From Patescibacteria group bacterium (GTDB lineage: Bacteria; Patescibacteriota; Patescibacteriia; Patescibacteriales; JBAZCA01), in the NCBI GenBank assembly GCA_041661405.1, contig JBAZUL010000008.1:3640-67639 (forward strand): a stretch of 64,000 bases of DNA. Reading direction: 5' to 3'. The notes beneath the pieces were generated by a model. The model searched no databases, was not told the origin of the DNA, and saw only the letters and a list, made by a program, of their open reading frames with translations. The first letter of the stretch is position 1. Each line of letters opens with the position of its first letter. Below, piece after piece: positions 1 to 64,000 of this stretch. Position numbers and translations under genes: made by a program.

Positions 1-584
1 AAACAATCCTCCTGGATGTTCCGTTCGCGTCCCAGGCTCCGTTCGGCGACTGGAAAGACGAACGCCAGCAGGACGGCTGTGAAGAAGCTTCGGCAATCAT
101 GGCCATGCTTTGGGTTAATGACCAGACCGCGATAACTAAGGATTATGCTTTAAGCAAAATCCTTGATATTTCCGCTTTTGAAGAAAAAAATTACGATACT
201 TTCCATGACACCGGCGCCAAAGAAACCCTTGAGCGGATCATTAATGATTATTTTAAATACGATAAAGCCGAGGTAAAATACGATATTACCTTAAACGGCC
301 TTAAATCCGAACTGGCTAAAGGCAACCTGATAATCGTTCCGGCCAACGGCCGGGAATTAAAAAACCCGAATTACACGGCTCCGGGTCCGGAACGGCACAT
401 GCTTGTCATTAAAGGCTATGACCCGAAAACGCGCGAATTCATTACGAACGATCCCGGCACCCGAAAAGGCGAAAATTACCGCTACAATGAAGAGCTGTTT
501 TTTAACGCTATCCGGGATTACCTTTGCGGCTATCATGTGCCGATTACCGAAACGCACAAAAACGTCATTGTGGTAAAAAAATAG
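1..584 (+). CDS. Peptidase C39-like (papain-fold) domain protein, 5-prime end outside window
   Basis: Frame 3 is open from the window edge (..LDVPFASQAPFGDWKDERQQDGCEEAS..) into the tracked 99-584 ORF. The Cys in QQDGCEEAS and the downstream His/Asp region (HMLVIKGYD, NDPG) fit the C39-like family. Confidence 0.6.
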   Translation, partial: TILLDVPFASQAPFGDWKDERQQDGCEEASAIMAMLWVNDQTAITKDYALSKILDISAFEEKNYDTFHDTGAKETLERIINDYFKYDKAEVKYDITLNGLKSELAKGNLIIVPANGRELKNPNYTAPGPERHMLVIKGYDPKTREFITNDPGTRKGENYRYNEELFFNAIRDYLCGYHVPITETHKNVIVVKK

Positions 585-596
585 CAACGCAAACAG

Positions 597-639
597 CGCC
601 CTGAACGTTTTAATTTAAAATTTCAGGGCGTTTTGTTTT
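597..639 (+). terminator. Rho-independent terminator after the C39-like gene
   Basis: Stem CGCCCTGAA (597-605) pairs with TTCAGGGCG (622-630) and is followed by TTTTGTTTT. It sits 13 nt after the stop codon. Confidence 0.7.
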
Positions 640-676
640 ATTCAGAAGCCAAAAATCGTGAGCCGGATTCGCGCCT

Positions 677-943
677 TTAATGCCTGTGGCCCATCATCCT
701 GTCTCCGTGGCGATAATGTTTTTTCAGCCAGGCGATTTTCGCGAAAATGGTAAATATGGCCAACAAACCGCCGACCAAAGCTCCAATTTTGATTTTTGTT
801 TTTGTCTCTTCGTCCGCGCTCTCGTAGCGCTTTTTTAATTCTTCGCAACGGCTGTGGATTTTCTCGCGCGCCATCCCGACCCACTTTTCAGGACTAAAAT
901 GCATTTTTTTGCCGCATTCGGGGCAATACTGTTCTTTGCACAT
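677..943 (-). CDS. Hypothetical small Cys-rich membrane protein with His-rich tail
   Basis: 88-aa ORF with an N-terminal Cys cluster (C2, C7xxC10, C33), one hydrophobic helix (IGALVGGLLAIFTIFAKIAW) and the tail HYRHGDRMMGHRH. No family recognised. Confidence 0.45.
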   Translation of the reverse strand: MCKEQYCPECGKKMHFSPEKWVGMAREKIHSRCEELKKRYESADEETKTKIKIGALVGGLLAIFTIFAKIAWLKKHYRHGDRMMGHRH

Positions 944-1056
944 AAAATTAAACTTAAGCTATTTTTAAGACTCATGTTTATTTAGACGGTAATGATTATA
1001 TTTAATTACATAATACCGCTTCTTGCCCCGGCTTTGCTTAAGAGCGGTTTTAGTTT

Positions 1057-1085
1057 TTGACAATCACGCTGATTTTAGCTAATAT
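1057..1085 (+). promoter_or_regulatory. Sigma-70-like promoter for fhs
   Basis: TTGACA (1057-1062), a 17-nt spacer, then TAATAT (1080-1085). It is preceded by a hairpin plus T-tract at 1015-1058. Confidence 0.5.
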
Positions 1086-1151
1086 TATGTAAAGGCTGTT
1101 CGCTAGTAAATTAAATTTTTTAAGCTAACATTAATTAAATTTATAATCATC

Positions 1152-2639
1152 ATGAAAAAAATTATCAGCGTGGCAAAGAAAATTGGCATACCGGAAAATT
1201 CGCTTGAATCGCAAGGGGACTACATTGCCAAAATAAAAATGCCTTTAAAGAAAAAAGTTGGAAAAAGAAAAGTCGGCAAGCTGATTTTATTCACCGCCAT
1301 TACCCCGACCCGTTTTGGCGAAGGAAAAACTACCATGTCCATTGGCATGGCCGACGCGCTTAACCGGCTCGGAAAAAAAGTTATCCTTGCCTTGCGCGAG
1401 CCGTCGCTTGGGCCGGTCTTTTCCCAAAAAGGCGGCGCGATCGGCGGAGGCAAGGCTAAAGTCGTTCCGTCCGAAGAAATAAATCTGCATTTTACCGGCG
1501 ACTTTCACGCCGTAACCGCCGTCCACAACCTGATTGCCGCGGAAATTGATAATTCCGTCCATTGGAGCAACCCTTTGGATGTCAAGGAAATTTATTGGAA
1601 GCGCTCCATGGATTTATGCGACCGCTCGCTCCGCAAGGAATTTAATATCACCGCCGCTTCGGAAATTATGGCCATTTTATGCCTGGCAAACGATCTAAAA
1701 GATTTATCCCGGCGGTTGGAGTCTATTGTCATTGGCGTGAACGGACAAGGCCGGCCGATAAAAGTCAAGGATTTGAAAATTATTGATAACCTTATCGCCC
1801 TCATGAAAAGGGCGATCCTGCCTAACCTGGCGCAAACCAACGAAGGCGCTCCGGCCATTATTCATGGCGGCCCGTTCGCCAATATCGCTCATGGCGCCAA
1901 CAGCCTGATCGCGACCCGAACCGCGCTTTCTTTAGCCGATTATGTCGTTACCGAAGCCGGGTTTGGTTCGGATTTGGGCGGACTTAAATTTTTTGATATT
2001 GTAAGCCGCTTAGGAAAACTTAAGCCCGCGGCCGTTGTTTTGGTCGCCACTAACCGAGCCTTAAAAGAGTGCGGCATGGATAACCTGGGACGGCATATTG
2101 AAATTATCCGGCGATTAGGCGTTGAACCGATCGTAGTAATTAATAAATTTAACGATGATACGGAAAAAGACGTAAATGAAATTAAAAAATATTGTGAAAG
2201 CCAAAACGCTTCATGCGAAGTGAGTTTAGCTTTCGCGCAGGGCGGAAAGGGAAGCCTGAAACTGGCGAAAATGGTCCTGAAAAAAATTGACTCTTTTGGC
2301 GCAAAATCCCCGGCCCTGCGTCCGCTCTACAGTCTCAGCGAAGGGATTAAAGAAAAGGTGGAAATAATCAATTCTGAAATTTTCGGCGGAGCATGCGTTC
2401 TATTCTCGCCGCTCGCCAAAGCTAAAATTGAGCAATACGTAAAGTGGGGCTACGGGCAACTGCCGGTCTGCGTCGCTAAAACCCAGTATTCGTTATCCGA
2501 CGACAAAGCCCAGCCGCGGATTACCGGCGGGTTTACTTTAAAAGTTACCGATGCCCGCCTTTCGGCCGGAGCCGGTTTTATTGTTATCCAGTGCGGCGGC
2601 ATATTAACCATGCCCGGCATGCCGGATAAAAAAATATGA
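1152..2639 (+). CDS. fhs: Formate--tetrahydrofolate ligase (shortened form)
   Basis: Motifs PTRFGEGKTT, EPSLGPVF, INLHFTGDFHA, GGPFANIAHG, AKTQYSLSDD and RLSAGAGF. At 495 aa it is shorter than the ~555 aa I recall for this family. Confidence 0.9.
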   Translation: MKKIISVAKKIGIPENSLESQGDYIAKIKMPLKKKVGKRKVGKLILFTAITPTRFGEGKTTMSIGMADALNRLGKKVILALREPSLGPVFSQKGGAIGGGKAKVVPSEEINLHFTGDFHAVTAVHNLIAAEIDNSVHWSNPLDVKEIYWKRSMDLCDRSLRKEFNITAASEIMAILCLANDLKDLSRRLESIVIGVNGQGRPIKVKDLKIIDNLIALMKRAILPNLAQTNEGAPAIIHGGPFANIAHGANSLIATRTALSLADYVVTEAGFGSDLGGLKFFDIVSRLGKLKPAAVVLVATNRALKECGMDNLGRHIEIIRRLGVEPIVVINKFNDDTEKDVNEIKKYCESQNASCEVSLAFAQGGKGSLKLAKMVLKKIDSFGAKSPALRPLYSLSEGIKEKVEIINSEIFGGACVLFSPLAKAKIEQYVKWGYGQLPVCVAKTQYSLSDDKAQPRITGGFTLKVTDARLSAGAGFIVIQCGGILTMPGMPDKKI

Positions 2640-3433
2640 AAGGCATTATTCTCGCTGGAGGGACGGCCACGAGGCTTTTTCCCTTAACAGCCACGACATC
2701 AAAACAACTGCTTCCGGTTTACGACCGGCAGATGATTTTTTATCCTTTGAATGTCCTTGTTAAAGCCGGTATTAAGGAAATCATGATTATCGTCGCCCCG
2801 GATCATTCCGGCCAGTTCCTTAACTTGCTGGGCGCGATTTTTGACAAGTATGACATTAAGCTGGAATTTAAAGTGCAGAAAACTCCCCGTGGTTTAGCCG
2901 ACGCTTTTTTAGTGGCGGAAAATTTCATTGACGGCGATAATGTCGCCATGATTTTAGGCGATAATATTTTTGAAGACGATTTTTCAGCGATAATAAAAAA
3001 ATTCAAATCCGGCGGGCATATCTTCGCGCGCGCCGTGCCGGATCCGGAAAGATACGGGGTGGTTAAGTTTGATGAAAATAATAATGCCACGATGATAGAG
3101 GAAAAGCCGAAAAAATGGCTCTCAGATTACGCCATTCCCGGACTCTATATTTACGACAGCCGGTGCGTTGCCGCCGCCAAAGCGGCTAAGCTTTCCGAAC
3201 GCGGGGAAATAGAAATTACCGAAATCCATAATTATTACTTGAAAAAGAAGGAATTGAAAGTAACAACTTTTAAGGGCGCCTGGCTGGACGCCGGAACTTT
3301 TGACACCCTTTTGCAGGCCGGACAAATCGTCAAAGAAAAGAAAATCAGCGAAAAATTTGACCAGAAAATAAACTCAGCCATCAAGGAATTCAACGAGGAA
3401 TTAAAATGCCTGGCTAAGAAAAAACTAACTTAG
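2636..3433 (+). CDS. Glucose-1-phosphate thymidylyl/nucleotidyl-transferase (RmlA-like)
   Basis: Signature GGTATRLFPLT..SKQLLPV, plus ILGDNIF and PERYGVV. The start overlaps the fhs stop (ATGA). Confidence 0.8.
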   Translation: MKGIILAGGTATRLFPLTATTSKQLLPVYDRQMIFYPLNVLVKAGIKEIMIIVAPDHSGQFLNLLGAIFDKYDIKLEFKVQKTPRGLADAFLVAENFIDGDNVAMILGDNIFEDDFSAIIKKFKSGGHIFARAVPDPERYGVVKFDENNNATMIEEKPKKWLSDYAIPGLYIYDSRCVAAAKAAKLSERGEIEITEIHNYYLKKKELKVTTFKGAWLDAGTFDTLLQAGQIVKEKKISEKFDQKINSAIKEFNEELKCLAKKKLT

Positions 3434-3442
3434 ATTAAGTCA

Positions 3443-3470
3443 AAAGTATAAAGTTTTAAAGTTGAAAGTT
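3443..3470. repeat. Tandem heptamer array AAAGTAT AAAGTTT TAAAGTT GAAAGTT
   Basis: Four ~7-nt units read directly from the sequence (spacing 7/8/7). Confidence 0.7.
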
Positions 3471-3525
3471 TTTTAAAACCGGCGGGTATAACTTTTAACT
3501 TTATGCTTAATAACTCTTATCAAAG

Positions 3526-4566
3526 ATGACAGACAATAAACCGAAGACATGTATCGGCTTTATCACTTACGGGCAGGGGACGGCCAAATACCTTCCGTTT
3601 TTTCTGGCTTCGCTAAAAGAACAAACATGCTTTTCGGATCTTAAAATTTTGGCTATTGACAACAGTGAAAGGGAAGAAAACGAAAACTCGACATACCTGA
3701 AAAATCATTTTCCGGAAATTGAATTAAAATGGGTCGGCCAGAATCTCGGGTTTGCCAAAGCTTATAATATCATGATCAGCCAGGCCATAGCTGAGGGCGC
3801 GAAGTATTTCATCGCCGTTAATCCGGACATGGTTTTAGAACCTAAATTTACCGAAGAACTTATTAAAACCATAGAGCAGAATGACAAGACCGGCGCTATC
3901 CAGCCGAAAATATTAAAATGGGATTTTGAAAATAATAAAAAAACGGATCAGACTGACAGCTACGGGATATTCATTACCAAAGAGCACCGCTTCTCCGATT
4001 TAAAGCAGGGTGAAAAAGACAATCCGCCGGTTAAAGAAGTTTACGAAATTTTCGGGTTTACCGGCGCGGCCGTAATTTTTCGGCTGGAAGCGTTAGCTGA
4101 TACAGCTTATTTCAACGGGCAATACAACGAATATTTTGATGAACTGATGTTCATGTATAAGGAAGACTGCGACCTTTCTTACCGGCTGAGGCTCGCGGGC
4201 TGGAAAATATTTTTTGAACCCAAAGCTGTCGCTTTTCACGACCGAAGCGTCAGTCCGGTCGGCGAGTCGGCCATAAAAATCGCCCTGAACCGAAAAAATA
4301 AAAGCCAACAGGTAAAGAAATGGTCGTTTTTAAACCAATGGATTTTACTTTTAAAAATCAAGGATTTGCCGTTTTCTTTTCGGGTTAAACTGGCAACGGA
4401 CTGGTATCAGCTTAAAAGCCTCATTTACGCCATAATATTTGAGCCGTATCTTTTATCGGAATTTTTAAGGCTTATAAAAATTAGAAAAGAAATCGGCCGG
4501 CGGCGAGAAACCCTGAAAATGAGGATTGATATAAAAGAGATTGAAAAATTCATGAATGGCCGCTAG
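3526..4566 (+). CDS. Glycosyltransferase family 2
   Basis: N-terminal IGFITYG strand, DNSERE, NPDM, FGFTGAAVIFR and EDCDLSYRLRLAGWKI, all typical of GT-A/GT2 enzymes. Confidence 0.8.
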   Translation: MTDNKPKTCIGFITYGQGTAKYLPFFLASLKEQTCFSDLKILAIDNSEREENENSTYLKNHFPEIELKWVGQNLGFAKAYNIMISQAIAEGAKYFIAVNPDMVLEPKFTEELIKTIEQNDKTGAIQPKILKWDFENNKKTDQTDSYGIFITKEHRFSDLKQGEKDNPPVKEVYEIFGFTGAAVIFRLEALADTAYFNGQYNEYFDELMFMYKEDCDLSYRLRLAGWKIFFEPKAVAFHDRSVSPVGESAIKIALNRKNKSQQVKKWSFLNQWILLLKIKDLPFSFRVKLATDWYQLKSLIYAIIFEPYLLSEFLRLIKIRKEIGRRRETLKMRIDIKEIEKFMNGR

Positions 4567-4605
4567 AATCACGGCCAACCGGGCGGGCTAAAATCCGGAG
4601 CGTCA

Positions 4606-5454
4606 ATGATAATTATGAAAAATAATATTTCCGCCTGCCTCATAATCCGCAATGAGGCCGGATTATTGGGAAGATGCCTTAAAAGCTTAGCCGGCGCGGT
4701 TGATGAAATAATTTTAATTCATGACGGAAAATGCGTTGACCAAAGCCTTGAAATCGCCAGCCAGTATAAGGCGAAAATTTTTGAACGGCCGGAACGGGGA
4801 TACATGGAGGCTCATCTGCCTTTTGCCCTGCGCGAAGCCGGAGGCGAATGGATTTTAAGGATTGACGCCGATGAATATCTATCGCAAGAGCTCGCCGCGA
4901 ATTTAAGAAAGCTTACCGCGGCCGAAGTTTGTGCTTACAGTTTTTTCTGGCCGCTTTGGGACGGAACAAGGGAAGTAAGCTCTTGCTGGCCGGTTAAAAC
5001 CTGTTTCTTTAAAAAAAACGCCGTTTCTTTTATCGCCTTGCCGCACGCCTTAATCCGGGTCGCCGGTAAAACCGCCCTGTCCGGCTTTACCCTTTATCAC
5101 CGTCCGGATTATGACAACCTGAGTATCGCTGTTTTCAAAAGCAAATGGCTTAAATGGGCGCGGACGCAGGCGCGAATTTATTTTAAAGATTTTTCAGCCG
5201 TTGAAAAATTTAATTGCGATGAAAAAAGCTGGCCGCTTAAAATCAGGCTAAGAAAAAAATTACCTTTAGCTCTTCTGCCATTGGAATTTTTCTGGACTTT
5301 CGCGGATAATCTCGCGAGCGGGGCGCTAAAAGCCGGGCAGGCCGGCCTAAAAACGGCTTTTTTCCGGGGACTTTACCGGGCAACGGTAAACTACCGCGTT
5401 TACGCCGAAAAAAGACTTTTAAAAAAATATCTTTTAAATAAAACTTCTTGTTAA
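4606..5454 (+). CDS. Glycosyltransferase family 2
   Basis: ISACLIIRNEAGLLGRCLKSL, ILIHDG and RIDADEYL (DxD). An alternative ATG lies at 4615. Confidence 0.7.
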   Translation: MIIMKNNISACLIIRNEAGLLGRCLKSLAGAVDEIILIHDGKCVDQSLEIASQYKAKIFERPERGYMEAHLPFALREAGGEWILRIDADEYLSQELAANLRKLTAAEVCAYSFFWPLWDGTREVSSCWPVKTCFFKKNAVSFIALPHALIRVAGKTALSGFTLYHRPDYDNLSIAVFKSKWLKWARTQARIYFKDFSAVEKFNCDEKSWPLKIRLRKKLPLALLPLEFFWTFADNLASGALKAGQAGLKTAFFRGLYRATVNYRVYAEKRLLKKYLLNKTSC

Positions 5455-5466
5455 TGCGTTACTAAA

Positions 5467-6378
5467 ATGGACTTATCAATAATTATCGTTTCCTGGAACG
5501 TGGCGGAAAAATTAAGAGAGAACCTGAAAGCGCTATATTTTAGCCAAGGCGTTTTTAGTTACGAAATTTTTGTCGTTGACAATAATTCGTCCGACGGCTC
5601 GGCGGAAATGGTAAAAAAAGAATTCCCGCGGGCAAACCTGATCATTAACGCCCATAACGCCGGCTTTGCCAAAGCCAATAATCAGGCAATGCGGGAAGCT
5701 AAAGGCGATTACATCCTCCTTTTAAATCCGGACATGAAAGTTTTTTCCGATACGCTCGCTAAGACGGTAAAATGGATGAAAGCGAACCCTAAGGCCGTTG
5801 TCGCCGGTTGCCGGCTGGTTGACGAAAAAAATAACACGATAAGACACGTCCGCCGCTTTCCGGAATTGAGCGATCAGCTGGCTATAATTTTAAAACTGCC
5901 GCATTTTTTTCCCGGCATTTTAAAGAGCTATTTACGGGAGGATTTTGATTATGACCGGGCGGCTAAAGTTGATTCAATCCGCGGCGGTTTTTTTATGATT
6001 AACCGGCGGGAAGCGGAAAAGATTGGCCGAAAAAATAGCGGTGACAGCAAAGACGGAAACAAAAAATCAACCCTGCCGTACTTGGACGAACGCTATTTTA
6101 TTTGGTTTGAAGAAGTGGATTATTGTCGGCAAATTAAAGAGGCGGGCGGCGAAGTTTGGTTCGCGCCGGCGGCTGAATGCGTTGACTTTGTCGGCCAAAG
6201 TTTTAAGCAGGTAAAGAGGGGAGTCGCGCAAAATTATTTTAGCGATTCCATGCTGAAATATTTTAAAAAATGGCGCCCGGCCTGGCAGTACTACCTGCTT
6301 AAAATCGCCTGGCCGATCGGGAGCTTTATGGCTAAGGCCGGAGAAATGCTGAATTTTAAAACCCGCGCAAAGACCTAA
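5467..6378 (+). CDS. Glycosyltransferase family 2
   Basis: LSIIIVSWNVAEKL, VVDNNSSDGS, LLLNPDM and EEVDYCRQIKEAGGEVWF. Confidence 0.85.
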   Translation: MDLSIIIVSWNVAEKLRENLKALYFSQGVFSYEIFVVDNNSSDGSAEMVKKEFPRANLIINAHNAGFAKANNQAMREAKGDYILLLNPDMKVFSDTLAKTVKWMKANPKAVVAGCRLVDEKNNTIRHVRRFPELSDQLAIILKLPHFFPGILKSYLREDFDYDRAAKVDSIRGGFFMINRREAEKIGRKNSGDSKDGNKKSTLPYLDERYFIWFEEVDYCRQIKEAGGEVWFAPAAECVDFVGQSFKQVKRGVAQNYFSDSMLKYFKKWRPAWQYYLLKIAWPIGSFMAKAGEMLNFKTRAKT

Positions 6379-6394
6379 AAATATAAAATAAGAT

Positions 6395-7465
6395 ATGGAT
6401 AAAAAAAAAGTTGGCATTATAATCGTCAACTACAAAGATTACGCGGAAAAATATCTCGCCGAGTGCCGGGATAGTTTGCGCGCGCAAAGTTATCCGCGGG
6501 AATTAACCCAAATCTATATAGTTGATAACGCCTCCACTGATAAAACCCGGCGCTTTTTAACGGAGCATTACCCTGAAGCCGCGGTCATCCCAAGGCCGGA
6601 CGGGAATTACGCCGCCGCCAACAATTCCGGGATTAAAAAAGCCCTTGAAGACGGCTGTGAATTAGCGGCAATCGCCAATATGGACGTAAAATTCGCTCCA
6701 GACTGGCTTAAGGAATTAGTAAGCGCCGCTGACAGTGATCCTGTTATCGGTATTGCCCAGTCGCGGATTTTGTTATATCCTAAAAAAATCGGCGCAACGC
6801 CGATAATTAACACTCTGGGAAACATCTGCCATTTCCTCGGTTTCGGTTTTACCTCGGGCTATGGCGAGCCGGATCGCCTGATTGAAGGCCTGCCGGAAAT
6901 CAGCGGCTACGCGAGCGGCTGTTCGTTCATAATAAAAAAAGAGGCGCTGGAAAAAATCAACGGCTATAACGAAGAATTTTACATGTACCATGACGACATG
7001 GAAATAAGCCTGAAAGCCAGGCTAGCCGGCTATAAAATCGTCCTGGCGCCGAAATCCGTTGTTTACCATAAATACGAATTTTCCCGGAGCGTCAAAATGC
7101 TTTATTTCATGGAAAGGAACCGGTACTTAGTGATGCTAATTTTTTACCGGTTGCCGACCATATTGCTCATTCTCCCGGCGCTTATTTTTATGGACTTTGG
7201 CATGGTGATATATTCTATTCCCGGCGGCTGGCTTAAAACCAAAATTTCAGTTTACGGGTATTTCATGAAATCAAAACACTGGCGCGCGATTTTCCGGGAA
7301 AGAAAAAAAATCAAGGCTCTGAAAAAACTGCCGGATAAAAAACTGCTGAAAAATTTCCAGGGTCAAATCCTTTTTCAGGAAATTAATAATCCGGTTCTAA
7401 AATATATCGCCAATCCTTTATTTAACGCCTACTGGAAGCTTGTAAAAAAAATATTAATCTGGTAA
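6395..7465 (+). CDS. Glycosyltransferase family 2 with C-terminal membrane helices
   Basis: VGIIIVNYKDYAEKYL, IVDNASTD and HDDMEISLKARLAGYKI, then hydrophobic helices (LVMLIFYRLPTILLILPALIFMDFGMVIY). Confidence 0.85.
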   Translation: MDKKKVGIIIVNYKDYAEKYLAECRDSLRAQSYPRELTQIYIVDNASTDKTRRFLTEHYPEAAVIPRPDGNYAAANNSGIKKALEDGCELAAIANMDVKFAPDWLKELVSAADSDPVIGIAQSRILLYPKKIGATPIINTLGNICHFLGFGFTSGYGEPDRLIEGLPEISGYASGCSFIIKKEALEKINGYNEEFYMYHDDMEISLKARLAGYKIVLAPKSVVYHKYEFSRSVKMLYFMERNRYLVMLIFYRLPTILLILPALIFMDFGMVIYSIPGGWLKTKISVYGYFMKSKHWRAIFRERKKIKALKKLPDKKLLKNFQGQILFQEINNPVLKYIANPLFNAYWKLVKKILIW

Positions 7466-7536
7466 TGGCTTCTTTTAACTGATAAAAACAAATAAATTTC
7501 CAATAATCAATTTATCAACTGCTAATTAAAAATTTA

Positions 7537-7564
7537 TTGATAATTGATCATTGAAAATTGATTA
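7537..7564. repeat. Tandem heptamer array TTGATAA TTGATCA TTGAAAA TTGATTA
   Basis: Four exact-period 7-nt units ending 1 nt before the ATG at 7566. Confidence 0.85.
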
Positions 7565-7565
7565 A

Positions 7566-8354
7566 ATGGATTTAAGCATTATCATAGTCAATTACAAAAG
7601 CCTGGAAAAAACCCGCCAATGCCTGCGGGCGGTTCGCGCTTCGGATTTTGACGGCTTTAGCCATGAAATTATTGTCGTGGATAACGCGTCCGGCGATAAT
7701 GTTGACGATTTAAAAAAAGACTTTCCGCATATTAAGACAGTCAAAGCTCCGGAAAACCGCGGCATGGGGGAGGGGAATAATCTCGGAATAAAGAATGCTT
7801 ACGGCGATTTTTTCCTTATCCTGAATCCCGACACCTACGTGGAAAAAAACGCCATCAAAGCCTTATGCCAATACATGGAAGACAACCCCCGGACAGGTAT
7901 TGTCGGCCCAAAGCTCTTAAACTCCGACTTAAGCCTCCAATATTCCTGTTTGCGTTTTCCTAAAATATATCTGCCGGTGATGCGGCGCACGTTTCTCGGA
8001 AAATTTTTTAAGTCCGAGCAAGAGCGGTTTATTATGGCTGATTTTAATCACGAAGAAATAAGAGAAGTTGATTGGATGCTCGGTTCAGCCCTGATGATTA
8101 GGCGAAGTATGCTAAAAAAAATCGGACCCGCTTTTGACGGGAGGTTCTTTATGTTTTTTGAAGATACTGACCTTTGCCGGAGAGCTAAAGCCGCCGGGTT
8201 CGGCGTTTTTTACCTTCCTTCGGCTCTCGCGGTCCATGATCACGCCCGGTTAAGCGCCAAAGGACGCTGGTATATAGCGCCGTTTACCAATAAGCTCGCG
8301 CGCGCCCATATCGCGTCCTGGATTAAATATTTTTGGAAATGGAAAAACTTATGA
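7566..8354 (+). CDS. Glycosyltransferase family 2
   Basis: LSIIIVNYKSLEKTRQCL, VVDNASGD, LILNPDT and FEDTDLCRRAKAAGFGVFY. Confidence 0.85.
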   Translation: MDLSIIIVNYKSLEKTRQCLRAVRASDFDGFSHEIIVVDNASGDNVDDLKKDFPHIKTVKAPENRGMGEGNNLGIKNAYGDFFLILNPDTYVEKNAIKALCQYMEDNPRTGIVGPKLLNSDLSLQYSCLRFPKIYLPVMRRTFLGKFFKSEQERFIMADFNHEEIREVDWMLGSALMIRRSMLKKIGPAFDGRFFMFFEDTDLCRRAKAAGFGVFYLPSALAVHDHARLSAKGRWYIAPFTNKLARAHIASWIKYFWKWKNL

Positions 8355-9214
8355 AAAAAATCAAAAAAGCCATCGTGGCGGTCGCCGGGTCGGGAACGCG
8401 TTTCCTGCCGGCCACCAAAGCCATGCCGAAAGAAATGCTTCCCATTGTGGACAAGCCTATTATCCAGCTCGTTGTTGAAGAGCTCGTTGAAGCCGGAATT
8501 GAAGACATAATCCTTGTTACAAAATGGGACAAAAAGCCGCTGGAAGACCATTTTGACAAAGCCTGGGCGCTGGAAAATGAATTAAAAAAATCCGGCAAGG
8601 AAAAAATGTGGCGGGAAATAAAAAACATCTCGGAAATGGCCAATTTTATTTATGTCCGGCAAAAAGGCCCTTACGGCAATGGGACGCCGATTCTGTCGGC
8701 CGCCAGTTTGGTTGACGACGAACCTTTTGTCCATGTCTGGGGGGATGACCTGGTTAAATCAAAAGTGTCATTTACGAAACAGATGGTCGATGATTATAAT
8801 AAGCACGGCTGTCCCATGATCGGCGTGCAGGAAGTGCCGGACAAAGAAACCAGCCGCTACGGCATTGTCAAACTTAAAGAAGGCACCATGGAACTTGAAG
8901 ATATTATTGAAAAACCCGAGCCCGGGAAATCGCCTTCCAATCTGGCCGATTTCGGCCGGATGATTTTAAACCAGGAGATAATTGATATCCTTAGGAAAAT
9001 CCCGCTCGGCAAAGACGGCGAGCTCTGGACCGTTGACGCTATCCGCGAATACGTCCGGCGCGGCAATAAATTCATGGCGAAAAAAATTACGGATGGCGAA
9101 TGGCTTACGACCGGCGATCCGCTGAATTATCTTAAAGCCGTCGTTAAATACGCGGTTGACCGGGAAGACATCGGCCCGGATTTCAGGGAATTTGCCAGAG
9201 GGATAATTAAATAG
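8351..9214 (+). CDS. galU: UTP--glucose-1-phosphate uridylyltransferase
   Basis: AVAGSGTRFLPATKAMPKEMLPIVDKP signature. I prefer the ATG at 8351 (ATGA overlap with the upstream stop) over the tracked 8333. Confidence 0.85.
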   Translation: MKKIKKAIVAVAGSGTRFLPATKAMPKEMLPIVDKPIIQLVVEELVEAGIEDIILVTKWDKKPLEDHFDKAWALENELKKSGKEKMWREIKNISEMANFIYVRQKGPYGNGTPILSAASLVDDEPFVHVWGDDLVKSKVSFTKQMVDDYNKHGCPMIGVQEVPDKETSRYGIVKLKEGTMELEDIIEKPEPGKSPSNLADFGRMILNQEIIDILRKIPLGKDGELWTVDAIREYVRRGNKFMAKKITDGEWLTTGDPLNYLKAVVKYAVDREDIGPDFREFARGIIK

Positions 9215-9240
9215 TTCAACAATTTCATCTAAGGACAACT

Positions 9241-10587
9241 TTACCTGATTCTTAATTTATATATCCCTTTCACGCCTTTATCTGATCCGAAAAAATAAAT
9301 TGATTCGCCGCGGCCGTCTAAAACCGGAGAAGCGACGAAATCCATATTGGCGAGCGTTGTTACCTTTCTTTCATTGCCGGATATCTCCAGCATGTTTATT
9401 GATTCACGAGTGGAAAAAATAATAAACTTTCCGTCCGGATGCCAGATTAGATCTTTTACCTCCCGGCTCAGGCGGGTAAGGAGTTCGCGGTCGGCGCCGC
9501 CGGATCCGGCTTTCCAGATTTCAAAATCATTGGCAAAAAGAAAATTGTCATCATCAATCCGGTAAACCTTTCCCGCCCCGTTTATTATTTCTTTTATCGG
9601 CGCGAAGGCGGCCGGGTCAATTATATAAAGGATTTTACGCGTCTTGTCCAGCAGGCGAATAATCCCGTTTCCGCCGGCAATAAATTCGTAATCCGCGGAA
9701 AAAGGCAATTCTACGCTCCGTTCGGTTTTCGCGTCCTTCAAATTCCAAATATTCAAAAAAACTTTGCTGGAAATACGGCTGGCGTAGGCGAGCCGGTCTC
9801 CGGAAACCATATAATCTTCCGCTTCGCCATTGATTTTAATCGGGTTTTCGGCGCTTTTTAGGTCAGCGGAAACCCGGTAAATATCGTTTGACTTTAAAAA
9901 ATAAATTTTTTCGCTGTTTGTGTCGTCAAATCTAACCGGCCCGTAATCTTTTTTCAGCGCGGACGAAAGATCGGCGCCCGTCCAGCCGGAAGACTCTTTA
10001 TATAACTTTTCCCCGATTAGAACGGCTCTTCCGTCCGTTGACCATACAGCTTTTTCAGCTTCCGCCGCCCCGTCCAGTCCGGATGAAGTTTCGCGGTCCG
10101 TAAAAAATATTTCTCCCCCTTTTTCCGACAAATAGGTAAATTTTTTTTTATCCGGCGACAAAGACGCTCCTTCGCCGGAAGATGAAGCGATGAGAAGAGG
10201 CATATCCTTCCTGATAAGGACAATGCCATCAAAACTCGCCGCCTCGCCGGAGTTAATTTTAATTTTCCTTTCCCAGTCCCAATAGCCGTCAAGCTCAAGT
10301 TTTACCGCGTATTCGCCGGGAAGAAGATTTTTTATTTTCGCCGGAGTTGTTATGGGGGCGTTCTCTCCAAAAAATCCTGAGAGACTGGCAGCCTTCCGCG
10401 GACTGCCGTTAAGATAAACCGCCGCGCCTTTGGGGAGCGTTTCAATATTTAGCACTCCGGTTTTTTCAACCCGCCCGGAACCAAGGTTTAATTTATAACC
10501 GGCCGCGTAAAGCATGACCAGAGGAGTGATGGTAATAAAAGAAATTATAAATAAAAGGAATAGTATTTTACGTAATTTGTTTGACAT
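9241..10587 (-). CDS. PEGA domain-containing membrane-anchored protein
   Basis: N-terminal TM anchor, a PEGA-like segment (LPKGAAVYLNG...LPGEYAVKLELDGYWDWERKIKI) and a long beta-rich C-terminal region. The start is uncertain (TTG 10608, ATG 10599 or ATG 10587). Confidence 0.7.
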   Translation of the reverse strand: MSNKLRKILFLLFIISFITITPLVMLYAAGYKLNLGSGRVEKTGVLNIETLPKGAAVYLNGSPRKAASLSGFFGENAPITTPAKIKNLLPGEYAVKLELDGYWDWERKIKINSGEAASFDGIVLIRKDMPLLIASSSGEGASLSPDKKKFTYLSEKGGEIFFTDRETSSGLDGAAEAEKAVWSTDGRAVLIGEKLYKESSGWTGADLSSALKKDYGPVRFDDTNSEKIYFLKSNDIYRVSADLKSAENPIKINGEAEDYMVSGDRLAYASRISSKVFLNIWNLKDAKTERSVELPFSADYEFIAGGNGIIRLLDKTRKILYIIDPAAFAPIKEIINGAGKVYRIDDDNFLFANDFEIWKAGSGGADRELLTRLSREVKDLIWHPDGKFIIFSTRESINMLEISGNERKVTTLANMDFVASPVLDGRGESIYFFGSDKGVKGIYKLRIR

Positions 10588-10599
10588 ATAAGCTTCCAT

Positions 10600-10701
10600 A
10601 ATTCCCAATTCCTAATTTCCAATGCCTAATAAAATTCTAAATTTAGAATGTCAAAAAAATTTGAAAATTAGAAATTTTATTGGGATTTGGGATTTGGAAA
10701 T
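10600..10701. repeat. Inverted pair of heptamer arrays flanking an AT-rich core
   Basis: AATTCCC AATTCCT AATTTCC AATGCCT (10600-10627) faces TGGGATT TGGGATT TGGAAAT (10681-10701). The two arrays are approximately reverse complementary. Confidence 0.85.
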
Positions 10702-12014
10702 TATTCTATCCTCCTGATATCGGCTCCGAGCTTATTGAGCCGGCCGACAATATCTTCGTAGCCCCGTTCAATGGAATAGGAATTTCTTAGTACCGACCGT
10801 CCGCGGGCGGCGAGCATGGCGATAAGTAAATTTATGGACGGCCGGAGCGCCGGAGGACTGATAATTTCCGCCGGTTTGAGTTCAGTCGGGCCGGTGACGG
10901 AAACGCGATGCGGATCGTAGAGCGCCACGTCGGCGCCGAGCTTATTTAATTCAGTGTAATAGATCGCCCGGTTTTCATAAATCCAGTCATGCACCAGAGT
11001 CTTTCCTTCCGCCTGCGTCAGAATCGGGACGAATAACGGCAGGTTATCAATATTCAAACCCGGGTAAGGCAAAGGATGGATTTTATCCGGAAGCGCTTTC
11101 AGCCGGGAAGGGAGGACTTCAATATCAACGAGGTCAAAATAACCGTTTTCCGATTTGTAAGGTTTTGAAATTTTTAATTTTTGGCCCATGACCCTGAGTT
11201 TTTCAATTTCCAGCCGCAAAAAATCAATCGGACAGCGCGTTATTTTAATCCGGGATTTTGTCGTGATGGCAATGGAAATAAAAGCCATGGATTCAACCGG
11301 GTCGGGCATGACGGGGTAGTTATCCACCGGGGATAATTTTTCCACTCCGGAAATGACGAGCTTATTGGTGCCGATGCCGGAAATTTTCGCCCCGGCCGCG
11401 GAAAGGAAGCGGCACAAATCCTGCACCATGTAATTGGATGAAGCGAAATAAATTTCCGTCTTTTTAACCCCCAGTACGGCGGCGAAAATCGTATTTTCGG
11501 TGGCCGTATCGCCGGTTTCGTGCATAGTTACCGAACTGTCGCGCGGTTTGACTTTCGTTATCTCATATTGGCAATCAGTATCTTTTACCGAAAAACCCAT
11601 TTGTTCCATAGCCAGCTTATAGGGGTTAACCGTCCTTTTTCCGAGCTTACAGCCCGAACCTTTCGGCAGGCTAAAGCGGTTAAATATCGGCGAAAGCGAC
11701 CCCATAAAAAGCAGGGCGGCGCGGGTTTTCGCGAATGATTCATGGTTTAAATTTTTCAGGCTGATTTTCATGTCATTAACTATTTCCAGCTCATGTTTCC
11801 CGATCCATTTTATTTTCAGGCCGATGGATTCAAGGATTTCAATAATCCTTTTTACCTCTTCAATAATCGGGACATTAGCCAATGTGGTGCGTCCGGGAAT
11901 CATGGGCATGGCCGCGAGAATCGCCACGGCCGAGTTCTTCGCCGAATTGGTCGCGACCGTACCTTTTAATTTTTTTCCTCCGTTTATCAAGTAGTTTGAC
12001 ATATATTGACACAT
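10701..12014 (-). CDS. murA: UDP-N-acetylglucosamine 1-carboxyvinyltransferase
   Basis: KNSAVAILAA, an active-site loop with Cys (GSGCKLGKRTV) and the C-terminal RGYEDIVGRLNKLGADI. An alternative ATG lies at 12002. Confidence 0.9.
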   Translation of the reverse strand: MCQYMSNYLINGGKKLKGTVATNSAKNSAVAILAAMPMIPGRTTLANVPIIEEVKRIIEILESIGLKIKWIGKHELEIVNDMKISLKNLNHESFAKTRAALLFMGSLSPIFNRFSLPKGSGCKLGKRTVNPYKLAMEQMGFSVKDTDCQYEITKVKPRDSSVTMHETGDTATENTIFAAVLGVKKTEIYFASSNYMVQDLCRFLSAAGAKISGIGTNKLVISGVEKLSPVDNYPVMPDPVESMAFISIAITTKSRIKITRCPIDFLRLEIEKLRVMGQKLKISKPYKSENGYFDLVDIEVLPSRLKALPDKIHPLPYPGLNIDNLPLFVPILTQAEGKTLVHDWIYENRAIYYTELNKLGADVALYDPHRVSVTGPTELKPAEIISPPALRPSINLLIAMLAARGRSVLRNSYSIERGYEDIVGRLNKLGADIRRIE

Positions 12015-12048
12015 TACCGGAAATATGGAATTTTTTCAAGTGATTGTA

Positions 12049-12111
12049 TCGCTCACACGCCGGATCCCGCATGCCTTCGGCTGCGGGATGATTTGCTCAC
12101 ACGCAAATCAT
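12049..12111. repeat. Modular palindromic element, copy 1
   Basis: TCGCTCACACGC (12049-12060); hairpin ATCCCGCA-N10-TGCGGGAT (12064-12089); hairpin ATGATTTGC-TCACAC-GCAAATCAT (12088-12111). The same modules recur at 37669-37776. Confidence 0.85.
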
Positions 12112-12112
12112 T

Positions 12113-12140
12113 TTGACTTTCATAATAAAAATGGTAATCT
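12113..12140 (+). promoter_or_regulatory. Candidate promoter for the L,D-transpeptidase gene
   Basis: TTGACT (12113-12118), a 16-nt spacer, then TAATCT (12135-12140). The -10 element is weak. Confidence 0.35.
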
Positions 12141-12166
12141 TAATCAATAGTTTAACCCCGGATAGT

Positions 12167-12922
12167 ATGAAAAATTCTAAATACGCGGTCATGTGTTTTA
12201 TAATCCTCGCCTGCCTTATCGCCGGCCGGGCGAAGGCTAATGGTTTGCCGGATGAGGACAAAGACATGGTTCCGGATCAGGATGAAATCAGCCTATATCG
12301 AACCGACCCGAAAAATCCGGATACGGATGGCGACAGTTATGGCGACTGGCTGGAACTGACGAGCGGTTTTTCGCCTCACACAGCCAAAAAAATAAAACTG
12401 GAAGAAAATGACCTTGACGCTGACGGCCTTAACGACAGCCTGGAATTAAAATTCCATACCATCCTTGATAATCCGGATACTGATGCTGACGGTTTTTCGG
12501 ACGGCGAAGAAATAAAAACCGGCTCTAATCCCCTTGATCCAACCGCTGGCGCCAGACTAGAAAAAAGGATTGAAATTGATTCCGGCTGGGCGCAGACTTT
12601 AAGCTATTTTTTAGGAGGAGTCCGGCTCGGAGAATTCCGGGTTTCCACCGGTAAGCCGTTGATGCCTACGCCTAAAGGCGAATTTACGATCAGCTCAAAG
12701 ATTGAAAAAGCCTGGTCAAAAACTTACGGGCTCTGGATGCCTTATTGGCTTGGCATGGGAAAATTCGGCATCCATGAACTGCCGGTCTGGCCCGGCGGTT
12801 ACCGCGAAGGCGAGGACCATCTTGGCAAACCGGTTTCACACGGCTGTATCCGCTTAGGCATCGGCCCGGCAAAAACCCTTTACAACTGGACTGAATTAGG
12901 AACAAAGGTTAATATTCATTAA
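12167..12922 (+). CDS. L,D-transpeptidase (YkuD domain) with thrombospondin-3-like Ca-binding repeats
   Basis: Signal peptide MKNSKYAVMCFIILACLIAGRAKA; repeats DPKNPDTDGDSYGD, DLDADGLND and NPDTDADGFSDGEE; catalytic HGCIRL. The tracked TTG start at 12113 coincides with the -35-like TTGACT, so I prefer ATG 12167. Confidence 0.8.
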   Translation: MKNSKYAVMCFIILACLIAGRAKANGLPDEDKDMVPDQDEISLYRTDPKNPDTDGDSYGDWLELTSGFSPHTAKKIKLEENDLDADGLNDSLELKFHTILDNPDTDADGFSDGEEIKTGSNPLDPTAGARLEKRIEIDSGWAQTLSYFLGGVRLGEFRVSTGKPLMPTPKGEFTISSKIEKAWSKTYGLWMPYWLGMGKFGIHELPVWPGGYREGEDHLGKPVSHGCIRLGIGPAKTLYNWTELGTKVNIH

Positions 12923-12985
12923 ATTATTTATTTAGTAACATGGCGCGACAGCCAACAAGCCGCGTTTCGCGCCAAAGATAATAAT

Positions 12986-13210
12986 ATGAAAGAAAAAATT
13001 GAAAAAGCCCTGGATCAGATCCGGCCGATGCTGCAAGCCGACGGCGGAGATGTCCGCTTCGTGAGCTTTGACGAAAAAAACGGCAAGCTGAAAATTGAAC
13101 TCATGGGCGCCTGCTCGCATTGCCCGATGTCGCATATCACCCTAACGCAGGGAATTGAAGAGACAATCAAAAAAGAAGTCCCGGAAGTGAAGGAAATAGA
13201 GGCGGTGTAA
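12986..13210 (+). CDS. NifU C-terminal (Nfu-type) domain protein
   Basis: 74 aa with LQADGGDV and the GACSHCPMS CxxC motif. Confidence 0.8.
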   Translation: MKEKIEKALDQIRPMLQADGGDVRFVSFDEKNGKLKIELMGACSHCPMSHITLTQGIEETIKKEVPEVKEIEAV

Positions 13211-13213
13211 ATT

Positions 13214-13999
13214 ATGCGTAAATATTACATCATCTTCAAAAATTCCATCCAGGCCAACCTGGCTTATCGTTTTAATACGTTTGCTTTTCTTTTTGCCGAG
13301 GCGTTTTCTTTTGTCATAATGTTTTATCTTTTTTTCTCCATTTACGCCCAGGGACAAAAGATGGGGAACTACAGCCTGACGAACCTTGTTGCATATTTCG
13401 CGCTTACTAAACTTATTACAGTCACCCTTTTATACGACAATTTCGGATTTACTGTCAGGGACGAAATAATGGAAGGCCGGATTGTTGAGTATCTCGTTAA
13501 GCCAATCGGCTACATGGCAAAATCTTTCGCCCTTAAAATGGGCAACATAATCTTCCGGTTGCTGCCATTCATTATCATCATCGCGCCCCTATACTTTTTT
13601 TTCAGCTTATCCGTTAACCTGGCCGAAATTTTTTATTTTTCCGCGTTTTTTCTGATCGGTTCTCTGATCAGTTTTTTTGTTTTTTATATCGTCGGCATAG
13701 CTTCTTTTTTTATCGGAGAAATAGTCGGATTCAACTTCCTGTTTTTAAATATCATATACTTTTTTTCCGGCGGCGCGATACCGATTGACCTTTTTCCCGA
13801 AAACATCCGGGCAATAATTAATTTTTTTCCTTTTAAATTAATTGGCTTTGTTCCAGTATCCATAATTACCGGCAATTACGACCTTTCATCGGCTCCGCGT
13901 GATATTCTTTCAGGGATAGTCTGGATTTTAATTTTTTACGGATTGGCGAAAATTTTGTTCGCGTCAGGCATCAGGCGGCTTGAAGCCTATGGCAGCTGA
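13214..13999 (+). CDS. ABC-2 family permease (COG4587/DUF990-like)
   Basis: Six hydrophobic helices and YFFSGGAIPIDLFPENIRAIINFFPF, related to the motifs in the 14801 and 15649 genes. Confidence 0.7.
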   Translation: MRKYYIIFKNSIQANLAYRFNTFAFLFAEAFSFVIMFYLFFSIYAQGQKMGNYSLTNLVAYFALTKLITVTLLYDNFGFTVRDEIMEGRIVEYLVKPIGYMAKSFALKMGNIIFRLLPFIIIIAPLYFFFSLSVNLAEIFYFSAFFLIGSLISFFVFYIVGIASFFIGEIVGFNFLFLNIIYFFSGGAIPIDLFPENIRAIINFFPFKLIGFVPVSIITGNYDLSSAPRDILSGIVWILIFYGLAKILFASGIRRLEAYGS

Positions 14000-14004
14000 A
14001 ATTT

Positions 14005-14799
14005 ATGCTGAGATATTTAAAAATCTGGAAAATTCATGTCCGGGCGGCTTTTATGCAGAGGATGGCCTACCGCCTTAACTTCTTTATGATCGCGGTGGCC
14101 GTAATAATTCACGCCTCCATAACCGTCATTTTTTTTAAAGTTCTGTTCGGATACGTTAATAATATCGCAGGCTGGAACTTTAATGAATCCATGCTTATTG
14201 TCGGCTCATTCCTTCTCGTTGACGGCCTGATTTGGACCACCTGCGCCCAGCTTACCGGAATCCCTAAGCACATAAAGCTCGGCACTTTGGACGGCCTCAT
14301 CGTAAAACCCATAAGCACCCAATTTTTAGTTAGCGTCTTTCGGGCCGACCCTGAAGACTGGGGCCGGGTAGCGACCGCGCTTTTTCTCCTAACCAGTAGC
14401 GCTATAGCGCTTAACTATAGTCTAGCGGATATATTTTCGCGCCTGCCTTATTATATCATTGCCATTGCCTGCGCCTGCGTCATAACTTACAGCGTTGTCG
14501 CTTTCGCGAGATGCCTTTCTTTCTGGTTTACCGAAGCGGGCGGAACCTGGTATATTTGCGAAAATATTATCCGCTCGGCTGGCTATCCGACTGATATTTA
14601 TAGCCACGTTCTCGTCCGCCTCCTTTTTTCCACCGTTATCCCCCTCGCTTTCATGGCGACTGTACCGGCGAAAATTTTTATTCATGGCTTTGATTTTTGG
14701 CTAATTTTATCGTCAATCGCTTTGGCCGTTATATTTTTCTTTGCCTCCCGAAAGTTCTGGAAATTCGCGCTTAAGCATTACTCAAGCGCGTCAAGCTAA
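14005..14799 (+). CDS. ABC-2 family permease (COG3694-like)
   Basis: Polytopic membrane protein with WFTEAGGTWYICENIIRSAGYPTDIY..IPLAFMATVPAKIF, typical of the second permease of this uncharacterised ABC-2 system. Confidence 0.65.
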   Translation: MLRYLKIWKIHVRAAFMQRMAYRLNFFMIAVAVIIHASITVIFFKVLFGYVNNIAGWNFNESMLIVGSFLLVDGLIWTTCAQLTGIPKHIKLGTLDGLIVKPISTQFLVSVFRADPEDWGRVATALFLLTSSAIALNYSLADIFSRLPYYIIAIACACVITYSVVAFARCLSFWFTEAGGTWYICENIIRSAGYPTDIYSHVLVRLLFSTVIPLAFMATVPAKIFIHGFDFWLILSSIALAVIFFFASRKFWKFALKHYSSASS

Positions 14800-14800
14800 T

Positions 14801-15598
14801 ATGAAAAAATACCTTACCATCGCCAAAAATAAAACCCAGGCTGAATTTTCGCACCGGGCGAACGTCTTCGCCTACATCGGCGGCAACATGCTGGATTTGT
14901 TCGTGCAGGTCGTAATCTGGACGGCGATTTTCAGCTCGGTTGATATTGTCGGCGGCTATTCTAAGCCCGAAATGATCACCTACGTCGTTGTCGGCTGGAT
15001 TTTTATGTATCTTTCAACCAACTACGGCTATGAAGAATACATAAAAAAAGACATCCACGAAGGCAAACTTTCAAACTATCTTATCAAACCGGTCAATTAT
15101 TTAAGCTATATTTCTTTCCATTCAATCGGCCGCCTCCTGTTCGCTTTCTCAATAATCCTTCTGCAGGCTTTGTTTTTTATCTTATTTTTCCGCGGGACGC
15201 TTATTTTCAGCTTAAACCCGGCCGGCGTCCTGATTTTTATCCTGATGTTCATTTTTTCCTATGCCATAAAATTTTCCATCTCGGTTATCATCGGTTTTAT
15301 GTCATTCTGGGCTTCTGACGTATCGGGACTTTATTTCGCCTTAAATATTCTAAACCGTTTTTTGTCCGGCGCTTTTTTTCCGATTGCTTTTCTCCCGGCC
15401 ACGGTTGCAAAGCTAAGTTATTTTTTTCCCTTTATTTATACATATTTTCTTCCGATCCAGTTTTATCTCGGAAAAATTTCTCTCTCCGGCGGAATCTTGA
15501 TACTGGCCGGCCAGGCGTTATGGATCGCTGTTTTATATCTTGTAATTAAATTCATTTGGAAAAGGGGGCTATTGAAGTTTGAAGGGACTGGAATATAA
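14801..15598 (+). CDS. ABC-2 family permease (COG4587-like), paralog of 15649-16452
   Basis: EMITYVVVGW, FLSGAFFPIAFLPA and FIYTYFLPIQFYLGKIS are shared with the next gene. ATG 14801 follows the upstream stop by 1 nt; the tracked 14741 extension overlaps the previous gene. Confidence 0.75.
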   Translation: MKKYLTIAKNKTQAEFSHRANVFAYIGGNMLDLFVQVVIWTAIFSSVDIVGGYSKPEMITYVVVGWIFMYLSTNYGYEEYIKKDIHEGKLSNYLIKPVNYLSYISFHSIGRLLFAFSIILLQALFFILFFRGTLIFSLNPAGVLIFILMFIFSYAIKFSISVIIGFMSFWASDVSGLYFALNILNRFLSGAFFPIAFLPATVAKLSYFFPFIYTYFLPIQFYLGKISLSGGILILAGQALWIAVLYLVIKFIWKRGLLKFEGTGI

Positions 15599-15617
15599 TC
15601 CGCCTGCTGGCGGAAAA

Positions 15618-15645
15618 TTCCAAATTCCAAAAACCAAATCCCAAA
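15618..15645. repeat. Tandem heptamer array TTCCAAA TTCCAAA AACCAAA TCCCAAA
   Basis: Four exact-period units ending 3 nt before the ATG at 15649. Confidence 0.85.
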
Positions 15646-15648
15646 AAT

Positions 15649-16452
15649 ATGAATTTTAATAAATATCTCGCCATTACCAAAATTGAGATGTCGCGCCAGC
15701 TCCAGCACCGATTTCAAGTCGCGAGCTACCGCGTCGGAAATTTAATTGAGGTCATAATACCGCTTATAATCTGGACTGTTGCTTTCCGCTCCGCCGGGGT
15801 AATCAAAGGCTATACTTATGACGAGATGATAACTTATGTCGTTGTCGGCTGGCTTATTCTTTACCTTACCGCCAGTTACGGTTTTGAGCGGGTGCTCGCG
15901 CTTTTAATTTACGACGGCGCTCTTTCGCAATTTATAACCAAGCCGATCAGTTTTCTCCGCTACGCTTTTACCCTCGGATTCAGCCGTTCGCTTTTAGCCA
16001 TTTTCCTCTCGCTCATTATCCAGGCCGGGGTGATATTTATCGCCCGGGAGCATATCGTCTTCCGAGCCGGACTCCTTGACGGGCTGATTCTTATTTTAAT
16101 GGTCGCCCTGGCCGTTGTCATCCGGCTCTTTTATTCCATTTTAATCAGCCTCGCCGCTTTCTGGACTGATGAGATTTCCGGCGTTGACTTCACGGCCTCG
16201 TCCATTATAAAATTCTTTTCCGGCGCATTTTTTCCGGTTAACATTTTACCGGCTTTTTTTATGAACCTCTCGCTGGCGACGCCGTTTATCTATACTTATT
16301 ATTTTCCGGTTCAGATCGTTCTCGGGAAAGTAAGTACGGTTTCGGCCGTTAAAGGATTGGCAGTTGAGCTATTATGGATTTTTATCATGTATGCTATTAT
16401 AAAAATAGTCTGGCGAGCCGGGCTCCGAAAGTATGAAAGCGTGGGAATATAA
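15649..16452 (+). CDS. ABC-2 family permease (COG4587-like), paralog of 14801-15598
   Basis: EMITYVVVGW, FFSGAFFPVNILPA and FIYTYYFPVQIVLGKVS. Confidence 0.75.
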   Translation: MNFNKYLAITKIEMSRQLQHRFQVASYRVGNLIEVIIPLIIWTVAFRSAGVIKGYTYDEMITYVVVGWLILYLTASYGFERVLALLIYDGALSQFITKPISFLRYAFTLGFSRSLLAIFLSLIIQAGVIFIAREHIVFRAGLLDGLILILMVALAVVIRLFYSILISLAAFWTDEISGVDFTASSIIKFFSGAFFPVNILPAFFMNLSLATPFIYTYYFPVQIVLGKVSTVSAVKGLAVELLWIFIMYAIIKIVWRAGLRKYESVGI

Positions 16453-16466
16453 ATCAATTGAACATT

Positions 16467-17456
16467 ATGCCGATCATAAAAGTAAAAAAATTATCAAAAA
16501 CCTACGAGTATTATAAAAAGAGCCCCGGACTCTGGGCTTCGGTCAAGGGACTCTTTCGCCGGGAGAAATTATTTACCGAAGCGGTCAAGGACATCAATTT
16601 TACGATTGATGAAGGCGAGCTGGTCGGGTTTTTAGGGCCGAACGGGGCGGGGAAGACTACGACCCTGAAAATGCTTTCGGGAATATTGTATCCGACTTCG
16701 GGCGAGGCGAGTGTTATGGGTTATACGCCCTGGCAGCGCGAAAAAGAATACCAAAAGCAATTCGCTCTGGTCATGGGCCAGAAAAACCAGCTTTGGTGGG
16801 ATTTGCCGGCCATGGAAAGTTTTATTTTAAACAAGGAAATTTATGAAGTCCCGGACAAAGATTTTAAATACAACCTGGATGAACTGGTTGAACTTTTAGG
16901 CATAAAAGACATTCTGGACATCCAGGTCAGGAAGCTTAGCTTAGGCCAGCGGATGAAATGCGAGCTGGTCGCCGCGCTTCTGCACAAACCGCGCGTTTTA
17001 TACCTTGACGAGCCGACCATCGGGCTTGACGTCATCGCCCAGAAAAACATCCGCGACTTCATAAAAAAATACAACCGGGAAAATAAGACTACGATCATGC
17101 TCACTTCCCATTATATGGAAGACATAAAAGAACTCTGCGACCGGGTAATCATCATTGACCGGGGAATAATAATTTACGACGGCGGCCTTGATTCTTTGAT
17201 CGCCAAATACGCGCCTTACAAAGAATTAAACCTCACTTTTAACGGCGATGGCGTCCGAAGAGAAGAAATAAAAAAATTCGGCCAGGTGGCGAAGTACGAG
17301 CCTTTCGCCGTTACCCTGAAAGTGGATCGGGAAATGGTAAAAGACGCGGCGCGAAAGATTCTCGCTTCCGGCCTGCCGGTTGACGATATTATGATTGACG
17401 AAGTTGACGTTGACGACGTGATCAGACGGATGTTCAATGATTCCCGTAACTCATAA
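16467..17456 (+). CDS. ABC transporter ATP-binding protein (COG4586-like)
   Basis: Walker A GPNGAGKTT, signature LSLGQRM and Walker B VLYLDEPTIGLD. I prefer ATG 16467 to the tracked TTG at 16458. Confidence 0.9.
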   Translation: MPIIKVKKLSKTYEYYKKSPGLWASVKGLFRREKLFTEAVKDINFTIDEGELVGFLGPNGAGKTTTLKMLSGILYPTSGEASVMGYTPWQREKEYQKQFALVMGQKNQLWWDLPAMESFILNKEIYEVPDKDFKYNLDELVELLGIKDILDIQVRKLSLGQRMKCELVAALLHKPRVLYLDEPTIGLDVIAQKNIRDFIKKYNRENKTTIMLTSHYMEDIKELCDRVIIIDRGIIIYDGGLDSLIAKYAPYKELNLTFNGDGVRREEIKKFGQVAKYEPFAVTLKVDREMVKDAARKILASGLPVDDIMIDEVDVDDVIRRMFNDSRNS

Positions 17457-17463
17457 CACGTAA
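17443..17463. repeat. Tandem heptamer array CCCGTAA CTCATAA CACGTAA
   Basis: Three units spanning the ATPase stop codon and ending 1 nt before the ATG at 17465. Confidence 0.7.
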
Positions 17464-17464
17464 C

Positions 17465-19048
17465 ATGAAACGAATGACAAGATTAAAATCAATTTTTAAC
17501 CCTGAGAAAATTTCCGCGATTATTATTTTAATCATTTTTGCCGAACTGTTTTCATTGTTCGGTTATTTTATTCCGACTTTAGCGCCGGTTTTTTTCGGCG
17601 CGCTCGTCATTTTAACGCTCGCGCTTTCCGTAAAAGATTTAAGCTTAGGAATTTTTATCCTTCTCGCCGAACTTTTTATCGGCTCCAAAGGCTATCTTTT
17701 TTTTCTTGATTTTAACGGTAAAACCGTTTCCATCCGCGTGGCCATCTTCGGCGTTGTTATGGGAGTCTGGGTAATGAAAAAAATCATCGGCCTCGCGAAA
17801 GAAAAAAAACTGACAATTAACTATCAAACCTTTAAGGAAAATATTGATTTAATCGTTTTTTTCGCGCTCATTTCCATGGGTCTTTTAAACGGCCTTTATA
17901 ACCGAAACGGAGCCGGGAACATTTTTTACGACTTTAACGGCTGGATTTATTTCTTGATCGCCCTGCCGCTTTTTGACACATTAAAAAAGGCTGATATAAA
18001 GTCCATCCAAAATATCTTTATCGAGTCCGCCATCTTTATTTCCGCGAAAACTCTCATCTTCCTTTACGTCTTTTCACATTTCTCCGCCTGGGACATTTAT
18101 CCTTATTACCGCTGGATCCGCGATACCGGCGTCGGCGAGATAACTTTAATGCCGAACGGTTTTTACCGGATCTTTTTTCAGTCGCAGATTTTCGCCTTAG
18201 CCGGAATATTTATTTTGCTGGCTTTCATGCTCCCGAAACTAAATTCAGCGGCTGATAAAACAAAAACGTTTTTTCACGGGTTGCGGCAATTTGTAAGTGA
18301 AAACTATCTTTTGTTGTCCGTCGCCTGCCTGTTATTGTCTTCGGTTTTAATTTCATTTTCGCGAAGCTATTTTGCCGGCCTGGCAGGAGGCATGGTTTTA
18401 ATAATTTTACTCGCCGTATTTTCTTTTGGCTGGAAAATATTTTTAAAAATCTTTCCTGTTATCGCGGCAATCGGAGTCGGGAGCCTCTTAATTATTTTCG
18501 TTGTCACGAAATTTCCGTTTCCGAAAGCTATTGCCGATTTTAACGCTTTATCATTAGCCGACCGCGCTACCGAGCTTTCCGGGGAAGCCGGCGCCAGTTC
18601 GCGCTGGGCATTACTTCCGCCGCTTTGGGAAAAAATAAAATCCGCGCCGATTTTCGGCCGCGGCTTCGGCGCCACGGTTACTTATAAGTCTAGCGATCCT
18701 CGGGTTTTAGAAACTTCGCCGGACGGGACTTTTACTACTTACGCCTTTGAATGGGGCTGGCTGGATATCTGGCTGAAAATCGGGCTTTTCGGCCTGCTGG
18801 CTTACCTGATCCTCATCCTAAGAGTTACCCTTCAGATTTTACGTTCGCTAAAAAGCCAGTCAGCGGAGTATGAAAAACATAAATTTATAAACCCTGGAAT
18901 AGCAATCGGCCTTTTATCAATCTGCGGAGTAAGCGTTTTTTCGCCCTACATGAACCATCCGCTCGGCATCGGCTATTTAATCCTCGCGCTAACTTTCATG
19001 AGCCTGAGCCAGGAAGATAATCTTGTAGTGGATATTGAAAAAAGCTGA
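17465..19048 (+). CDS. O-antigen ligase/polymerase-like (Wzy_C family) membrane protein
   Basis: About 12 hydrophobic helices, with a central SFSRSYFAGLAGGMVLIILL region and a large loop as in the O-antigen ligase family. Confidence 0.6.
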   Translation: MKRMTRLKSIFNPEKISAIIILIIFAELFSLFGYFIPTLAPVFFGALVILTLALSVKDLSLGIFILLAELFIGSKGYLFFLDFNGKTVSIRVAIFGVVMGVWVMKKIIGLAKEKKLTINYQTFKENIDLIVFFALISMGLLNGLYNRNGAGNIFYDFNGWIYFLIALPLFDTLKKADIKSIQNIFIESAIFISAKTLIFLYVFSHFSAWDIYPYYRWIRDTGVGEITLMPNGFYRIFFQSQIFALAGIFILLAFMLPKLNSAADKTKTFFHGLRQFVSENYLLLSVACLLLSSVLISFSRSYFAGLAGGMVLIILLAVFSFGWKIFLKIFPVIAAIGVGSLLIIFVVTKFPFPKAIADFNALSLADRATELSGEAGASSRWALLPPLWEKIKSAPIFGRGFGATVTYKSSDPRVLETSPDGTFTTYAFEWGWLDIWLKIGLFGLLAYLILILRVTLQILRSLKSQSAEYEKHKFINPGIAIGLLSICGVSVFSPYMNHPLGIGYLILALTFMSLSQEDNLVVDIEKS

Positions 19049-19052
19049 GTAG

Positions 19053-19081
19053 TTGCGTTTTTGGGAATTTTATTGTATATT
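19053..19081 (+). promoter_or_regulatory. Candidate promoter for greA
   Basis: TTGCGT (19053-19058), a 17-nt spacer, then TATATT (19076-19081). This would give a leader of about 100 nt. Confidence 0.4.
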
Positions 19082-19099
19082 ACATTAAACTTATATATT

Positions 19100-19185
19100 C
19101 GCGTAACGTGGAACGCCTAGCGCGTAACGAACTTTTCAGAATAATTTAAATTCGTTACACGTTCTAAGTTACGCGTTATTCGTCA
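19100..19185 (+). repeat. Nested imperfect palindrome built from CGTAAC-type heptamers (greA leader)
   Basis: CGCGTAA CGTGGAA CGCCTAG CGCGTAA CGAACTT (19100-19134) faces TTCGTTA CACGTTC TAAGTTA CGCGTTA TTCGTCA (19151-19185). GTAACGAA pairs with TTCGTTAC, and CGCGTAAC..GAAC pairs with GTTC..GTTACGCG. Confidence 0.8.
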
Positions 19186-19189
19186 AATT

Positions 19190-19648
19190 ATGTCCGATCA
19201 AATTATCACTACCGAGGGGTTTCAAAAGCTCCAGCAGGAACTTAATAATCTCATTAGCGTCCGGCGGCGGGAAATTGCCGAGCGGATTGAGAAAGCCAAA
19301 GAATTAGGCGACCTTTCAGAAAACGCCGAATACGCCGACGCGAAAGAAGCCCAGGCTTTTAACGAAGGTCGGATCCTGGAAATCCAGTCCATATTAAAAA
19401 ATTACACGGTCGTAAAAAACGGCGGCCAAAAAGGAATCGTGAGCATGGGTTCGCGGGTAACTGTGAAATTTGACGGCAAGAATAAAACTTATTCCATAGT
19501 TTCATTCAACGAAGTTGATCCGACCGAAGGAAAAATTTCCAACGAGTCGCCCCTGGGCCGCGCGTTTTTAGGCCATAAAAAAGGCGACCGGGTAAAAGTT
19601 GAAACTCCGAGAGGGGAGACGGAATATGAGATAACGAAAATTGAATAA
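19190..19648 (+). CDS. greA: Transcription elongation factor GreA
   Basis: ITTEGFQKLQQEL..RREIAERIEKAKELGDLSENAEYADAKEAQ coiled-coil, followed by the C-terminal globular domain. Confidence 0.9.
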   Translation: MSDQIITTEGFQKLQQELNNLISVRRREIAERIEKAKELGDLSENAEYADAKEAQAFNEGRILEIQSILKNYTVVKNGGQKGIVSMGSRVTVKFDGKNKTYSIVSFNEVDPTEGKISNESPLGRAFLGHKKGDRVKVETPRGETEYEITKIE

Positions 19649-19651
19649 TGT

Positions 19652-19676
19652 AATTTGCAGGGAGCAAAATTTTTTG
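19652..19676 (+). terminator. Rho-independent terminator after greA
   Basis: AATTTGC-AGGGA-GCAAAATT hairpin followed by TTTTT, directly after the stop codon. Confidence 0.6.
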
Positions 19677-19730
19677 TTCCCTATTTCTAATACGTCCTTT
19701 TAAAATACACCAAAAGTTCTTTGGACAGTT

Positions 19731-20087
19731 TTGATGGTAAATATAAACTTGCCCGCAAAATTGTCCGAGGAACTTTTTTTAACATTCGCCGGAAAGGGGG
19801 TGAGAAGCTTGTTTGATAACTTTAATAAAACAGACCTGATATATGCTGGTCTGCTGTTCGCTATCACATTTGGAATTCTTATAATGTGGTGGCGCAGTCG
19901 GCGGAGATCGGCCCCGTCGGAGCTGGAAGCCTTCAGGGCTAAGAGGGGTAAAACCCTCGAGGCCATAGAGGAAGCGCGGGCTCTCCAAGAGACCCGCGGC
20001 CAAATCGCCTTTGAAGAGCTTGAGAAGGAGATCAAGCTCAAAAAAGGCGAGACGGCACCCGGCGGAGTCGCCGGGGCAGGGGGCTGA
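19731..20087 (+). CDS. Hypothetical small membrane protein (GC-rich codon usage)
   Basis: Coding-type codon periodicity (GAG/GAA/GCC-rich frame), one TM helix (LIYAGLLFAITFGILIMWW), then a charged helical tail. The antisense 168-aa ORF looks spurious. Confidence 0.5.
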   Translation: MMVNINLPAKLSEELFLTFAGKGVRSLFDNFNKTDLIYAGLLFAITFGILIMWWRSRRRSAPSELEAFRAKRGKTLEAIEEARALQETRGQIAFEELEKEIKLKKGETAPGGVAGAGG

Positions 20088-20141
20088 CGCCACCGCTCCG
20101 CGCGCAGTTGAGCGCGCCACAACCCGGCCCCCTGTTTTTTA
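20076..20141 (+). terminator. Compound GC-rich hairpin with T-tract
   Basis: CAGGGGGC (20076-20083) pairs with GCCCCCTG (20128-20135) and is followed by TTTTTT. An inner hairpin GCGCGC-AGTTGA-GCGCGC lies at 20101-20118. Confidence 0.45.
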
Positions 20142-20161
20142 AAAGGGAAGGCCGGTTTTTT

Positions 20162-20190
20162 TTGACTTTTAGGGTAAAATGGGGTAAATT
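20162..20190 (+). promoter_or_regulatory. Candidate promoter for lysS
   Basis: TTGACT (20162-20167), a 17-nt spacer, then TAAATT (20185-20190), preceded by a T8 tract. Confidence 0.45.
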
Positions 20191-20247
20191 TAGAGTAGCG
20201 AGACATTCACCTTTTATCGTCTTTTTACAATTTTCTACTATTTTTTT

Positions 20248-21729
20248 ATGAGCGAAAAAATAAGCGAACGAAGCGACCGGATTAAAAAACTGGAGGAACT
20301 GAGAAAAATCGGAGTCAATCCTTACCCTTCAAAAGTTCGGCGCGATCATGATATAAAAGAAGTTTTTGGCAAATTTAAGGAACTGGAAAAAAATAAAACC
20401 CCGGTCGCGATTGCTGGCCGGCTTAGAGCCATACGCTCGCACGGCAACCTTACTTTCGCACATCTTGAAGACGGGAGCGGGAAAATCCAGATCGCTTTTT
20501 CAAAAAATGAGATTGGGCCGGAAAGTTACAAGAATTTCATCAAACTCATTGATATCGGCGATTTTATTTCCATAATTGGAACGGCTTTTATTACCCATAA
20601 AGGCGAAGAGTCGCTCATGGCTTCTGAATGGAATTTAATTTCAAAGGCGCTCCGGCCATTGCCTGACAAATGGGCCGGGTTTAAGGACGAAGAAGAACGG
20701 TTCCGCAAAAGGTACATGGACATTCTCTTTAACCCTGAAACGCGGGGGATCGTTGAAAAACGGTCAAAATTCTGGCAATCAACGCGTAATTTCTTTCTGG
20801 AAAAAGGATTTTTAGAGGTTGAGACTCCGGTCTTGGAAACTACGACCGGCGGCGCCGATGCCCGGCCGTTTATAACGCATCATAACGCTCTGGACTTAGA
20901 CGTTTATTTAAGAATTTCCATGGGCGAGCTCTGGCAAAAGCGGCTTTTAGTCGCCGGCTTTGAAAAAACTTTTGAAATCGGCCGGCAATTCCGGAACGAA
21001 GGCATGGACGCCGAGCATTTGCAGGATTACACCCAGATGGAATTTTATGAGGCTTACGCTGATTACGAGGCCGGTATGAAAATCGTTGAAGAGCTTTTTA
21101 GATTCACAGCCAAAGAAACTTTCGGGACGCTGAATTTCAAGATCAACGGCTTTGAAATTGACCTTGGAAAAAAATGGGAGCGCTATGACTATCGCGAGAC
21201 CATACTGAAATTCACCGGCGTTGACGTCCTTTCGGCCGACCTGGAAATGATTGAAAAAAAGTTAAAAGAGCTTAAAGTAAAATACGATAAAAAAGGCTTT
21301 AATATAACGAGGGCCATAGATAATCTCTGGAAATACTGCCGGAAAAAATTGGGCGGTCCCGGATTTCTCATTAACCTGCCGATAACCGTCAGCCCTTTAG
21401 CTAAAAAATCGGAAAATGACCCCCGGACTGTTGAGCGGTTCCAGGTTTTAATCGCCGGCTCCGAACTCGGCAACGGCTATTCGGAATTAAACGACCCGCT
21501 GGATCAGTCGCGAAGATTTTGTGAGCAGGCAAAACTCCGGGCCGCCGGCGATGAAGAAGCGCAGATGTATGACGAGGATTTTGTTGAAGCCCTTGAATAC
21601 GGCATGCCCCCGGCTTGCGGGTTCGGTATGTCTGAGCGGGTGTTCGCTTTTTTAATGAATAAGTCCATGCGCGAAACCCAAATTTTTCCCTTGATGAAGC
21701 CGAAAATAATCCCGCCGGCGGAAAAGTAG
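20248..21729 (+). CDS. lysS: Lysine--tRNA ligase (class II)
   Basis: RKRYMDILFNPETR, FRNEGMDAEHLQDYTQMEFYEAYADY and GFGMSERVF class II motifs. Confidence 0.92.
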   Translation: MSEKISERSDRIKKLEELRKIGVNPYPSKVRRDHDIKEVFGKFKELEKNKTPVAIAGRLRAIRSHGNLTFAHLEDGSGKIQIAFSKNEIGPESYKNFIKLIDIGDFISIIGTAFITHKGEESLMASEWNLISKALRPLPDKWAGFKDEEERFRKRYMDILFNPETRGIVEKRSKFWQSTRNFFLEKGFLEVETPVLETTTGGADARPFITHHNALDLDVYLRISMGELWQKRLLVAGFEKTFEIGRQFRNEGMDAEHLQDYTQMEFYEAYADYEAGMKIVEELFRFTAKETFGTLNFKINGFEIDLGKKWERYDYRETILKFTGVDVLSADLEMIEKKLKELKVKYDKKGFNITRAIDNLWKYCRKKLGGPGFLINLPITVSPLAKKSENDPRTVERFQVLIAGSELGNGYSELNDPLDQSRRFCEQAKLRAAGDEEAQMYDEDFVEALEYGMPPACGFGMSERVFAFLMNKSMRETQIFPLMKPKIIPPAEK

Positions 21730-21805
21730 ATAACTACGAATTACAAATCCTTTCACAAATATATAAATATAACGCTAATACGTGAACGGATTAGAATAAT
21801 TAAGT

Positions 21806-22399
21806 ATGGATATTTTAGAATTAGGCATTGATTACAACCAAGCTCAAAAACTAGTTGACCAATACATTACCGATAAAATTACCCGCCTGCATTTAATTGA
21901 ATCCGAGGCGATCATGCGCGCCTTGGCTCGGCATTTTAAGGAAGACGAGGAAAAGTGGGGGATTGTCGGCCTGCTCCATGATATTGACTGGGATCTGACC
22001 AAAAATAATACCAAAGAACACTGCGTCCGGTGCGTCCGGATTTTAAAAGAGGCCGGAGCGACGGATTTTTTAGTAAACACGATTGTTTCGCACGGCTATG
22101 GCATTGAATCCTGCGGCGCCGGAATGGATAAGTCGCGTTCCGCAAAACTGGAGCATTGCTTAGTGGCCGCCGAAACTTTAACTGGATTAATAATCGCGAC
22201 GACTTTAATGCAACCGGATAAAAAACTAGCGAGCGTCAGACCTGAATCTTTAAAGAAAAAATATAAAACCAAAGGCTTTGCCGCTAAGTGCAACCGCGAG
22301 CTGATCGCCGAGTGCGAAAAATGCGGCATCCCCTTGGATGAATTTCTAAACCTAGGATTAAAGGCTTTGCAGGGGATAAGCGGGGAGCTGGGAATGTAA
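21806..22399 (+). CDS. HD domain-containing phosphohydrolase
   Basis: HD motif in GLLHDIDW, plus conserved His residues (SHGYG) typical of the HD superfamily. Confidence 0.7.
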   Translation: MDILELGIDYNQAQKLVDQYITDKITRLHLIESEAIMRALARHFKEDEEKWGIVGLLHDIDWDLTKNNTKEHCVRCVRILKEAGATDFLVNTIVSHGYGIESCGAGMDKSRSAKLEHCLVAAETLTGLIIATTLMQPDKKLASVRPESLKKKYKTKGFAAKCNRELIAECEKCGIPLDEFLNLGLKALQGISGELGM

Positions 22400-22431
22400 T
22401 AATGAAGAGATAGGGCAAGCATAATACAACT

Positions 22432-23052
22432 ATGTCCAAACAAAAAAAACTGGTAATTTTTTTATTGACATTTATTTTGCTTCTCGCCTGGTCGGCTTAT
22501 AAGCCGCATGATTATTTGACTTGGGCTCTTGAAGTTTTTCCGGCCGTAATCGGCGTGGCGATTTTAGCGCTGACTTACAAAAAATTCCAATTCACGGCTT
22601 TTATTTATTTTTTAATCCTTTTACATACGATTATCCTCATTGTCGGCGGACATTACACTTACGCCCTAAATCCGCTCTTTGAATATATCAAGGAAATTTT
22701 TAATTTAAGCCGGAACCACTACGACCGGCTCGGGCATTTTGCCCAAGGTTTTCTCCCGGCTCTCGTAGCGAGGGAAATACTAATCCGAAAATCGCCGCTT
22801 AAAGGCGGGGGCTGGCTGGCGTTTACGATTATTTCTTTTTGCCTGGCCGTAAGCGCGGTTTATGAACTTACAGAATGGGCCGGGGCAGTGATATTCGGGA
22901 GCGGCGCCGACGCTTTTTTAGGCACTCAGGGAGATATTTTTGACACCCAAAAAGACATGCTTATGGCTCTGATCGGTGCGATTTCAGCCTTATTGTTTTT
23001 TAGCCGATTACATGATAGAAAGCTTAAAGAAGAAGGAATGATTGAGCTATGA
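22432..23052 (+). CDS. YjdF/DUF2238 family membrane protein
   Basis: Polytopic protein with GGHYTYALNPLF..SRNHYDRLGHFAQGF, which I recognise as characteristic of DUF2238. Confidence 0.65.
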   Translation: MSKQKKLVIFLLTFILLLAWSAYKPHDYLTWALEVFPAVIGVAILALTYKKFQFTAFIYFLILLHTIILIVGGHYTYALNPLFEYIKEIFNLSRNHYDRLGHFAQGFLPALVAREILIRKSPLKGGGWLAFTIISFCLAVSAVYELTEWAGAVIFGSGADAFLGTQGDIFDTQKDMLMALIGAISALLFFSRLHDRKLKEEGMIEL

Positions 23053-23645
23053 AAATAAAACGCCCGATATCAAAATCAATCGCCCCAAAAAACGCCAAGC
23101 GGGTTTTTAAAGGGGAAATTTTTGACGTTTACCAGTGGCAACAGAAAATGTACGACGGGAGCTTCGCGACTTTTGAAAAATTAAAGCGCTCTGATACAGT
23201 TCAGGTTATTCCGGTTACTGAAGACGGAAAAATAATCCTTTTAAAGCAATCCCAGCCCGGGTTCAGAAAACCCTGCTTAAGCGTGGCCGGCGGCCGGATT
23301 GATCCGGGTGAAACGCCCTTGCGAGCCGCCCATCGCGAGCTCTTAGAAGAGACCGGCTACAAGGCGAAAAAAATGGAATTGTGGTATAGCGTCCAGCCGA
23401 ACGCGAAAATTGATTACGCGGTTTACGGTTTTATCGCCAAAGGATGCAGGAAAGTTGCCGCCCAGAACCTTGACGCGGGAGAGAAAATTAAAATAAAAAT
23501 CGTTAGCCTGCAAGAATTTTTACGGGTGGTTTTTGAAAAAGGATTTTACGATCCAGAAATCGCTTTAAGAATTTTAAAGGAGAGCGGAAATTGGAAAAAT
23601 CTTTTTAAAGACATGAAAGCCGTTAAGAAAAGATTTTTAGATTAA
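23049..23645 (+). CDS. NUDIX hydrolase
   Basis: Nudix box [23 protein letters not shown]. The start overlaps the upstream stop by 4 nt. Confidence 0.85.
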
Positions 23646-23665
23646 ATTTTTTTATCTTATTACTT

Positions 23666-24946
23666 ATGAAAATCAAAGATTTAAAAGCCATGGAAATTTT
23701 AGACAGCCGGGGCAATCCGACTGTTTTAGCGACGGTAATTTTGGATAACGGCATTGAAGGAAACGCGGCCGTTCCTTCGGGCGCGTCAACCGGAACCTAC
23801 GAAGCCTGCGAACTAAGGGATAACGACAAAGCCCGGTTCGGCGGAAAAGGCGTTTTAACCGCTGTTCACAATATTGAGACAGTAATAAAAGACGCTCTTT
23901 TCGGAATGGATGCCGCGGATCAAACCGCCATTGATAAAAAAATGATTGAGCTGGACAGGACGCCGAATAAAGCCCGGCTCGGAGCGAACGCGATTTTAGC
24001 CGTGTCATTGGCAACAGCGCGCGCGGCGGCTGGGAGCGAAAAAAAACCATTGTATGAATATTTAACAAAATTCAATCCGGACTTTAAAGGAATTTACGAA
24101 ATGCCTGTACCGATGATGAATATTATGAACGGCGGAAAACACGCTGACTGGGCGACTGATATTCAGGAATTTATGATCATGCCAATCGGCGCGAAAACTA
24201 TGAGCGACGCGGTTCGGATGGGCGCCGAAGTTTATGGAAACCTGAAAAAAGTATTAAAAGCAAAAAAAATGAACATTAACGTCGGCGACGAAGGCGGTTT
24301 CGCGCCGGCGGTCAATTCAAATGAAGAGCCGTTCCAGCTTATTTCCGAAGCAATCGCGCAAGCCGGATATGAGCTCGGGCAAGACATTATTTTTGCCATT
24401 GATCCGGCTTCGTCCGAATTTTATAAAGACGGGGCTTATCAGTTAAACAAAGAAGGGAAAACTTTAAACAGCGCGGAACTGGCTGAGTTTTACTTAAACC
24501 TCGCGAAAAAATACCCGATTAAATCCATGGAAGACCATTTTTCGGAAGACGACTGGGAAGGCTTTAAGTCGTTTACGGAAAAAACCGAAAATAAAATCCA
24601 GACCGTCGGCGACGATCTTTATGTTACGAACATCTCCCGGCTAAAACGGGGAATAGAAGAAAAAACCACTAATTCCATTTTAATTAAAGTTAATCAGATC
24701 GGCACTTTATCCGAAGCGATCGGAGCTATTCTTATGGCTCGGGAGGCCAAAATGACCGCGGTTATTTCGCACCGCTCAGCTGAGACTGAAGATGCTTTTA
24801 TCGCCGACTTAGTCGTCGCAATGGGCACCGGGCAGATTAAAACCGGCGCCCCGGCCCGAAGCGAGCGGACGGCAAAATATAACCGGCTCATGGTTATTGA
24901 AAAAGAACTCGGCGAAAAGGCCATTTACGCGAAATTTCCGTTTTAA
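23666..24946 (+). CDS. eno: Enolase
   Basis: [28 protein letters not shown] and [16 protein letters not shown]. Confidence 0.95.
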
Positions 24947-24955
24947 AAAATTATC

Positions 24956-26470
24956 ATGCATAAAAAAGTATTACTCATCATCTGCGACGGCATGGGTTAT
25001 AGGGAAGAAAAAGAGCATAACGCCATTGCCGAGGCCAGCACGCCCAATCTGGACAGTTACTATAAAAACTACCCTTGGGCGCTTTTAGGCGCGTCCGGCG
25101 AAGATGTAGGATTGCCAGAAGGGCAGATGGGAACGTCGGAAGCGAACCATTTAGTTATGGGTTCCGGCCGAATAATTTATCAGAACCTGGTAAAAATTAA
25201 TAAACATATTGAGACAGGCGAGCTTAAAAATAACCCGGCCATCCGGGAAGCCCTTGATCATGTAAAAAAATATAAAAGCACGCTCCATATAAAAGGCATG
25301 GCCTCGCCCGGTGGAGTCCACGGCCACGTTGACCATCTTAAGGCTCTCATAAAAATCGCCAAAGACGAGGGCGTGGAAAAAGTTCAAATCCATCTTTTTA
25401 CCGATGGTCGGGATACGCCGCCAAAAAGCGCCTTGGATTATGTTAAAGAGCTGGAAGACTATATAGCCGCCGAAGGCCTCGGCCGGATCGCGACGATCGG
25501 CGGACGCTACTGGGGAATGGATCGGGATAATAACACGGAACGTATTGAAAAACATTTTTTCCTCCTTACTAAAGCAAACGGCCCGAAATTTAAAACCGCC
25601 CGATCCGCGATTGAAGCGTCTTACGAAAATAAGATGGGGGATGAATTTATTGAGCCGTCCCTGATCGCGGCTGACGCTGATGAGGCGACTTTGATTGCCC
25701 CGAATGATGCCGTAATTTTCGCTAATTTCCGTTCAGACCGGGCGCGCCAGCTCGCGAGAAAATTCATTGACGCGAAAATTGAAAATTTAAAATACGTAAC
25801 CATGACCCGCTATGACGACGATTACGATTCGCTTGATGTCCGGGTGGCTTTTCCGCCAGAAACGATTCTAAATTGCCTTTCGGAAACCCTGAGCCAAACC
25901 GAATTAAAACAGCTGAAAATTACCGAAACCGAAAAATATCCTCATCTTACTTTCTTTTTTAACGCCCAAAAATACGAAGCCTTTGCCGGCGAAGACCGGA
26001 TTCTTATTGACTCTAATAAAGACGTAGCTTATCACGATGAAAAGCCGGAAATGAAAGTTTTTGACATCGCTGAAAAACTTGTTAAGGAACTAAGAAGCGA
26101 TAAATACGATTTTATCGCGACCAACTTTGTCAATTGCGATATGGTTGGCCATACCGGCAATATGCCGGCCATTATCCGGGGAATTGAATCTATGGATAAG
26201 GCAATCGGCATAACAGTAGAAGCCGCGGAAAAATCCGGCTGGGATGTCATAATAACCGCCGATCACGGCAACGCGGAAGAAACTTTTGACCCGGCGATTA
26301 ACCAACCGATTACTTCGCACACCTTAAACCCGGTGCCGTTTATTCTTATCTCAGACGAATATAAAAAGCTAAAGAAAAAACGCGCGCTTTTATCCGACGT
26401 AGCGCCGACGATACTAAAAATTATGGATATTAAGAAGCCCGAAGAAATGACCGGGGAGAGTCTTGTATGA
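24956..26470 (+). CDS. gpmI: 2,3-bisphosphoglycerate-independent phosphoglycerate mutase
   Basis: LIICDGMGYRE, SEANHLVMGSGR, NCDMVGHTGN and ITADHGNAE. Confidence 0.92.
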   Translation: MHKKVLLIICDGMGYREEKEHNAIAEASTPNLDSYYKNYPWALLGASGEDVGLPEGQMGTSEANHLVMGSGRIIYQNLVKINKHIETGELKNNPAIREALDHVKKYKSTLHIKGMASPGGVHGHVDHLKALIKIAKDEGVEKVQIHLFTDGRDTPPKSALDYVKELEDYIAAEGLGRIATIGGRYWGMDRDNNTERIEKHFFLLTKANGPKFKTARSAIEASYENKMGDEFIEPSLIAADADEATLIAPNDAVIFANFRSDRARQLARKFIDAKIENLKYVTMTRYDDDYDSLDVRVAFPPETILNCLSETLSQTELKQLKITETEKYPHLTFFFNAQKYEAFAGEDRILIDSNKDVAYHDEKPEMKVFDIAEKLVKELRSDKYDFIATNFVNCDMVGHTGNMPAIIRGIESMDKAIGITVEAAEKSGWDVIITADHGNAEETFDPAINQPITSHTLNPVPFILISDEYKKLKKKRALLSDVAPTILKIMDIKKPEEMTGESLV

Positions 26471-27084
26471 CGAATTTATCAAAAATTTTTGACTTCCTGC
26501 ATTTGATAAGGGATTTAAAAACAACCTACCGCTACGGCGCGCAGGAAAGGGAAGGCGGCGTACATCGCGATTCATCGGCCGACCATTCCTGGCGCGTCGC
26601 GATCATGGTTTTTCTTTTCGCCGAAGAGCTGAAGCTGGAAATTGATATTTATAAAGCCGTAAAAATCGCTTTGACACATGATCTCGTTGAAGCGATCGCC
26701 GGTGACGTTGATTACCGGCTGATCTGGCTTAAAAAAGTTTCGCCCGAGGACAAGTTTAAAAATGAATACGCGGCCATGGAAAAAATCAGGGGAACTTTGC
26801 CCTCTCCGGCCGGGCAGGAAATCTTTGATCTTTGGCTAGAGTTTGAAAAGGGAACGACCCCGGAAGGGAAGTTCGTAAACGCTTTAGATAAGATGGAGGG
26901 GATGACGCATTTAATTGAAGAAGGACATATGACTTATGACGTCCCGGAATCAATACCGCGCTACGCCGACCAGGCGGTTGCCGATTTTCCCGCCCTGAAA
27001 AACGCTTATAAGATCATGAAAGAAAAGTTGAAAAAAGAATTTGAAAAAGGCGGAATTGAATGGAAAAATGAATATGAAAAGTGA
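26467..27084 (+). CDS. HD domain protein (YfbR-type 5-prime-deoxynucleotidase-like)
   Basis: Metal-ligand pattern DSSADHSWRV ... THDLVEAIAGD. The start overlaps the gpmI stop by 4 nt. Confidence 0.7.
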   Translation: MTNLSKIFDFLHLIRDLKTTYRYGAQEREGGVHRDSSADHSWRVAIMVFLFAEELKLEIDIYKAVKIALTHDLVEAIAGDVDYRLIWLKKVSPEDKFKNEYAAMEKIRGTLPSPAGQEIFDLWLEFEKGTTPEGKFVNALDKMEGMTHLIEEGHMTYDVPESIPRYADQAVADFPALKNAYKIMKEKLKKEFEKGGIEWKNEYEK

Positions 27085-27481
27085 AATTCCAAGTTCCAAA
27101 AAGGTTATGGTTTTCGGCACTTTTGACATTTTCCACCCGGGGCACGCGCATTTTTTAAAACAGGCGAGAAAATTGGGGCGGCATCTTACGGTTATTATAG
27201 CCCGGGACAGAAATGTAAAAACCATAAAAGGGAAATTGCCAAGAAACAAAGAAAATGTTAGGCTGAAAAGAGTAAGGATGAGCGGACTGGCTCAAGAGGT
27301 TATTTTAGGGAATCTAAGCGATAAATACGCGGTGATAAGGAAGTTTAAACCGGACGTAATCGCGCTGGGGTATGACCAGCTAAACTATACGGAAGGCTTG
27401 GCGAAAAAATTTAAAAACATAAAAATAATCCGTTTAAAAGCTTTTAAGCCCCATATATATAAATCATCTTTAATTAATTGA
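27074..27481 (+). CDS. Cytidylyltransferase-like nucleotidyltransferase (HxGH family)
   Basis: VMVFGTFDIFHPGHAHFLKQARKLG motif. The start is ambiguous (27041, 27068 or 27074). Confidence 0.7.
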   Translation: MKSEIPSSKKVMVFGTFDIFHPGHAHFLKQARKLGRHLTVIIARDRNVKTIKGKLPRNKENVRLKRVRMSGLAQEVILGNLSDKYAVIRKFKPDVIALGYDQLNYTEGLAKKFKNIKIIRLKAFKPHIYKSSLIN

Positions 27482-27518
27482 TAATTGAAAATTGCTAATT
27501 GATAATTGATAATTGGAT
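27477..27518. repeat. Tandem heptamer array AATTGAT AATTGAA AATTGCT AATTGAT AATTGAT AATTGGA
   Basis: Six exact-period units that overlap the upstream stop codon and end 5 nt before the serS ATG. Confidence 0.9.
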
Positions 27519-27523
27519 ATAAT

Positions 27524-28840
27524 ATGCTGGACATAAAATACATCCGCGACAACGCGGCAAAAGTTAAAAAAGCGGCTAAGGATAAAAATATCAGCCTTGA
27601 CGTTGACCGGCTTTTGGAATTGGACGAACAAAGGAGAAAAATCATGGCCGCTATTGATGATTTGAGGGCGAAACGGAACGAACTGGCTCAGGCCGGCAAA
27701 TCCGGAAAGCCGTCGGGTGAACAAATTGAAAAAGGTAAAAAATTAAAAGAGGAAATCGCGGGAAAAGAAGATGAACTAAAAAGCACTGAAGGGGAGTATG
27801 AGGCTTTAATGGTTAAAACGCCGACCATTCCGTCAGCCGATACGCCAATCGGAAAAGATGAATCCGGCAATATGGAAGTGTTTAATTCCGGAGAGCTTCC
27901 GAAATTTAGTTTCCAGCCGAAAAACCATATTGAGCTGGCGGAAAATCTTGACATCATAGATTTTGAGCGCGGCGCCAAAGTCGCCGGCTACCGGGGCTAT
28001 TACCTTAAAAACGAAGGCGCGTCGCTCGTCATGGCTTTAATGATGTTCGCCTATAATAAAATGATCTCTAAAGGATTCGCGCCGTTTATTCCGCCGACCA
28101 TGATAAGAGAATTCGCGCTTTTCGGCTCCGGATATTTTGACGGCCGCGAGTATAATCCGGAAACCGACAATATTTATCAGGTAGCCACCCGCGACAAGGA
28201 ATTAAGCGGCGAGGTTTCCAGAGAAAAAAAATTCCTTATCGGCACGGCCGAACCATCTTTGCTGGCTTATTTTTCTGATCAGGTTTTAAAGGAAGAAGAT
28301 TTGCCAGTAAGAGTCTGCGGTTTTTCGCCCTGCTACCGCAGTGAAATCGGCAGTTATGGCAAAGATACTAAAGGGCTTTACCGCGTGCATGAATTTTTTA
28401 AAATTGAGCAGGTAGTCGTTAGCGCGGCCGATTACGATGTTTCAACGGCCTTGCAGGAAGAGATGGTCGCGATTTCAGAGGAACTGCACCGCGACCTCGG
28501 CCTGCCTTACCGGAAATTGCAGATTTGCACGGGCGATATGTCAGCCGGAAAATATCGGGCTTTTGATCTTGAAGCCTGGCTGCCGGGAACCGGAAGATGG
28601 GCCGAAACCGGATCGGCATCCAACTTTGCCGACTGGCAGGCAAGGAGGCTGAATATAAAATATCAGGCCAAAAACGGCGAAAGAAAATTTGCTTTTTTAC
28701 TGAATAATACAGCCCTGCCTTCGGTCCGGCCGCTTATCGCTATCCTTGAAAACTACCAGCAAGCCGACGGTTCGGTCGTTATCCCGGAAGTATTAAAGAA
28801 ATATATGCCGGAGGGGATGGAAGTTATTAAAAAGAAATAA
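27524..28840 (+). CDS. serS: Serine--tRNA ligase
   Basis: MLDIKYIRDN start, an N-terminal coiled coil, and the TAEPSL, CYRSEIGSYG and NNTALPSVRPLIAILENYQ motifs. Confidence 0.92.
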   Translation: MLDIKYIRDNAAKVKKAAKDKNISLDVDRLLELDEQRRKIMAAIDDLRAKRNELAQAGKSGKPSGEQIEKGKKLKEEIAGKEDELKSTEGEYEALMVKTPTIPSADTPIGKDESGNMEVFNSGELPKFSFQPKNHIELAENLDIIDFERGAKVAGYRGYYLKNEGASLVMALMMFAYNKMISKGFAPFIPPTMIREFALFGSGYFDGREYNPETDNIYQVATRDKELSGEVSREKKFLIGTAEPSLLAYFSDQVLKEEDLPVRVCGFSPCYRSEIGSYGKDTKGLYRVHEFFKIEQVVVSAADYDVSTALQEEMVAISEELHRDLGLPYRKLQICTGDMSAGKYRAFDLEAWLPGTGRWAETGSASNFADWQARRLNIKYQAKNGERKFAFLLNNTALPSVRPLIAILENYQQADGSVVIPEVLKKYMPEGMEVIKKK

Positions 28841-28921
28841 TTTTTTCACCGGCAAAATTCGGTAAATTCGGTCATTTTCCAATAAAGCTCATTTTAAAAT
28901 ATTTAATTAATAAATATTTTT

Positions 28922-29425
28922 ATGGGAATTGAAAAGCAGGAAAAACCCATAACAGGGACGTCTGAATTCAAAATTTCGCACCCCGATCTTCTCCCCGAGG
29001 ATAAAGCCGAAGTTGACATGATTTTTGGCCACGGCAGTAAGCTTACCGCGGATTCATTTAATGCCTGGAGCGGGCTTACTTTTAGGACTGAAAATAACCT
29101 CCATGAGGTTGATCCGGTTTCTCATTATGATGAATATCTCACCCGGCTTTTTGAAGAAGAAATAAAAAACCTTCTAAAATACAGCGAAGCGGAAGATAAG
29201 AAAACCGAGGCGAAAATTTTAAGAAAAAGATTCGCCGCTAAGCAGAGGTATATGATGGAATTAAGCGACCCTGAACAAATTGCAAAGTTTGACGAACTGG
29301 CCGACGACTTCAACAAACTCAGGGAGAGAATACTGGAAGAAAAGAATATAGATGACAATAACTATTTTTTACATTGGGCAAATGTAATTTGTCACGAAAA
29401 AAAGAAGGTAAAAAAAACTTTATAA
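28922..29425 (+). CDS. Hypothetical protein
   Basis: 167-aa ORF with a charged helical C-terminal half. No family recognised. Confidence 0.5.
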   Translation: MGIEKQEKPITGTSEFKISHPDLLPEDKAEVDMIFGHGSKLTADSFNAWSGLTFRTENNLHEVDPVSHYDEYLTRLFEEEIKNLLKYSEAEDKKTEAKILRKRFAAKQRYMMELSDPEQIAKFDELADDFNKLRERILEEKNIDDNNYFLHWANVICHEKKKVKKTL

Positions 29426-29428
29426 AAC

Positions 29429-30559
29429 ATGCCGTTATCATTAAAAAAACGCATCCTTTTTTCCGGAGGAGGAACAGCGGGCTCGGTAAGCCCGCTTTTG
29501 GCAATTTACGATGAATTGACATCGCCTCCGGCCCCTCTGATCGGAGGAGGGGAAACAGGGGAGGGGTATGAATTCCTTTGGATAGGCACAAAACATGGCG
29601 TTGAGCGGGCGATGGTGGAAAAAGAAGGCATCCCCTTTAAAGCCATCTATTCAGGGAAACTCCGCCGATATTTCAGCCTGAAAAATGTTTCGGACATCTT
29701 TTTTTTAAAGCTTGGATTTTTCCAGTCGCTTTTTATCATGCTTAAATGGCGGCCGAATCTCGTTATGTCCGCCGGCGGGTTCGTTAGCGTCCCGGTCGTT
29801 TTCGCGGCTTGGTGCTTGCGCGTTCCCGTTATAATCCATCAGCAGGATGTCCGGCCGGGTCTGGCTAATAAGCTCATGGCTCCTTTTGCCAAAATCATCA
29901 CAGTAACGTTTGAAAAATCTCTCGTTGACTACGGAAAAAAGGCCGTCTGGACAGGGAATCCGGTAAGGCAAAGCCTTGCAGAAAACAGACGACAGAAAAC
30001 AGACGACAGAAATTTTGAATCGTCCAGCAACTTGCCTGTGTTGCTAGTTGTCGGCGGCGGAACCGGTGCCATGTTCATAAATAATCTGGTTGCCGAATCA
30101 TTGAGTGAGTTAACCAAATTCTGCCAAATAATCCACGTTACAGGAAAAAACAAATCACCAATCCCTAATCACCAATCCCTAATCACCAATTACCATTCAT
30201 ACGAATTCCTTCCGGCCGATAAAATGGCCTCAGCCATAAAAAAAGCCGACCTGGTCGTCACCCGAGCCGGCATGAGTTTTTTAACCGAGCTTTCAATTTC
30301 CGGCAAACCGTCAATTATTATTCCAATCCCGGATTCGCATCAGTCTGATAACGCCGGGTATTTTGCCGAAAGGTCTGCGGCGATAGTCTTAGAGCAGGCT
30401 GGACTCAGTCCGGAAAAATTTGTTTCGCGGATAAAACAACTTCTGGCCGACGTTAAGGCTCTAGAAAAACTTAGGGCGAATATAAGCCGGGTCATGAAGC
30501 CGGGGGCAAGCGTCGAAATAACAAAAATTATTAATCAATTATTGCTCACCCGCCCATAG
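29429..30559 (+). CDS. murG: Undecaprenyldiphospho-muramoylpentapeptide beta-N-acetylglucosaminyltransferase
   Basis: ILFSGGGTAGSVSPLLAI N-terminal G-loop, LLVVGGGTGA, and the C-terminal ...TRAGMSFLTELSISGKPSIIIP region. Confidence 0.85.
   Translation: MPLSLKKRILFSGGGTAGSVSPLLAIYDELTSPPAPLIGGGETGEGYEFLWIGTKHGVERAMVEKEGIPFKAIYSGKLRRYFSLKNVSDIFFLKLGFFQSLFIMLKWRPNLVMSAGGFVSVPVVFAAWCLRVPVIIHQQDVRPGLANKLMAPFAKIITVTFEKSLVDYGKKAVWTGNPVRQSLAENRRQKTDDRNFESSSNLPVLLVVGGGTGAMFINNLVAESLSELTKFCQIIHVTGKNKSPIPNHQSLITNYHSYEFLPADKMASAIKKADLVVTRAGMSFLTELSISGKPSIIIPIPDSHQSDNAGYFAERSAAIVLEQAGLSPEKFVSRIKQLLADVKALEKLRANISRVMKPGASVEITKIINQLLLTRP
29979..30013 (+). repeat. In-frame heptamer/14-mer array inside murG (CAGAAAA CAGACGA x2.5)
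   Basis: CAGAAAA CAGACGA CAGAAAA CAGACGA CAGAAAT, encoding ..ENRRQKTDDRN.. Confidence 0.9.
30153..30194 (+). repeat. In-frame heptamer/14-mer array inside murG (AATCACC AATCCCT x3)
   Basis: AATCACC AATCCCT AATCACC AATCCCT AATCACC AATTACC, encoding ..SPIPNHQSLITNYH.. Confidence 0.9.
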
Positions 30560-30595
30560 CAATACGCGTAGCGTTTCGGGCGGACTGCTTACTAA

Positions 30596-31066
30596 TTACT
30601 GTTTCCCGCATTCTTCCGCGAACTTCTTAATCTTTTCATCCGAGAGAACTTTAGCTACTTCAGTAGTTTTTAGTCCCAAGGTCGCCACCGGTTTAACTCC
30701 GAGAATTTCAGCTATTTCCGCGAACGCTTTCTCATCGCCCGAGCCGCCCATGGTCGCGAAAAACGCGGCTTTTTTTATTTTGCCTTTGTTTTTCCCGACA
30801 TACGAACGGACTAAACTGCACATGTTCCAGCCCCAGATCGGCGTTCCGATTATTACCAGGTCGTACGCGACCGGGTCTTTCGCGAATTTAATTTCCGGCA
30901 AAACTTTTTGCATAGCTTCTTTGCCGCAGAGAAGATAGCCGACAACGCCTTTGCGATTTTTGTCGTCGGTTATTTCGTCCAGTTCGGCATTCAATTCGCC
31001 GGCCAGTTTTTCCGCGACTTTTTTCGTCATTCCCGTGCGGGAATAATAGGTGATGAGGGTTTTCAT
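30596..31066 (-). CDS. Flavodoxin-like protein
   Basis: MKTLITYYSRTGMTKKVAEKLA start and IIGTPIWGWN. The 52 upstream codons of the tracked ORF (to 31222) look non-coding. Confidence 0.75.
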   Translation of the reverse strand: MKTLITYYSRTGMTKKVAEKLAGELNAELDEITDDKNRKGVVGYLLCGKEAMQKVLPEIKFAKDPVAYDLVIIGTPIWGWNMCSLVRSYVGKNKGKIKKAAFFATMGGSGDEKAFAEIAEILGVKPVATLGLKTTEVAKVLSDEKIKKFAEECGKQ

Positions 31067-31264
31067 GTTTTTTCTTTTATAGTTGTTATTAATTTTATTG
31101 TAATTTTTCTGAACGCGCGCGACTGTTAGCAGGCAAGGAACGAGCGATTTTGCTGAATGGCAGAAATATCTAAAGTTCTTTTCGACCGAAGGAAGAAAAG
31201 AACTTGCGCAAGGGAATTTCAAATTTCATTAATGTTATGGAGCGCAGAGCTAAAATTAGGCATC

Positions 31265-31708
31265 CTAAATATTCTTCGTATATTGAACATATGCAGTTTG
31301 ACGGTAACCTTGGTTTTTCCAAAACTTGGGTGCTTCAGCTTTAGAATTTACCAAGAGGTCTATTGCAGGTATTCCTTTTTTCTTGGCGAGAGCTTCCAAT
31401 TTACTTAGAAGAGAAGCCGCGACCTTTTTTCTTCGAAAGTTCTTATCAACAACAAGGTCTTCAATAATGATGTGGTTGCCGTCCGGCCAGGTTAGTTGCT
31501 GACAAAAAATCAGCCCGACCACTTTTCCATCTTTCTCTGCGTAGAGGCAAAGCCCTTTAGCTTCATTATACAACATCTTTAATCGTTTTAGGGCTGATTT
31601 TTTGTCCCATTTTTCATTGTAAGGCTTCTCAGAAAAAACTCTAGTAAAGAGCGGCGCCAGTTTTAATATTTCTTTCTCTGATTTTATTGCAAGCACTTTA
31701 AAATCCAT
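31265..31708 (-). CDS. GNAT family N-acetyltransferase
   Basis: IIIEDLVVDKNFRRKKVAASLLSKLEALAKKKG acetyl-CoA-binding region. Confidence 0.8.
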   Translation of the reverse strand: MDFKVLAIKSEKEILKLAPLFTRVFSEKPYNEKWDKKSALKRLKMLYNEAKGLCLYAEKDGKVVGLIFCQQLTWPDGNHIIIEDLVVDKNFRRKKVAASLLSKLEALAKKKGIPAIDLLVNSKAEAPKFWKNQGYRQTAYVQYTKNI

Positions 31709-31760
31709 AAATATTTAGGAGGCCTAATTTTAATTTCGCCTAACGAGGGACACCCGCGCG

Positions 31761-31808
31761 CGTTAGACAAAATATTACGCGAGCGGAGCGAGTGTATTTT
31801 GTCTAACG
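31761..31808. repeat. Perfect 14-bp inverted repeat (stem-loop)
   Basis: CGTTAGACAAAATA (31761-31774) pairs with TATTTTGTCTAACG (31795-31808) around a 20-nt loop. No flanking T-tract. Confidence 0.8.
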
Positions 31809-31959
31809 TTAGGTGTATCTGAAGTTTAACGCCGACTTTATTGGTTAAAGTGTATCATTATTGCTAACTTATTTCAATGCACTAATCGTGGAATATTAGC
31901 TAAGCTAAGGTGTTAAATTTGGGCGTAGCCAGATATGCCGTGTTGTCGGAAATATTTTT

Positions 31960-32316
31960 TTAAATAATTTTTATTACATTATCTAAATCAAAAACTTCAT
32001 CAACTGTTATCAAAATTGCATTTCGGGCAGGATTATTTTTGTCAGCATTTACGCAAATATTAAAATACTTTCCTGAGTTAAAAATTTCAACAGTACCTTT
32101 AATTCGATAATATAGACCATCACTTTTGGCAACAACACATATCTTTCTATTTTCAGACAAATTTTTAATGGTGGTCGTCATTTGAGCGTCTGCGACCAAC
32201 AATTTATCATCATGGAATCCTAGCGAAATCACAATATTTGCATGAGGTTCATGTTGGGCTGTGCAAGTCGACAAAATTAATTCCTGCCCTTTTTTGAAAA
32301 CGTTTTGCCAAGACAT
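31960..32316 (-). CDS. Pyridoxamine 5-prime-phosphate oxidase-like (FMN-binding split barrel) protein
   Basis: 118 aa. Size and beta-rich pattern (ILSTCTAQHEPHANIV..KICVVAK..YYRIKGTVEI) resemble the family. The gene is markedly AT-rich. Confidence 0.5.
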   Translation of the reverse strand: MSWQNVFKKGQELILSTCTAQHEPHANIVISLGFHDDKLLVADAQMTTTIKNLSENRKICVVAKSDGLYYRIKGTVEIFNSGKYFNICVNADKNNPARNAILITVDEVFDLDNVIKII

Positions 32317-32375
32317 AGTGGAGAAAAAAATTATTTAAAAAAATATTTCAGCTAACTCCTTAATAGCAAACTAAT

Positions 32376-32404
32376 TTGACTTAATGCCTAAAATTAAATA
32401 AAAT
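32376..32404 (+). promoter_or_regulatory. Candidate promoter for murC
   Basis: TTGACT (32376-32381), a 17-nt spacer, then TAAAAT (32399-32404). Confidence 0.45.
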
Positions 32405-32476
32405 AGGGGAGTAGCGGGTAGCTAAAACTTATCTTTATTATACAGCAAATTTGCTAAAATCCGCAAATATCAGAAT

Positions 32477-33877
32477 ATGGACCTCTCTAAAATTAAAAAA
32501 ATCTACATGATCGGGATTAAGGGGGTCGGGATGACCATGCTCGGCCAGTTTCTCGCGGAAAAAGGATTCGCGATAAGCGGTTCGGATACGGCGGAAAAAT
32601 TCATGACCGAAAAAGCGCTTAAAAAAGCCGGCATTCATGTTATTGAAAATTTCAATGAAAAAAATCTTCCTTCTGACGCTGATCTTATTATCCATTCACT
32701 CGCCTACAATCCGGAAAATAACGCCGAAGTAGCAAAGGCGCGCGCCGGAAAAACTAAAGTCTTAAATTACGGGGAAGCGGCCGGAGAGTTTTTTAACGAA
32801 TATTACGGCATTGCCGTTTCCGGCTCGCACGGAAAAACAACGACTACAGCCTGGCTCGGGTATGTCCTCTGGAAAGCGGGCTTAAATCCGAATGTCATGG
32901 CCGGCTCGCACGTCCCCCAATTCGGCGGTACGAGCCTTAGCGGTGCTTCTGATTATCTTGTCGCCGAGGTGGATGAATACGGCAACAAATTCCAGCATTA
33001 CCGGCCGCGGGCAATTCTCTTAAATAACATTGATTACGATCATCCGGATTTTTTTCCGACTGTTGAAGCCTATGAAAAAGTATTTATTGAATTCATAAAA
33101 AAAATTCCAAAAAAAGGTTTTCTTGCCGCTAACTTTGACGACCCGGTTGTCCGGAAAATCGCCCGGGTAAATTGTTTAGGCAAAGTTATAAGCTACGGAC
33201 TGAATGATCCTGAGGCTGATTATATCGCCTCGGAAATAACCCAAAAAGGCGATCGCCAGTTTTTCCGCGTCAAAATGCAGGGCGATGATCTTGGAGCTTT
33301 TTCCATCCGGCTTTCCGGCCGGCATAACGTCCTAAACGCTCTGGCCGTAATCGCCGCCTCGGTTGAACTGGAAGCGCCGCTCGCGGAAGCGAGAGTTGCG
33401 CTTGCCGAGTTTACGGGAACCGATCGGCGGATGGAATTTTTAGGCGAGTATAACGGCGCGAGAATTTACGACGACTACGCGCACCATCCGACTGAAATAA
33501 AAACTACCCTGGAAGGAGCGCGCGTTGCCTATCCGGACAAAAGGTTAATCGTGGTTTTTCATCCGCACACCTTTACCCGGACCATAGCTCTTTTGGAAGA
33601 TTTTGCCAAAAGCTTTGCCCCGGCCGACGAGCTCATTATTTTAGACATCTACGGCTCGGCGCGGGAAAAGCAAGGCGGCATCCATTCCCGGGATCTAGTG
33701 GAAAAAATAAACGAGACTAACCGCCGGTCGGGAAGAGAGCAGGATGTCCGCCATATCGCCACGCTCGCCGAATGCGAAGAATATCTGCGCGACCGTCTTA
33801 CGCGCGGCGATTTATGCCTTCTCATGGGCGCCGGGGATGTTTTCCGAATCGGAGAAAACCTGATTAAAAACACATAA
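32477..33877 (+). CDS. murC: UDP-N-acetylmuramate--L-alanine ligase
   Basis: IGIKGVGMTMLGQFLAEKGFAISGSD and the P-loop GSHGKTTTTAW, with Mur ligase central and C-terminal domains. Confidence 0.92.
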   Translation: MDLSKIKKIYMIGIKGVGMTMLGQFLAEKGFAISGSDTAEKFMTEKALKKAGIHVIENFNEKNLPSDADLIIHSLAYNPENNAEVAKARAGKTKVLNYGEAAGEFFNEYYGIAVSGSHGKTTTTAWLGYVLWKAGLNPNVMAGSHVPQFGGTSLSGASDYLVAEVDEYGNKFQHYRPRAILLNNIDYDHPDFFPTVEAYEKVFIEFIKKIPKKGFLAANFDDPVVRKIARVNCLGKVISYGLNDPEADYIASEITQKGDRQFFRVKMQGDDLGAFSIRLSGRHNVLNALAVIAASVELEAPLAEARVALAEFTGTDRRMEFLGEYNGARIYDDYAHHPTEIKTTLEGARVAYPDKRLIVVFHPHTFTRTIALLEDFAKSFAPADELIILDIYGSAREKQGGIHSRDLVEKINETNRRSGREQDVRHIATLAECEEYLRDRLTRGDLCLLMGAGDVFRIGENLIKNT

Positions 33878-33921
33878 ACAACAAATGAAATAAGGATGTG
33901 AGCATTGAAAAATTTCGGAAT

Positions 33922-34875
33922 ATGGCGCAAATCTTAAATCTCAAAATCAAAAAAAACATACCCCTCGCTCCGCTTACCACCTTTAAAATCGGCGGTCCGG
34001 CAAAATTTTTTATTGAAGTAAAAACTAAAGGGGAGCTAAAAGACGCTGTTATTTTTGCCGAAAAAAATAAAGAAAAGATTTACATAATCGGCGGCGGAAG
34101 CAACCTGCTTGTGAATGATGCCGGAGTGAACGGGCTGGTAATAAAATTCGCCGACAAAAGCGTAAAAATCGCAAAAAGCTCGCTATCCGCTGGTGCCGGA
34201 GCAAAGCTCGCCGACGCGCTTAAAGCCGCGGCCGAAAAAGAGTTGACCGGCTTGGAATGGACAGCCGGAATTCCGCGGGCGACAATCGGCGGGGCGATCC
34301 GGGGCAATGCCGGAGCTTTTGGAACGTCTATGGGAAAATATGTAAGCGAGGCGGAAGTTTATGATTTAAAAAAAAATAAATTTATAAAACTCTCGCGCGC
34401 CGAATGCCGCTTTAAATACCGGGAAAGTATTTTTAAAGAAAAGGATAATTATCTTATTTGGGAAGCATCACTCGCGCTGAAAAAAGATGATCCGGAAAAA
34501 ATTAAAAACCAAATCATGGAAAATATAAAATTAAGAAAAAACACGCCGGCAATGCCTAGCGCCGGAAGCGTATTTAAAAACCTAACTCTTGTCGAAATAA
34601 AAAAAGCCAATCCAAAACTGGCGGAAAAGCTTATTCAAACAGAAGTGGTAAAGCGCGGTATAGTCGGCGCCGGGCTGATAATTGACAAAATCCTTGACCT
34701 TAAAGGAAAAACAATCGGCAACGCGAAAATATCTGAGGAACACGGTAATTTTATTGTTAATGCCGGAGACGCGACCGCCGAAGATGTTATTACGCTTATA
34801 AGTTTTATTAAACAGCAATGCCGCGGCAAACTCGGCTTGGAACTCCGGGAAGAAATCCAGTATCTCGGATTTTAA
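33922..34875 (+). CDS. murB: UDP-N-acetylenolpyruvoylglucosamine reductase
   Basis: LAPLTTFKIGGPAKFF, IIGGGSNLL and SAGSVFKN. I prefer ATG 33922; the tracked start is GTG 33898. Confidence 0.9.
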   Translation: MAQILNLKIKKNIPLAPLTTFKIGGPAKFFIEVKTKGELKDAVIFAEKNKEKIYIIGGGSNLLVNDAGVNGLVIKFADKSVKIAKSSLSAGAGAKLADALKAAAEKELTGLEWTAGIPRATIGGAIRGNAGAFGTSMGKYVSEAEVYDLKKNKFIKLSRAECRFKYRESIFKEKDNYLIWEASLALKKDDPEKIKNQIMENIKLRKNTPAMPSAGSVFKNLTLVEIKKANPKLAEKLIQTEVVKRGIVGAGLIIDKILDLKGKTIGNAKISEEHGNFIVNAGDATAEDVITLISFIKQQCRGKLGLELREEIQYLGF

Positions 34876-34888
34876 ATATTTAGATACT

Positions 34889-35200
34889 ATGAAAATTGAT
34901 CACGGTTTCCAGCAACTCGGCGATTTCCTTACCGGCGCGAAAAACCCGAGGAAAAAACCGCCGGCTTATGAATGGCAGGATCTTGCTCTTAGCATAATAA
35001 AAGACCTCGGCGTGCCGGGCTTTAAAAGGAGTTCAGTTTTTAAGATTGCCAAAGAAATGCCGAAAAATGCCATCTTGAACGCCTTGAATGATACGAAAGA
35101 ACTCTGCCAGACGGGAGAGAAATGGAAATATTTTTTTAAGATAATAGATAACTATAACGGCGGAACAAAAAAAGACGCCGATCCGACGCCAAAAACTTAA
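34889..35200 (+). CDS. Hypothetical protein
   Basis: 103-aa ORF (..YEWQDLALSIIKDL..KRSSVFKIAKE..). No family recognised. Confidence 0.5.
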   Translation: MKIDHGFQQLGDFLTGAKNPRKKPPAYEWQDLALSIIKDLGVPGFKRSSVFKIAKEMPKNAILNALNDTKELCQTGEKWKYFFKIIDNYNGGTKKDADPTPKT

Positions 35201-35255
35201 CTTCACATAAATACGCATATAAGACTTACTCACGCAAATCTGCAACTAAAAATGT

Positions 35256-36044
35256 TCAGAGTTTAAATTCCATGACCATATAGCCGATGCCGAAAGGGGA
35301 TTCGTACGAAAGCAATTCAGGCCGCGCTTTAATTCCGTCAAGGATGCCGAGCAACATGGCAATGGATTTAAGTCCGCATTCGCAGGCTTCATGGACGAAT
35401 TCAGAATCAATTTTTAACAGCTCCCCGGTATTAAGATCGCCCAAAAACTCAATCACTTTTTTATCAAATTTTTTTCCTTTTGATGAATAACCGGCCGGCG
35501 ATTCTTTTGAAAGCCGGTGTGAAAGATCGCCGGACGCGACTACGGCGATCCGCTCTTTTGAAACAAGAATCTCCCTTTTTAAAAGCTGACCGAATTCAAA
35601 ATTAGCCAAAAGACTTAACCCGGAATAATAAACCGGGATGATTTTTACTTTAGGCAGGTGCGAAGTAAGAAGCAGAAGCGGCACAGAAGACCCGTAATCC
35701 AGTTTGGATTCGGTAACCATCTGAACCGGGGCGCGGGTTTCCAGCCTTTCCCGGATTTTATGGGTAAGCATTATATTTCCAGGGAGCGTTGATTTAACCG
35801 AAAAATCGCCGAAGCTTTCCATATTAGCGGTAAACTCCGGGCTCTGATTCAGGCAGAAAGAATTTTCGTAAACACAGCCGTGCGGGGAAATGATAATAAT
35901 AGTGTCCGGCTGGCTCGCGTAAAGATCGTCTTCCAACTTCTTATAAGCCGCGGCGGTTTTTTTCAGCTTAGCGGCATTTTTTTTCCCGACCGAAGGAATG
36001 ATTAAAGGAGGGTGAGGAACGATGGCGGAGAAAATTAGAGACAT
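35256..36044 (-). CDS. Class III extradiol dioxygenase subunit B-like (LigB/Memo-like) family protein
   Basis: N-terminal IVPHPPLIIP, IIIISPHG and VVASGDLSHRL motifs, typical of the LigB-type fold. Confidence 0.6.
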   Translation of the reverse strand: MSLIFSAIVPHPPLIIPSVGKKNAAKLKKTAAAYKKLEDDLYASQPDTIIIISPHGCVYENSFCLNQSPEFTANMESFGDFSVKSTLPGNIMLTHKIRERLETRAPVQMVTESKLDYGSSVPLLLLTSHLPKVKIIPVYYSGLSLLANFEFGQLLKREILVSKERIAVVASGDLSHRLSKESPAGYSSKGKKFDKKVIEFLGDLNTGELLKIDSEFVHEACECGLKSIAMLLGILDGIKARPELLSYESPFGIGYMVMEFKL

Positions 36045-36047
36045 ATA

Positions 36048-36075
36048 TTCAATTTACAATTGTCAATTTACAATT
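36048..36075. repeat. Tandem heptamer array ATTCAAT TTACAAT TGTCAAT TTACAAT
   Basis: Four exact-period units lying 3 nt from the start of the minus-strand gene that begins at 36044. Confidence 0.8.
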
Positions 36076-36128
36076 AAATTTAAGCTTTTAAATTTTCAGT
36101 GACGTTTAATTCTTTGAAAGATTGATAA

Positions 36129-37625
36129 TTAAATCTGATTACTAACTCCTGTAATTATTTCTCCTTGCGGGTATGAATCCATAATTTTTTGCGGAATGGT
36201 TATCACGTTCGGCCATCTATAGCCCATCTTTTCAAAAACTTCTCCGGAAATAAACGCCCTCTTCGTTCCGTTGACGATTAAATATACGCCCGGCGTAAGA
36301 GGGGATTTTAAAAGCTCTCCGTCGCCGAATCTTATTGGTTCAGCGGTAACAAATTTATCCAGTTCTTCAGGCGCGGCCGGAATGGACTTTTTATTTTTAA
36401 ACATAGTCGTCAGGAACACCCGATCCGGGATCGCCCGCTTTACGCCGTCCATGACAAAATAAATTCCGCCGGTTTTATTGTTTTGCAATAGGGCGCCGGA
36501 CGGGTAGGTGGAGGTCGCGGTAATCGGGGCGGCTTCGGCGAAAAAGTTCAGATCTTCAAAGCTCACGTCTTCTATTTCTTCCGGGTTTATCCCGACTTTT
36601 CTTAACGCCTCCTGGGAAACAAAGCCGCGTTTTGTCTCGTCTAAAAGAAGATAAACCGTCCCTTTTGGCGAGCGGACAAAAGAATATTGGGCGAATTTAA
36701 TCGGATCCCCGAGCGGGTATTTATCAATGTCCGACCGGTTAACCATTATTATCCTGCTAACGTCATAACGGGAAGTCAAAGCGCCGCGGCTGGTAAAAGC
36801 TCTTCTTTTGCCGTTCTGAATCAGCCAAACCCCGGCCTCGCCTTCGGCCTGTAAAAGCGAACCGTCAGGGTAGTTGATTACAAAATATCTTTGCCAGAGC
36901 TTATAAAAATTATAATTGCCGTTATAGACATGCGGAGTATAATTGTAAAGCGCGGCGGTCGCCTGATTGGCCGGAGTAACACTCATCGGCTCGTTGGAAA
37001 TCGTGCCGTAAGGGTTAGTAAAAGTATAAGTTTCACCGGCCCGGTATTTATAGAGTCCGGGGCTTACGATATAATCTTTAAACTGAAGCGCCGCTGAATT
37101 TATCTGCTTGCCAAATCCCCGCCAATATTCTAAGCATTTTGATCCGTCCGGACAGCCGTAGCCAGTCGCCCAGTCAAGTTGGCTTTGGGTCGGCGCGGTT
37201 TCGTCAATAAGGCTCATTTCTTTTTGCAGAAGGACGAGGAGAAATTTCGGATTTACGGTTTTTACCGGGACGCATTTAGAGCTGATTTCCGCTGGTGTCG
37301 GCGCGTCAGAAAGCTTTGACGAGCAGTCATAACTGTTATTGGCGGCATCGTAAATAATTTGCGCCGCGGTTTTTACTTCGCCTATCCAGTTTTTGCAGGA
37401 ATAGCGGGCGAGGAAACTGCCTTTAGTTTCAAGAAATTCCTGAATCTCAGCGAGGCTCATGGCGCTGGTATTCAGGATTTCCGAATCGCTAATAATGTAG
37501 TTTGGGTTAAAGTTCGGGTCAATCGCGGTCTGCGCCGCGGCAAACAGAGGACTAAAAAAAGAACCAAACAAAAAAGCCGTAAACAAAAAAAGTAATCCTG
37601 CTTTTGATTTTAATATTTTTAGCAT
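36129..37625 (-). CDS. Secreted protein with four C-terminal ~50-aa repeats (putative cell-surface/cell-wall associated)
   Basis: Signal peptide, a Cys-containing N-terminal domain, and four repeats with the core G-[VI]-[YW]-L-[IV]-x-x-G-x-[KR]-R-x-[FI] (GVWLIQNGKRRAF, GTVYLLLDETKRGF, GGIYFVMDGVKRAI, GVYLIVNGTKRAF). Confidence 0.65.
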   Translation of the reverse strand: MLKILKSKAGLLFLFTAFLFGSFFSPLFAAAQTAIDPNFNPNYIISDSEILNTSAMSLAEIQEFLETKGSFLARYSCKNWIGEVKTAAQIIYDAANNSYDCSSKLSDAPTPAEISSKCVPVKTVNPKFLLVLLQKEMSLIDETAPTQSQLDWATGYGCPDGSKCLEYWRGFGKQINSAALQFKDYIVSPGLYKYRAGETYTFTNPYGTISNEPMSVTPANQATAALYNYTPHVYNGNYNFYKLWQRYFVINYPDGSLLQAEGEAGVWLIQNGKRRAFTSRGALTSRYDVSRIIMVNRSDIDKYPLGDPIKFAQYSFVRSPKGTVYLLLDETKRGFVSQEALRKVGINPEEIEDVSFEDLNFFAEAAPITATSTYPSGALLQNNKTGGIYFVMDGVKRAIPDRVFLTTMFKNKKSIPAAPEELDKFVTAEPIRFGDGELLKSPLTPGVYLIVNGTKRAFISGEVFEKMGYRWPNVITIPQKIMDSYPQGEIITGVSNQI

Positions 37626-37668
37626 AGGGTTATTATAATATACGGGTGCGGTTATGGCAAATTACAGA

Positions 37669-37776
37669 GCGTGTGAGCGAGGTATCCCGCAGCCGAAGGC
37701 GTGCGGGATCTGGCAGGATTGAATATCCCGCCCCGCAATACTGCGGGACGGGATGATTTGCTCGCACGCAAATCAT
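37669..37776. repeat. Modular palindromic element, copy 2 (three hairpins)
   Basis: GCGTGTGAGCGA (37669-37680); ATCCCGCA-N10-TGCGGGAT (37684-37709); ATCCCGCCCCGCA-ATAC-TGCGGGACGGGAT (37725-37754); ATGATTTGC-TCGCAC-GCAAATCAT (37753-37776). Confidence 0.85.
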
Positions 37777-37804
37777 TGACTTTTTGCTAAAAATACGTTA
37801 TTCT
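37776..37804 (+). promoter_or_regulatory. Candidate promoter for rnpB
   Basis: TTGACT (37776-37781), a 17-nt spacer, then TATTCT (37799-37804), about 70 nt upstream of the RNase P RNA P1 stem. Confidence 0.45.
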
Positions 37805-37872
37805 GGCATTAGGTTAGATTAGCTGAATTTTAACGATTTGGCTTTATTTTATTAGTATTTTCTAAGTTCTTT

Positions 37873-38415
37873 AAATTCCATTAATTTCAGGGCAAACGGA
37901 TAGCTACTGCGCCTCATGCGCAGAGGAAAGTCCGGACTCCTGTCCCGCCATGCTTGCATAGCGGGATGTAGCGGCAGTGGGTAACACCCACCCGCCGACG
38001 TTTCGCTCCGCATTTTGCGGGGCGGGAATAAGACGAGGGAAAGTGTCAAGTCCCGACCGCAAAGCGGCGGGACGAGATCCCGCCTTCCTTAATTCAAATT
38101 AAGAGAGGCGGGGCCACAGAGACAATACTATCCCGAGCAATCGGGAGAAAGGTGAAAAGTTGTCCCATGTTTATGGTTATAATTGGATATCCATATAACT
38201 GTAAACCAGGGACTTTTCCGGCTGGCGACAGCCGTGAACGGTAAACCCTGCCTGGAGCAAGAGCAAACTCCTTTTTTCGCGCAAGCGGAGCAAGGAAGAC
38301 AAGTGGCTCGCTTGATCCCGCGGAGTAATTCGCGGGACAGATAAATGGCTATCTATCCTTCGCGAGAAGGTGGACAGAATCCGGCTTACAGTTTGCCCTG
38401 AAATTAATGGAATTT
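37873..38415 (+). ncRNA. rnpB: RNase P RNA, bacterial type A, unusually long
   Basis: P4 strands GAGGAAAGTCCGGACTCC (5-prime) and ACAGAATCCGGCTTAC (3-prime) show a compensatory A/T change. Also present: GCCACAGAGACAA, GGTAAACCC, GGAGCAAG and AGATAAATGGCT. P1 forms between 37873-37897 and 38391-38415 (25 perfect bp); the core P1 is 37888-37897/38391-38400. Confidence 0.9.
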
Positions 38416-38425
38416 ACCAGGACGA

Positions 38426-38475
38426 TAATTAGTGATTAGTTAACTGGTCGTGCAGTTTTTGCTAATCACTAATTA
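38426..38475. repeat. Perfect 14-bp inverted repeat downstream of rnpB
   Basis: TAATTAGTGATTAG (38426-38439) pairs with CTAATCACTAATTA (38462-38475) around a 22-nt loop. The direct repeat CTAATTAACCA x2 follows (38470-38495). Confidence 0.8.
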
Positions 38476-38499
38476 ACCAATCAACTAATTAACCAGTCC

Positions 38500-39936
38500 A
38501 TGAAGCGTTCTGAATTATTTTTTTCATTCCTCTTAGTGCCGCTTGATTTCTTAATGATCATCGCCGCCGGCCTTTCGGCTTACTCCATCCGGTACGCCGA
38601 ATTTTTTACCGAAATCAGGCCGGTTATTTTTAATCTGCCTTTTGAAAAATATTTGCGGGTTATAACCCCAATCGCCCTGGCCTGGATAATTATTTTCGCC
38701 CTGGCCGGGCTTTACCGGATTAAAGGCAAAAGGGGATTTGGGAAGGAATTTTACCGGATAATCCTTGCCTGCTCAACCGGCTTCATGCTGATCGTGGTTC
38801 TCATATTTTTCCGCCGCGAGCTTTTTGATTCCCGCTTCATCGTTTTAGCCGGCTGGCTTTTTTCCATTGTTTATATCACGCTCGCCCGGAAAATCGTCCG
38901 GCTGTCGCAAAACTTTCTCTACCGCTTTGGAATCGGCGCTCACAATCTCGTCATAATCGGCGCCGCGAAAACAACGGATATTCTTGCCAATGAATTTTCG
39001 TCCGATAAAAAATCAGGCTACGCAGTAGTTGGCCGCTACCGGAGTTTCAGCGAGAAAGAAGCCGCGGAACTCGCCGAATTCCTTAAAAAAAACCAGGTTG
39101 ACGAAATAATCCAGGGCGATCCGAACCTCTCCAAAGAAGAAGTAATCCGGGCCTACGATTTCGCCGGCGAACGCCATATTACTTTTAAATACGCGGCTGA
39201 TCTGCTCGGAGCCAAAGTTTTAAAAACCGAGGTAACAGATATTTCCGGAATTCCGTTGGTTGAAGTCGTAAAAACCCCGCTGGAGGGCTGGGGTCGGATC
39301 GTAAAAAGAACCTTTGACCTATTTTTATCTTTTCTTTTGCTCGTCGCACTAAGCCCGGTTTTTATTCTTATCGCCATAATCATAAAACTTGATTCAAAAG
39401 GACCGGTATTCTATCTTGATTACCGTTCCGGCCAGTACGGAAAAAAATTCCTTTTTTATAAATTCCGTTCCATGCAAGCCGATCTCTGCGACGGCGAAGG
39501 GCCGACCGCCACCTGCGAAGGCAATGAATATTTAAATAAGCTCATAAACGATCCGGCGCGTAATACCCGGCAGGAAGGCCCGCTTCATAAAATAAAAGAT
39601 GACCCCCGCGTTACCCTGGCGGGAAAATTCTTAAGGCGCTGGAGCCTTGACGAGTTGCCCCAATTTTATAATGTCCTTCGCGGCGATATCAGCTTGGTGG
39701 GGCCTCGCTGTCACATGACTTTAGAAACCGCTAAATACGAATCGCGGCATAAATATATTTTAGCTATCAAACCCGGAATCACCGGGCTGGCGCAGATTTC
39801 CGGCCGGAGCGATCTTACTTTTGAAGACGAGGTTAAACTGGACGCTTATTATATTGAAAACTGGTCGCTCGGGCTGGATATTTCCATCCTTTTCCGGACG
39901 CCCTGGGCCGTTTTAAGGCCGAGAAAAGCGGAATAG
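38500..39936 (+). CDS. Polyprenyl-phosphate sugar phosphotransferase (WbaP/bacterial sugar transferase family)
   Basis: N-terminal TM helices, RTFDLFLSFLLLVALSPVFILIAIIIKLDSKGPVFY and DELPQFYNVLRGDISLVGPR. Confidence 0.88.
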   Translation: MKRSELFFSFLLVPLDFLMIIAAGLSAYSIRYAEFFTEIRPVIFNLPFEKYLRVITPIALAWIIIFALAGLYRIKGKRGFGKEFYRIILACSTGFMLIVVLIFFRRELFDSRFIVLAGWLFSIVYITLARKIVRLSQNFLYRFGIGAHNLVIIGAAKTTDILANEFSSDKKSGYAVVGRYRSFSEKEAAELAEFLKKNQVDEIIQGDPNLSKEEVIRAYDFAGERHITFKYAADLLGAKVLKTEVTDISGIPLVEVVKTPLEGWGRIVKRTFDLFLSFLLLVALSPVFILIAIIIKLDSKGPVFYLDYRSGQYGKKFLFYKFRSMQADLCDGEGPTATCEGNEYLNKLINDPARNTRQEGPLHKIKDDPRVTLAGKFLRRWSLDELPQFYNVLRGDISLVGPRCHMTLETAKYESRHKYILAIKPGITGLAQISGRSDLTFEDEVKLDAYYIENWSLGLDISILFRTPWAVLRPRKAE

Positions 39937-39943
39937 TCAAATT

Positions 39944-41161
39944 ATGCGAGTAGCTCTAATCCACGACCATCTCGCCCAGGACGGCGGGGCGGAAAAAGTC
40001 TTAAAAAGCCTTGCGGAAATTTATCCGGACGCGCCGATTTATACTTTGCTTTACGATAAAAAAAACATTGATAAATATTACCCGGGACGCCGGATTGAAG
40101 CTTCCATAATCCAGAAAATGCCGGGCGGAGTAAAGCATTACCAGTGGTACATGCCGTTCATGCCCATGGCCATAGAATTTTTTGATTTGCGCGGCTTTGA
40201 CGTTGTCTTGTCCGATACCGCCTCTTTTGCCAAAGGCGTGATTACTGGCCCGGACACCCTGCACATCTGCTATTGCCATACGCCGACCCGCTATTTATGG
40301 AGCGACACGCACCAGTATATCAATGAACTGCGCTACAATAAATTTTTCAAAAAAATCATTTCCATGGTTTTAAACTACGTCCGGATTTGGGACCGGATGG
40401 CGGCCGACCGGGTTGACGTTTTTATCGCCAATTCTGATGTGGTTGCAAAAAGAATTAAAAAATATTATCGGCGCGATGCTAAGGTCATCTTTCCTCCGAC
40501 TGAAATAGAAAAATTCCATGTCGCGGGAAGCGAAGTTTCGCCGGCTGACAAAACCGAAAACATTATAAGCCAAAAAGGAAATTATTTTCTTTGCGGCTGC
40601 CGGCTCGTTCCCTACAAAAGGATTGATATTGTCATAGAAGCGTTTAAAAAATTGAACGGCCATGGCCAACCTGCTGGCTCCTTTAATGAGACTGCTCCGC
40701 AAATTGAGAGCTCACAAAAACCGTATAATCTAAAAATTTTCGGCGACGGGATTGACTTGCCGCGCTTAAAAAAAATCGCCGGTGACGCGCCGAACATAGA
40801 ATTCCTTGGCCGGGTTTCGGACGAAGAGCGAGCCAGACTTTACGCCGAGTGCCAGGCGTTCATCAACCCGCAGGTTGAGGATTTCGGCATAACCATCATG
40901 GAAGCCATGGCTTCGGGCCGGCCGGTAATCGCCCTAAAACAGGGAGGCGCCCGCGAGTCGGTTATTGAAGGGAAAACCGGAGAGTTTTTTCTTTCTGAAA
41001 CGCCGGAAAATGTTATTGAAGCGGTTAAAAAATTTGACGCGAAAAAATATGTTCCGGCCGAAATCCGCGCCCATGCCGAAAAATTTTCCGAAGAGCGGTT
41101 TAAGAAGGAAATAAAGGAGTTCGTGGAAATGGAATACGAAAAATTTAAAAATGATCGCTAA
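39944..41161 (+). CDS. Glycosyltransferase family 4 (GT-B)
   Basis: RLVPYKRIDIVIEAF and EDFGITIMEAMASGRPVIALKQGGARESV (E-x7-E region). Confidence 0.85.
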   Translation: MRVALIHDHLAQDGGAEKVLKSLAEIYPDAPIYTLLYDKKNIDKYYPGRRIEASIIQKMPGGVKHYQWYMPFMPMAIEFFDLRGFDVVLSDTASFAKGVITGPDTLHICYCHTPTRYLWSDTHQYINELRYNKFFKKIISMVLNYVRIWDRMAADRVDVFIANSDVVAKRIKKYYRRDAKVIFPPTEIEKFHVAGSEVSPADKTENIISQKGNYFLCGCRLVPYKRIDIVIEAFKKLNGHGQPAGSFNETAPQIESSQKPYNLKIFGDGIDLPRLKKIAGDAPNIEFLGRVSDEERARLYAECQAFINPQVEDFGITIMEAMASGRPVIALKQGGARESVIEGKTGEFFLSETPENVIEAVKKFDAKKYVPAEIRAHAEKFSEERFKKEIKEFVEMEYEKFKNDR

Positions 41162-41217
41162 AATTCAAAAAACCTTAATTTAATTTAGAGATACTCTCAG
41201 ATTTAAAATTCATTGCT

Positions 41218-42693
41218 ATGCCAGATAAAAATAACATCCGATTGCGTTTCGCGCCTTCGCCAACCGGATTTCTGCACATCGGCAGTTTAAGAACCGCGCT
41301 TTTTGATTATATAATCGCTAAAAAACTCGGCGGTAAATTAATCCTCCGGATTGAAGATACTGATCAAAAAAGGGAAGTAGCGGGCGCCGTAGAGAGTCTT
41401 GTAAAAATTCTTGACTGGATCGGAATTGGTTTTGACGAAGGTCCGCACGCGGGCGGCGATTACGGCCCATACACGCAGACGGAAAGGCTTGATATCTATA
41501 AAAAACATGCGGATGAACTAATAAATAAAGGCAGGGCTTATTATTGTTTTTGCTCTGCCGAAAGGCTGGAAGAAGTCCGAAATAAACAGCAGACGGAAAA
41601 ACAAGCTCCGAGATACGACCGCCATTGCCGCGATTTAAGCGAAGATGAAATTAAGAAAAAAATCGCCTGTAGCGAAAAATATGTTATCCGGCAGAAAATG
41701 CCTTTGGAGGGGAAAATTATTGTCCATGACGAGCTTCGGGGCGATATAGAATTTAACGCGACTGAACTGGAAGACCATGTTCTGATAAAATCCAACGGTA
41801 TCCCGACTTACCAGTTCGCAAGCGTCGTGGACGATCATCTAATGGAAATTTCCCACGTTGTCCGCGGCGAAGAATGGCTGCCGTCATTTCCGAAAAATAT
41901 TTTGCTTTATCAGGCGTTCGGCTGGGAGCCGCCGAAGTTCGTCCACCTCGCCCTGACCTTAAATAAAGGCGGCGGCAAGCTATCAAAGCGCCAGGGCGAC
42001 GTCGCGGTTGAGGATTACCGCGCCAAAGGTTATCTTCCCGAAGCGCTCATCAATTTTTGCGTTCTGCAGGGCTGGCATCCCAAGGACGACAATGAAATTT
42101 TAACTTTGGATGAAATAATTAAAAAGTTCGAAATTAAAGACATGGGAACGAGTCCGGCGATTTTTGATATTGAAAAACTGGATTTTTTTAACGGCTATTA
42201 TATTCGCCATAAGAGTTTGGATGAGCTGGCTGAGATGTGCAGGCCGCATCTTGAGGAAAATTTAAAGAAGACGACAGACGACAGACGACAGACGACAGAT
42301 TTTATCAAAGACGTGGTAAAACTGGAACAGGAGCGTCTGAAAAAATTATCAGAAATTTCCGAGCTGACTGAATTCTTTTTCGTTGATAAACTGGAATACG
42401 ACCCAACGCTTTTAATCTGGAAAAAAATGTCCGCCGAAGAAGTAAAAGAAAAATTAAAAGAAGTCGCGGATGTTTTGGAAAGGATTCCGGAAGAATTCTG
42501 GACCAATGATTCAATTGAAGAAGCGATTAAAACCCATATTGCGGCGAAAAACGGCCAAATGGGCGAATACCTCTGGCCCATGCGCGTTGCCCTGACCGGC
42601 CGCAAAGCCTCGCCATCGCCTTTTGACGTTGCTGAGGTTTTAGGGAAGGAAGATAGTTTAAAGAGGGTGAAGGAGGGGATGGAAAGGATTTAA
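41218..42693 (+). CDS. gltX: Glutamate--tRNA ligase
   Basis: RLRFAPSPTGFLHIGSLRTALF (HIGH class) and KLSKRQG (KMSKS). Confidence 0.92.
   Translation: MPDKNNIRLRFAPSPTGFLHIGSLRTALFDYIIAKKLGGKLILRIEDTDQKREVAGAVESLVKILDWIGIGFDEGPHAGGDYGPYTQTERLDIYKKHADELINKGRAYYCFCSAERLEEVRNKQQTEKQAPRYDRHCRDLSEDEIKKKIACSEKYVIRQKMPLEGKIIVHDELRGDIEFNATELEDHVLIKSNGIPTYQFASVVDDHLMEISHVVRGEEWLPSFPKNILLYQAFGWEPPKFVHLALTLNKGGGKLSKRQGDVAVEDYRAKGYLPEALINFCVLQGWHPKDDNEILTLDEIIKKFEIKDMGTSPAIFDIEKLDFFNGYYIRHKSLDELAEMCRPHLEENLKKTTDDRRQTTDFIKDVVKLEQERLKKLSEISELTEFFFVDKLEYDPTLLIWKKMSAEEVKEKLKEVADVLERIPEEFWTNDSIEEAIKTHIAAKNGQMGEYLWPMRVALTGRKASPSPFDVAEVLGKEDSLKRVKEGMERI
42270..42297 (+). repeat. In-frame heptamer array inside gltX (GACGACA x4)
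   Basis: GACGACA repeated four times exactly, encoding ..KKTTDDRRQTTD.. Confidence 0.95.
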
Positions 42694-42729
42694 GAGATAT
42701 TTATTTTAATATTAGTAGTTTTTTTTGGG

Positions 42730-42788
42730 GTTCGGATATCCCAAGCGCATTAGCTGAAATATTCCTTTTCTTTTTGGGCTATCCGAAC
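42730..42788. repeat. Inverted repeat between gltX and the AT-rich islet
   Basis: GTTCGGATATCCCA (42730-42743) pairs with TGGGCTATCCGAAC (42775-42788): 14 bp with one mismatch. Confidence 0.75.
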
Positions 42789-42929
42789 AATTGTTTTAAA
42801 AAATTTTCAAATTTCTTTTTCTTTGATTATAAAGGGGAAATAAGGTGTTTTCTCTGCTCCGCTGCGAAAACGATTTATTTATAAAGGAAAAACGAATACA
42901 ATATAATTACTAAACTTAAATGTAAAAAT

Positions 42930-44636
42930 ATGGAAGCAGGAAAACGAAACATACCCGACATATTCAACAGAGCAAATAAATTGAAAATACCCCACTTTCA
43001 AAGATCTTATGTTTGGCGCGAAGAACAATGGGAACGATTTTTAGATGACATGCAATACGCATCTCACGCTAATCGCCCCTATTTTATGGGCTCAGTCATA
43101 CTAAAACAACAAGAAACCCAAGTTAATCAAGATAATATAAGAACTATTATTGACGGCCAGCAAAGGCTCACAACAGTAATTCTGTTTTTCAAGGCATTAT
43201 TTATTAATAATGATACACCAGAAAAATTTCCTCATATTTTTACAACATTTAATAATGGTGTGATTTTGGAACATAATTATTCTGATAAACCGATATTTGA
43301 CAAAATTTTACTTGACCAAGACCTAGAATCAAAAGAAAAGAAGAGTCAAATAGCCAAATGTTATAAATATTTTTTAGAAAAAATTAAACCCAGCGAGATT
43401 GATCCAAATAAACTACTATCCAATATTTTATTTGTCGGAATTGATTTGTTATACAACGAAGATGAGCAGCAAATATTTGATACAATTAATTCTTTGGGGG
43501 TCAGACTGACTACGGCTGAGTTGCTAAAGAATTATTTATTTCGAGATGACGTTAATTTTTACAATACAAATTGGCGGGATGTATTTGAAAAAAACGATGA
43601 AATAAAAGAATATTGGGATCAAGAGGTTACTTCTGGACGAAATATCAGAAATAACATAGATCTGTTTTTGCAGGCCTACCTGTTTATTAAAATTCAAGAA
43701 AATGGGATCAACGTTAGTTCTGATGACAAAGAAAGATTTTTCAAAATTGACTCTGTTTTTAATTCCTACAAGGAATTTATTACTGATTATCAAATGGATA
43801 AAAATGCCATAATAAATGAATTAAAGGAATACGCCAGTGTTTATAAAAGCACAATTAATCCAAAAATTGTTGAGCAAGACATTGATAAAAATGACTACGC
43901 CCAAAGATTAAATTTAGTAATGTTTGGATTGGATACGGCGACTATAATTCCATATGTTTTGTATGTATCAAAAAAGGTTAGTAGCCAAGAGGAAAAAAAC
44001 AAAATATTCAGATATTTAGAGGCCTACCTAATAAGAAGGCTTATTTGTAGAGAGACAACAAAAAATTATAACCAACTATTTAGGAGTTTAATAAACAACG
44101 AGATTAATTCCTTTGAAAAATTGAAGGAAATAATCGAAATGAAGGGCGAAAAAATTAATAAAATGCCCTCAGATAGCACAGTAGAGGATGGATTTAATAA
44201 TTCAAAGCTTGCAAATAAATATGCAAAGGGTGTTCTATATTTAATTGAAAGAACAACTAGAAATGATTTAAATGCTACTGAACTAAAATATTTCAATGAA
44301 TATAGCCTAGAACATGTGATGCCGAAAAAATGGCGAAACAACTGGAATATTCAAAATTTAACGAACGAACAGGCAGAACAACGCGATGACTTAATATTAA
44401 CACTTGGTAATCTAACATTAATCACAAAACAATTAAATTCTTCTATAAGAGACTCCGACTGGCCAACGAAAAAAAATGGTAATGGAAGAAATCTCGGCCT
44501 TATAGAGTATGCTCAAGGAATAGAAATATTTTCACAATATCTACAAAGAGATAATTGGGACGAGAGCACAATAAAGGAAAGGGCTGTGCAACTGCTCAAA
44601 TCAGCAGTAGAAAGAGTTTGGAATCTTGACTTCTAA
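42930..44636 (+). CDS. DUF262/DUF1524 two-domain nuclease (GmrSD-like type IV restriction family)
   Basis: N-terminal IPHFQRSYVWREEQWERFLDD and IDGQQRLTT (DUF262/ParB-like). C-terminal SLEHVMPKKW ... LGNLTLITKQLNSSIRD (His-Me finger, DUF1524). The gene is strongly AT-rich relative to its neighbours. Confidence 0.8.
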   Translation: MEAGKRNIPDIFNRANKLKIPHFQRSYVWREEQWERFLDDMQYASHANRPYFMGSVILKQQETQVNQDNIRTIIDGQQRLTTVILFFKALFINNDTPEKFPHIFTTFNNGVILEHNYSDKPIFDKILLDQDLESKEKKSQIAKCYKYFLEKIKPSEIDPNKLLSNILFVGIDLLYNEDEQQIFDTINSLGVRLTTAELLKNYLFRDDVNFYNTNWRDVFEKNDEIKEYWDQEVTSGRNIRNNIDLFLQAYLFIKIQENGINVSSDDKERFFKIDSVFNSYKEFITDYQMDKNAIINELKEYASVYKSTINPKIVEQDIDKNDYAQRLNLVMFGLDTATIIPYVLYVSKKVSSQEEKNKIFRYLEAYLIRRLICRETTKNYNQLFRSLINNEINSFEKLKEIIEMKGEKINKMPSDSTVEDGFNNSKLANKYAKGVLYLIERTTRNDLNATELKYFNEYSLEHVMPKKWRNNWNIQNLTNEQAEQRDDLILTLGNLTLITKQLNSSIRDSDWPTKKNGNGRNLGLIEYAQGIEIFSQYLQRDNWDESTIKERAVQLLKSAVERVWNLDF

Positions 44637-44656
44637 AAAGAATAAGGAGTTTTGGA

Positions 44657-44691
44657 TTTTGGGCATTCACCCCTGACCCCTCTGCCCAAAA
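44657..44691. repeat. Stem-loop after the DUF262/DUF1524 gene
   Basis: TTTTGGGCA (44657-44665) pairs with TGCCCAAAA (44683-44691). No T-tract follows. Confidence 0.6.
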
Positions 44692-44710
44692 CTAAACTAA
44701 ATAAAAACAT

Positions 44711-45064
44711 ATGACTCACGAACAACAGCCGGATAATCAGCTGGAAAACCCCGAGAAAATCGATTTAACGAAACTTAATTTTCAAGAACTGGAGGCAATA
44801 TTTAATAAAGCATCCGAACTGGCTGAGAACACTTTTACGGAAAAAGAGAATGGATTCGTCAATATCCAACGTGATGGTATAATTATTATGGAAGCGGAAG
44901 GCAAATGGCGTATAACGAGACAAAGGCCCTGGCCTAAATTCTTTGAAACATACATTATGCAAAACGCGACTCCTGTTTTTACTGAAGGTTCTAAAAATAA
45001 ACAAGAACTAATGTCGGCAATAAGGGAAGCGATAGAGCAAAGCGGAAACAGGATAATAGAATAA
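44711..45064 (+). CDS. Hypothetical protein
   Basis: 117-aa ORF. No family recognised. Confidence 0.5.
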   Translation: MTHEQQPDNQLENPEKIDLTKLNFQELEAIFNKASELAENTFTEKENGFVNIQRDGIIIMEAEGKWRITRQRPWPKFFETYIMQNATPVFTEGSKNKQELMSAIREAIEQSGNRIIE

Positions 45065-45105
45065 ATATCTATTCAGATATCAACTTAATTTGTATAAGCT
45101 AAACC

Positions 45106-45465
45106 ATGGCATCGGACAAAGATTTTGTTGAATTTATTGCCGAACAAATGAAAGAAGCCGGGCTTATCAGCTACCGAAAGATGTTCGGGGAATACGCGGT
45201 TTACTGCGGCGGAAAGGTCGTCGCCCTAGTCTGCGACAACCGGCTTTTCGTAAAGCCGACCAAAGGCGGAAGAGAATATATCGGCAAGGTTGTAGAAGCT
45301 CCGGCTTATCCCGGCGCGAAACCGAGTTTTCTAATTGAAGATAAATTTGAAGACCGGCAGTGGATTAGCGAGCTGATACGGATTACAGCCGAAGAGCTAC
45401 CGGCGCCGAAGCCGAAAAAAGCGCGGAAAAACCCGAAAAAATTAATGAGAAGAGCTCTTAAATAA
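45106..45465 (+). CDS. TfoX N-terminal domain protein
   Basis: FVEFIAEQM...YRKMFGEYAVYCGGKVVALVCDNRLFVKPT pattern of the TfoX_N family. Confidence 0.7.
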   Translation: MASDKDFVEFIAEQMKEAGLISYRKMFGEYAVYCGGKVVALVCDNRLFVKPTKGGREYIGKVVEAPAYPGAKPSFLIEDKFEDRQWISELIRITAEELPAPKPKKARKNPKKLMRRALK

Positions 45466-45466
45466 A

Positions 45467-46267
45467 ATGAAAAATAAGAAAAAAATTCTTTTGGTAAACG
45501 ACGACGGCTATCAATCGGCCGGATTCTATCCTCTCTATAAGGCTTTGGCCGGGGAATACGAGGTGACGGCCGTGGCTCCGGACGGGGAAAGAAGCTGGAT
45601 CGGAAAATCTATTTCCGCCCATGGGCCTTTGGAAGTGAAAAAAAGTAAACTGGGCGAATTCACGGTTTACGCCTGCTCGGGCACACCGGCTGATTGCGCC
45701 CAAATTGGGCTTCATGACATTCTCCGAAAACCGCCAGATTTGCTTGTATCGGGAATAAATGTCGGCCAGAATACCGGCCACGCCCGGATATTAAGCTCCG
45801 GCACCATCGGCGCGGCCATGGAAGCGGCTTTTGAAGGTGTTCGGTCGCTTTGCGCCTCTCTTTACGTTACCAGTGAGCACCGGCGAATCCACAATTTCTC
45901 CCGTAAAGACAGCCGAAAATATTTTGAAAACGCCGCGCAAATTACCCTGAAAATCGCGAAAATAATCATGAACCAAAAGTTCGGCAATGACCTGGACATA
46001 ATTTCAGTCAATATTCCTTTTGAAGCGACAGTCCACAGCGAATTTGAAGTTACCCGGCCGCACCGGGAACCGTACGGCAAGCTGTTCCATAAAAAAGGCA
46101 ATAAGTATATCTATAAAAGTCCGCTTACGGTTTTAAAATACGCCGAAAAAAACTCCGACTACAAAGCCCTGTCCGAAGGCCGGATTTCCATCACTCCGCT
46201 GAGTCTTGAACTTTCCTCGCGCGAATCTTTTCATGAGCTCGGGAGGATTATGGGGAAGAAGTGGTAA
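45467..46267 (+). CDS. surE: 5-prime/3-prime-nucleotidase SurE
   Basis: ILLVNDDGYQSAG, SGINVGQN and SGTIGAAMEA. Confidence 0.88.
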   Translation: MKNKKKILLVNDDGYQSAGFYPLYKALAGEYEVTAVAPDGERSWIGKSISAHGPLEVKKSKLGEFTVYACSGTPADCAQIGLHDILRKPPDLLVSGINVGQNTGHARILSSGTIGAAMEAAFEGVRSLCASLYVTSEHRRIHNFSRKDSRKYFENAAQITLKIAKIIMNQKFGNDLDIISVNIPFEATVHSEFEVTRPHREPYGKLFHKKGNKYIYKSPLTVLKYAEKNSDYKALSEGRISITPLSLELSSRESFHELGRIMGKKW

Positions 46268-46325
46268 AGCGGCAGAAATGGCCGGTTAATATAAGTTTAA
46301 CTATTAACTAAACTAAACTACGCTT

Positions 46326-46745
46326 ATGCTCTATCCCGCCATCATCGTCCTTTCAATAATCGGTTTTTTTATTTCCCGGCATATTTACCGCGCGAAAAAA
46401 ACCGGCGTAAAGCTGGTCTGCCATTTCGGGGCGGGGAAGCAGAGTTGCAATGAAGTAGTTGAAAGCGAATACGGAAAAACGTTCGGCATCCCGAACGAGG
46501 TTGTCGGCATGGTTTATTATTTGGCAGTCATGATTGTTGCCGCTCTTTTTTTGATTTTTCCGGTATTGGCATACGAAGTCGCGAAAACAGGATTTTTCGC
46601 CGTTTCCGCCCTCGCTTTCGCGCTTTCAGCCTATTTAACTGGCATCCAGGCTTTTGTCTTAAAAAAATTCTGCGAATGGTGCCTCGCCACCGCGCTTGTT
46701 AACACCCTTATATTCGCCCTGACGGCTTTCGCGTTCTATTTTTAA
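46326..46745 (+). CDS. Vitamin K epoxide reductase (VKOR) family membrane protein
   Basis: Four TM helices, a loop Cys (QSCNEVVESEYG) and a CEWC redox motif in the last helix. Confidence 0.7.
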   Translation: MLYPAIIVLSIIGFFISRHIYRAKKTGVKLVCHFGAGKQSCNEVVESEYGKTFGIPNEVVGMVYYLAVMIVAALFLIFPVLAYEVAKTGFFAVSALAFALSAYLTGIQAFVLKKFCEWCLATALVNTLIFALTAFAFYF

Positions 46746-46865
46746 CGCCATTCCTGAACCGTTGATTTCTCCAATATTTTAAGCTAAAATATACACATAC
46801 CAAGCGACGAATCAAGTTGGCTATCCGGCCTCATTTTTATTACCGCGAACTCGCAGCGCAAAAGT

Positions 46866-47780
46866 ATGGACGGAGAAAAATTCCATAAAGAACTTTTAGA
46901 CCACATAGAACTTTTAGAAAAACATTTCCCAGGCATTGGAATTTGCTGTTTTGGCATGTCTCTGGATGACGCTATTGGAATTTTTAATACGACGTCCATT
47001 CCGATGCAGTTTAAGCCCAAGTCAATCGCCGACATGCGCAAAATTTTCTCCGGCGTGAAAAACAACAGCGATCGGGCGAGCATCCATCTCCCGAATCTGC
47101 GCTTTGACGAAAGAGGCGATCTTTTACGGAAAGATGAACTGCTTTTGATGCTTTGCGAAAAAACTCCGCCCGGCCTGGAAATTATTACAATCCATCTCGG
47201 CTGGAAGGATGTTGACGCGGTTTTAGACGCTGATTGGAATTGGAAAAATACCGAACTGGCCGTTAAAGTAAAAAACGAACTGTCGGATGTCGTCGCGGCC
47301 GGCTTTCAATCGGGCAAAACCATGACTTTGGAAAATTTAAGGTATAAGCCTTGGAAGCATCAGTTCCGCGAACTTTTCAGCTCCCGGAGCGAACATCTTA
47401 TCGCCGCCCGAAAAACGCTTTGCGAATCCGTTGCCGAAAAAATTGGCCGGCCAGCTAAGGATATTATCAAAAAAACCGGCTTTACCCTGGACGCCGGACA
47501 CGCGTCAGGCAACGCCCACCTTAACGAAAAATATACTTTGGAGTTCTGGCTAAAGACCCTTGGCCGCGATATAAAAGTCATCCATCTCCATGATATGCGG
47601 CCGGAAGAGGATGATGGCGCTAAAATTGAGCAGACCCATACGCCGATTGGCGAAGGAATTGTTGATTGGAAAAAATTTTTTAAAGCTAAAAACCAATATT
47701 GCCCGGACGCGCCGATGGTTATTGAGCTCCCGGAAGACGATACGATTAAGTCCATTGAGTATTTGCTTAACCTAAAATAA
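46866..47780 (+). CDS. Xylose isomerase-like TIM-barrel (sugar phosphate isomerase/epimerase family) protein
   Basis: Pattern ..ITIHLG.., ..LDAGHA.., ..VIHLHD.., ..VIELP.. of metal-binding barrel strands. The assignment is tentative. Confidence 0.5.
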   Translation: MDGEKFHKELLDHIELLEKHFPGIGICCFGMSLDDAIGIFNTTSIPMQFKPKSIADMRKIFSGVKNNSDRASIHLPNLRFDERGDLLRKDELLLMLCEKTPPGLEIITIHLGWKDVDAVLDADWNWKNTELAVKVKNELSDVVAAGFQSGKTMTLENLRYKPWKHQFRELFSSRSEHLIAARKTLCESVAEKIGRPAKDIIKKTGFTLDAGHASGNAHLNEKYTLEFWLKTLGRDIKVIHLHDMRPEEDDGAKIEQTHTPIGEGIVDWKKFFKAKNQYCPDAPMVIELPEDDTIKSIEYLLNLK

Positions 47781-47818
47781 CTTCGTGTCGGCTAAAAATA
47801 CTGTAAAAACAAAACTTT

Positions 47819-48571
47819 ATGAAAATTGACTTAACCGGAAAAAACATTTTAGTTACCGGCGCGAGCCGGGGGATAGGGAGGGCGATCGCGGAAACGCTCG
47901 CGGAATCCGGCGCGCGAGTAGCCGCGCATTATCATACCGGCGAAGCGGAAGCTAAAGCATTAGCCGAAAAAATCGGCAATGGCGCGAAAATTTTTAAAGC
48001 CGACTTGGCTTTAGCCGAGGAATGCGAAAACCTATTTTCGGAAGTCATAAAAGATTTCGGCTCCATTGACGTTCTGGTGAACAACGCCGGCACCATGGCC
48101 ATGGCTGGCATGGAAGAAGATGACTGGACAAAAAAATGGGACAAAACCATGGCCATAAATTTACGCTCAGCCGGTATTCTTTCCCGGCGCGTGGTTTTGC
48201 ATTTTAAAAAACAAGGCGGCGGCCGGATAATCAATATCGCTTCGCGGGCGGCTTTCCGCGGCGATACGCCCGAATTTTTAGCTTATGCCGCTTCCAAAGG
48301 CGGCATGGTATCGCTCTCTCGCTCAATCGCCCGCGATTTTGGCAAAGACGGCGTTAAATCTTTTATCATCGCTCCGGGCTGGGTGCGGACCGAAGCGACC
48401 AATGAATCCATTAAAGAATACGGCGAGGAGAATATAGTCGGCGATATCGCCCTGAATCGCCTTACCGAGCCCCGCGATATCGCGCCTTTAGTTGCGTTTC
48501 TCGCGAGCGGTTTAGCTGATCACGCGACAGGCGGAACCTTTGACGTTAACGCGGGAAGCTATGTGCATTAA
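47819..48571 (+). CDS. SDR family oxidoreductase (FabG-like)
   Basis: TGASRGIGRAIA cofactor motif, NNAG and the YAASKGG catalytic motif. Confidence 0.88.
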   Translation: MKIDLTGKNILVTGASRGIGRAIAETLAESGARVAAHYHTGEAEAKALAEKIGNGAKIFKADLALAEECENLFSEVIKDFGSIDVLVNNAGTMAMAGMEEDDWTKKWDKTMAINLRSAGILSRRVVLHFKKQGGGRIINIASRAAFRGDTPEFLAYAASKGGMVSLSRSIARDFGKDGVKSFIIAPGWVRTEATNESIKEYGEENIVGDIALNRLTEPRDIAPLVAFLASGLADHATGGTFDVNAGSYVH

Positions 48572-48604
48572 TATTAACAAGGCTAATTATTAACATACAA
48601 ATTT

Positions 48605-49036
48605 ATGTCAAGCGAAAATTCAATTGACCAAAATGCAAGTTCTTCGGTAACGAATCCGGAAAACGAATCGGAAATACCGGAAATTAATGAATATGACAGG
48701 GAAAATCCAAAGGCAAAATATACTACCGAAGAGTGGAATGATTTTATTAAAGTTATGGATGATTATAAAAAGATAATTTTAAAGATAATGCAGAAAAAAG
48801 ATATAAGCGGACAACCGGGGTGGCTTTGGTTTCAGGAACAGTTTATCGCTTTTTCCCAGAGAGCAAAGGAAAATGTGCCCGGTTGCGAAAGTTACGCGGG
48901 CTATCATATATTCGGCAGTTCACCAAGGCGTAGCGAATCTGTTTATCTTGATCTTCCCGGCGAATATTCGGCCATAACTTTTTTTGAAAATTTAGACAAA
49001 GAACTGGATGCGCTTGAAAAAGAAAAAACTGACTAA
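48605..49036 (+). CDS. Hypothetical protein
   Basis: 143-aa ORF whose stop abuts the next start (TAAATG). No family recognised. Confidence 0.5.
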   Translation: MSSENSIDQNASSSVTNPENESEIPEINEYDRENPKAKYTTEEWNDFIKVMDDYKKIILKIMQKKDISGQPGWLWFQEQFIAFSQRAKENVPGCESYAGYHIFGSSPRRSESVYLDLPGEYSAITFFENLDKELDALEKEKTD

Positions 49037-49783
49037 ATGCCGTACTCTAAGTTTCAAATCCAATCCCACCTCATTGCCTGCCGACGGCTGGATAAAATCA
49101 TAAAAGAAGTTTTTTTCTATCTTAAAAAGCATAAATCCTGCTCTGAATACGAAGTCCAGCAGTTCATATTGCAAAGGTTTGAGCATTACAGTTTAGAGAC
49201 TGACAAAGACCGGACGCCGATTGTCGCTTTTGGAAAAAATACGTCTAACGTCCATTACTATCCACCGGTAAAAAATTCAAAAAAACTAAAACCCGGTTCT
49301 CTGATCATGGTTGATATTTGGGCGAGGCTCAATAAAAAAGGCGCAGTTTTCGCCGATATAACCTGGATGGCGTTTTACGGAAAAAAGGTTCCGGCTGAAA
49401 TCATGAAAATTTTTAACCTGATACTGGAAGCGCGTGAAAGCGCACTAAAATACATCCGGGCAAGTCTGAAAAACAATAAACTGCCGGAAGGGCGTTTGAC
49501 TGACCTCGCGGCCAGGAATATTATCGCTCGCGACGGGCATGCCAAACGGTTTTTACATACCACCGGCCACAGCCTTGGTTTAAACCATCCGCACGGGAAT
49601 TACAAGGGTATAAGAACCGATAACCGCCGCCCGCTAAAAGCGAATGTGCCTTACACGATTGAACCCGGTGTGTACCTGAAAAATAAATTCGGCGTCCGAA
49701 GCGAAATGAATTTTTATATCACCCGGAGTCTAAAGCTGATTATTACAACTAAAAGGCAGGAAAATATGGTTTTACTCGGATAA
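49037..49783 (+). CDS. M24 family metallopeptidase catalytic domain protein
   Basis: Pita-bread ligand pattern: MVDIW (D), ADIT (D), HTTGHSLG (H), YTIEPGVY (E), RSEMN (E). It lacks the usual N-terminal domain. Confidence 0.7.
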   Translation: MPYSKFQIQSHLIACRRLDKIIKEVFFYLKKHKSCSEYEVQQFILQRFEHYSLETDKDRTPIVAFGKNTSNVHYYPPVKNSKKLKPGSLIMVDIWARLNKKGAVFADITWMAFYGKKVPAEIMKIFNLILEARESALKYIRASLKNNKLPEGRLTDLAARNIIARDGHAKRFLHTTGHSLGLNHPHGNYKGIRTDNRRPLKANVPYTIEPGVYLKNKFGVRSEMNFYITRSLKLIITTKRQENMVLLG

Positions 49784-49852
49784 TATTTTATGATATAATT
49801 ATAAATAATCGCCAATTAATTCAAATCCGCATTTGGATTATTTTTTAAAATT

Positions 49853-50887
49853 ATGGGAAACGCGAAAAAAACCAAAATCAATGTCGCTATTAACGGCTTT
49901 GGCCGCATCGGCCGGGCGGCTTTTAAAGCCATGATTGAGCGGCACCCGGAGATCAATATCGCCGCCATTAATAACCTTACCGACCCGAAAACAACAGCGC
50001 ACCTTTTTAAATATGACAGCTGTTATGGAACCTACCCGGAAGAAGTGAGTTTCACGGACAAAAGCCTCATTGTCGGAGGAAAGGAATTTTTGCTTTTAGC
50101 CGAGAAAGATCCAGCTAAACTTCCCTGGAAAGAATTGGAAATTGATATTGTCATTGAATCAACCGGTATCTTCCGCGATCTCGCCGGAGCGGGCGGGCAT
50201 ATTAAAGCCGGAGCGAAAAAAGTCATAATTTCCGCGCCAGCCAAAGATGAAGCGATAAAAAATATCGTTTTAGGCGTTAACCAGAAAGAACTGAAAAAAG
50301 AAGATGAAATAATTTCCATGGCTTCCTGCACTACTAATTGCCTTGCCCCGGTTACGGACGTGATAAAAAACAATTTTGGCATAAAAAAGGCCATCATGAC
50401 GACCATCCACGCCTATACGGCCGACCAGAATCTCGTAGACAATCCGCATAAGGATTTAAGGCGGGCGCGGGCGGCGGCTTTAAACATGATCCCGACAACG
50501 ACCGGCGCGGCTCGGGCAGTCGCCGCGGCCATCCCCGAGGTTAAAGGCAAATTTGACGGCATGGCGATCCGCGTTCCTACCCCGGTAGTTTCCATTTGCG
50601 ACGTGGTCTTTTTGATCGGAAAAGAAGCGACGGCCGAGGAAATAAACAGCGCCCTGAAAAAAGCCGCCAAAGAGCCGAAATACAAAGGTATTCTCGGAGT
50701 TACCGATGAACCGGTCGTCTCAACCGATTTGGCGCGCAATCCCCACAGCTCCATCGTTGACCTGTCTTTGACTAAAGTCGTTGACAACGACCTCGTAAAA
50801 ATAATTGCTTGGTATGATAATGAATGGGGTTATTCCTGCCGGCTCTCCGACCTTTGCGAGTACATTGCCGCGAATAACTTGATTTAA
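49853..50887 (+). CDS. gap: Type I glyceraldehyde-3-phosphate dehydrogenase
   Basis: INGFGRIGR, SCTTNCLAPV and WYDNEWGYS. Confidence 0.95.
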   Translation: MGNAKKTKINVAINGFGRIGRAAFKAMIERHPEINIAAINNLTDPKTTAHLFKYDSCYGTYPEEVSFTDKSLIVGGKEFLLLAEKDPAKLPWKELEIDIVIESTGIFRDLAGAGGHIKAGAKKVIISAPAKDEAIKNIVLGVNQKELKKEDEIISMASCTTNCLAPVTDVIKNNFGIKKAIMTTIHAYTADQNLVDNPHKDLRRARAAALNMIPTTTGAARAVAAAIPEVKGKFDGMAIRVPTPVVSICDVVFLIGKEATAEEINSALKKAAKEPKYKGILGVTDEPVVSTDLARNPHSSIVDLSLTKVVDNDLVKIIAWYDNEWGYSCRLSDLCEYIAANNLI

Positions 50888-50957
50888 TCTATTAGCGCAT
50901 GTGGCGCGTTTGAGCAATCTTTGTGATTTTGTCCCGAGCGATCGGGATTTGCCGAGT

Positions 50958-52070
50958 ATGGCTGACAACAATATTCTCTATAAAATAAAAAAAGCCGGCC
51001 TGATCGGCCGGGGAGGCGCCTGTTTTCCGGTTTGGAAGAAATGGACAGCGGTTAAAAACGCGATTGATGAAAGGCCGGAAAATGACCGCAAAAGTTGCGT
51101 AATTTGCAACGCGTCCGAAGGCGAACCGGACGTAAAAAAAGATTTTTACATCCTTAAAAACCATCCGGAAAAAGTAATCGCCGGCATGCTTCTTGCTCTC
51201 GCTTATCTCGGCGCGAAGAGAGGTTATCTCTATATCAATGCCAATTACTACCGGATTCTTAGGGCAAAGTTGGAAAAAGCCGCTGACGGCACGCCGGTGG
51301 AAATCCTCGTAAAACCGTCCGGCGCCGGCTATATTGGCGGCGAGGAAACTTCAATATTGAACGCTATTGAAGGCAAAAGAATAGAGCCGCGCCTTAAACC
51401 GCCTTTTCCTTTTAAAGCGGGTCTTTTCGGACTGCCGACGCTTTTAAATAACGTTGAAACATTCTATAACGTCGCTTTGGTAGAGGAAGGTTCTTACCGG
51501 CCCGACCGCTTTGTTACGATTATTGAGCAATCGCCCAAACCAACCTTTAAAGCCTTTGCCCGGCTGAGAAAAATAACCAAAAGGGAGGTTTTTTTATTTC
51601 CCGAAGACTGGACAATGGAAAAAATCCTGAAAAAATCCGGCCGCTTACCCTCGTACAAATTTTTTGTACAGCTGGGCGGGGGAGCGAGCGGAATGGTTTT
51701 AAATTCCAGCCAGCTTAAAAACCCGCTCGCCGGCTCCGGCTCAATCACTATTTACAACCTTGAAAACCACGATCCGATGGAACTGATAAGACAATGGATC
51801 GGTTTTTTTTACGGCGAATCCTGCGGAAAATGCGTGCCTTGCCGGGAAGGGACTTTCCGCGTCAAAGAACAGCTGGAAAAAAACGATGTTAACTGGCCGC
51901 TCGTTAAAGAGCTGCTGAATAACCTGGCTGAAACGTCTTTTTGCGGCCTCGGCTGTTCAGCGCCAATCGCCATAACCAGTTATTTTAAAAATGTCTTCCC
52001 CTTAATTTCCGATAAAAATAACGTACTGGCTTCAAGCCAATCAAAAACGGTTTGCGAATGTTTTTCGTAG
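50958..52070 (+). CDS. NuoF-like NADH-binding flavoprotein (hydrogenase HydB-type subunit, minimal form)
   Basis: GLIGRGGACFPVWKKW, CNASEGEPDVKKD, GGEETSILNAIEG, LLNNVETF and the N3 cluster motif GESCGKCVPCREG. I prefer ATG 50958; the tracked start is GTG 50901. Confidence 0.85.
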   Translation: MADNNILYKIKKAGLIGRGGACFPVWKKWTAVKNAIDERPENDRKSCVICNASEGEPDVKKDFYILKNHPEKVIAGMLLALAYLGAKRGYLYINANYYRILRAKLEKAADGTPVEILVKPSGAGYIGGEETSILNAIEGKRIEPRLKPPFPFKAGLFGLPTLLNNVETFYNVALVEEGSYRPDRFVTIIEQSPKPTFKAFARLRKITKREVFLFPEDWTMEKILKKSGRLPSYKFFVQLGGGASGMVLNSSQLKNPLAGSGSITIYNLENHDPMELIRQWIGFFYGESCGKCVPCREGTFRVKEQLEKNDVNWPLVKELLNNLAETSFCGLGCSAPIAITSYFKNVFPLISDKNNVLASSQSKTVCECFS

Positions 52071-52084
52071 AATTGTCTCTCGGT

Positions 52085-53875
<1,791 letters not shown>

Positions 53876-53938
53876 TAGTTTTGCGCAACAAGCAAATTAC
53901 CATACCAAATTCATCTAAATATTCTTAACATATACTCT

Positions 53939-54208
53939 ATGCCAAAAGAATACCTCGCCACCCTGAACATCCTCGTCAGCGACAGGGAAGTGAACGCTCC
54001 GGAAATAAACGACGTCATAACGAAATTCGGGCATTTAATCCGTGCTCGGCTCGGCATTCACCTCGGCCGTAAATGCGTTAAAAACTGTTCCGGACTCATT
54101 ACTTTGATAGTGGAAGGAGAAAAAAAAGAACTCTATAAATTCGCCCAAGGTTTTTCAAAATACAAATTCGCCGTGGTTAAGCTTGGTTTTATTTCAGAGG
54201 TTAAATAG
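53939..54208 (+). CDS. TM1266-like small ACT-fold protein (putative iron-only hydrogenase system regulator family)
   Basis: 89 aa. The pattern ..LNILVSDRE...VN.V...FG..I..R.G....K..SGLITLIVEG resembles my recollection of the TM1266 family. The gene lies directly downstream of hydA. Confidence 0.45.
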   Translation: MPKEYLATLNILVSDREVNAPEINDVITKFGHLIRARLGIHLGRKCVKNCSGLITLIVEGEKKELYKFAQGFSKYKFAVVKLGFISEVK

Positions 54209-54273
54209 ACGCGTGAACCGTCCGAATGAACCAGTAAACAAAATTTTTCACAATAATTTTTAATAATTAACTT

Positions 54274-54810
54274 ATGAACTACTTAAAAGAAACAGTTGCC
54301 GCCAAAGTTGACACCAAGGCTGCCGCGCAATTTATCGTTTTAGGCTCAATCGCGACGTTCCTGCCGTTTTTTATCCATGCCCAATTTTTAACCGGACCCG
54401 TAGTTAACGCTATTTTGATTCTCACCCTATTTCTGGTCGGCGTTCGAAGCGCGATAACGCTCGCGTTAATTCCGAGCCTCATGGCTTTGTCCGGTGGCTT
54501 GCTTCCGGCGGTTCTCGCTCCGGCCGTACCGTTTATTATGATCAGCAATTGTCTCTTGATTTTTACCATGGAATACCTGTACAAAAAATTTGAACAGGGT
54601 AAAAACGGATTTTGGATCGGCCTTGCCGCCGGCGCCGGACTGAAATGGATTTTTCTTCTTTCAACGACCGGCCTTATTTCAAAACTTTTATTAAAACAGG
54701 AACTGGCCGTTAAAGTCGCGCAGATGATGAGCTGGCCGCAGTTTGCAACGGCCCTAATCGGCGGAATAATCGCCTACGGGATTTTAAAACCGCTAAAAGC
54801 GGTAAAATAA
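54274..54810 (+). CDS. Hypothetical polytopic membrane protein
   Basis: 178 aa with about 5 TM helices. FLTGPVVNAILIL is reminiscent of ECF S-components, but the family is not securely recognised. Confidence 0.5.
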   Translation: MNYLKETVAAKVDTKAAAQFIVLGSIATFLPFFIHAQFLTGPVVNAILILTLFLVGVRSAITLALIPSLMALSGGLLPAVLAPAVPFIMISNCLLIFTMEYLYKKFEQGKNGFWIGLAAGAGLKWIFLLSTTGLISKLLLKQELAVKVAQMMSWPQFATALIGGIIAYGILKPLKAVK

Positions 54811-54827
54811 CCATAAATAAATTCAAA

Positions 54828-54860
54828 ACACCAAATTTTGCTTAAATTCGGTGTTTTTTT
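54828..54860 (+). terminator. Rho-independent terminator
   Basis: ACACCAAATT (54828-54837) pairs with AATTCGGTGT (54845-54854), 10 bp with one mismatch, followed by T6. Confidence 0.75.
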
Positions 54861-54887
54861 GACTTAAACCTGTAAGTTCTATATAAT
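54859..54887 (+). promoter_or_regulatory. Near-consensus promoter for cca (possibly leaderless mRNA)
   Basis: TTGACT (54859-54864), a 17-nt spacer, then TATAAT (54882-54887). The cca ATG begins at 54894, 7 nt after the -10 element. Confidence 0.6.
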
Positions 54888-54893
54888 TAACTC

Positions 54894-56336
54894 ATGAAAA
54901 TTCCTGAATACATCAAAAATATTTTAGCGAATCTGGAAAAGGCCGGATATGAGGCTTTTATTGTGGGCGGTTGCGCGCGGGATTTGCTTATGGGAAGAAT
55001 TCCGAAAGACTGGGATATAACGACTAACGCTAAGCCGGAGGAAACTTTAAAAGTTTTTTCCGAGGGAAAATATGAAAACGTATTTGGAACCGTACTGCTC
55101 CCGGTGAGAAACAGGGAAGAGGTGATTGACGTGGTAGAAATAACCACCTACCGGAGCGAACAGGGCTACTCTGACCGCCGTCATCCGGATGAGATCAGGT
55201 TTGAAGAAAAGCTGGACAAAGACCTGGAACGCCGCGATTTTACCATTAACGCGATGGCATTTAAAGTTAAAAGTGATGAGCATGAGATTATTGACCTCTT
55301 CGGCGGACAAAAAGATTTAAAGAAAAAAATTATCCGGGCGGTAGGGGAGCCGGTTGATCGCTTTAAGGAGGACGCTTTAAGGATGATGCGCGCCATCAGG
55401 TTTTCGTCTGAACTCAGATTTGAGATTGAGCCGAAAACCGAACGGGCGATCGCTAAGCTCGCCGGGTCTATAAAATTCGTTTCTAAAGAAAGGATCCGCG
55501 ACGAGCTGATCCGCGTATTGAGTTCGGATCGGGCTTATGACGGCGTCATGAAGCTCCATGAATTAAAACTTCTGCAATATATAATTCCCGAACTGGAAAA
55601 GGGGATTGGAGTGGCTCAGGATCGGCATCACATCCATACCGTGTTCAAACATTCAGTGCTGGCTCTTAAGTTCTGCCCTTCCAAAGACTGGCGCGTCCGG
55701 CTCGCTTCGCTTCTGCACGATATTGCCAAACCGGACACGAAAAGGATGGATAAAGGCCATGCCACCTTTTACAACCACGACATCCTTGGCGCTAAATACG
55801 CGAAAAAAATCGCCCAGAGGCTGAAATTTTCCGTCACTGATACGGAAAAAGTCGTTATCTTGGTAAAAAATCACATGTTTTACTATAATGTCGACGAAGT
55901 AACGGCCGCTTCGGTTCGGCGACTCATAAAAAAAGTCGGGGAAGAGAACCTGAAAGACTTGATTGACGTAAGGATAGCCGATCGGCTCGGGTCCGGCGTA
56001 CCCAAAGCCAAACCCTATAAGCTCCGGCATCTGGAATACATGATGGAAAAGGTGAGGAAAGACCCGCTTTCTGTAAAAATGCTAAAAATTGACGGAAATG
56101 ATATAATGCAAATGATGGGTACCCCGCCGGGCCCGAAAATCGGCGCGATTCTTGATGTCCTCTTGGCTGAAGTAATTGAAGATCCGGAATTGAACGCGAA
56201 GGACAAACTGGAAAAAAAAGCGAAAGAGCTTGACGGCTATAACCTGGAGGAGCTAAGGGAAAAAGCCAAAGAAAAAATTGACGAAAAAAAAGAGGAAGAA
56301 GACCAGGAATTGAAAAAAGAATTTTGGGTAAAATGA
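54894..56336 (+). CDS. cca: CCA tRNA nucleotidyltransferase with HD domain
   Basis: GGCARDLLMG, DWDITT, RRDFTINAMA and an HD region (LLHDIAKP), plus a Lys/Glu-rich C-terminal tail. Confidence 0.88.
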   Translation: MKIPEYIKNILANLEKAGYEAFIVGGCARDLLMGRIPKDWDITTNAKPEETLKVFSEGKYENVFGTVLLPVRNREEVIDVVEITTYRSEQGYSDRRHPDEIRFEEKLDKDLERRDFTINAMAFKVKSDEHEIIDLFGGQKDLKKKIIRAVGEPVDRFKEDALRMMRAIRFSSELRFEIEPKTERAIAKLAGSIKFVSKERIRDELIRVLSSDRAYDGVMKLHELKLLQYIIPELEKGIGVAQDRHHIHTVFKHSVLALKFCPSKDWRVRLASLLHDIAKPDTKRMDKGHATFYNHDILGAKYAKKIAQRLKFSVTDTEKVVILVKNHMFYYNVDEVTAASVRRLIKKVGEENLKDLIDVRIADRLGSGVPKAKPYKLRHLEYMMEKVRKDPLSVKMLKIDGNDIMQMMGTPPGPKIGAILDVLLAEVIEDPELNAKDKLEKKAKELDGYNLEELREKAKEKIDEKKEEEDQELKKEFWVK

Positions 56337-56357
56337 TTTACAAATTAATTAATAATT

Positions 56358-57104
56358 ATGAAAACGCTAATCGTAATTATCGCGGCGCTGATCCTTACCG
56401 GTTGCAGCGCGAAAAAAAATATGATTATTGATGAAAAAAACGCGCCCGGAAACTCATACGCTAGCGGCAACGGGGATGATATCGGACGGATAAACGCGAT
56501 AAAAAACGGGCTTACCCCCAAGGTCAAACCGACCGGAAAAAAAACTGATACTGCCGGCGGCGGGGAAGAGACGGGCGGCCAAAACGACGGCAAACAACAG
56601 ACTCAGATGGAAGACCTTGTTTCACAATACGGCAAAGCGACGATTAAAACTAATTTCGGGGACATTAAAGTTGAATTTTATAAAACCGACTCGCCGATAA
56701 CAGTCAACGTTTTTATGAACCTAGCGAAAACAGGCTTTTACGAAGGCATAAAATTTCACCGGGTAATAAAAGATTTCATGATCCAGGGCGGCGATCCGTT
56801 AAGTAAAGACGATGACCCGTCAAACGATGGGCAGGGAGGTCCGGGCTTTAAGTTTCAGGACGAATTTAACAACCACAAGCTCGTTAAAGGCAGCTTGGCT
56901 ATGGCTAACTCCGGCCCCAACACCAACGGCTCTCAATTCTTTCTGGTAACCGCCGACGAGACGCCTTGGCTGGACGGCAAGCATACTAATTTCGGTCAAG
57001 TTATTGAAGGCATGGAAGTGATGGAAAAAATAGGGAAGCTCGCGACTGACGCGACTGACCATCCGCTGGAAGAAGTGATAATAAATAAGGTAGAGTTGGA
57101 ATAA
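56358..57104 (+). CDS. Cyclophilin-type peptidylprolyl isomerase lipoprotein
   Basis: Lipobox LTGC, FHRVIKDFMIQGGDP and GSQFFL. Confidence 0.9.
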   Translation: MKTLIVIIAALILTGCSAKKNMIIDEKNAPGNSYASGNGDDIGRINAIKNGLTPKVKPTGKKTDTAGGGEETGGQNDGKQQTQMEDLVSQYGKATIKTNFGDIKVEFYKTDSPITVNVFMNLAKTGFYEGIKFHRVIKDFMIQGGDPLSKDDDPSNDGQGGPGFKFQDEFNNHKLVKGSLAMANSGPNTNGSQFFLVTADETPWLDGKHTNFGQVIEGMEVMEKIGKLATDATDHPLEEVIINKVELE

Positions 57105-57180
57105 AGGCGGCCAACCTCCCGCGATTTACGCGCGCCTTAAGCGCGCGGAGCCGCCCGGATGAGGTGATCCCGCGAAACAT

Positions 57181-57924
57181 ATGAGAACCATTTTAAAATT
57201 CGCTCTGCGTTTTTATTTAAAAACCATGGCCCGGTTGGCGCTTTTTATCCATCGTCCGAAAATTATCATTGTCGCCGGATCGGCCAACAAAATATTTATT
57301 AAAGAACGGATCGCGCTGGAGCTGACTTTAGCCGGAAAAACCGTTAAAGCGGCAGAACGTGGCTTTAATACTGAAATCGGACTGCCGGTCGCCATCCTTT
57401 CTCTGCCTTCGGGTTACGGTTCGTACCAAGCCTGGTTGCCGATAATCCTCCGGGCTCCGCTGGCGGCGGTAAAAAATCCGCTTCCTGAATTTTTAGTACT
57501 TGAGTTCGGCATCTCAAAACCCGGAGACATGAAATTTCTCCTGTCCATCGTTAAGCCCGACGTTGCCGTTATTTCCGATATCACCCAGCGCTATATGGAT
57601 AATTTCTCCTCGGTGGAAAAACTGCTTGACGAATACCGCCTGCTCTTAGGAAGCGTAAAAAAAGGCGGAAAAGCGGTGCTTAATTCTGATAATGAAAAAT
57701 TAAGGAACATTGCCTCCGAAGGGCTTAGGACGGAAATGGTATTTTTTGGCTTTGGCGAGGAAGCCGACTGGAGAATTATTGAGTCCGAAAACCGCCTGGA
57801 AAAGCAGACAGCGAGAATTTCAGCCCGGGGAGAAAAAATGACTCTGGAGACGAACCGGCCCGGCAAGCATCAGCTCTACGCTCTTTTGGCCGGAAAAATT
57901 ATCGGAAAAATGTATGGCGCCTAA
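57181..57924 (+). CDS. MurF-like Mur ligase central-domain protein with degenerate P-loop
   Basis: Colinear with the MurF central domain (NTEIGLPVAIL, VLEFGISKPGDM, VKPDVAVISDI, GKHQLYALLAG). However, GSANKIFIKE replaces the GSxGKTTTKE P-loop, and the N- and C-terminal domains are absent. Confidence 0.6.
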   Translation: MRTILKFALRFYLKTMARLALFIHRPKIIIVAGSANKIFIKERIALELTLAGKTVKAAERGFNTEIGLPVAILSLPSGYGSYQAWLPIILRAPLAAVKNPLPEFLVLEFGISKPGDMKFLLSIVKPDVAVISDITQRYMDNFSSVEKLLDEYRLLLGSVKKGGKAVLNSDNEKLRNIASEGLRTEMVFFGFGEEADWRIIESENRLEKQTARISARGEKMTLETNRPGKHQLYALLAGKIIGKMYGA

Positions 57925-58774
57925 ATGGGGAAGATTAAAAAAAAATAATTTATATCCCGAGGAACGCGCGAAACGCCGGGGTAATCCGTTTTTTAACCGG
58001 CCAAAGACGAGGAGCTGGCTCTCAGCCAAATTTAAATTCATATTACTGGGCGCCGCGTCGGTAATCGCCGCGATTGCCTGGCTCTTATTTTTTTCCCGCT
58101 TCTTTCTTATTACTGGCGTGGAAATGTCCGGAGCAAGCGATGAAGTAAAGCGGGAAGCGGAAAAAAAGTTTACCGGACAATCAGCTAAAAACCGTTGGAT
58201 TTTCTTCCCCCAAAGCAACCTTTTTATTTTTAATGAGCAAGAATATGTATCCGCTTTAAACGAAAATTTTGTTTTTCAAAAGCTGGATGTTAAAAAAAGA
58301 TTGTTTCATCGCCTAATAATTGAATTTGAAGAAAAAGAAAATTCGTTCGTCTGGAAAGAAGGGGACAAGTTTTATTACATTGACGACGCCGGACGGATTA
58401 TAAAAGAGGCTGACCCGCTAAGCATAAACACAAACCAGCTGGCAGTAATAGAGAACCAACGCGCTCCGCTTGCTGAAGAAAAAAAGCTTGACCAAGAAGC
58501 CGAAAGAATCGGATACGTCCGCTCCTTGAGCGATGCCATAAAAAACACCCATGGCGCGCCAATAGTGGCGGAGCGGTTTATCCTGGACAAAGATATTTAT
58601 ACCGTAAGACTCCAGACGGCTTCTTCCGGCCCGGAAATATTGTTTAATATTAAAAATCCCGCTCAAACTCAGATTGACCGCCTTTCTGTACTCATTAAGG
58701 ACAAACTCGGGGAAGAGTACCTAAAGAAAAAATACATCGATCTCCGGTTCGGCGAATTAATTTATTATCAATAA
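57914..58774 (+). CDS. ftsQ: Cell division protein FtsQ/DivIB-like (POTRA domain)
   Basis: Basic cytoplasmic tail, a single TM helix (FILLGAASVIAAIAWLLFF), then a POTRA-like ITGVEMSGASDEVKREAE segment. Confidence 0.7.
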   Translation: MAPKWGRLKKNNLYPEERAKRRGNPFFNRPKTRSWLSAKFKFILLGAASVIAAIAWLLFFSRFFLITGVEMSGASDEVKREAEKKFTGQSAKNRWIFFPQSNLFIFNEQEYVSALNENFVFQKLDVKKRLFHRLIIEFEEKENSFVWKEGDKFYYIDDAGRIIKEADPLSINTNQLAVIENQRAPLAEEKKLDQEAERIGYVRSLSDAIKNTHGAPIVAERFILDKDIYTVRLQTASSGPEILFNIKNPAQTQIDRLSVLIKDKLGEEYLKKKYIDLRFGELIYYQ

Positions 58775-58798
58775 TCCCGATGGCTCGGGATAAAATTT

Positions 58799-58945
58799 AT
58801 GGAAAAACTTTTTAAATTTTTATTTTATCTGGCAATTTTAATTTTTATTTTACTGATTATCGGGGTTTTTCTTTTAATCATTAAAATTCTTTTTTTATTT
58901 TTCCCCGAAATAAGCTTCTTTGGAATTAACTTTACCGCTCCTTAA
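58799..58945 (+). CDS. Hypothetical 48-aa membrane peptide
   Basis: ATG-initiated ORF MEKLFKFLFYLAILIFILLIIGVFLLIIKILFLFFPEISFFGINFTAP, below the ORF-track size cutoff. Hydrophobicity is the only support. Confidence 0.3.
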   Translation: MEKLFKFLFYLAILIFILLIIGVFLLIIKILFLFFPEISFFGINFTAP

Positions 58946-59083
58946 AATCAGACTGTTTTTTTCGGAGGGCGGGGAGTCAGGAGCTCCGCGGACGCGATAT
59001 AACAAGGTAGAAACAATGGCTTTTTTCAATCTGACCTAGTGTCTCATAATATATGTTAATGGACATTATATTCAGCTTATATT

Positions 59084-60088
59084 ATGGTTAATGTAAAGCA
59101 CGCTGTAAAAACCAATAAAAACTCCCTGACCGGCCATATAACCGGTTTCCTTGAGTATTGCGAAGTGGAAAAAGGACTCTCCCCTAATACGGTGGAAAAT
59201 TATTCCCGGTTTTTAAAAAAATTTAGCGTCTGGCTTAATGATAATCACCTTAAAAATATAAAGCCCGGGGAACTGAATGACAAAATTGTCTGGGACTACC
59301 GGCTCTACCTCTCCCGCGCCAAGGGTTCCCGGACCGGCCAGAACCTTAAAAAAACCACCCAAAACTATTACCTTATCGCTCTGAGGGCGCTTATGGAGTA
59401 TTTCTCCATTAAAGACATAAAATCCCTAGCGCCGAATAAAATCCGGCTTCCGAAGCTCACCGACAAAGACAAGGCGATAAAATTTTTAAGCCTCAGCCAG
59501 GTAGAAGATCTCCTGTCCCAGCCGGATACGAATACCGAAGCCGGACTAAGAGACCGGGCGATGCTGGAAATTCTCTTCTCAACCGGTTTCCGGGTTTCTG
59601 AGCTAGTGTCTCTTAATGTAACCCAGTTTAGTGTTCCGGTAATTGAAAAATTCCTAAAAGACGGCAAAAGTTTTGAGTTAAGCATATCCGGAAAAGGCGG
59701 AAGAATCCGGGTAGTCTATTTTTCGCCGCGGGCGCTTCATTGGCTCGCCAAATATTACAATAAAAGAAAAGATAACGAAAAGCCGCTTTTTATCAACTAC
59801 CGCTCCCCTGCCCCGCGTTCGCGGGAGGCAAGGCTTTCCGTCCGTTCGGTTGACCGGATAATCGCCAAATACGTAAAAATGGCCGGCCTGCCGATTTCCG
59901 CCACCCCGCATTCTCTCCGGCATTCTTTCGCGACTGACCTTTTAAACCAGGGCGCGGGATTGCGCGATGTCCAGGAACTCTTGGGCCATAAAAATATTTC
60001 TACGACCCAAATCTATACTCACGTAACCAATAAAAAACTCCGTGAAGTTCACGAAAAATTTCACGGAGCCAGAGAAATTAGCAACTAA
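59084..60088 (+). CDS. Tyrosine recombinase, XerC/XerD family
   Basis: N-terminal SAM-like domain, then the catalytic region ..GLRDRAMLEILFSTGFRVSEL.., HSLRHSFATDLL and LLGHKNISTTQIYTHV. Confidence 0.88.
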   Translation: MVNVKHAVKTNKNSLTGHITGFLEYCEVEKGLSPNTVENYSRFLKKFSVWLNDNHLKNIKPGELNDKIVWDYRLYLSRAKGSRTGQNLKKTTQNYYLIALRALMEYFSIKDIKSLAPNKIRLPKLTDKDKAIKFLSLSQVEDLLSQPDTNTEAGLRDRAMLEILFSTGFRVSELVSLNVTQFSVPVIEKFLKDGKSFELSISGKGGRIRVVYFSPRALHWLAKYYNKRKDNEKPLFINYRSPAPRSREARLSVRSVDRIIAKYVKMAGLPISATPHSLRHSFATDLLNQGAGLRDVQELLGHKNISTTQIYTHVTNKKLREVHEKFHGAREISN

Positions 60089-60116
60089 GCTTGTAATGAC
60101 CTGTCCAAATCCTGAA

Positions 60117-60641
60117 CTATTGACCCTGTCCTAATAGGATATTATAAGAATCGGAAGATCCTTCAGCCGCTATTTCGGTTCCTGACCATGGGGTTGAGCA
60201 AATTTGGGCGGCATTTCCGGCCGTTTTTTCCATCACGCTCGCGAAAATTAGAGCCGCGCTGGTGAATTCTCCGCCGTTGCAAGGCTGGCTGACGTCATAA
60301 TAGTAATAATGGACTGAATTAGCCGGTGAATCGGATGCTCCCGAAGGATCAACAGGCATTTTAGGGAGATAAGGTTTTAAGAGCGTATCCAGGCTGCCGC
60401 CGATACCGATTTTTCCGTTATACGTAGCTGACGGGTAGCCGCGGTAATCATTATAATACATTTCCATGGCGTTTTTTATCTGTCTTAAATCAGCCAAACG
60501 GGCGGTATCGCGGGCTTTTTCTCTGGCATTTTTCAAACTAACCACAGCCAAAGTGGATAAAAACCCTATTATTGATATTACAACCAGAAGTTCAATTAAA
60601 GTGAACCCCTTGCTCGTGTTTATTTTTTTTTGGAACCTCAT
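60117..60641 (-). CDS. Type IV pilin-like protein (prepilin N-terminal methylation domain)
   Basis: KGFTLIELLVVISIIGFLSTLAVVSL prepilin cleavage/methylation motif. Confidence 0.88.
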   Translation of the reverse strand: MRFQKKINTSKGFTLIELLVVISIIGFLSTLAVVSLKNAREKARDTARLADLRQIKNAMEMYYNDYRGYPSATYNGKIGIGGSLDTLLKPYLPKMPVDPSGASDSPANSVHYYYYDVSQPCNGGEFTSAALIFASVMEKTAGNAAQICSTPWSGTEIAAEGSSDSYNILLGQGQ

Positions 60642-60732
60642 ACAATTTTTTTAAAACCGCGCCTCGCCCCGGAAAAACTATTAGATTAAAAATGAGCGAA
60701 TTGCGCTATAAGCAGTATAGCAATTTATCAAG

Positions 60733-61986
60733 CTAAGGCAAATAATCCAGCGGGTTTACCGGGATGCCGTTTAAGCGCGTTTCAAAATGCAGGTGTGGTC
60801 CGGTAGTTAGGTTGCCAGCGCCGGGAGTTCCGGGCATTCCGCCGACAGCTCCGATCACCTGGCCCTGAGTTACGTATTCGTCTTCCTCAACAAAAATTTT
60901 TGAAACATGGCCATAAACCGTTGACAGCCCATCGCCGTGGATTAACATGATATAGCTGTAGCCCATGCCGCTATTCTTCGCCCGGGCGACATAACCGGAG
61001 GCAGCCGCTTTTATCGGAGTTCCCTGTCCGGCACGGATATCAACTGCCGGATGCTCAAAAATATATCTGAAAGGATAATCAGGATCATGAAAATAGGCGG
61101 TGATAGTATTTTTCGGCACCGGCCAAGCCATCGCCGAATCAGTAACCTCCAGCTTTCCGGCATCAAGTTTTGAAAGCTTTTCGCGGGCGCTCCGTTCAAG
61201 ACCGACGATATCGGCCGCGGCCGAAGCCTGCTCTTTTTTCGCTAAAGCGAGCAATCTCTGATATTCAGCCTCCGAAGAGCGGGTCTGCTCCAAGAGGATA
61301 TTCTTATTGTCATACTCGGCGGCGAGCGAAAGTTTCTTATTTTCCAATTCTTTTTTACTGTCTTCCAATTCTTTGTTTTTATCATTCAAAGCTGTTTTTT
61401 CTTTCTCCAGCGACTCCTTGTCGGATTTCAGATATTCAATCGCGTCTTTTATGTCTGAGTTAACGTCCTCCAAATATTTAACTTCGTTTAAAAATTCGGA
61501 AAAAGAATCGTTTAGGAGAAGAATTTCCAGGAAGCTGGTATCATCCTTCTTATAAACCATCCTGAGAATTTTTGAAATATGATCTTTTTTTACGTCAATC
61601 GCTTCCTCTTTTTCTTTTATTTCCAATCCGGTTTTCTCTATTTCCAGAAGAACGCGGTCAATCTCAATCTGGGTCCCCGTTATATCCAATTCGGCTTTTT
61701 TCGTCCGATTGTCAATAATGGCCAGCTGATTATTAAGGCCGGCTCGCTCGCTTTGTTTATTCTTTATGGCATCGCTGTACGCGGACTGGGCCTTTTCTAT
61801 TTCCTTTAATCTATTCTTCTTGTCTTCAATCTGACGGTTGATCTCCTTCACTTCTTCATTAATTTCATCGGAAGCGGATTGGTTTACTACAGCCCCCCTG
61901 ATTTCCCTTCCAAAAGAAACAAAGGACGCGGAAAGGGCGAATAAAAAAATTCCGAGAATCAGTCTAAGTTTTTTAGGCATGGGCAT
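60733..61986 (-). CDS. M23 family metallopeptidase with long coiled coil (EnvC-like)
   Basis: Signal/TM segment, about 250 aa of coiled coil, and a C-terminal M23 domain (HPAVDI, GYSYIMLIHGDGLSTVYGH, GPHLHFE). Confidence 0.88.
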   Translation of the reverse strand: MPMPKKLRLILGIFLFALSASFVSFGREIRGAVVNQSASDEINEEVKEINRQIEDKKNRLKEIEKAQSAYSDAIKNKQSERAGLNNQLAIIDNRTKKAELDITGTQIEIDRVLLEIEKTGLEIKEKEEAIDVKKDHISKILRMVYKKDDTSFLEILLLNDSFSEFLNEVKYLEDVNSDIKDAIEYLKSDKESLEKEKTALNDKNKELEDSKKELENKKLSLAAEYDNKNILLEQTRSSEAEYQRLLALAKKEQASAAADIVGLERSAREKLSKLDAGKLEVTDSAMAWPVPKNTITAYFHDPDYPFRYIFEHPAVDIRAGQGTPIKAAASGYVARAKNSGMGYSYIMLIHGDGLSTVYGHVSKIFVEEDEYVTQGQVIGAVGGMPGTPGAGNLTTGPHLHFETRLNGIPVNPLDYLP

Positions 61987-62078
61987 ACTTTTTTATTATA
62001 CCAAAAAACTTAAAAGCAGGCAAAGCCATACCAAAATACAATATCTTTTACCCGTTCATCTTAACCATTTATCTAATT

Positions 62079-63824
62079 TTAGAGCATTTTTTCTGTAATT
62101 CTCTTTTCAATTTTTTCCTTCACTTCCCCGATTAACTCTTCTTTAGCCATTAATTTCAGGTCTTTTATTCCCCGGACGCGGACAGCCAATTTTTCCCCGC
62201 CCATTTCCTTGTCGCCGATTACAACGGCATAAGGAACTTTTTCGCCGCTGGCTTTGCGGATTTTGTTGCCCACAGTTTCATCTCCCGCGTCGCATTCGGC
62301 GCGAATCCCCTCTTTTTCCAGCTCTTTCGCCAGTTTCAAGCTGAAGTCCGCGTGCTTTTCGCCGACGGAAATAATTTTAACCTGAACCGGAGAAAGCCAG
62401 ACCGGCCAAGCGCCGGCAAAATGTTCAACTAAAATACCGAAAAATCTCTCCACTGATCCGTAAATAACCCGATGAATCATGACCGGCCGTTTTTCCGTTC
62501 CGTCCGAATCAATATAATGTAAATCAAACCTTTCGGGCATGTTCATGTCCAGTTGGATCGTTCCACATTGCCAAGTGCGGCCAATCGCGTCTTTAATATG
62601 AATATCAATTTTTGGACCGTAAAAAGCTCCGTCCCCTTCATTGATTTTATATTCCCTGCCGGCGGAATCCAGCGCTTCCTTTAAACCAGCGGTCGCGGTT
62701 TCCCAAGCTTCATCCGTGCCAATGGATTTCTCCGGCCGGGTGGAGAGTTCAAGGTGATAAGTAAGGCCGAAAACCGAATATATTTTTTCCACCAAACCCA
62801 GTACGCCTAAGATTTCTTCTTTAATCTGATCCGGCCGCATATAAATATGAGCGTCATCCTGATGGAATTGGCGCACCCGAAATAAACCCGACAAAACGCC
62901 GGACAGTTCATGGCGATGAACCAGCCCGATCTCTCCGGCGCGAATCGGCAAATCGCGGTAAGAATGGATGTCTTCTTTATATATCAGCATGCCGCCTGGG
63001 CAATTCATGGGTTTAATCGCGAATTCCATGTCGTCAATCTTGCTCTCATACATATTCTCCCGATAATTTATCCAGTGCCCGGAAATTTCCCAGAGTTTTC
63101 TTGACAGCATTATCGGGGTTTTTACTTCGTCATAACCGGCCTGAGCGTGAATTTGGCGCCAAAAATCCAATAATTCATTCCAGATTATCATGCCTTTGGG
63201 TTTAAAAAAAGGAAAGCCCGGGCCAACATCATGAAAAGAAAATAAATTTTGTTCCTTGCCCAGCTTTCGGTGATCCCTTTTTTCCGCTTCTTCCTGCATT
63301 TTTAAATATTCATCCAGTTCTTTTTTGCTCGCGAAAGCCACGCCGTAAATCCGCTGGAGCATTTTATTTTTTTCGTCGCCCCGCCAGTAAGCGCCGGCGA
63401 TTTTTGTCAGTTTAAAGCCTTCGGGGTCGATTTCACTGGTTGATGCGACATGCGGCCCGGCGCAAAGGTTGTCAAACCAGCCGGATTTATAAAAGCTGAC
63501 TTTTTTTTCTCCGGCGGCCTTTAAATCATCAATAAACTCGGTCTTATAAGGATCATGTTTATAAAATTCATAGGCTTCTTTAAAATCCATGTCATGCTGT
63601 TCAAACTTAATTTTCTCTTTTATAAGATCCTTCATCCTTTTTTCCAGCCGGGGAAAAATTTCCGGGCTTATCGCTTCCGGCAAATCATAATCCTGATAAA
63701 AACCGTTTTCAATCGCCGGTCCGACGCCTAAGCCAACCCGCGGATACAACTCCTGGACTGCCATACTCATTATGTGCGACAGAGAATGCCTTGCGGCTTC
63801 CAAATTTTTTTCTTCATTTTTCAT
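62079..63824 (-). CDS. thrS: Threonine--tRNA ligase (no N-terminal TGS domain)
   Basis: Starts at the editing-domain HSLSHIM motif, followed by AGAYWRGDEKNKMLQRIYG, a class II core (FRVRQFHQDDAHIY) and an anticodon-binding domain. Confidence 0.93.
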   Translation of the reverse strand: MKNEEKNLEAARHSLSHIMSMAVQELYPRVGLGVGPAIENGFYQDYDLPEAISPEIFPRLEKRMKDLIKEKIKFEQHDMDFKEAYEFYKHDPYKTEFIDDLKAAGEKKVSFYKSGWFDNLCAGPHVASTSEIDPEGFKLTKIAGAYWRGDEKNKMLQRIYGVAFASKKELDEYLKMQEEAEKRDHRKLGKEQNLFSFHDVGPGFPFFKPKGMIIWNELLDFWRQIHAQAGYDEVKTPIMLSRKLWEISGHWINYRENMYESKIDDMEFAIKPMNCPGGMLIYKEDIHSYRDLPIRAGEIGLVHRHELSGVLSGLFRVRQFHQDDAHIYMRPDQIKEEILGVLGLVEKIYSVFGLTYHLELSTRPEKSIGTDEAWETATAGLKEALDSAGREYKINEGDGAFYGPKIDIHIKDAIGRTWQCGTIQLDMNMPERFDLHYIDSDGTEKRPVMIHRVIYGSVERFFGILVEHFAGAWPVWLSPVQVKIISVGEKHADFSLKLAKELEKEGIRAECDAGDETVGNKIRKASGEKVPYAVVIGDKEMGGEKLAVRVRGIKDLKLMAKEELIGEVKEKIEKRITEKML

Positions 63825-64000
63825 TTTTTTTGAACAGCGGGGTTGGAAAAAGTTTGTCCCTGGCCGGCTGTAATATTTAAGTTTTTACAAAAAAAACCTC
63901 GTCCTAGCGCGACCAAAAAATTTGATCGCACTGGGACGAGGTTTTAACCCGCGGCTCCGGCTTTAGCCGAAGTCCCGATTGCTCGGGATTCCACCCAGTT
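63825..64000 (-). promoter_or_regulatory. T-box-like leader (3-prime part: antiterminator/terminator), truncated by window edge
   Basis: On the minus strand, CUGGG-UGGAAUC-CCGAG ... CUCGU-CCCAG resembles the T-box antiterminator with a UGGN bulge. The competing terminator AACCUCGUCC (63943-63934) / GGACGAGGUU (63904-63895) plus U8 lies 64 nt upstream of the thrS ATG. Confidence 0.55.

Follow-up and report, generated by a model that had tools for sequence, protein, structure and literature searches.

A two-hairpin intergenic repeat of Patescibacteria and its association with partial tRNA gene copies

Two intergenic regions of a Patescibacteria contig (JBAZUL010000008.1, assembly GCA_041661405.1) share palindromic sequences, which raises the question of what kind of element they represent. 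A sequence-only reading of the window, i.e. the whole stretch of 64,000 nt analysed here, had described a modular palindromic element in two copies (12049-12118, copy 1; 37669-37781, copy 2), both placed between divergently transcribed genes. It had proposed a REP/BIME-like mosaic repeat, an operator for a dimeric regulator or a shared 5' leader. All sequence features listed in that reading were found in the window. In this work the units of the element are defined, followed through related strains and distant lineages, and compared with known systems.

Units of the two-hairpin module in the window

A covariance model (R1) built from 30 units matched the window three times (60.8, 60.0 and 39.1 bits); beyond these matches, none above 16 bits was obtained in the window. 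The shared modules are thus real, and copy 2 consists of two inverted units so that three units are present in total rather than two copies. A unit comprises approximately 55-60 nt and contains two different, adjacent hairpins in the order hp2, hp1. Hairpin hp2 has a variable, GC-closed stem of free sequence and the loop GUGUGA or GUGCGA. Hairpin hp1 is built as (A)UCCCGC / apical mini-hairpin / GCGGG(A), with the foot UCCCGC/GCGGGA and an apical loop of the GAA or GNRA type. The repeated formula is (hp2 or its GCGTGTGAGC core)-N5-(hp1), or, in pattern form, CCCGC-N6-20-GCGGGAT-N5-GCTCNCACGC. The features of the two regions are:

12034..12039, minus strand: putative -35 hexamer TTGAAA of murA, left boundary of the variable segment (read from the sequence; below the threshold of the promoter scan)
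12040..12110, minus strand: whole strain-variable segment of copy 1 (71 nt) between the putative -35 hexamers of murA and ykuD
12051..12060, minus strand: orphan GCGTGTGAGC core, stump of a second tandem unit that is not followed by hp1
12058..12116, minus strand (the sense strand): unit 1, complete hp2-hp1 module (R1, 60.8 bits, E = 5e-16)
12064..12089, minus strand: hp1 of unit 1, ATCCCGCA / TGCCTTCGGC / TGCGGGAT
12088..12111, minus strand: hp2 of unit 1, on the plus strand ATGATTTGC / TCACAC / GCAAATCAT (stem positions covary in the family)
12113..12118, plus strand: putative -35 hexamer TTGACT of the L,D-transpeptidase gene (ykuD), native and outside the element (below the threshold of the promoter scan)
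37632..37660, minus strand: strong promoter of a gene for a 498-aa protein, TTGCCA-17-TATAAT (11/12 match), left boundary of copy 2
37657..37715, plus strand: unit 2 (c2L), with a degenerate hp2 (R1, 60.0 bits)
37719..37781, minus strand: unit 3 (c2R), inverted relative to unit 2 (R1, 39.1 bits, E = 1e-9)
37776..37804, plus strand: promoter-like site upstream of rnpB, TTGACT-17-TATTCT (9/12 match), right boundary of copy 2
37888-38404: RNase P RNA gene rnpB (135.8 bits)

Copy 1 is composed of one full unit and the stump of a second, copy 2 of an inverted doublet. On its sense strand, unit 1 carries the hp2 loop GUGUGA and the hp1 apical mini-hairpin GCC-GAA-GGC. In unit 2, the core GCGTGTGAGC is located at 37669-37678 and hp1 at 37684-37709, while unit 3 has a longer hp1 (37726-37755) and an hp2 with a GUGCGA loop (37754-37777). 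Units 2 and 3 are inverted and 17 nt apart, and in the predicted fold of copy 2 their cores pair to give one long hairpin. When folded as single-stranded DNA, copy 1 had a z-score of -3.2 and copy 2 had z-scores of -6.3 / -5.7 against shuffled sequences.

The longest inverted repeat of the window connects 12059-12104 with 37669-37714 (46 nt, 87%), and a direct repeat of 29 nt (97%) connects 12084-12112 with 37749-37777. The word GCTCACACGC, which had been listed as a module of its own, is indeed enriched: with at most one mismatch it was found six times (1.35 expected; none of 100 shuffles reached six), four of the six matches falling within the elements. Its additional occurrence at 12051-12060 is the stump of the truncated second unit. 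The pattern ATCCCGC-N12-GCGGGAT had four matches in the window (0.35 expected), and TGATTTGC-N6-GCAAATCA is matched exactly at both sites. The 10-mer at 35231-35240, formerly regarded as a further core, is a chance match at which the covariance model finds nothing; elsewhere in the window, the elements had 22 stray 10-mer matches, compared with 18.2 +/- 8.7 for shuffled elements. In unit 1, hp1 corresponds to that of unit 2 and hp2 to that of unit 3; the copies have thus recombined. The module has been copied, inverted, truncated and recombined within the source genome.

Both composites occupy the gap between back-to-back -35 boxes, those at copy 1 being putative. The TTGAAA hexamer of murA is separated by a 17-nt spacer from TAATGT at 12011-12016, which together make up a putative promoter. 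Flanking by divergent genes, as described earlier for both copies, needs amendment at copy 2, where the right-hand neighbour is the RNase P RNA gene and not a protein gene. Each of the three units precedes every one of the four -35 hexamers beside the two copies, and none is approached by a convergent gene. They are therefore part of no leader, which runs against the shared 5' leader proposed before. A promoter transcribing the window units was not found by the promoter scan.

Related strains and sister species differ in the presence of the units. In the Logan contigs L001 and L002, which stem from independent runs, the 71-nt segment of copy 1 is replaced by an unrelated stretch of 33 nt, and the flanks are 100% identical; both contigs encode an identical transpeptidase, and the identity of the left flank extends up to the TTGAAA hexamer. 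The 33-nt allele was considered as a deletion derivative of copy 1 and rejected (similarity not significant; 63% of shuffles scored equally). Copy 1 is also absent from the sister species L082, which has an 85% identical transpeptidase and has kept the TTGACT...TAATCT block. The block TTGACTTTC...AAAAATGGTAATCTTAAT at ykuD is conserved in L001, L002 and L082, all of which lack the element. Thus, TTGACT, previously counted as part of the element, is native promoter sequence that is kept in strains and sister species without it.

One contig was identical to the window at copy 2. Unit 2 is present in L003 and L072 and absent from L086 and L087; unit 3 is absent from L072, L086 and L087. The promoter-like sequence of rnpB is identical in L086, which has no units. 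In a strain whose neighbouring protein is 96% identical, copy 2 is absent and approximately 23 nt lie between TGGCAA and TTGACT. The sister species has no unit at this locus; an extra gene for a 375-aa membrane-anchored protein is located there between the gene for the 498-aa protein and rnpB. In L072, where unit 2 is the only one present, synteny ends precisely at the 3' edge of this unit, beyond which a homologue of the extra 375-aa gene follows. The 327/375-aa gene at the copy 2 site of relatives was considered as a transposase and dismissed (transmembrane N-terminus, no Pfam/PDB match). Units sit at rearrangement junctions.

Gain or loss of units falls within the period in which strains diverged. 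Neither the putative ykuD block nor the rnpB promoter depends on them, and relatives without units have unchanged flanking genes. Being absent from close relatives with conserved flanks, the units are dispensable and recent. A clean pair of empty and filled sites was not seen: alleles with and without a unit differ by replacement of the whole spacer, which could equally be explained by homologous allele exchange between strains. No target-site duplication is visible at the window copies, which also lack the GTT / C flanks of the tRNA-linked copies described below.

A wider family that folds on one strand

Additional copies outside the window, to be expected if the repeat is not a chance duplication, exist at other loci of Patescibacteria. 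An 18-base pattern was scanned over one genome per species and gave two true relatives, one in an unclassified Patescibacteria MAG and one in a Candidatus Falkowbacteria MAG; the other hits were chance matches in GC-rich genomes. A structured-pattern scan of metagenomes yielded 48 loci, approximately 30 of which are AT-rich true members and the remainder GC-rich chance matches. With duplicates removed, these members and the two MAG loci correspond to about 26 other AT-rich loci with the same module, in genomes and metagenomes of Patescibacteria (candidate phyla radiation, CPR). The window has three units in its 64 kb, approximately 45 kb of unselected DNA of relatives has none, and each of the two genomes with a hit has a single locus. 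In 34 occurrences with both hairpins, hp1 starts within a few nucleotides of hp2, the other occurrences being truncated or variant units, and in none of the loci examined were hp2 and hp1 found split by a gene.

In the hp2 stem, five of eight pairs showed changes on both sides among 30 distinct units. Compensated double changes were found in 52 cells, compared with 10.9 in shuffles, and the covariation score was 0.307 versus 0.03-0.06 when the partners were slid. Of 33 non-Watson-Crick cells, 29 were G.A or A.G, three U.G and one C.A, all read on one strand, which is also the strand on which the apical loops of hp1 read GAA, GUAA, GAAA, GCAA and similar. In part, the search patterns themselves enforce a constant hp2 loop and hp1 foot; both can vary, as is seen in unit 3 (found by the model) and in variants in L050 (found by the model or a core-motif search), all of them outside the structured pattern. 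Loop and foot are similar between lineages that share only about 60% identity in their housekeeping proteins. From the stem covariation and the one-strand G.A cells it follows that the element works as a folded single strand, the sense strand being that with GUGUGA. The module acts single-stranded and folds on one particular strand, which is opposite to the behaviour of a duplex half-site for a dimeric protein. G.A pairs and GNRA-type loops are typical of functional RNAs too.

The window copies lie between promoters, in agreement with the initial description, but the wider family is not associated with promoters in general and is mostly linked to tRNA genes. At approximately 18 of the 26 loci, an incomplete tRNA gene copy next to an intact tRNA gene contains the module. 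The unit occupies T-loop position 55/56 (GTT^C) of the partial copy in 14-15 loci, in the same orientation as the tRNA gene; its 5' flank is the 5' strand of the T-stem plus TT, and on its 3' side the tRNA sequence continues from C56 to its 3' end and 1-7 nt beyond. At four loci it is found at GTT^CAA of the D-loop, within a partial 5' copy upstream of the intact tRNA gene. In 11 of the T-loop loci, the GCGTG core of the unit is preceded by an intact same-strand tRNA gene, with 23-59 nt between the end of this gene and the core. The tRNA fragment is identical to the neighbouring tRNA in four loci (L007, L048, L061, L073) and differs from the adjacent tRNA in about half of the loci. Flanks of the form GTT^C(R)A are present at 18 tRNA-linked loci; the window copies and seven other loci have neither these nor any other tRNA-derived flanks. 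Tandem arrays of units occur in L005, L050 and L058. Furthermore, partial tRNA copies are interrupted in the D-loop and the anticodon loop by GC hairpins that resemble hp1 and are not accompanied by hp2.

The 5' flank of the units pairs with the 3' strand of its own T-stem over 3.87 bp, compared with 3.17 bp for mismatched partners (16/5000 permutations), and minimum-free-energy folds repeatedly gave a three-way junction. This junction was inspected by eye for a hammerhead core (CUGANGA/GAAA), and no match was found. A role of the antisense strand as primer-binding site for tRNA 3' ends was also considered; it is not general because most fragments lack CCA.

Taken as a class of their own, these elements may tentatively be regarded as a new, Patescibacteria-wide type that occupies tRNA loops (the T-loop at 55/56, the D-loop and, for hp1-only relatives, the anticodon loop); they would always be found in an incomplete gene copy with an intact tRNA next to it. 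Two readings of such a class are conceivable. It could be a mobile element homing to tRNA loops, whose insertion goes hand in hand with a duplication of the tRNA segment that it disrupts. Alternatively, it could be a conserved three-way-junction RNA of tRNA operons with a tail that copies the tRNA 3' end. Under either reading, the window copies would be derivatives that escaped to promoter gaps.

Mobile hairpins, structured RNA and other possible explanations

Searches for a catalogued family or a mobilising enzyme gave the following results. In Rfam 15, only RNase P was matched in the window at the gathering threshold, and relaxed searches (E 1 for six related loci, E 10 for the copy 1 region) gave nothing over the units. 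The module had no match in viral contigs, GenBank phages or PLSDB plasmids. A Y1/HUH transposase was not found by Pfam among the 40 window ORFs scanned, with 1-21 kb covered by the annotation of the syntenic sister-species region. The sole recombinase of the window is an Xer-like tyrosine recombinase (59084-60088). An all-against-all BLASTP of 168 ORFs revealed no recurrent neighbour gene and housekeeping synteny only, and a Pfam search of 94 neighbours of units gave no recurrent family, transposase or integrase among the best 25 of 139 families. No description of a two-hairpin element was found in a literature search.

Our preferred explanation, for which the balance of evidence tips slightly, is that the units are a small, non-autonomous repeat peculiar to Patescibacteria, defined by structure and similar to REP/REPIN sequences. 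Like these or miniature elements of the IS200 type, the units would spread or be exchanged in the form of single-stranded DNA hairpins, favouring GTT^C in tRNA-loop DNA, and the mobilising enzyme would be encoded elsewhere in the genome. The preferred landing site would be GTT^C(R)A, a sequence that encodes tRNA T-loops and some D-loops. The units of the window would be passengers, probably without function, in a dispensable and untranscribed gap that separates two -35 boxes placed back to back. If the units influenced the adjacent promoters at all, for instance through a cruciform absorbing negative supercoils generated by divergent transcription, this would be secondary.

The strongest rival, although we consider it rather doubtful, is a functional structured RNA of tRNA-operon transcripts, i.e. 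a three-way junction closed by the T-stem, with hp2 and hp1 as arms and the 3' strand of the acceptor left single-stranded. It might serve as a processing or decoy element or as a guide-like RNA, and the window copies would then be displaced or decayed relatives. The intact same-strand tRNA genes 23-59 nt upstream of the GCGTG core in 11 loci are in line with this idea, as are a unit located between a tRNA gene and a canonical terminator (L007) and one between the genes for tRNA-Phe and tRNA-Pro downstream of the 16S rRNA gene (L073). Further points in its favour are the three-way junction of the folds with a closing stem that matches its own partner, stem covariation, tandem G.A pairs and GAA/GNRA-type loops on the tRNA-sense strand only, and a core conserved across distant lineages. 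The same strand asymmetry is, however, expected from single-stranded DNA hairpins. The window units lack the T-stem and the acceptor tail, lie upstream of four -35 hexamers with no promoter detected that would transcribe them, and are dispensable in near-identical strains. Moreover, units occur truncated, inverted and in arrays, no Rfam family was matched, and, as is known from tRNA structure, an insertion between positions 55 and 56 destroys the functional T-loop.

Scars left by integrative elements that target tRNA genes fit less well than a structured RNA, and we regard them as improbable. In this case the units would be part of attR-type sites, hp2-hp1 would be arm sequence, and the window copies would be further scars. 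In favour of this reading, the 3' part of the tRNA, from the T-arm to 1-7 nt past the end of the gene, is duplicated next to an intact tRNA gene; the tandem arrays in L058, L050 and L005, the loss of synteny where unit 2 ends in L072 and the tyrosine recombinase encoded in the window also agree with it. Against it, the hairpins are found inside the T-loop of the partial copy and not beside an uninterrupted block of identity, and the spacer between tRNA and unit is only 14-45 nt so that nothing of an element's interior is left. Integration at the 3' end does not account for partial 5' copies with an interrupted D-loop, and the fragment mismatches the adjacent tRNA in about half of the loci. No integrase recurs nearby among the best 25 of 139 families, and there was no viral, phage or plasmid match.

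The operator suggested in the sequence-only reading, in which TGATTTGC-N6-GCAAATCA would be bound by a dimeric transcription factor that co-regulates ykuD and rnpB, is very unlikely and again a poorer fit than the structured RNA. The palindrome is perfect and located 0-2 nt from a TTGACT hexamer at both sites, and a third member of the family (L067) also has TTGAC beside hp2. Yet the half-sites vary in sequence while they stay complementary, the conserved part being the 6-nt centre, i.e. the loop; the G.A mismatches are strand-specific; and most family members adjoin tRNA genes rather than promoters. In addition, the sister species and strains whose neighbouring proteins are identical or 96% identical have the putative ykuD block and the rnpB promoter but not the palindrome. 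Dispensability, recent origin and the family-wide structure thus remove the operator and leader readings alike. The poorest candidate, with hardly any probability left, is a shared 5' leader or terminators/attenuators of the flanking genes: hp2 of unit 3 followed by GACTTTTTGC on the plus strand fits a simple terminator pattern, but every unit precedes the -35 hexamer of the gene that it faces, convergent genes are absent, hp1 has no T-run, and close strains dispense with the units.

Patescibacteria have very small, gene-dense genomes, and little has been reported on their repeats or mobile DNA. The two-hairpin family demonstrates that structured miniature repeats persist in such genomes and turn over between strains, and its units mark hot spots of intergenic variation and synteny breaks. 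Their concentration in partial tRNA copies that are interrupted exactly in the loops is unexpected, and it is this association that could prove new in kind. If it reflects targeting, it would imply an unrecognised enzyme that reads tRNA-loop DNA or RNA and a way to insert into essential genes without killing the host. For annotation, the two-hairpin element should not be labelled as an operator, riboswitch or terminator, and the covariance model provides a marker for strain typing of these uncultured bacteria.

Comparison with known systems

Short, mobile introns of archaeal tRNA genes at non-canonical positions resemble the units in that they are short GC-rich hairpins in D-, anticodon- and T-loops. 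However, the hosts studied here are bacteria, as judged from bacterial RNase P and SSU rRNA, and the interrupted copies are partial and cannot make a tRNA, whereas the intact neighbour is uninterrupted.

The tyrT/rtT repeats of E. coli are located downstream of tRNA genes, start with a copy of the tRNA 3' end, occur in tandem and are co-transcribed with the tRNA. They differ from the units described here in that they have no conserved double hairpin in the T-loop and no sequence similarity; Rfam, which holds RtT, gave no hit. The term for this E. coli tRNA-linked repeat is mentioned in PMC8144298. The attC sites of integrons are recombination sites that resemble the units in being defined by a folded single strand and not by sequence, in strand-specific extrahelical or mismatched bases, and in GTT at the crossover. 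Unlike attC, a unit lacks paired R''/R' boxes (RYYYAAC...GTTRRRY) and contains a single GTTTGAC-like box that is paired inside hp2; cassette arrays and IntI are missing, and units are not found at the 3' ends of cassettes.

Among miniature elements of the IS200/IS605 type (PATEs) and rolling-circle elements of the IS91 type, ends are likewise defined by hairpins and act as single-stranded DNA. Both have a short specific target that is not duplicated, with PATEs inserting 3' of a fixed 4-5 nt sequence; this may be comparable to the position of the tRNA-linked units in GTT^C, which recalls the GTTC/CTTG target reported for IS91. Read-through capture of flanking DNA could explain why tRNA fragments travel with the unit. 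In contrast to PATEs, no full-length parent was seen in which a transposase gene (tnpA/tnpB) is bordered by hp2 on one side and hp1 on the other, and unlike IS608 the units have no comparable linker or guide arrangement.

The nearest concepts in the literature are REPINs (PMC3116915) and mitochondrial hairpin elements (PMC2800124). The double-hairpin or repetitive hairpin elements of mitochondria, e.g. of sponges (PMC2800124), are also small GC-rich modules of two hairpins in AT-rich compact genomes, often close to tRNA genes, and their mobility, too, was deduced from presence and absence. Their sequences and hosts are unrelated, and the units described here have, in contrast, an invariant hp2 loop and a defined position in tRNA loops.

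REP/BIME/REPIN sequences of Proteobacteria, which RAYT (Y1 HUH) transposases mobilise, resemble the units in their general build. They are short, intergenic, imperfect palindromes rich in GC and without coding capacity; they occur as single units and as inverted doublets that fold into one long hairpin, as does copy 2 (z = -6.3); and they form modular mosaics whose presence varies among strains. Strand-specific recognition as a single strand is known for REPs and is probable for the two-hairpin units. The mosaic repeat proposed initially is thus supported by modular copies in both orientations, the inverted doublet, presence or absence among strains and the wider family. Membership in REP/BIME proper is not, as a GTAG head is lacking, no RAYT gene was found in the window ORFs scanned or beside unit copies, and copy number appears low. 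In REPs, a conserved 5' GTAG/GTGG head stands on an imperfect palindrome of 20-40 nt; this head is absent from the 30 aligned units, in which hp2 is preceded by GTTT at tRNA-linked copies and by AAAT/AATT elsewhere. Two unlike hairpins make up the unit, and it is a loop, not a foot tetranucleotide, that is conserved. REPs amount to tens to hundreds of extragenic copies per genome, whereas the copy number of the two-hairpin units appears low. Genomes with REPs also carry a RAYT gene that is bordered by inverted REPs; no RAYT was found in the window ORFs scanned or, among the best 25 of 139 families, beside unit copies. Finally, the units are strongly linked to partial tRNA gene copies, which REPs are not, and their hosts are Patescibacteria. 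The best reading is therefore a previously uncatalogued family of two-hairpin repeats that stands outside REP/BIME by testable defining features and yet works like that kind of element.

Variability of the region between the 498-aa gene and rnpB

The inverted doublet, two oppositely oriented copies of the ~60-base two-hairpin repeat, lies between a 498-aa gene and rnpB. In two relatives, the sister species L087 (2710-3837) and L072 (244-1227), the same interval contains a gene of 327-375 aa, at a position equivalent to 37710-37725 in the window. The two versions of its product share 54% identity and have a transmembrane N-terminus, and searches of Pfam and PDB gave no match. Neither the window nor L086, a strain whose neighbouring protein is 96% identical, contains this gene, and the indel is thus located exactly at the site of the inverted doublet. 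Upstream of the 498-aa gene, between its promoter and its start, L086 further carries about 110 nt (~1560-1700, minus strand) that the window lacks. This extra stretch is a further sign that the intergenic region is hypervariable.

The RNase P RNA gene

rnpB itself, which adjoins the doublet, encodes an RNase P RNA of class A (135.8 bits). Its length of 517 nt compared with 367 model positions implies large insertions. An inverted repeat of 33 nt (37872-37904 and 38384-38416; 91%) surrounds the gene and has the look of a greatly lengthened P1 stem. A hairpin resembling hp1, the GCGGG-footed hairpin of the repeat, is present in the 5' part of the gene (37942-37967; GTCCCGCC...GCGGGAT).

Recombinase, restriction genes and other repeats in the window

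Only one recombinase was found within the window. Its gene lies downstream of an ORF with a Mur ligase domain and of a gene resembling ftsQ, and nothing tied it to the two-hairpin repeat:

59084-60088, Xer-like tyrosine recombinase (domains Phage_integrase and SAM-like N-terminal)

Genes for a GmrSD-type (type IV) restriction endonuclease and, nearby, a TfoX_N-domain protein are located at 42930-44636 and 45106-45465, and this region shows the lowest GC content of the window (0.40 across 40-44 kb). A 118-aa PNPOx-family gene (31960-32316, minus strand) is flanked by AT-rich 31-nt inverted repeats (31942-31972 and 32326-32356; 90%), and short tandem runs of GACGACA/GAAAACA heptamers occur at two sites, 29980-30019 and 42269-42308 (40 nt, 80% alike).

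CCA ends and hairpins in tRNA copies

An encoded CCA was mostly missing from the tRNA genes of these bacteria (L007, L048, L061 and L073, loci from other genomes and metagenomes), often with N73-C-A in its place; the window encodes a CCA-adding enzyme (54894-56336). Two tRNA fragments attached to repeat units (loci L054 and L081) do possess CCA, while the adjacent tRNA genes do not.

Partial tRNA copies adjoining intact tRNA genes were also found to be broken by GC-rich hairpins without hp2, the variable stem around the GUGUGA/GUGCGA loop:

L061 2818-2900, hp2-less hairpin in partial tRNA copy
L068 7780-7860, minus strand, hp2-less hairpin in partial tRNA copy
L077 2061-2150, hp2-less hairpin in partial tRNA copy
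L053 1590-1650, hp2-less hairpin in partial tRNA copy
L043 800-960, hp2-less hairpin in partial tRNA copy

The foot of these hairpins is CCCGC/GCGGG or TCCGCC/GGCGGA, and the position at which they break the tRNA copy is the D-loop (GGTTA^GAGC), anticodon loop or T-loop. Hairpins in the tRNA loops of pseudo-copies therefore extend beyond the two-hairpin repeat family.
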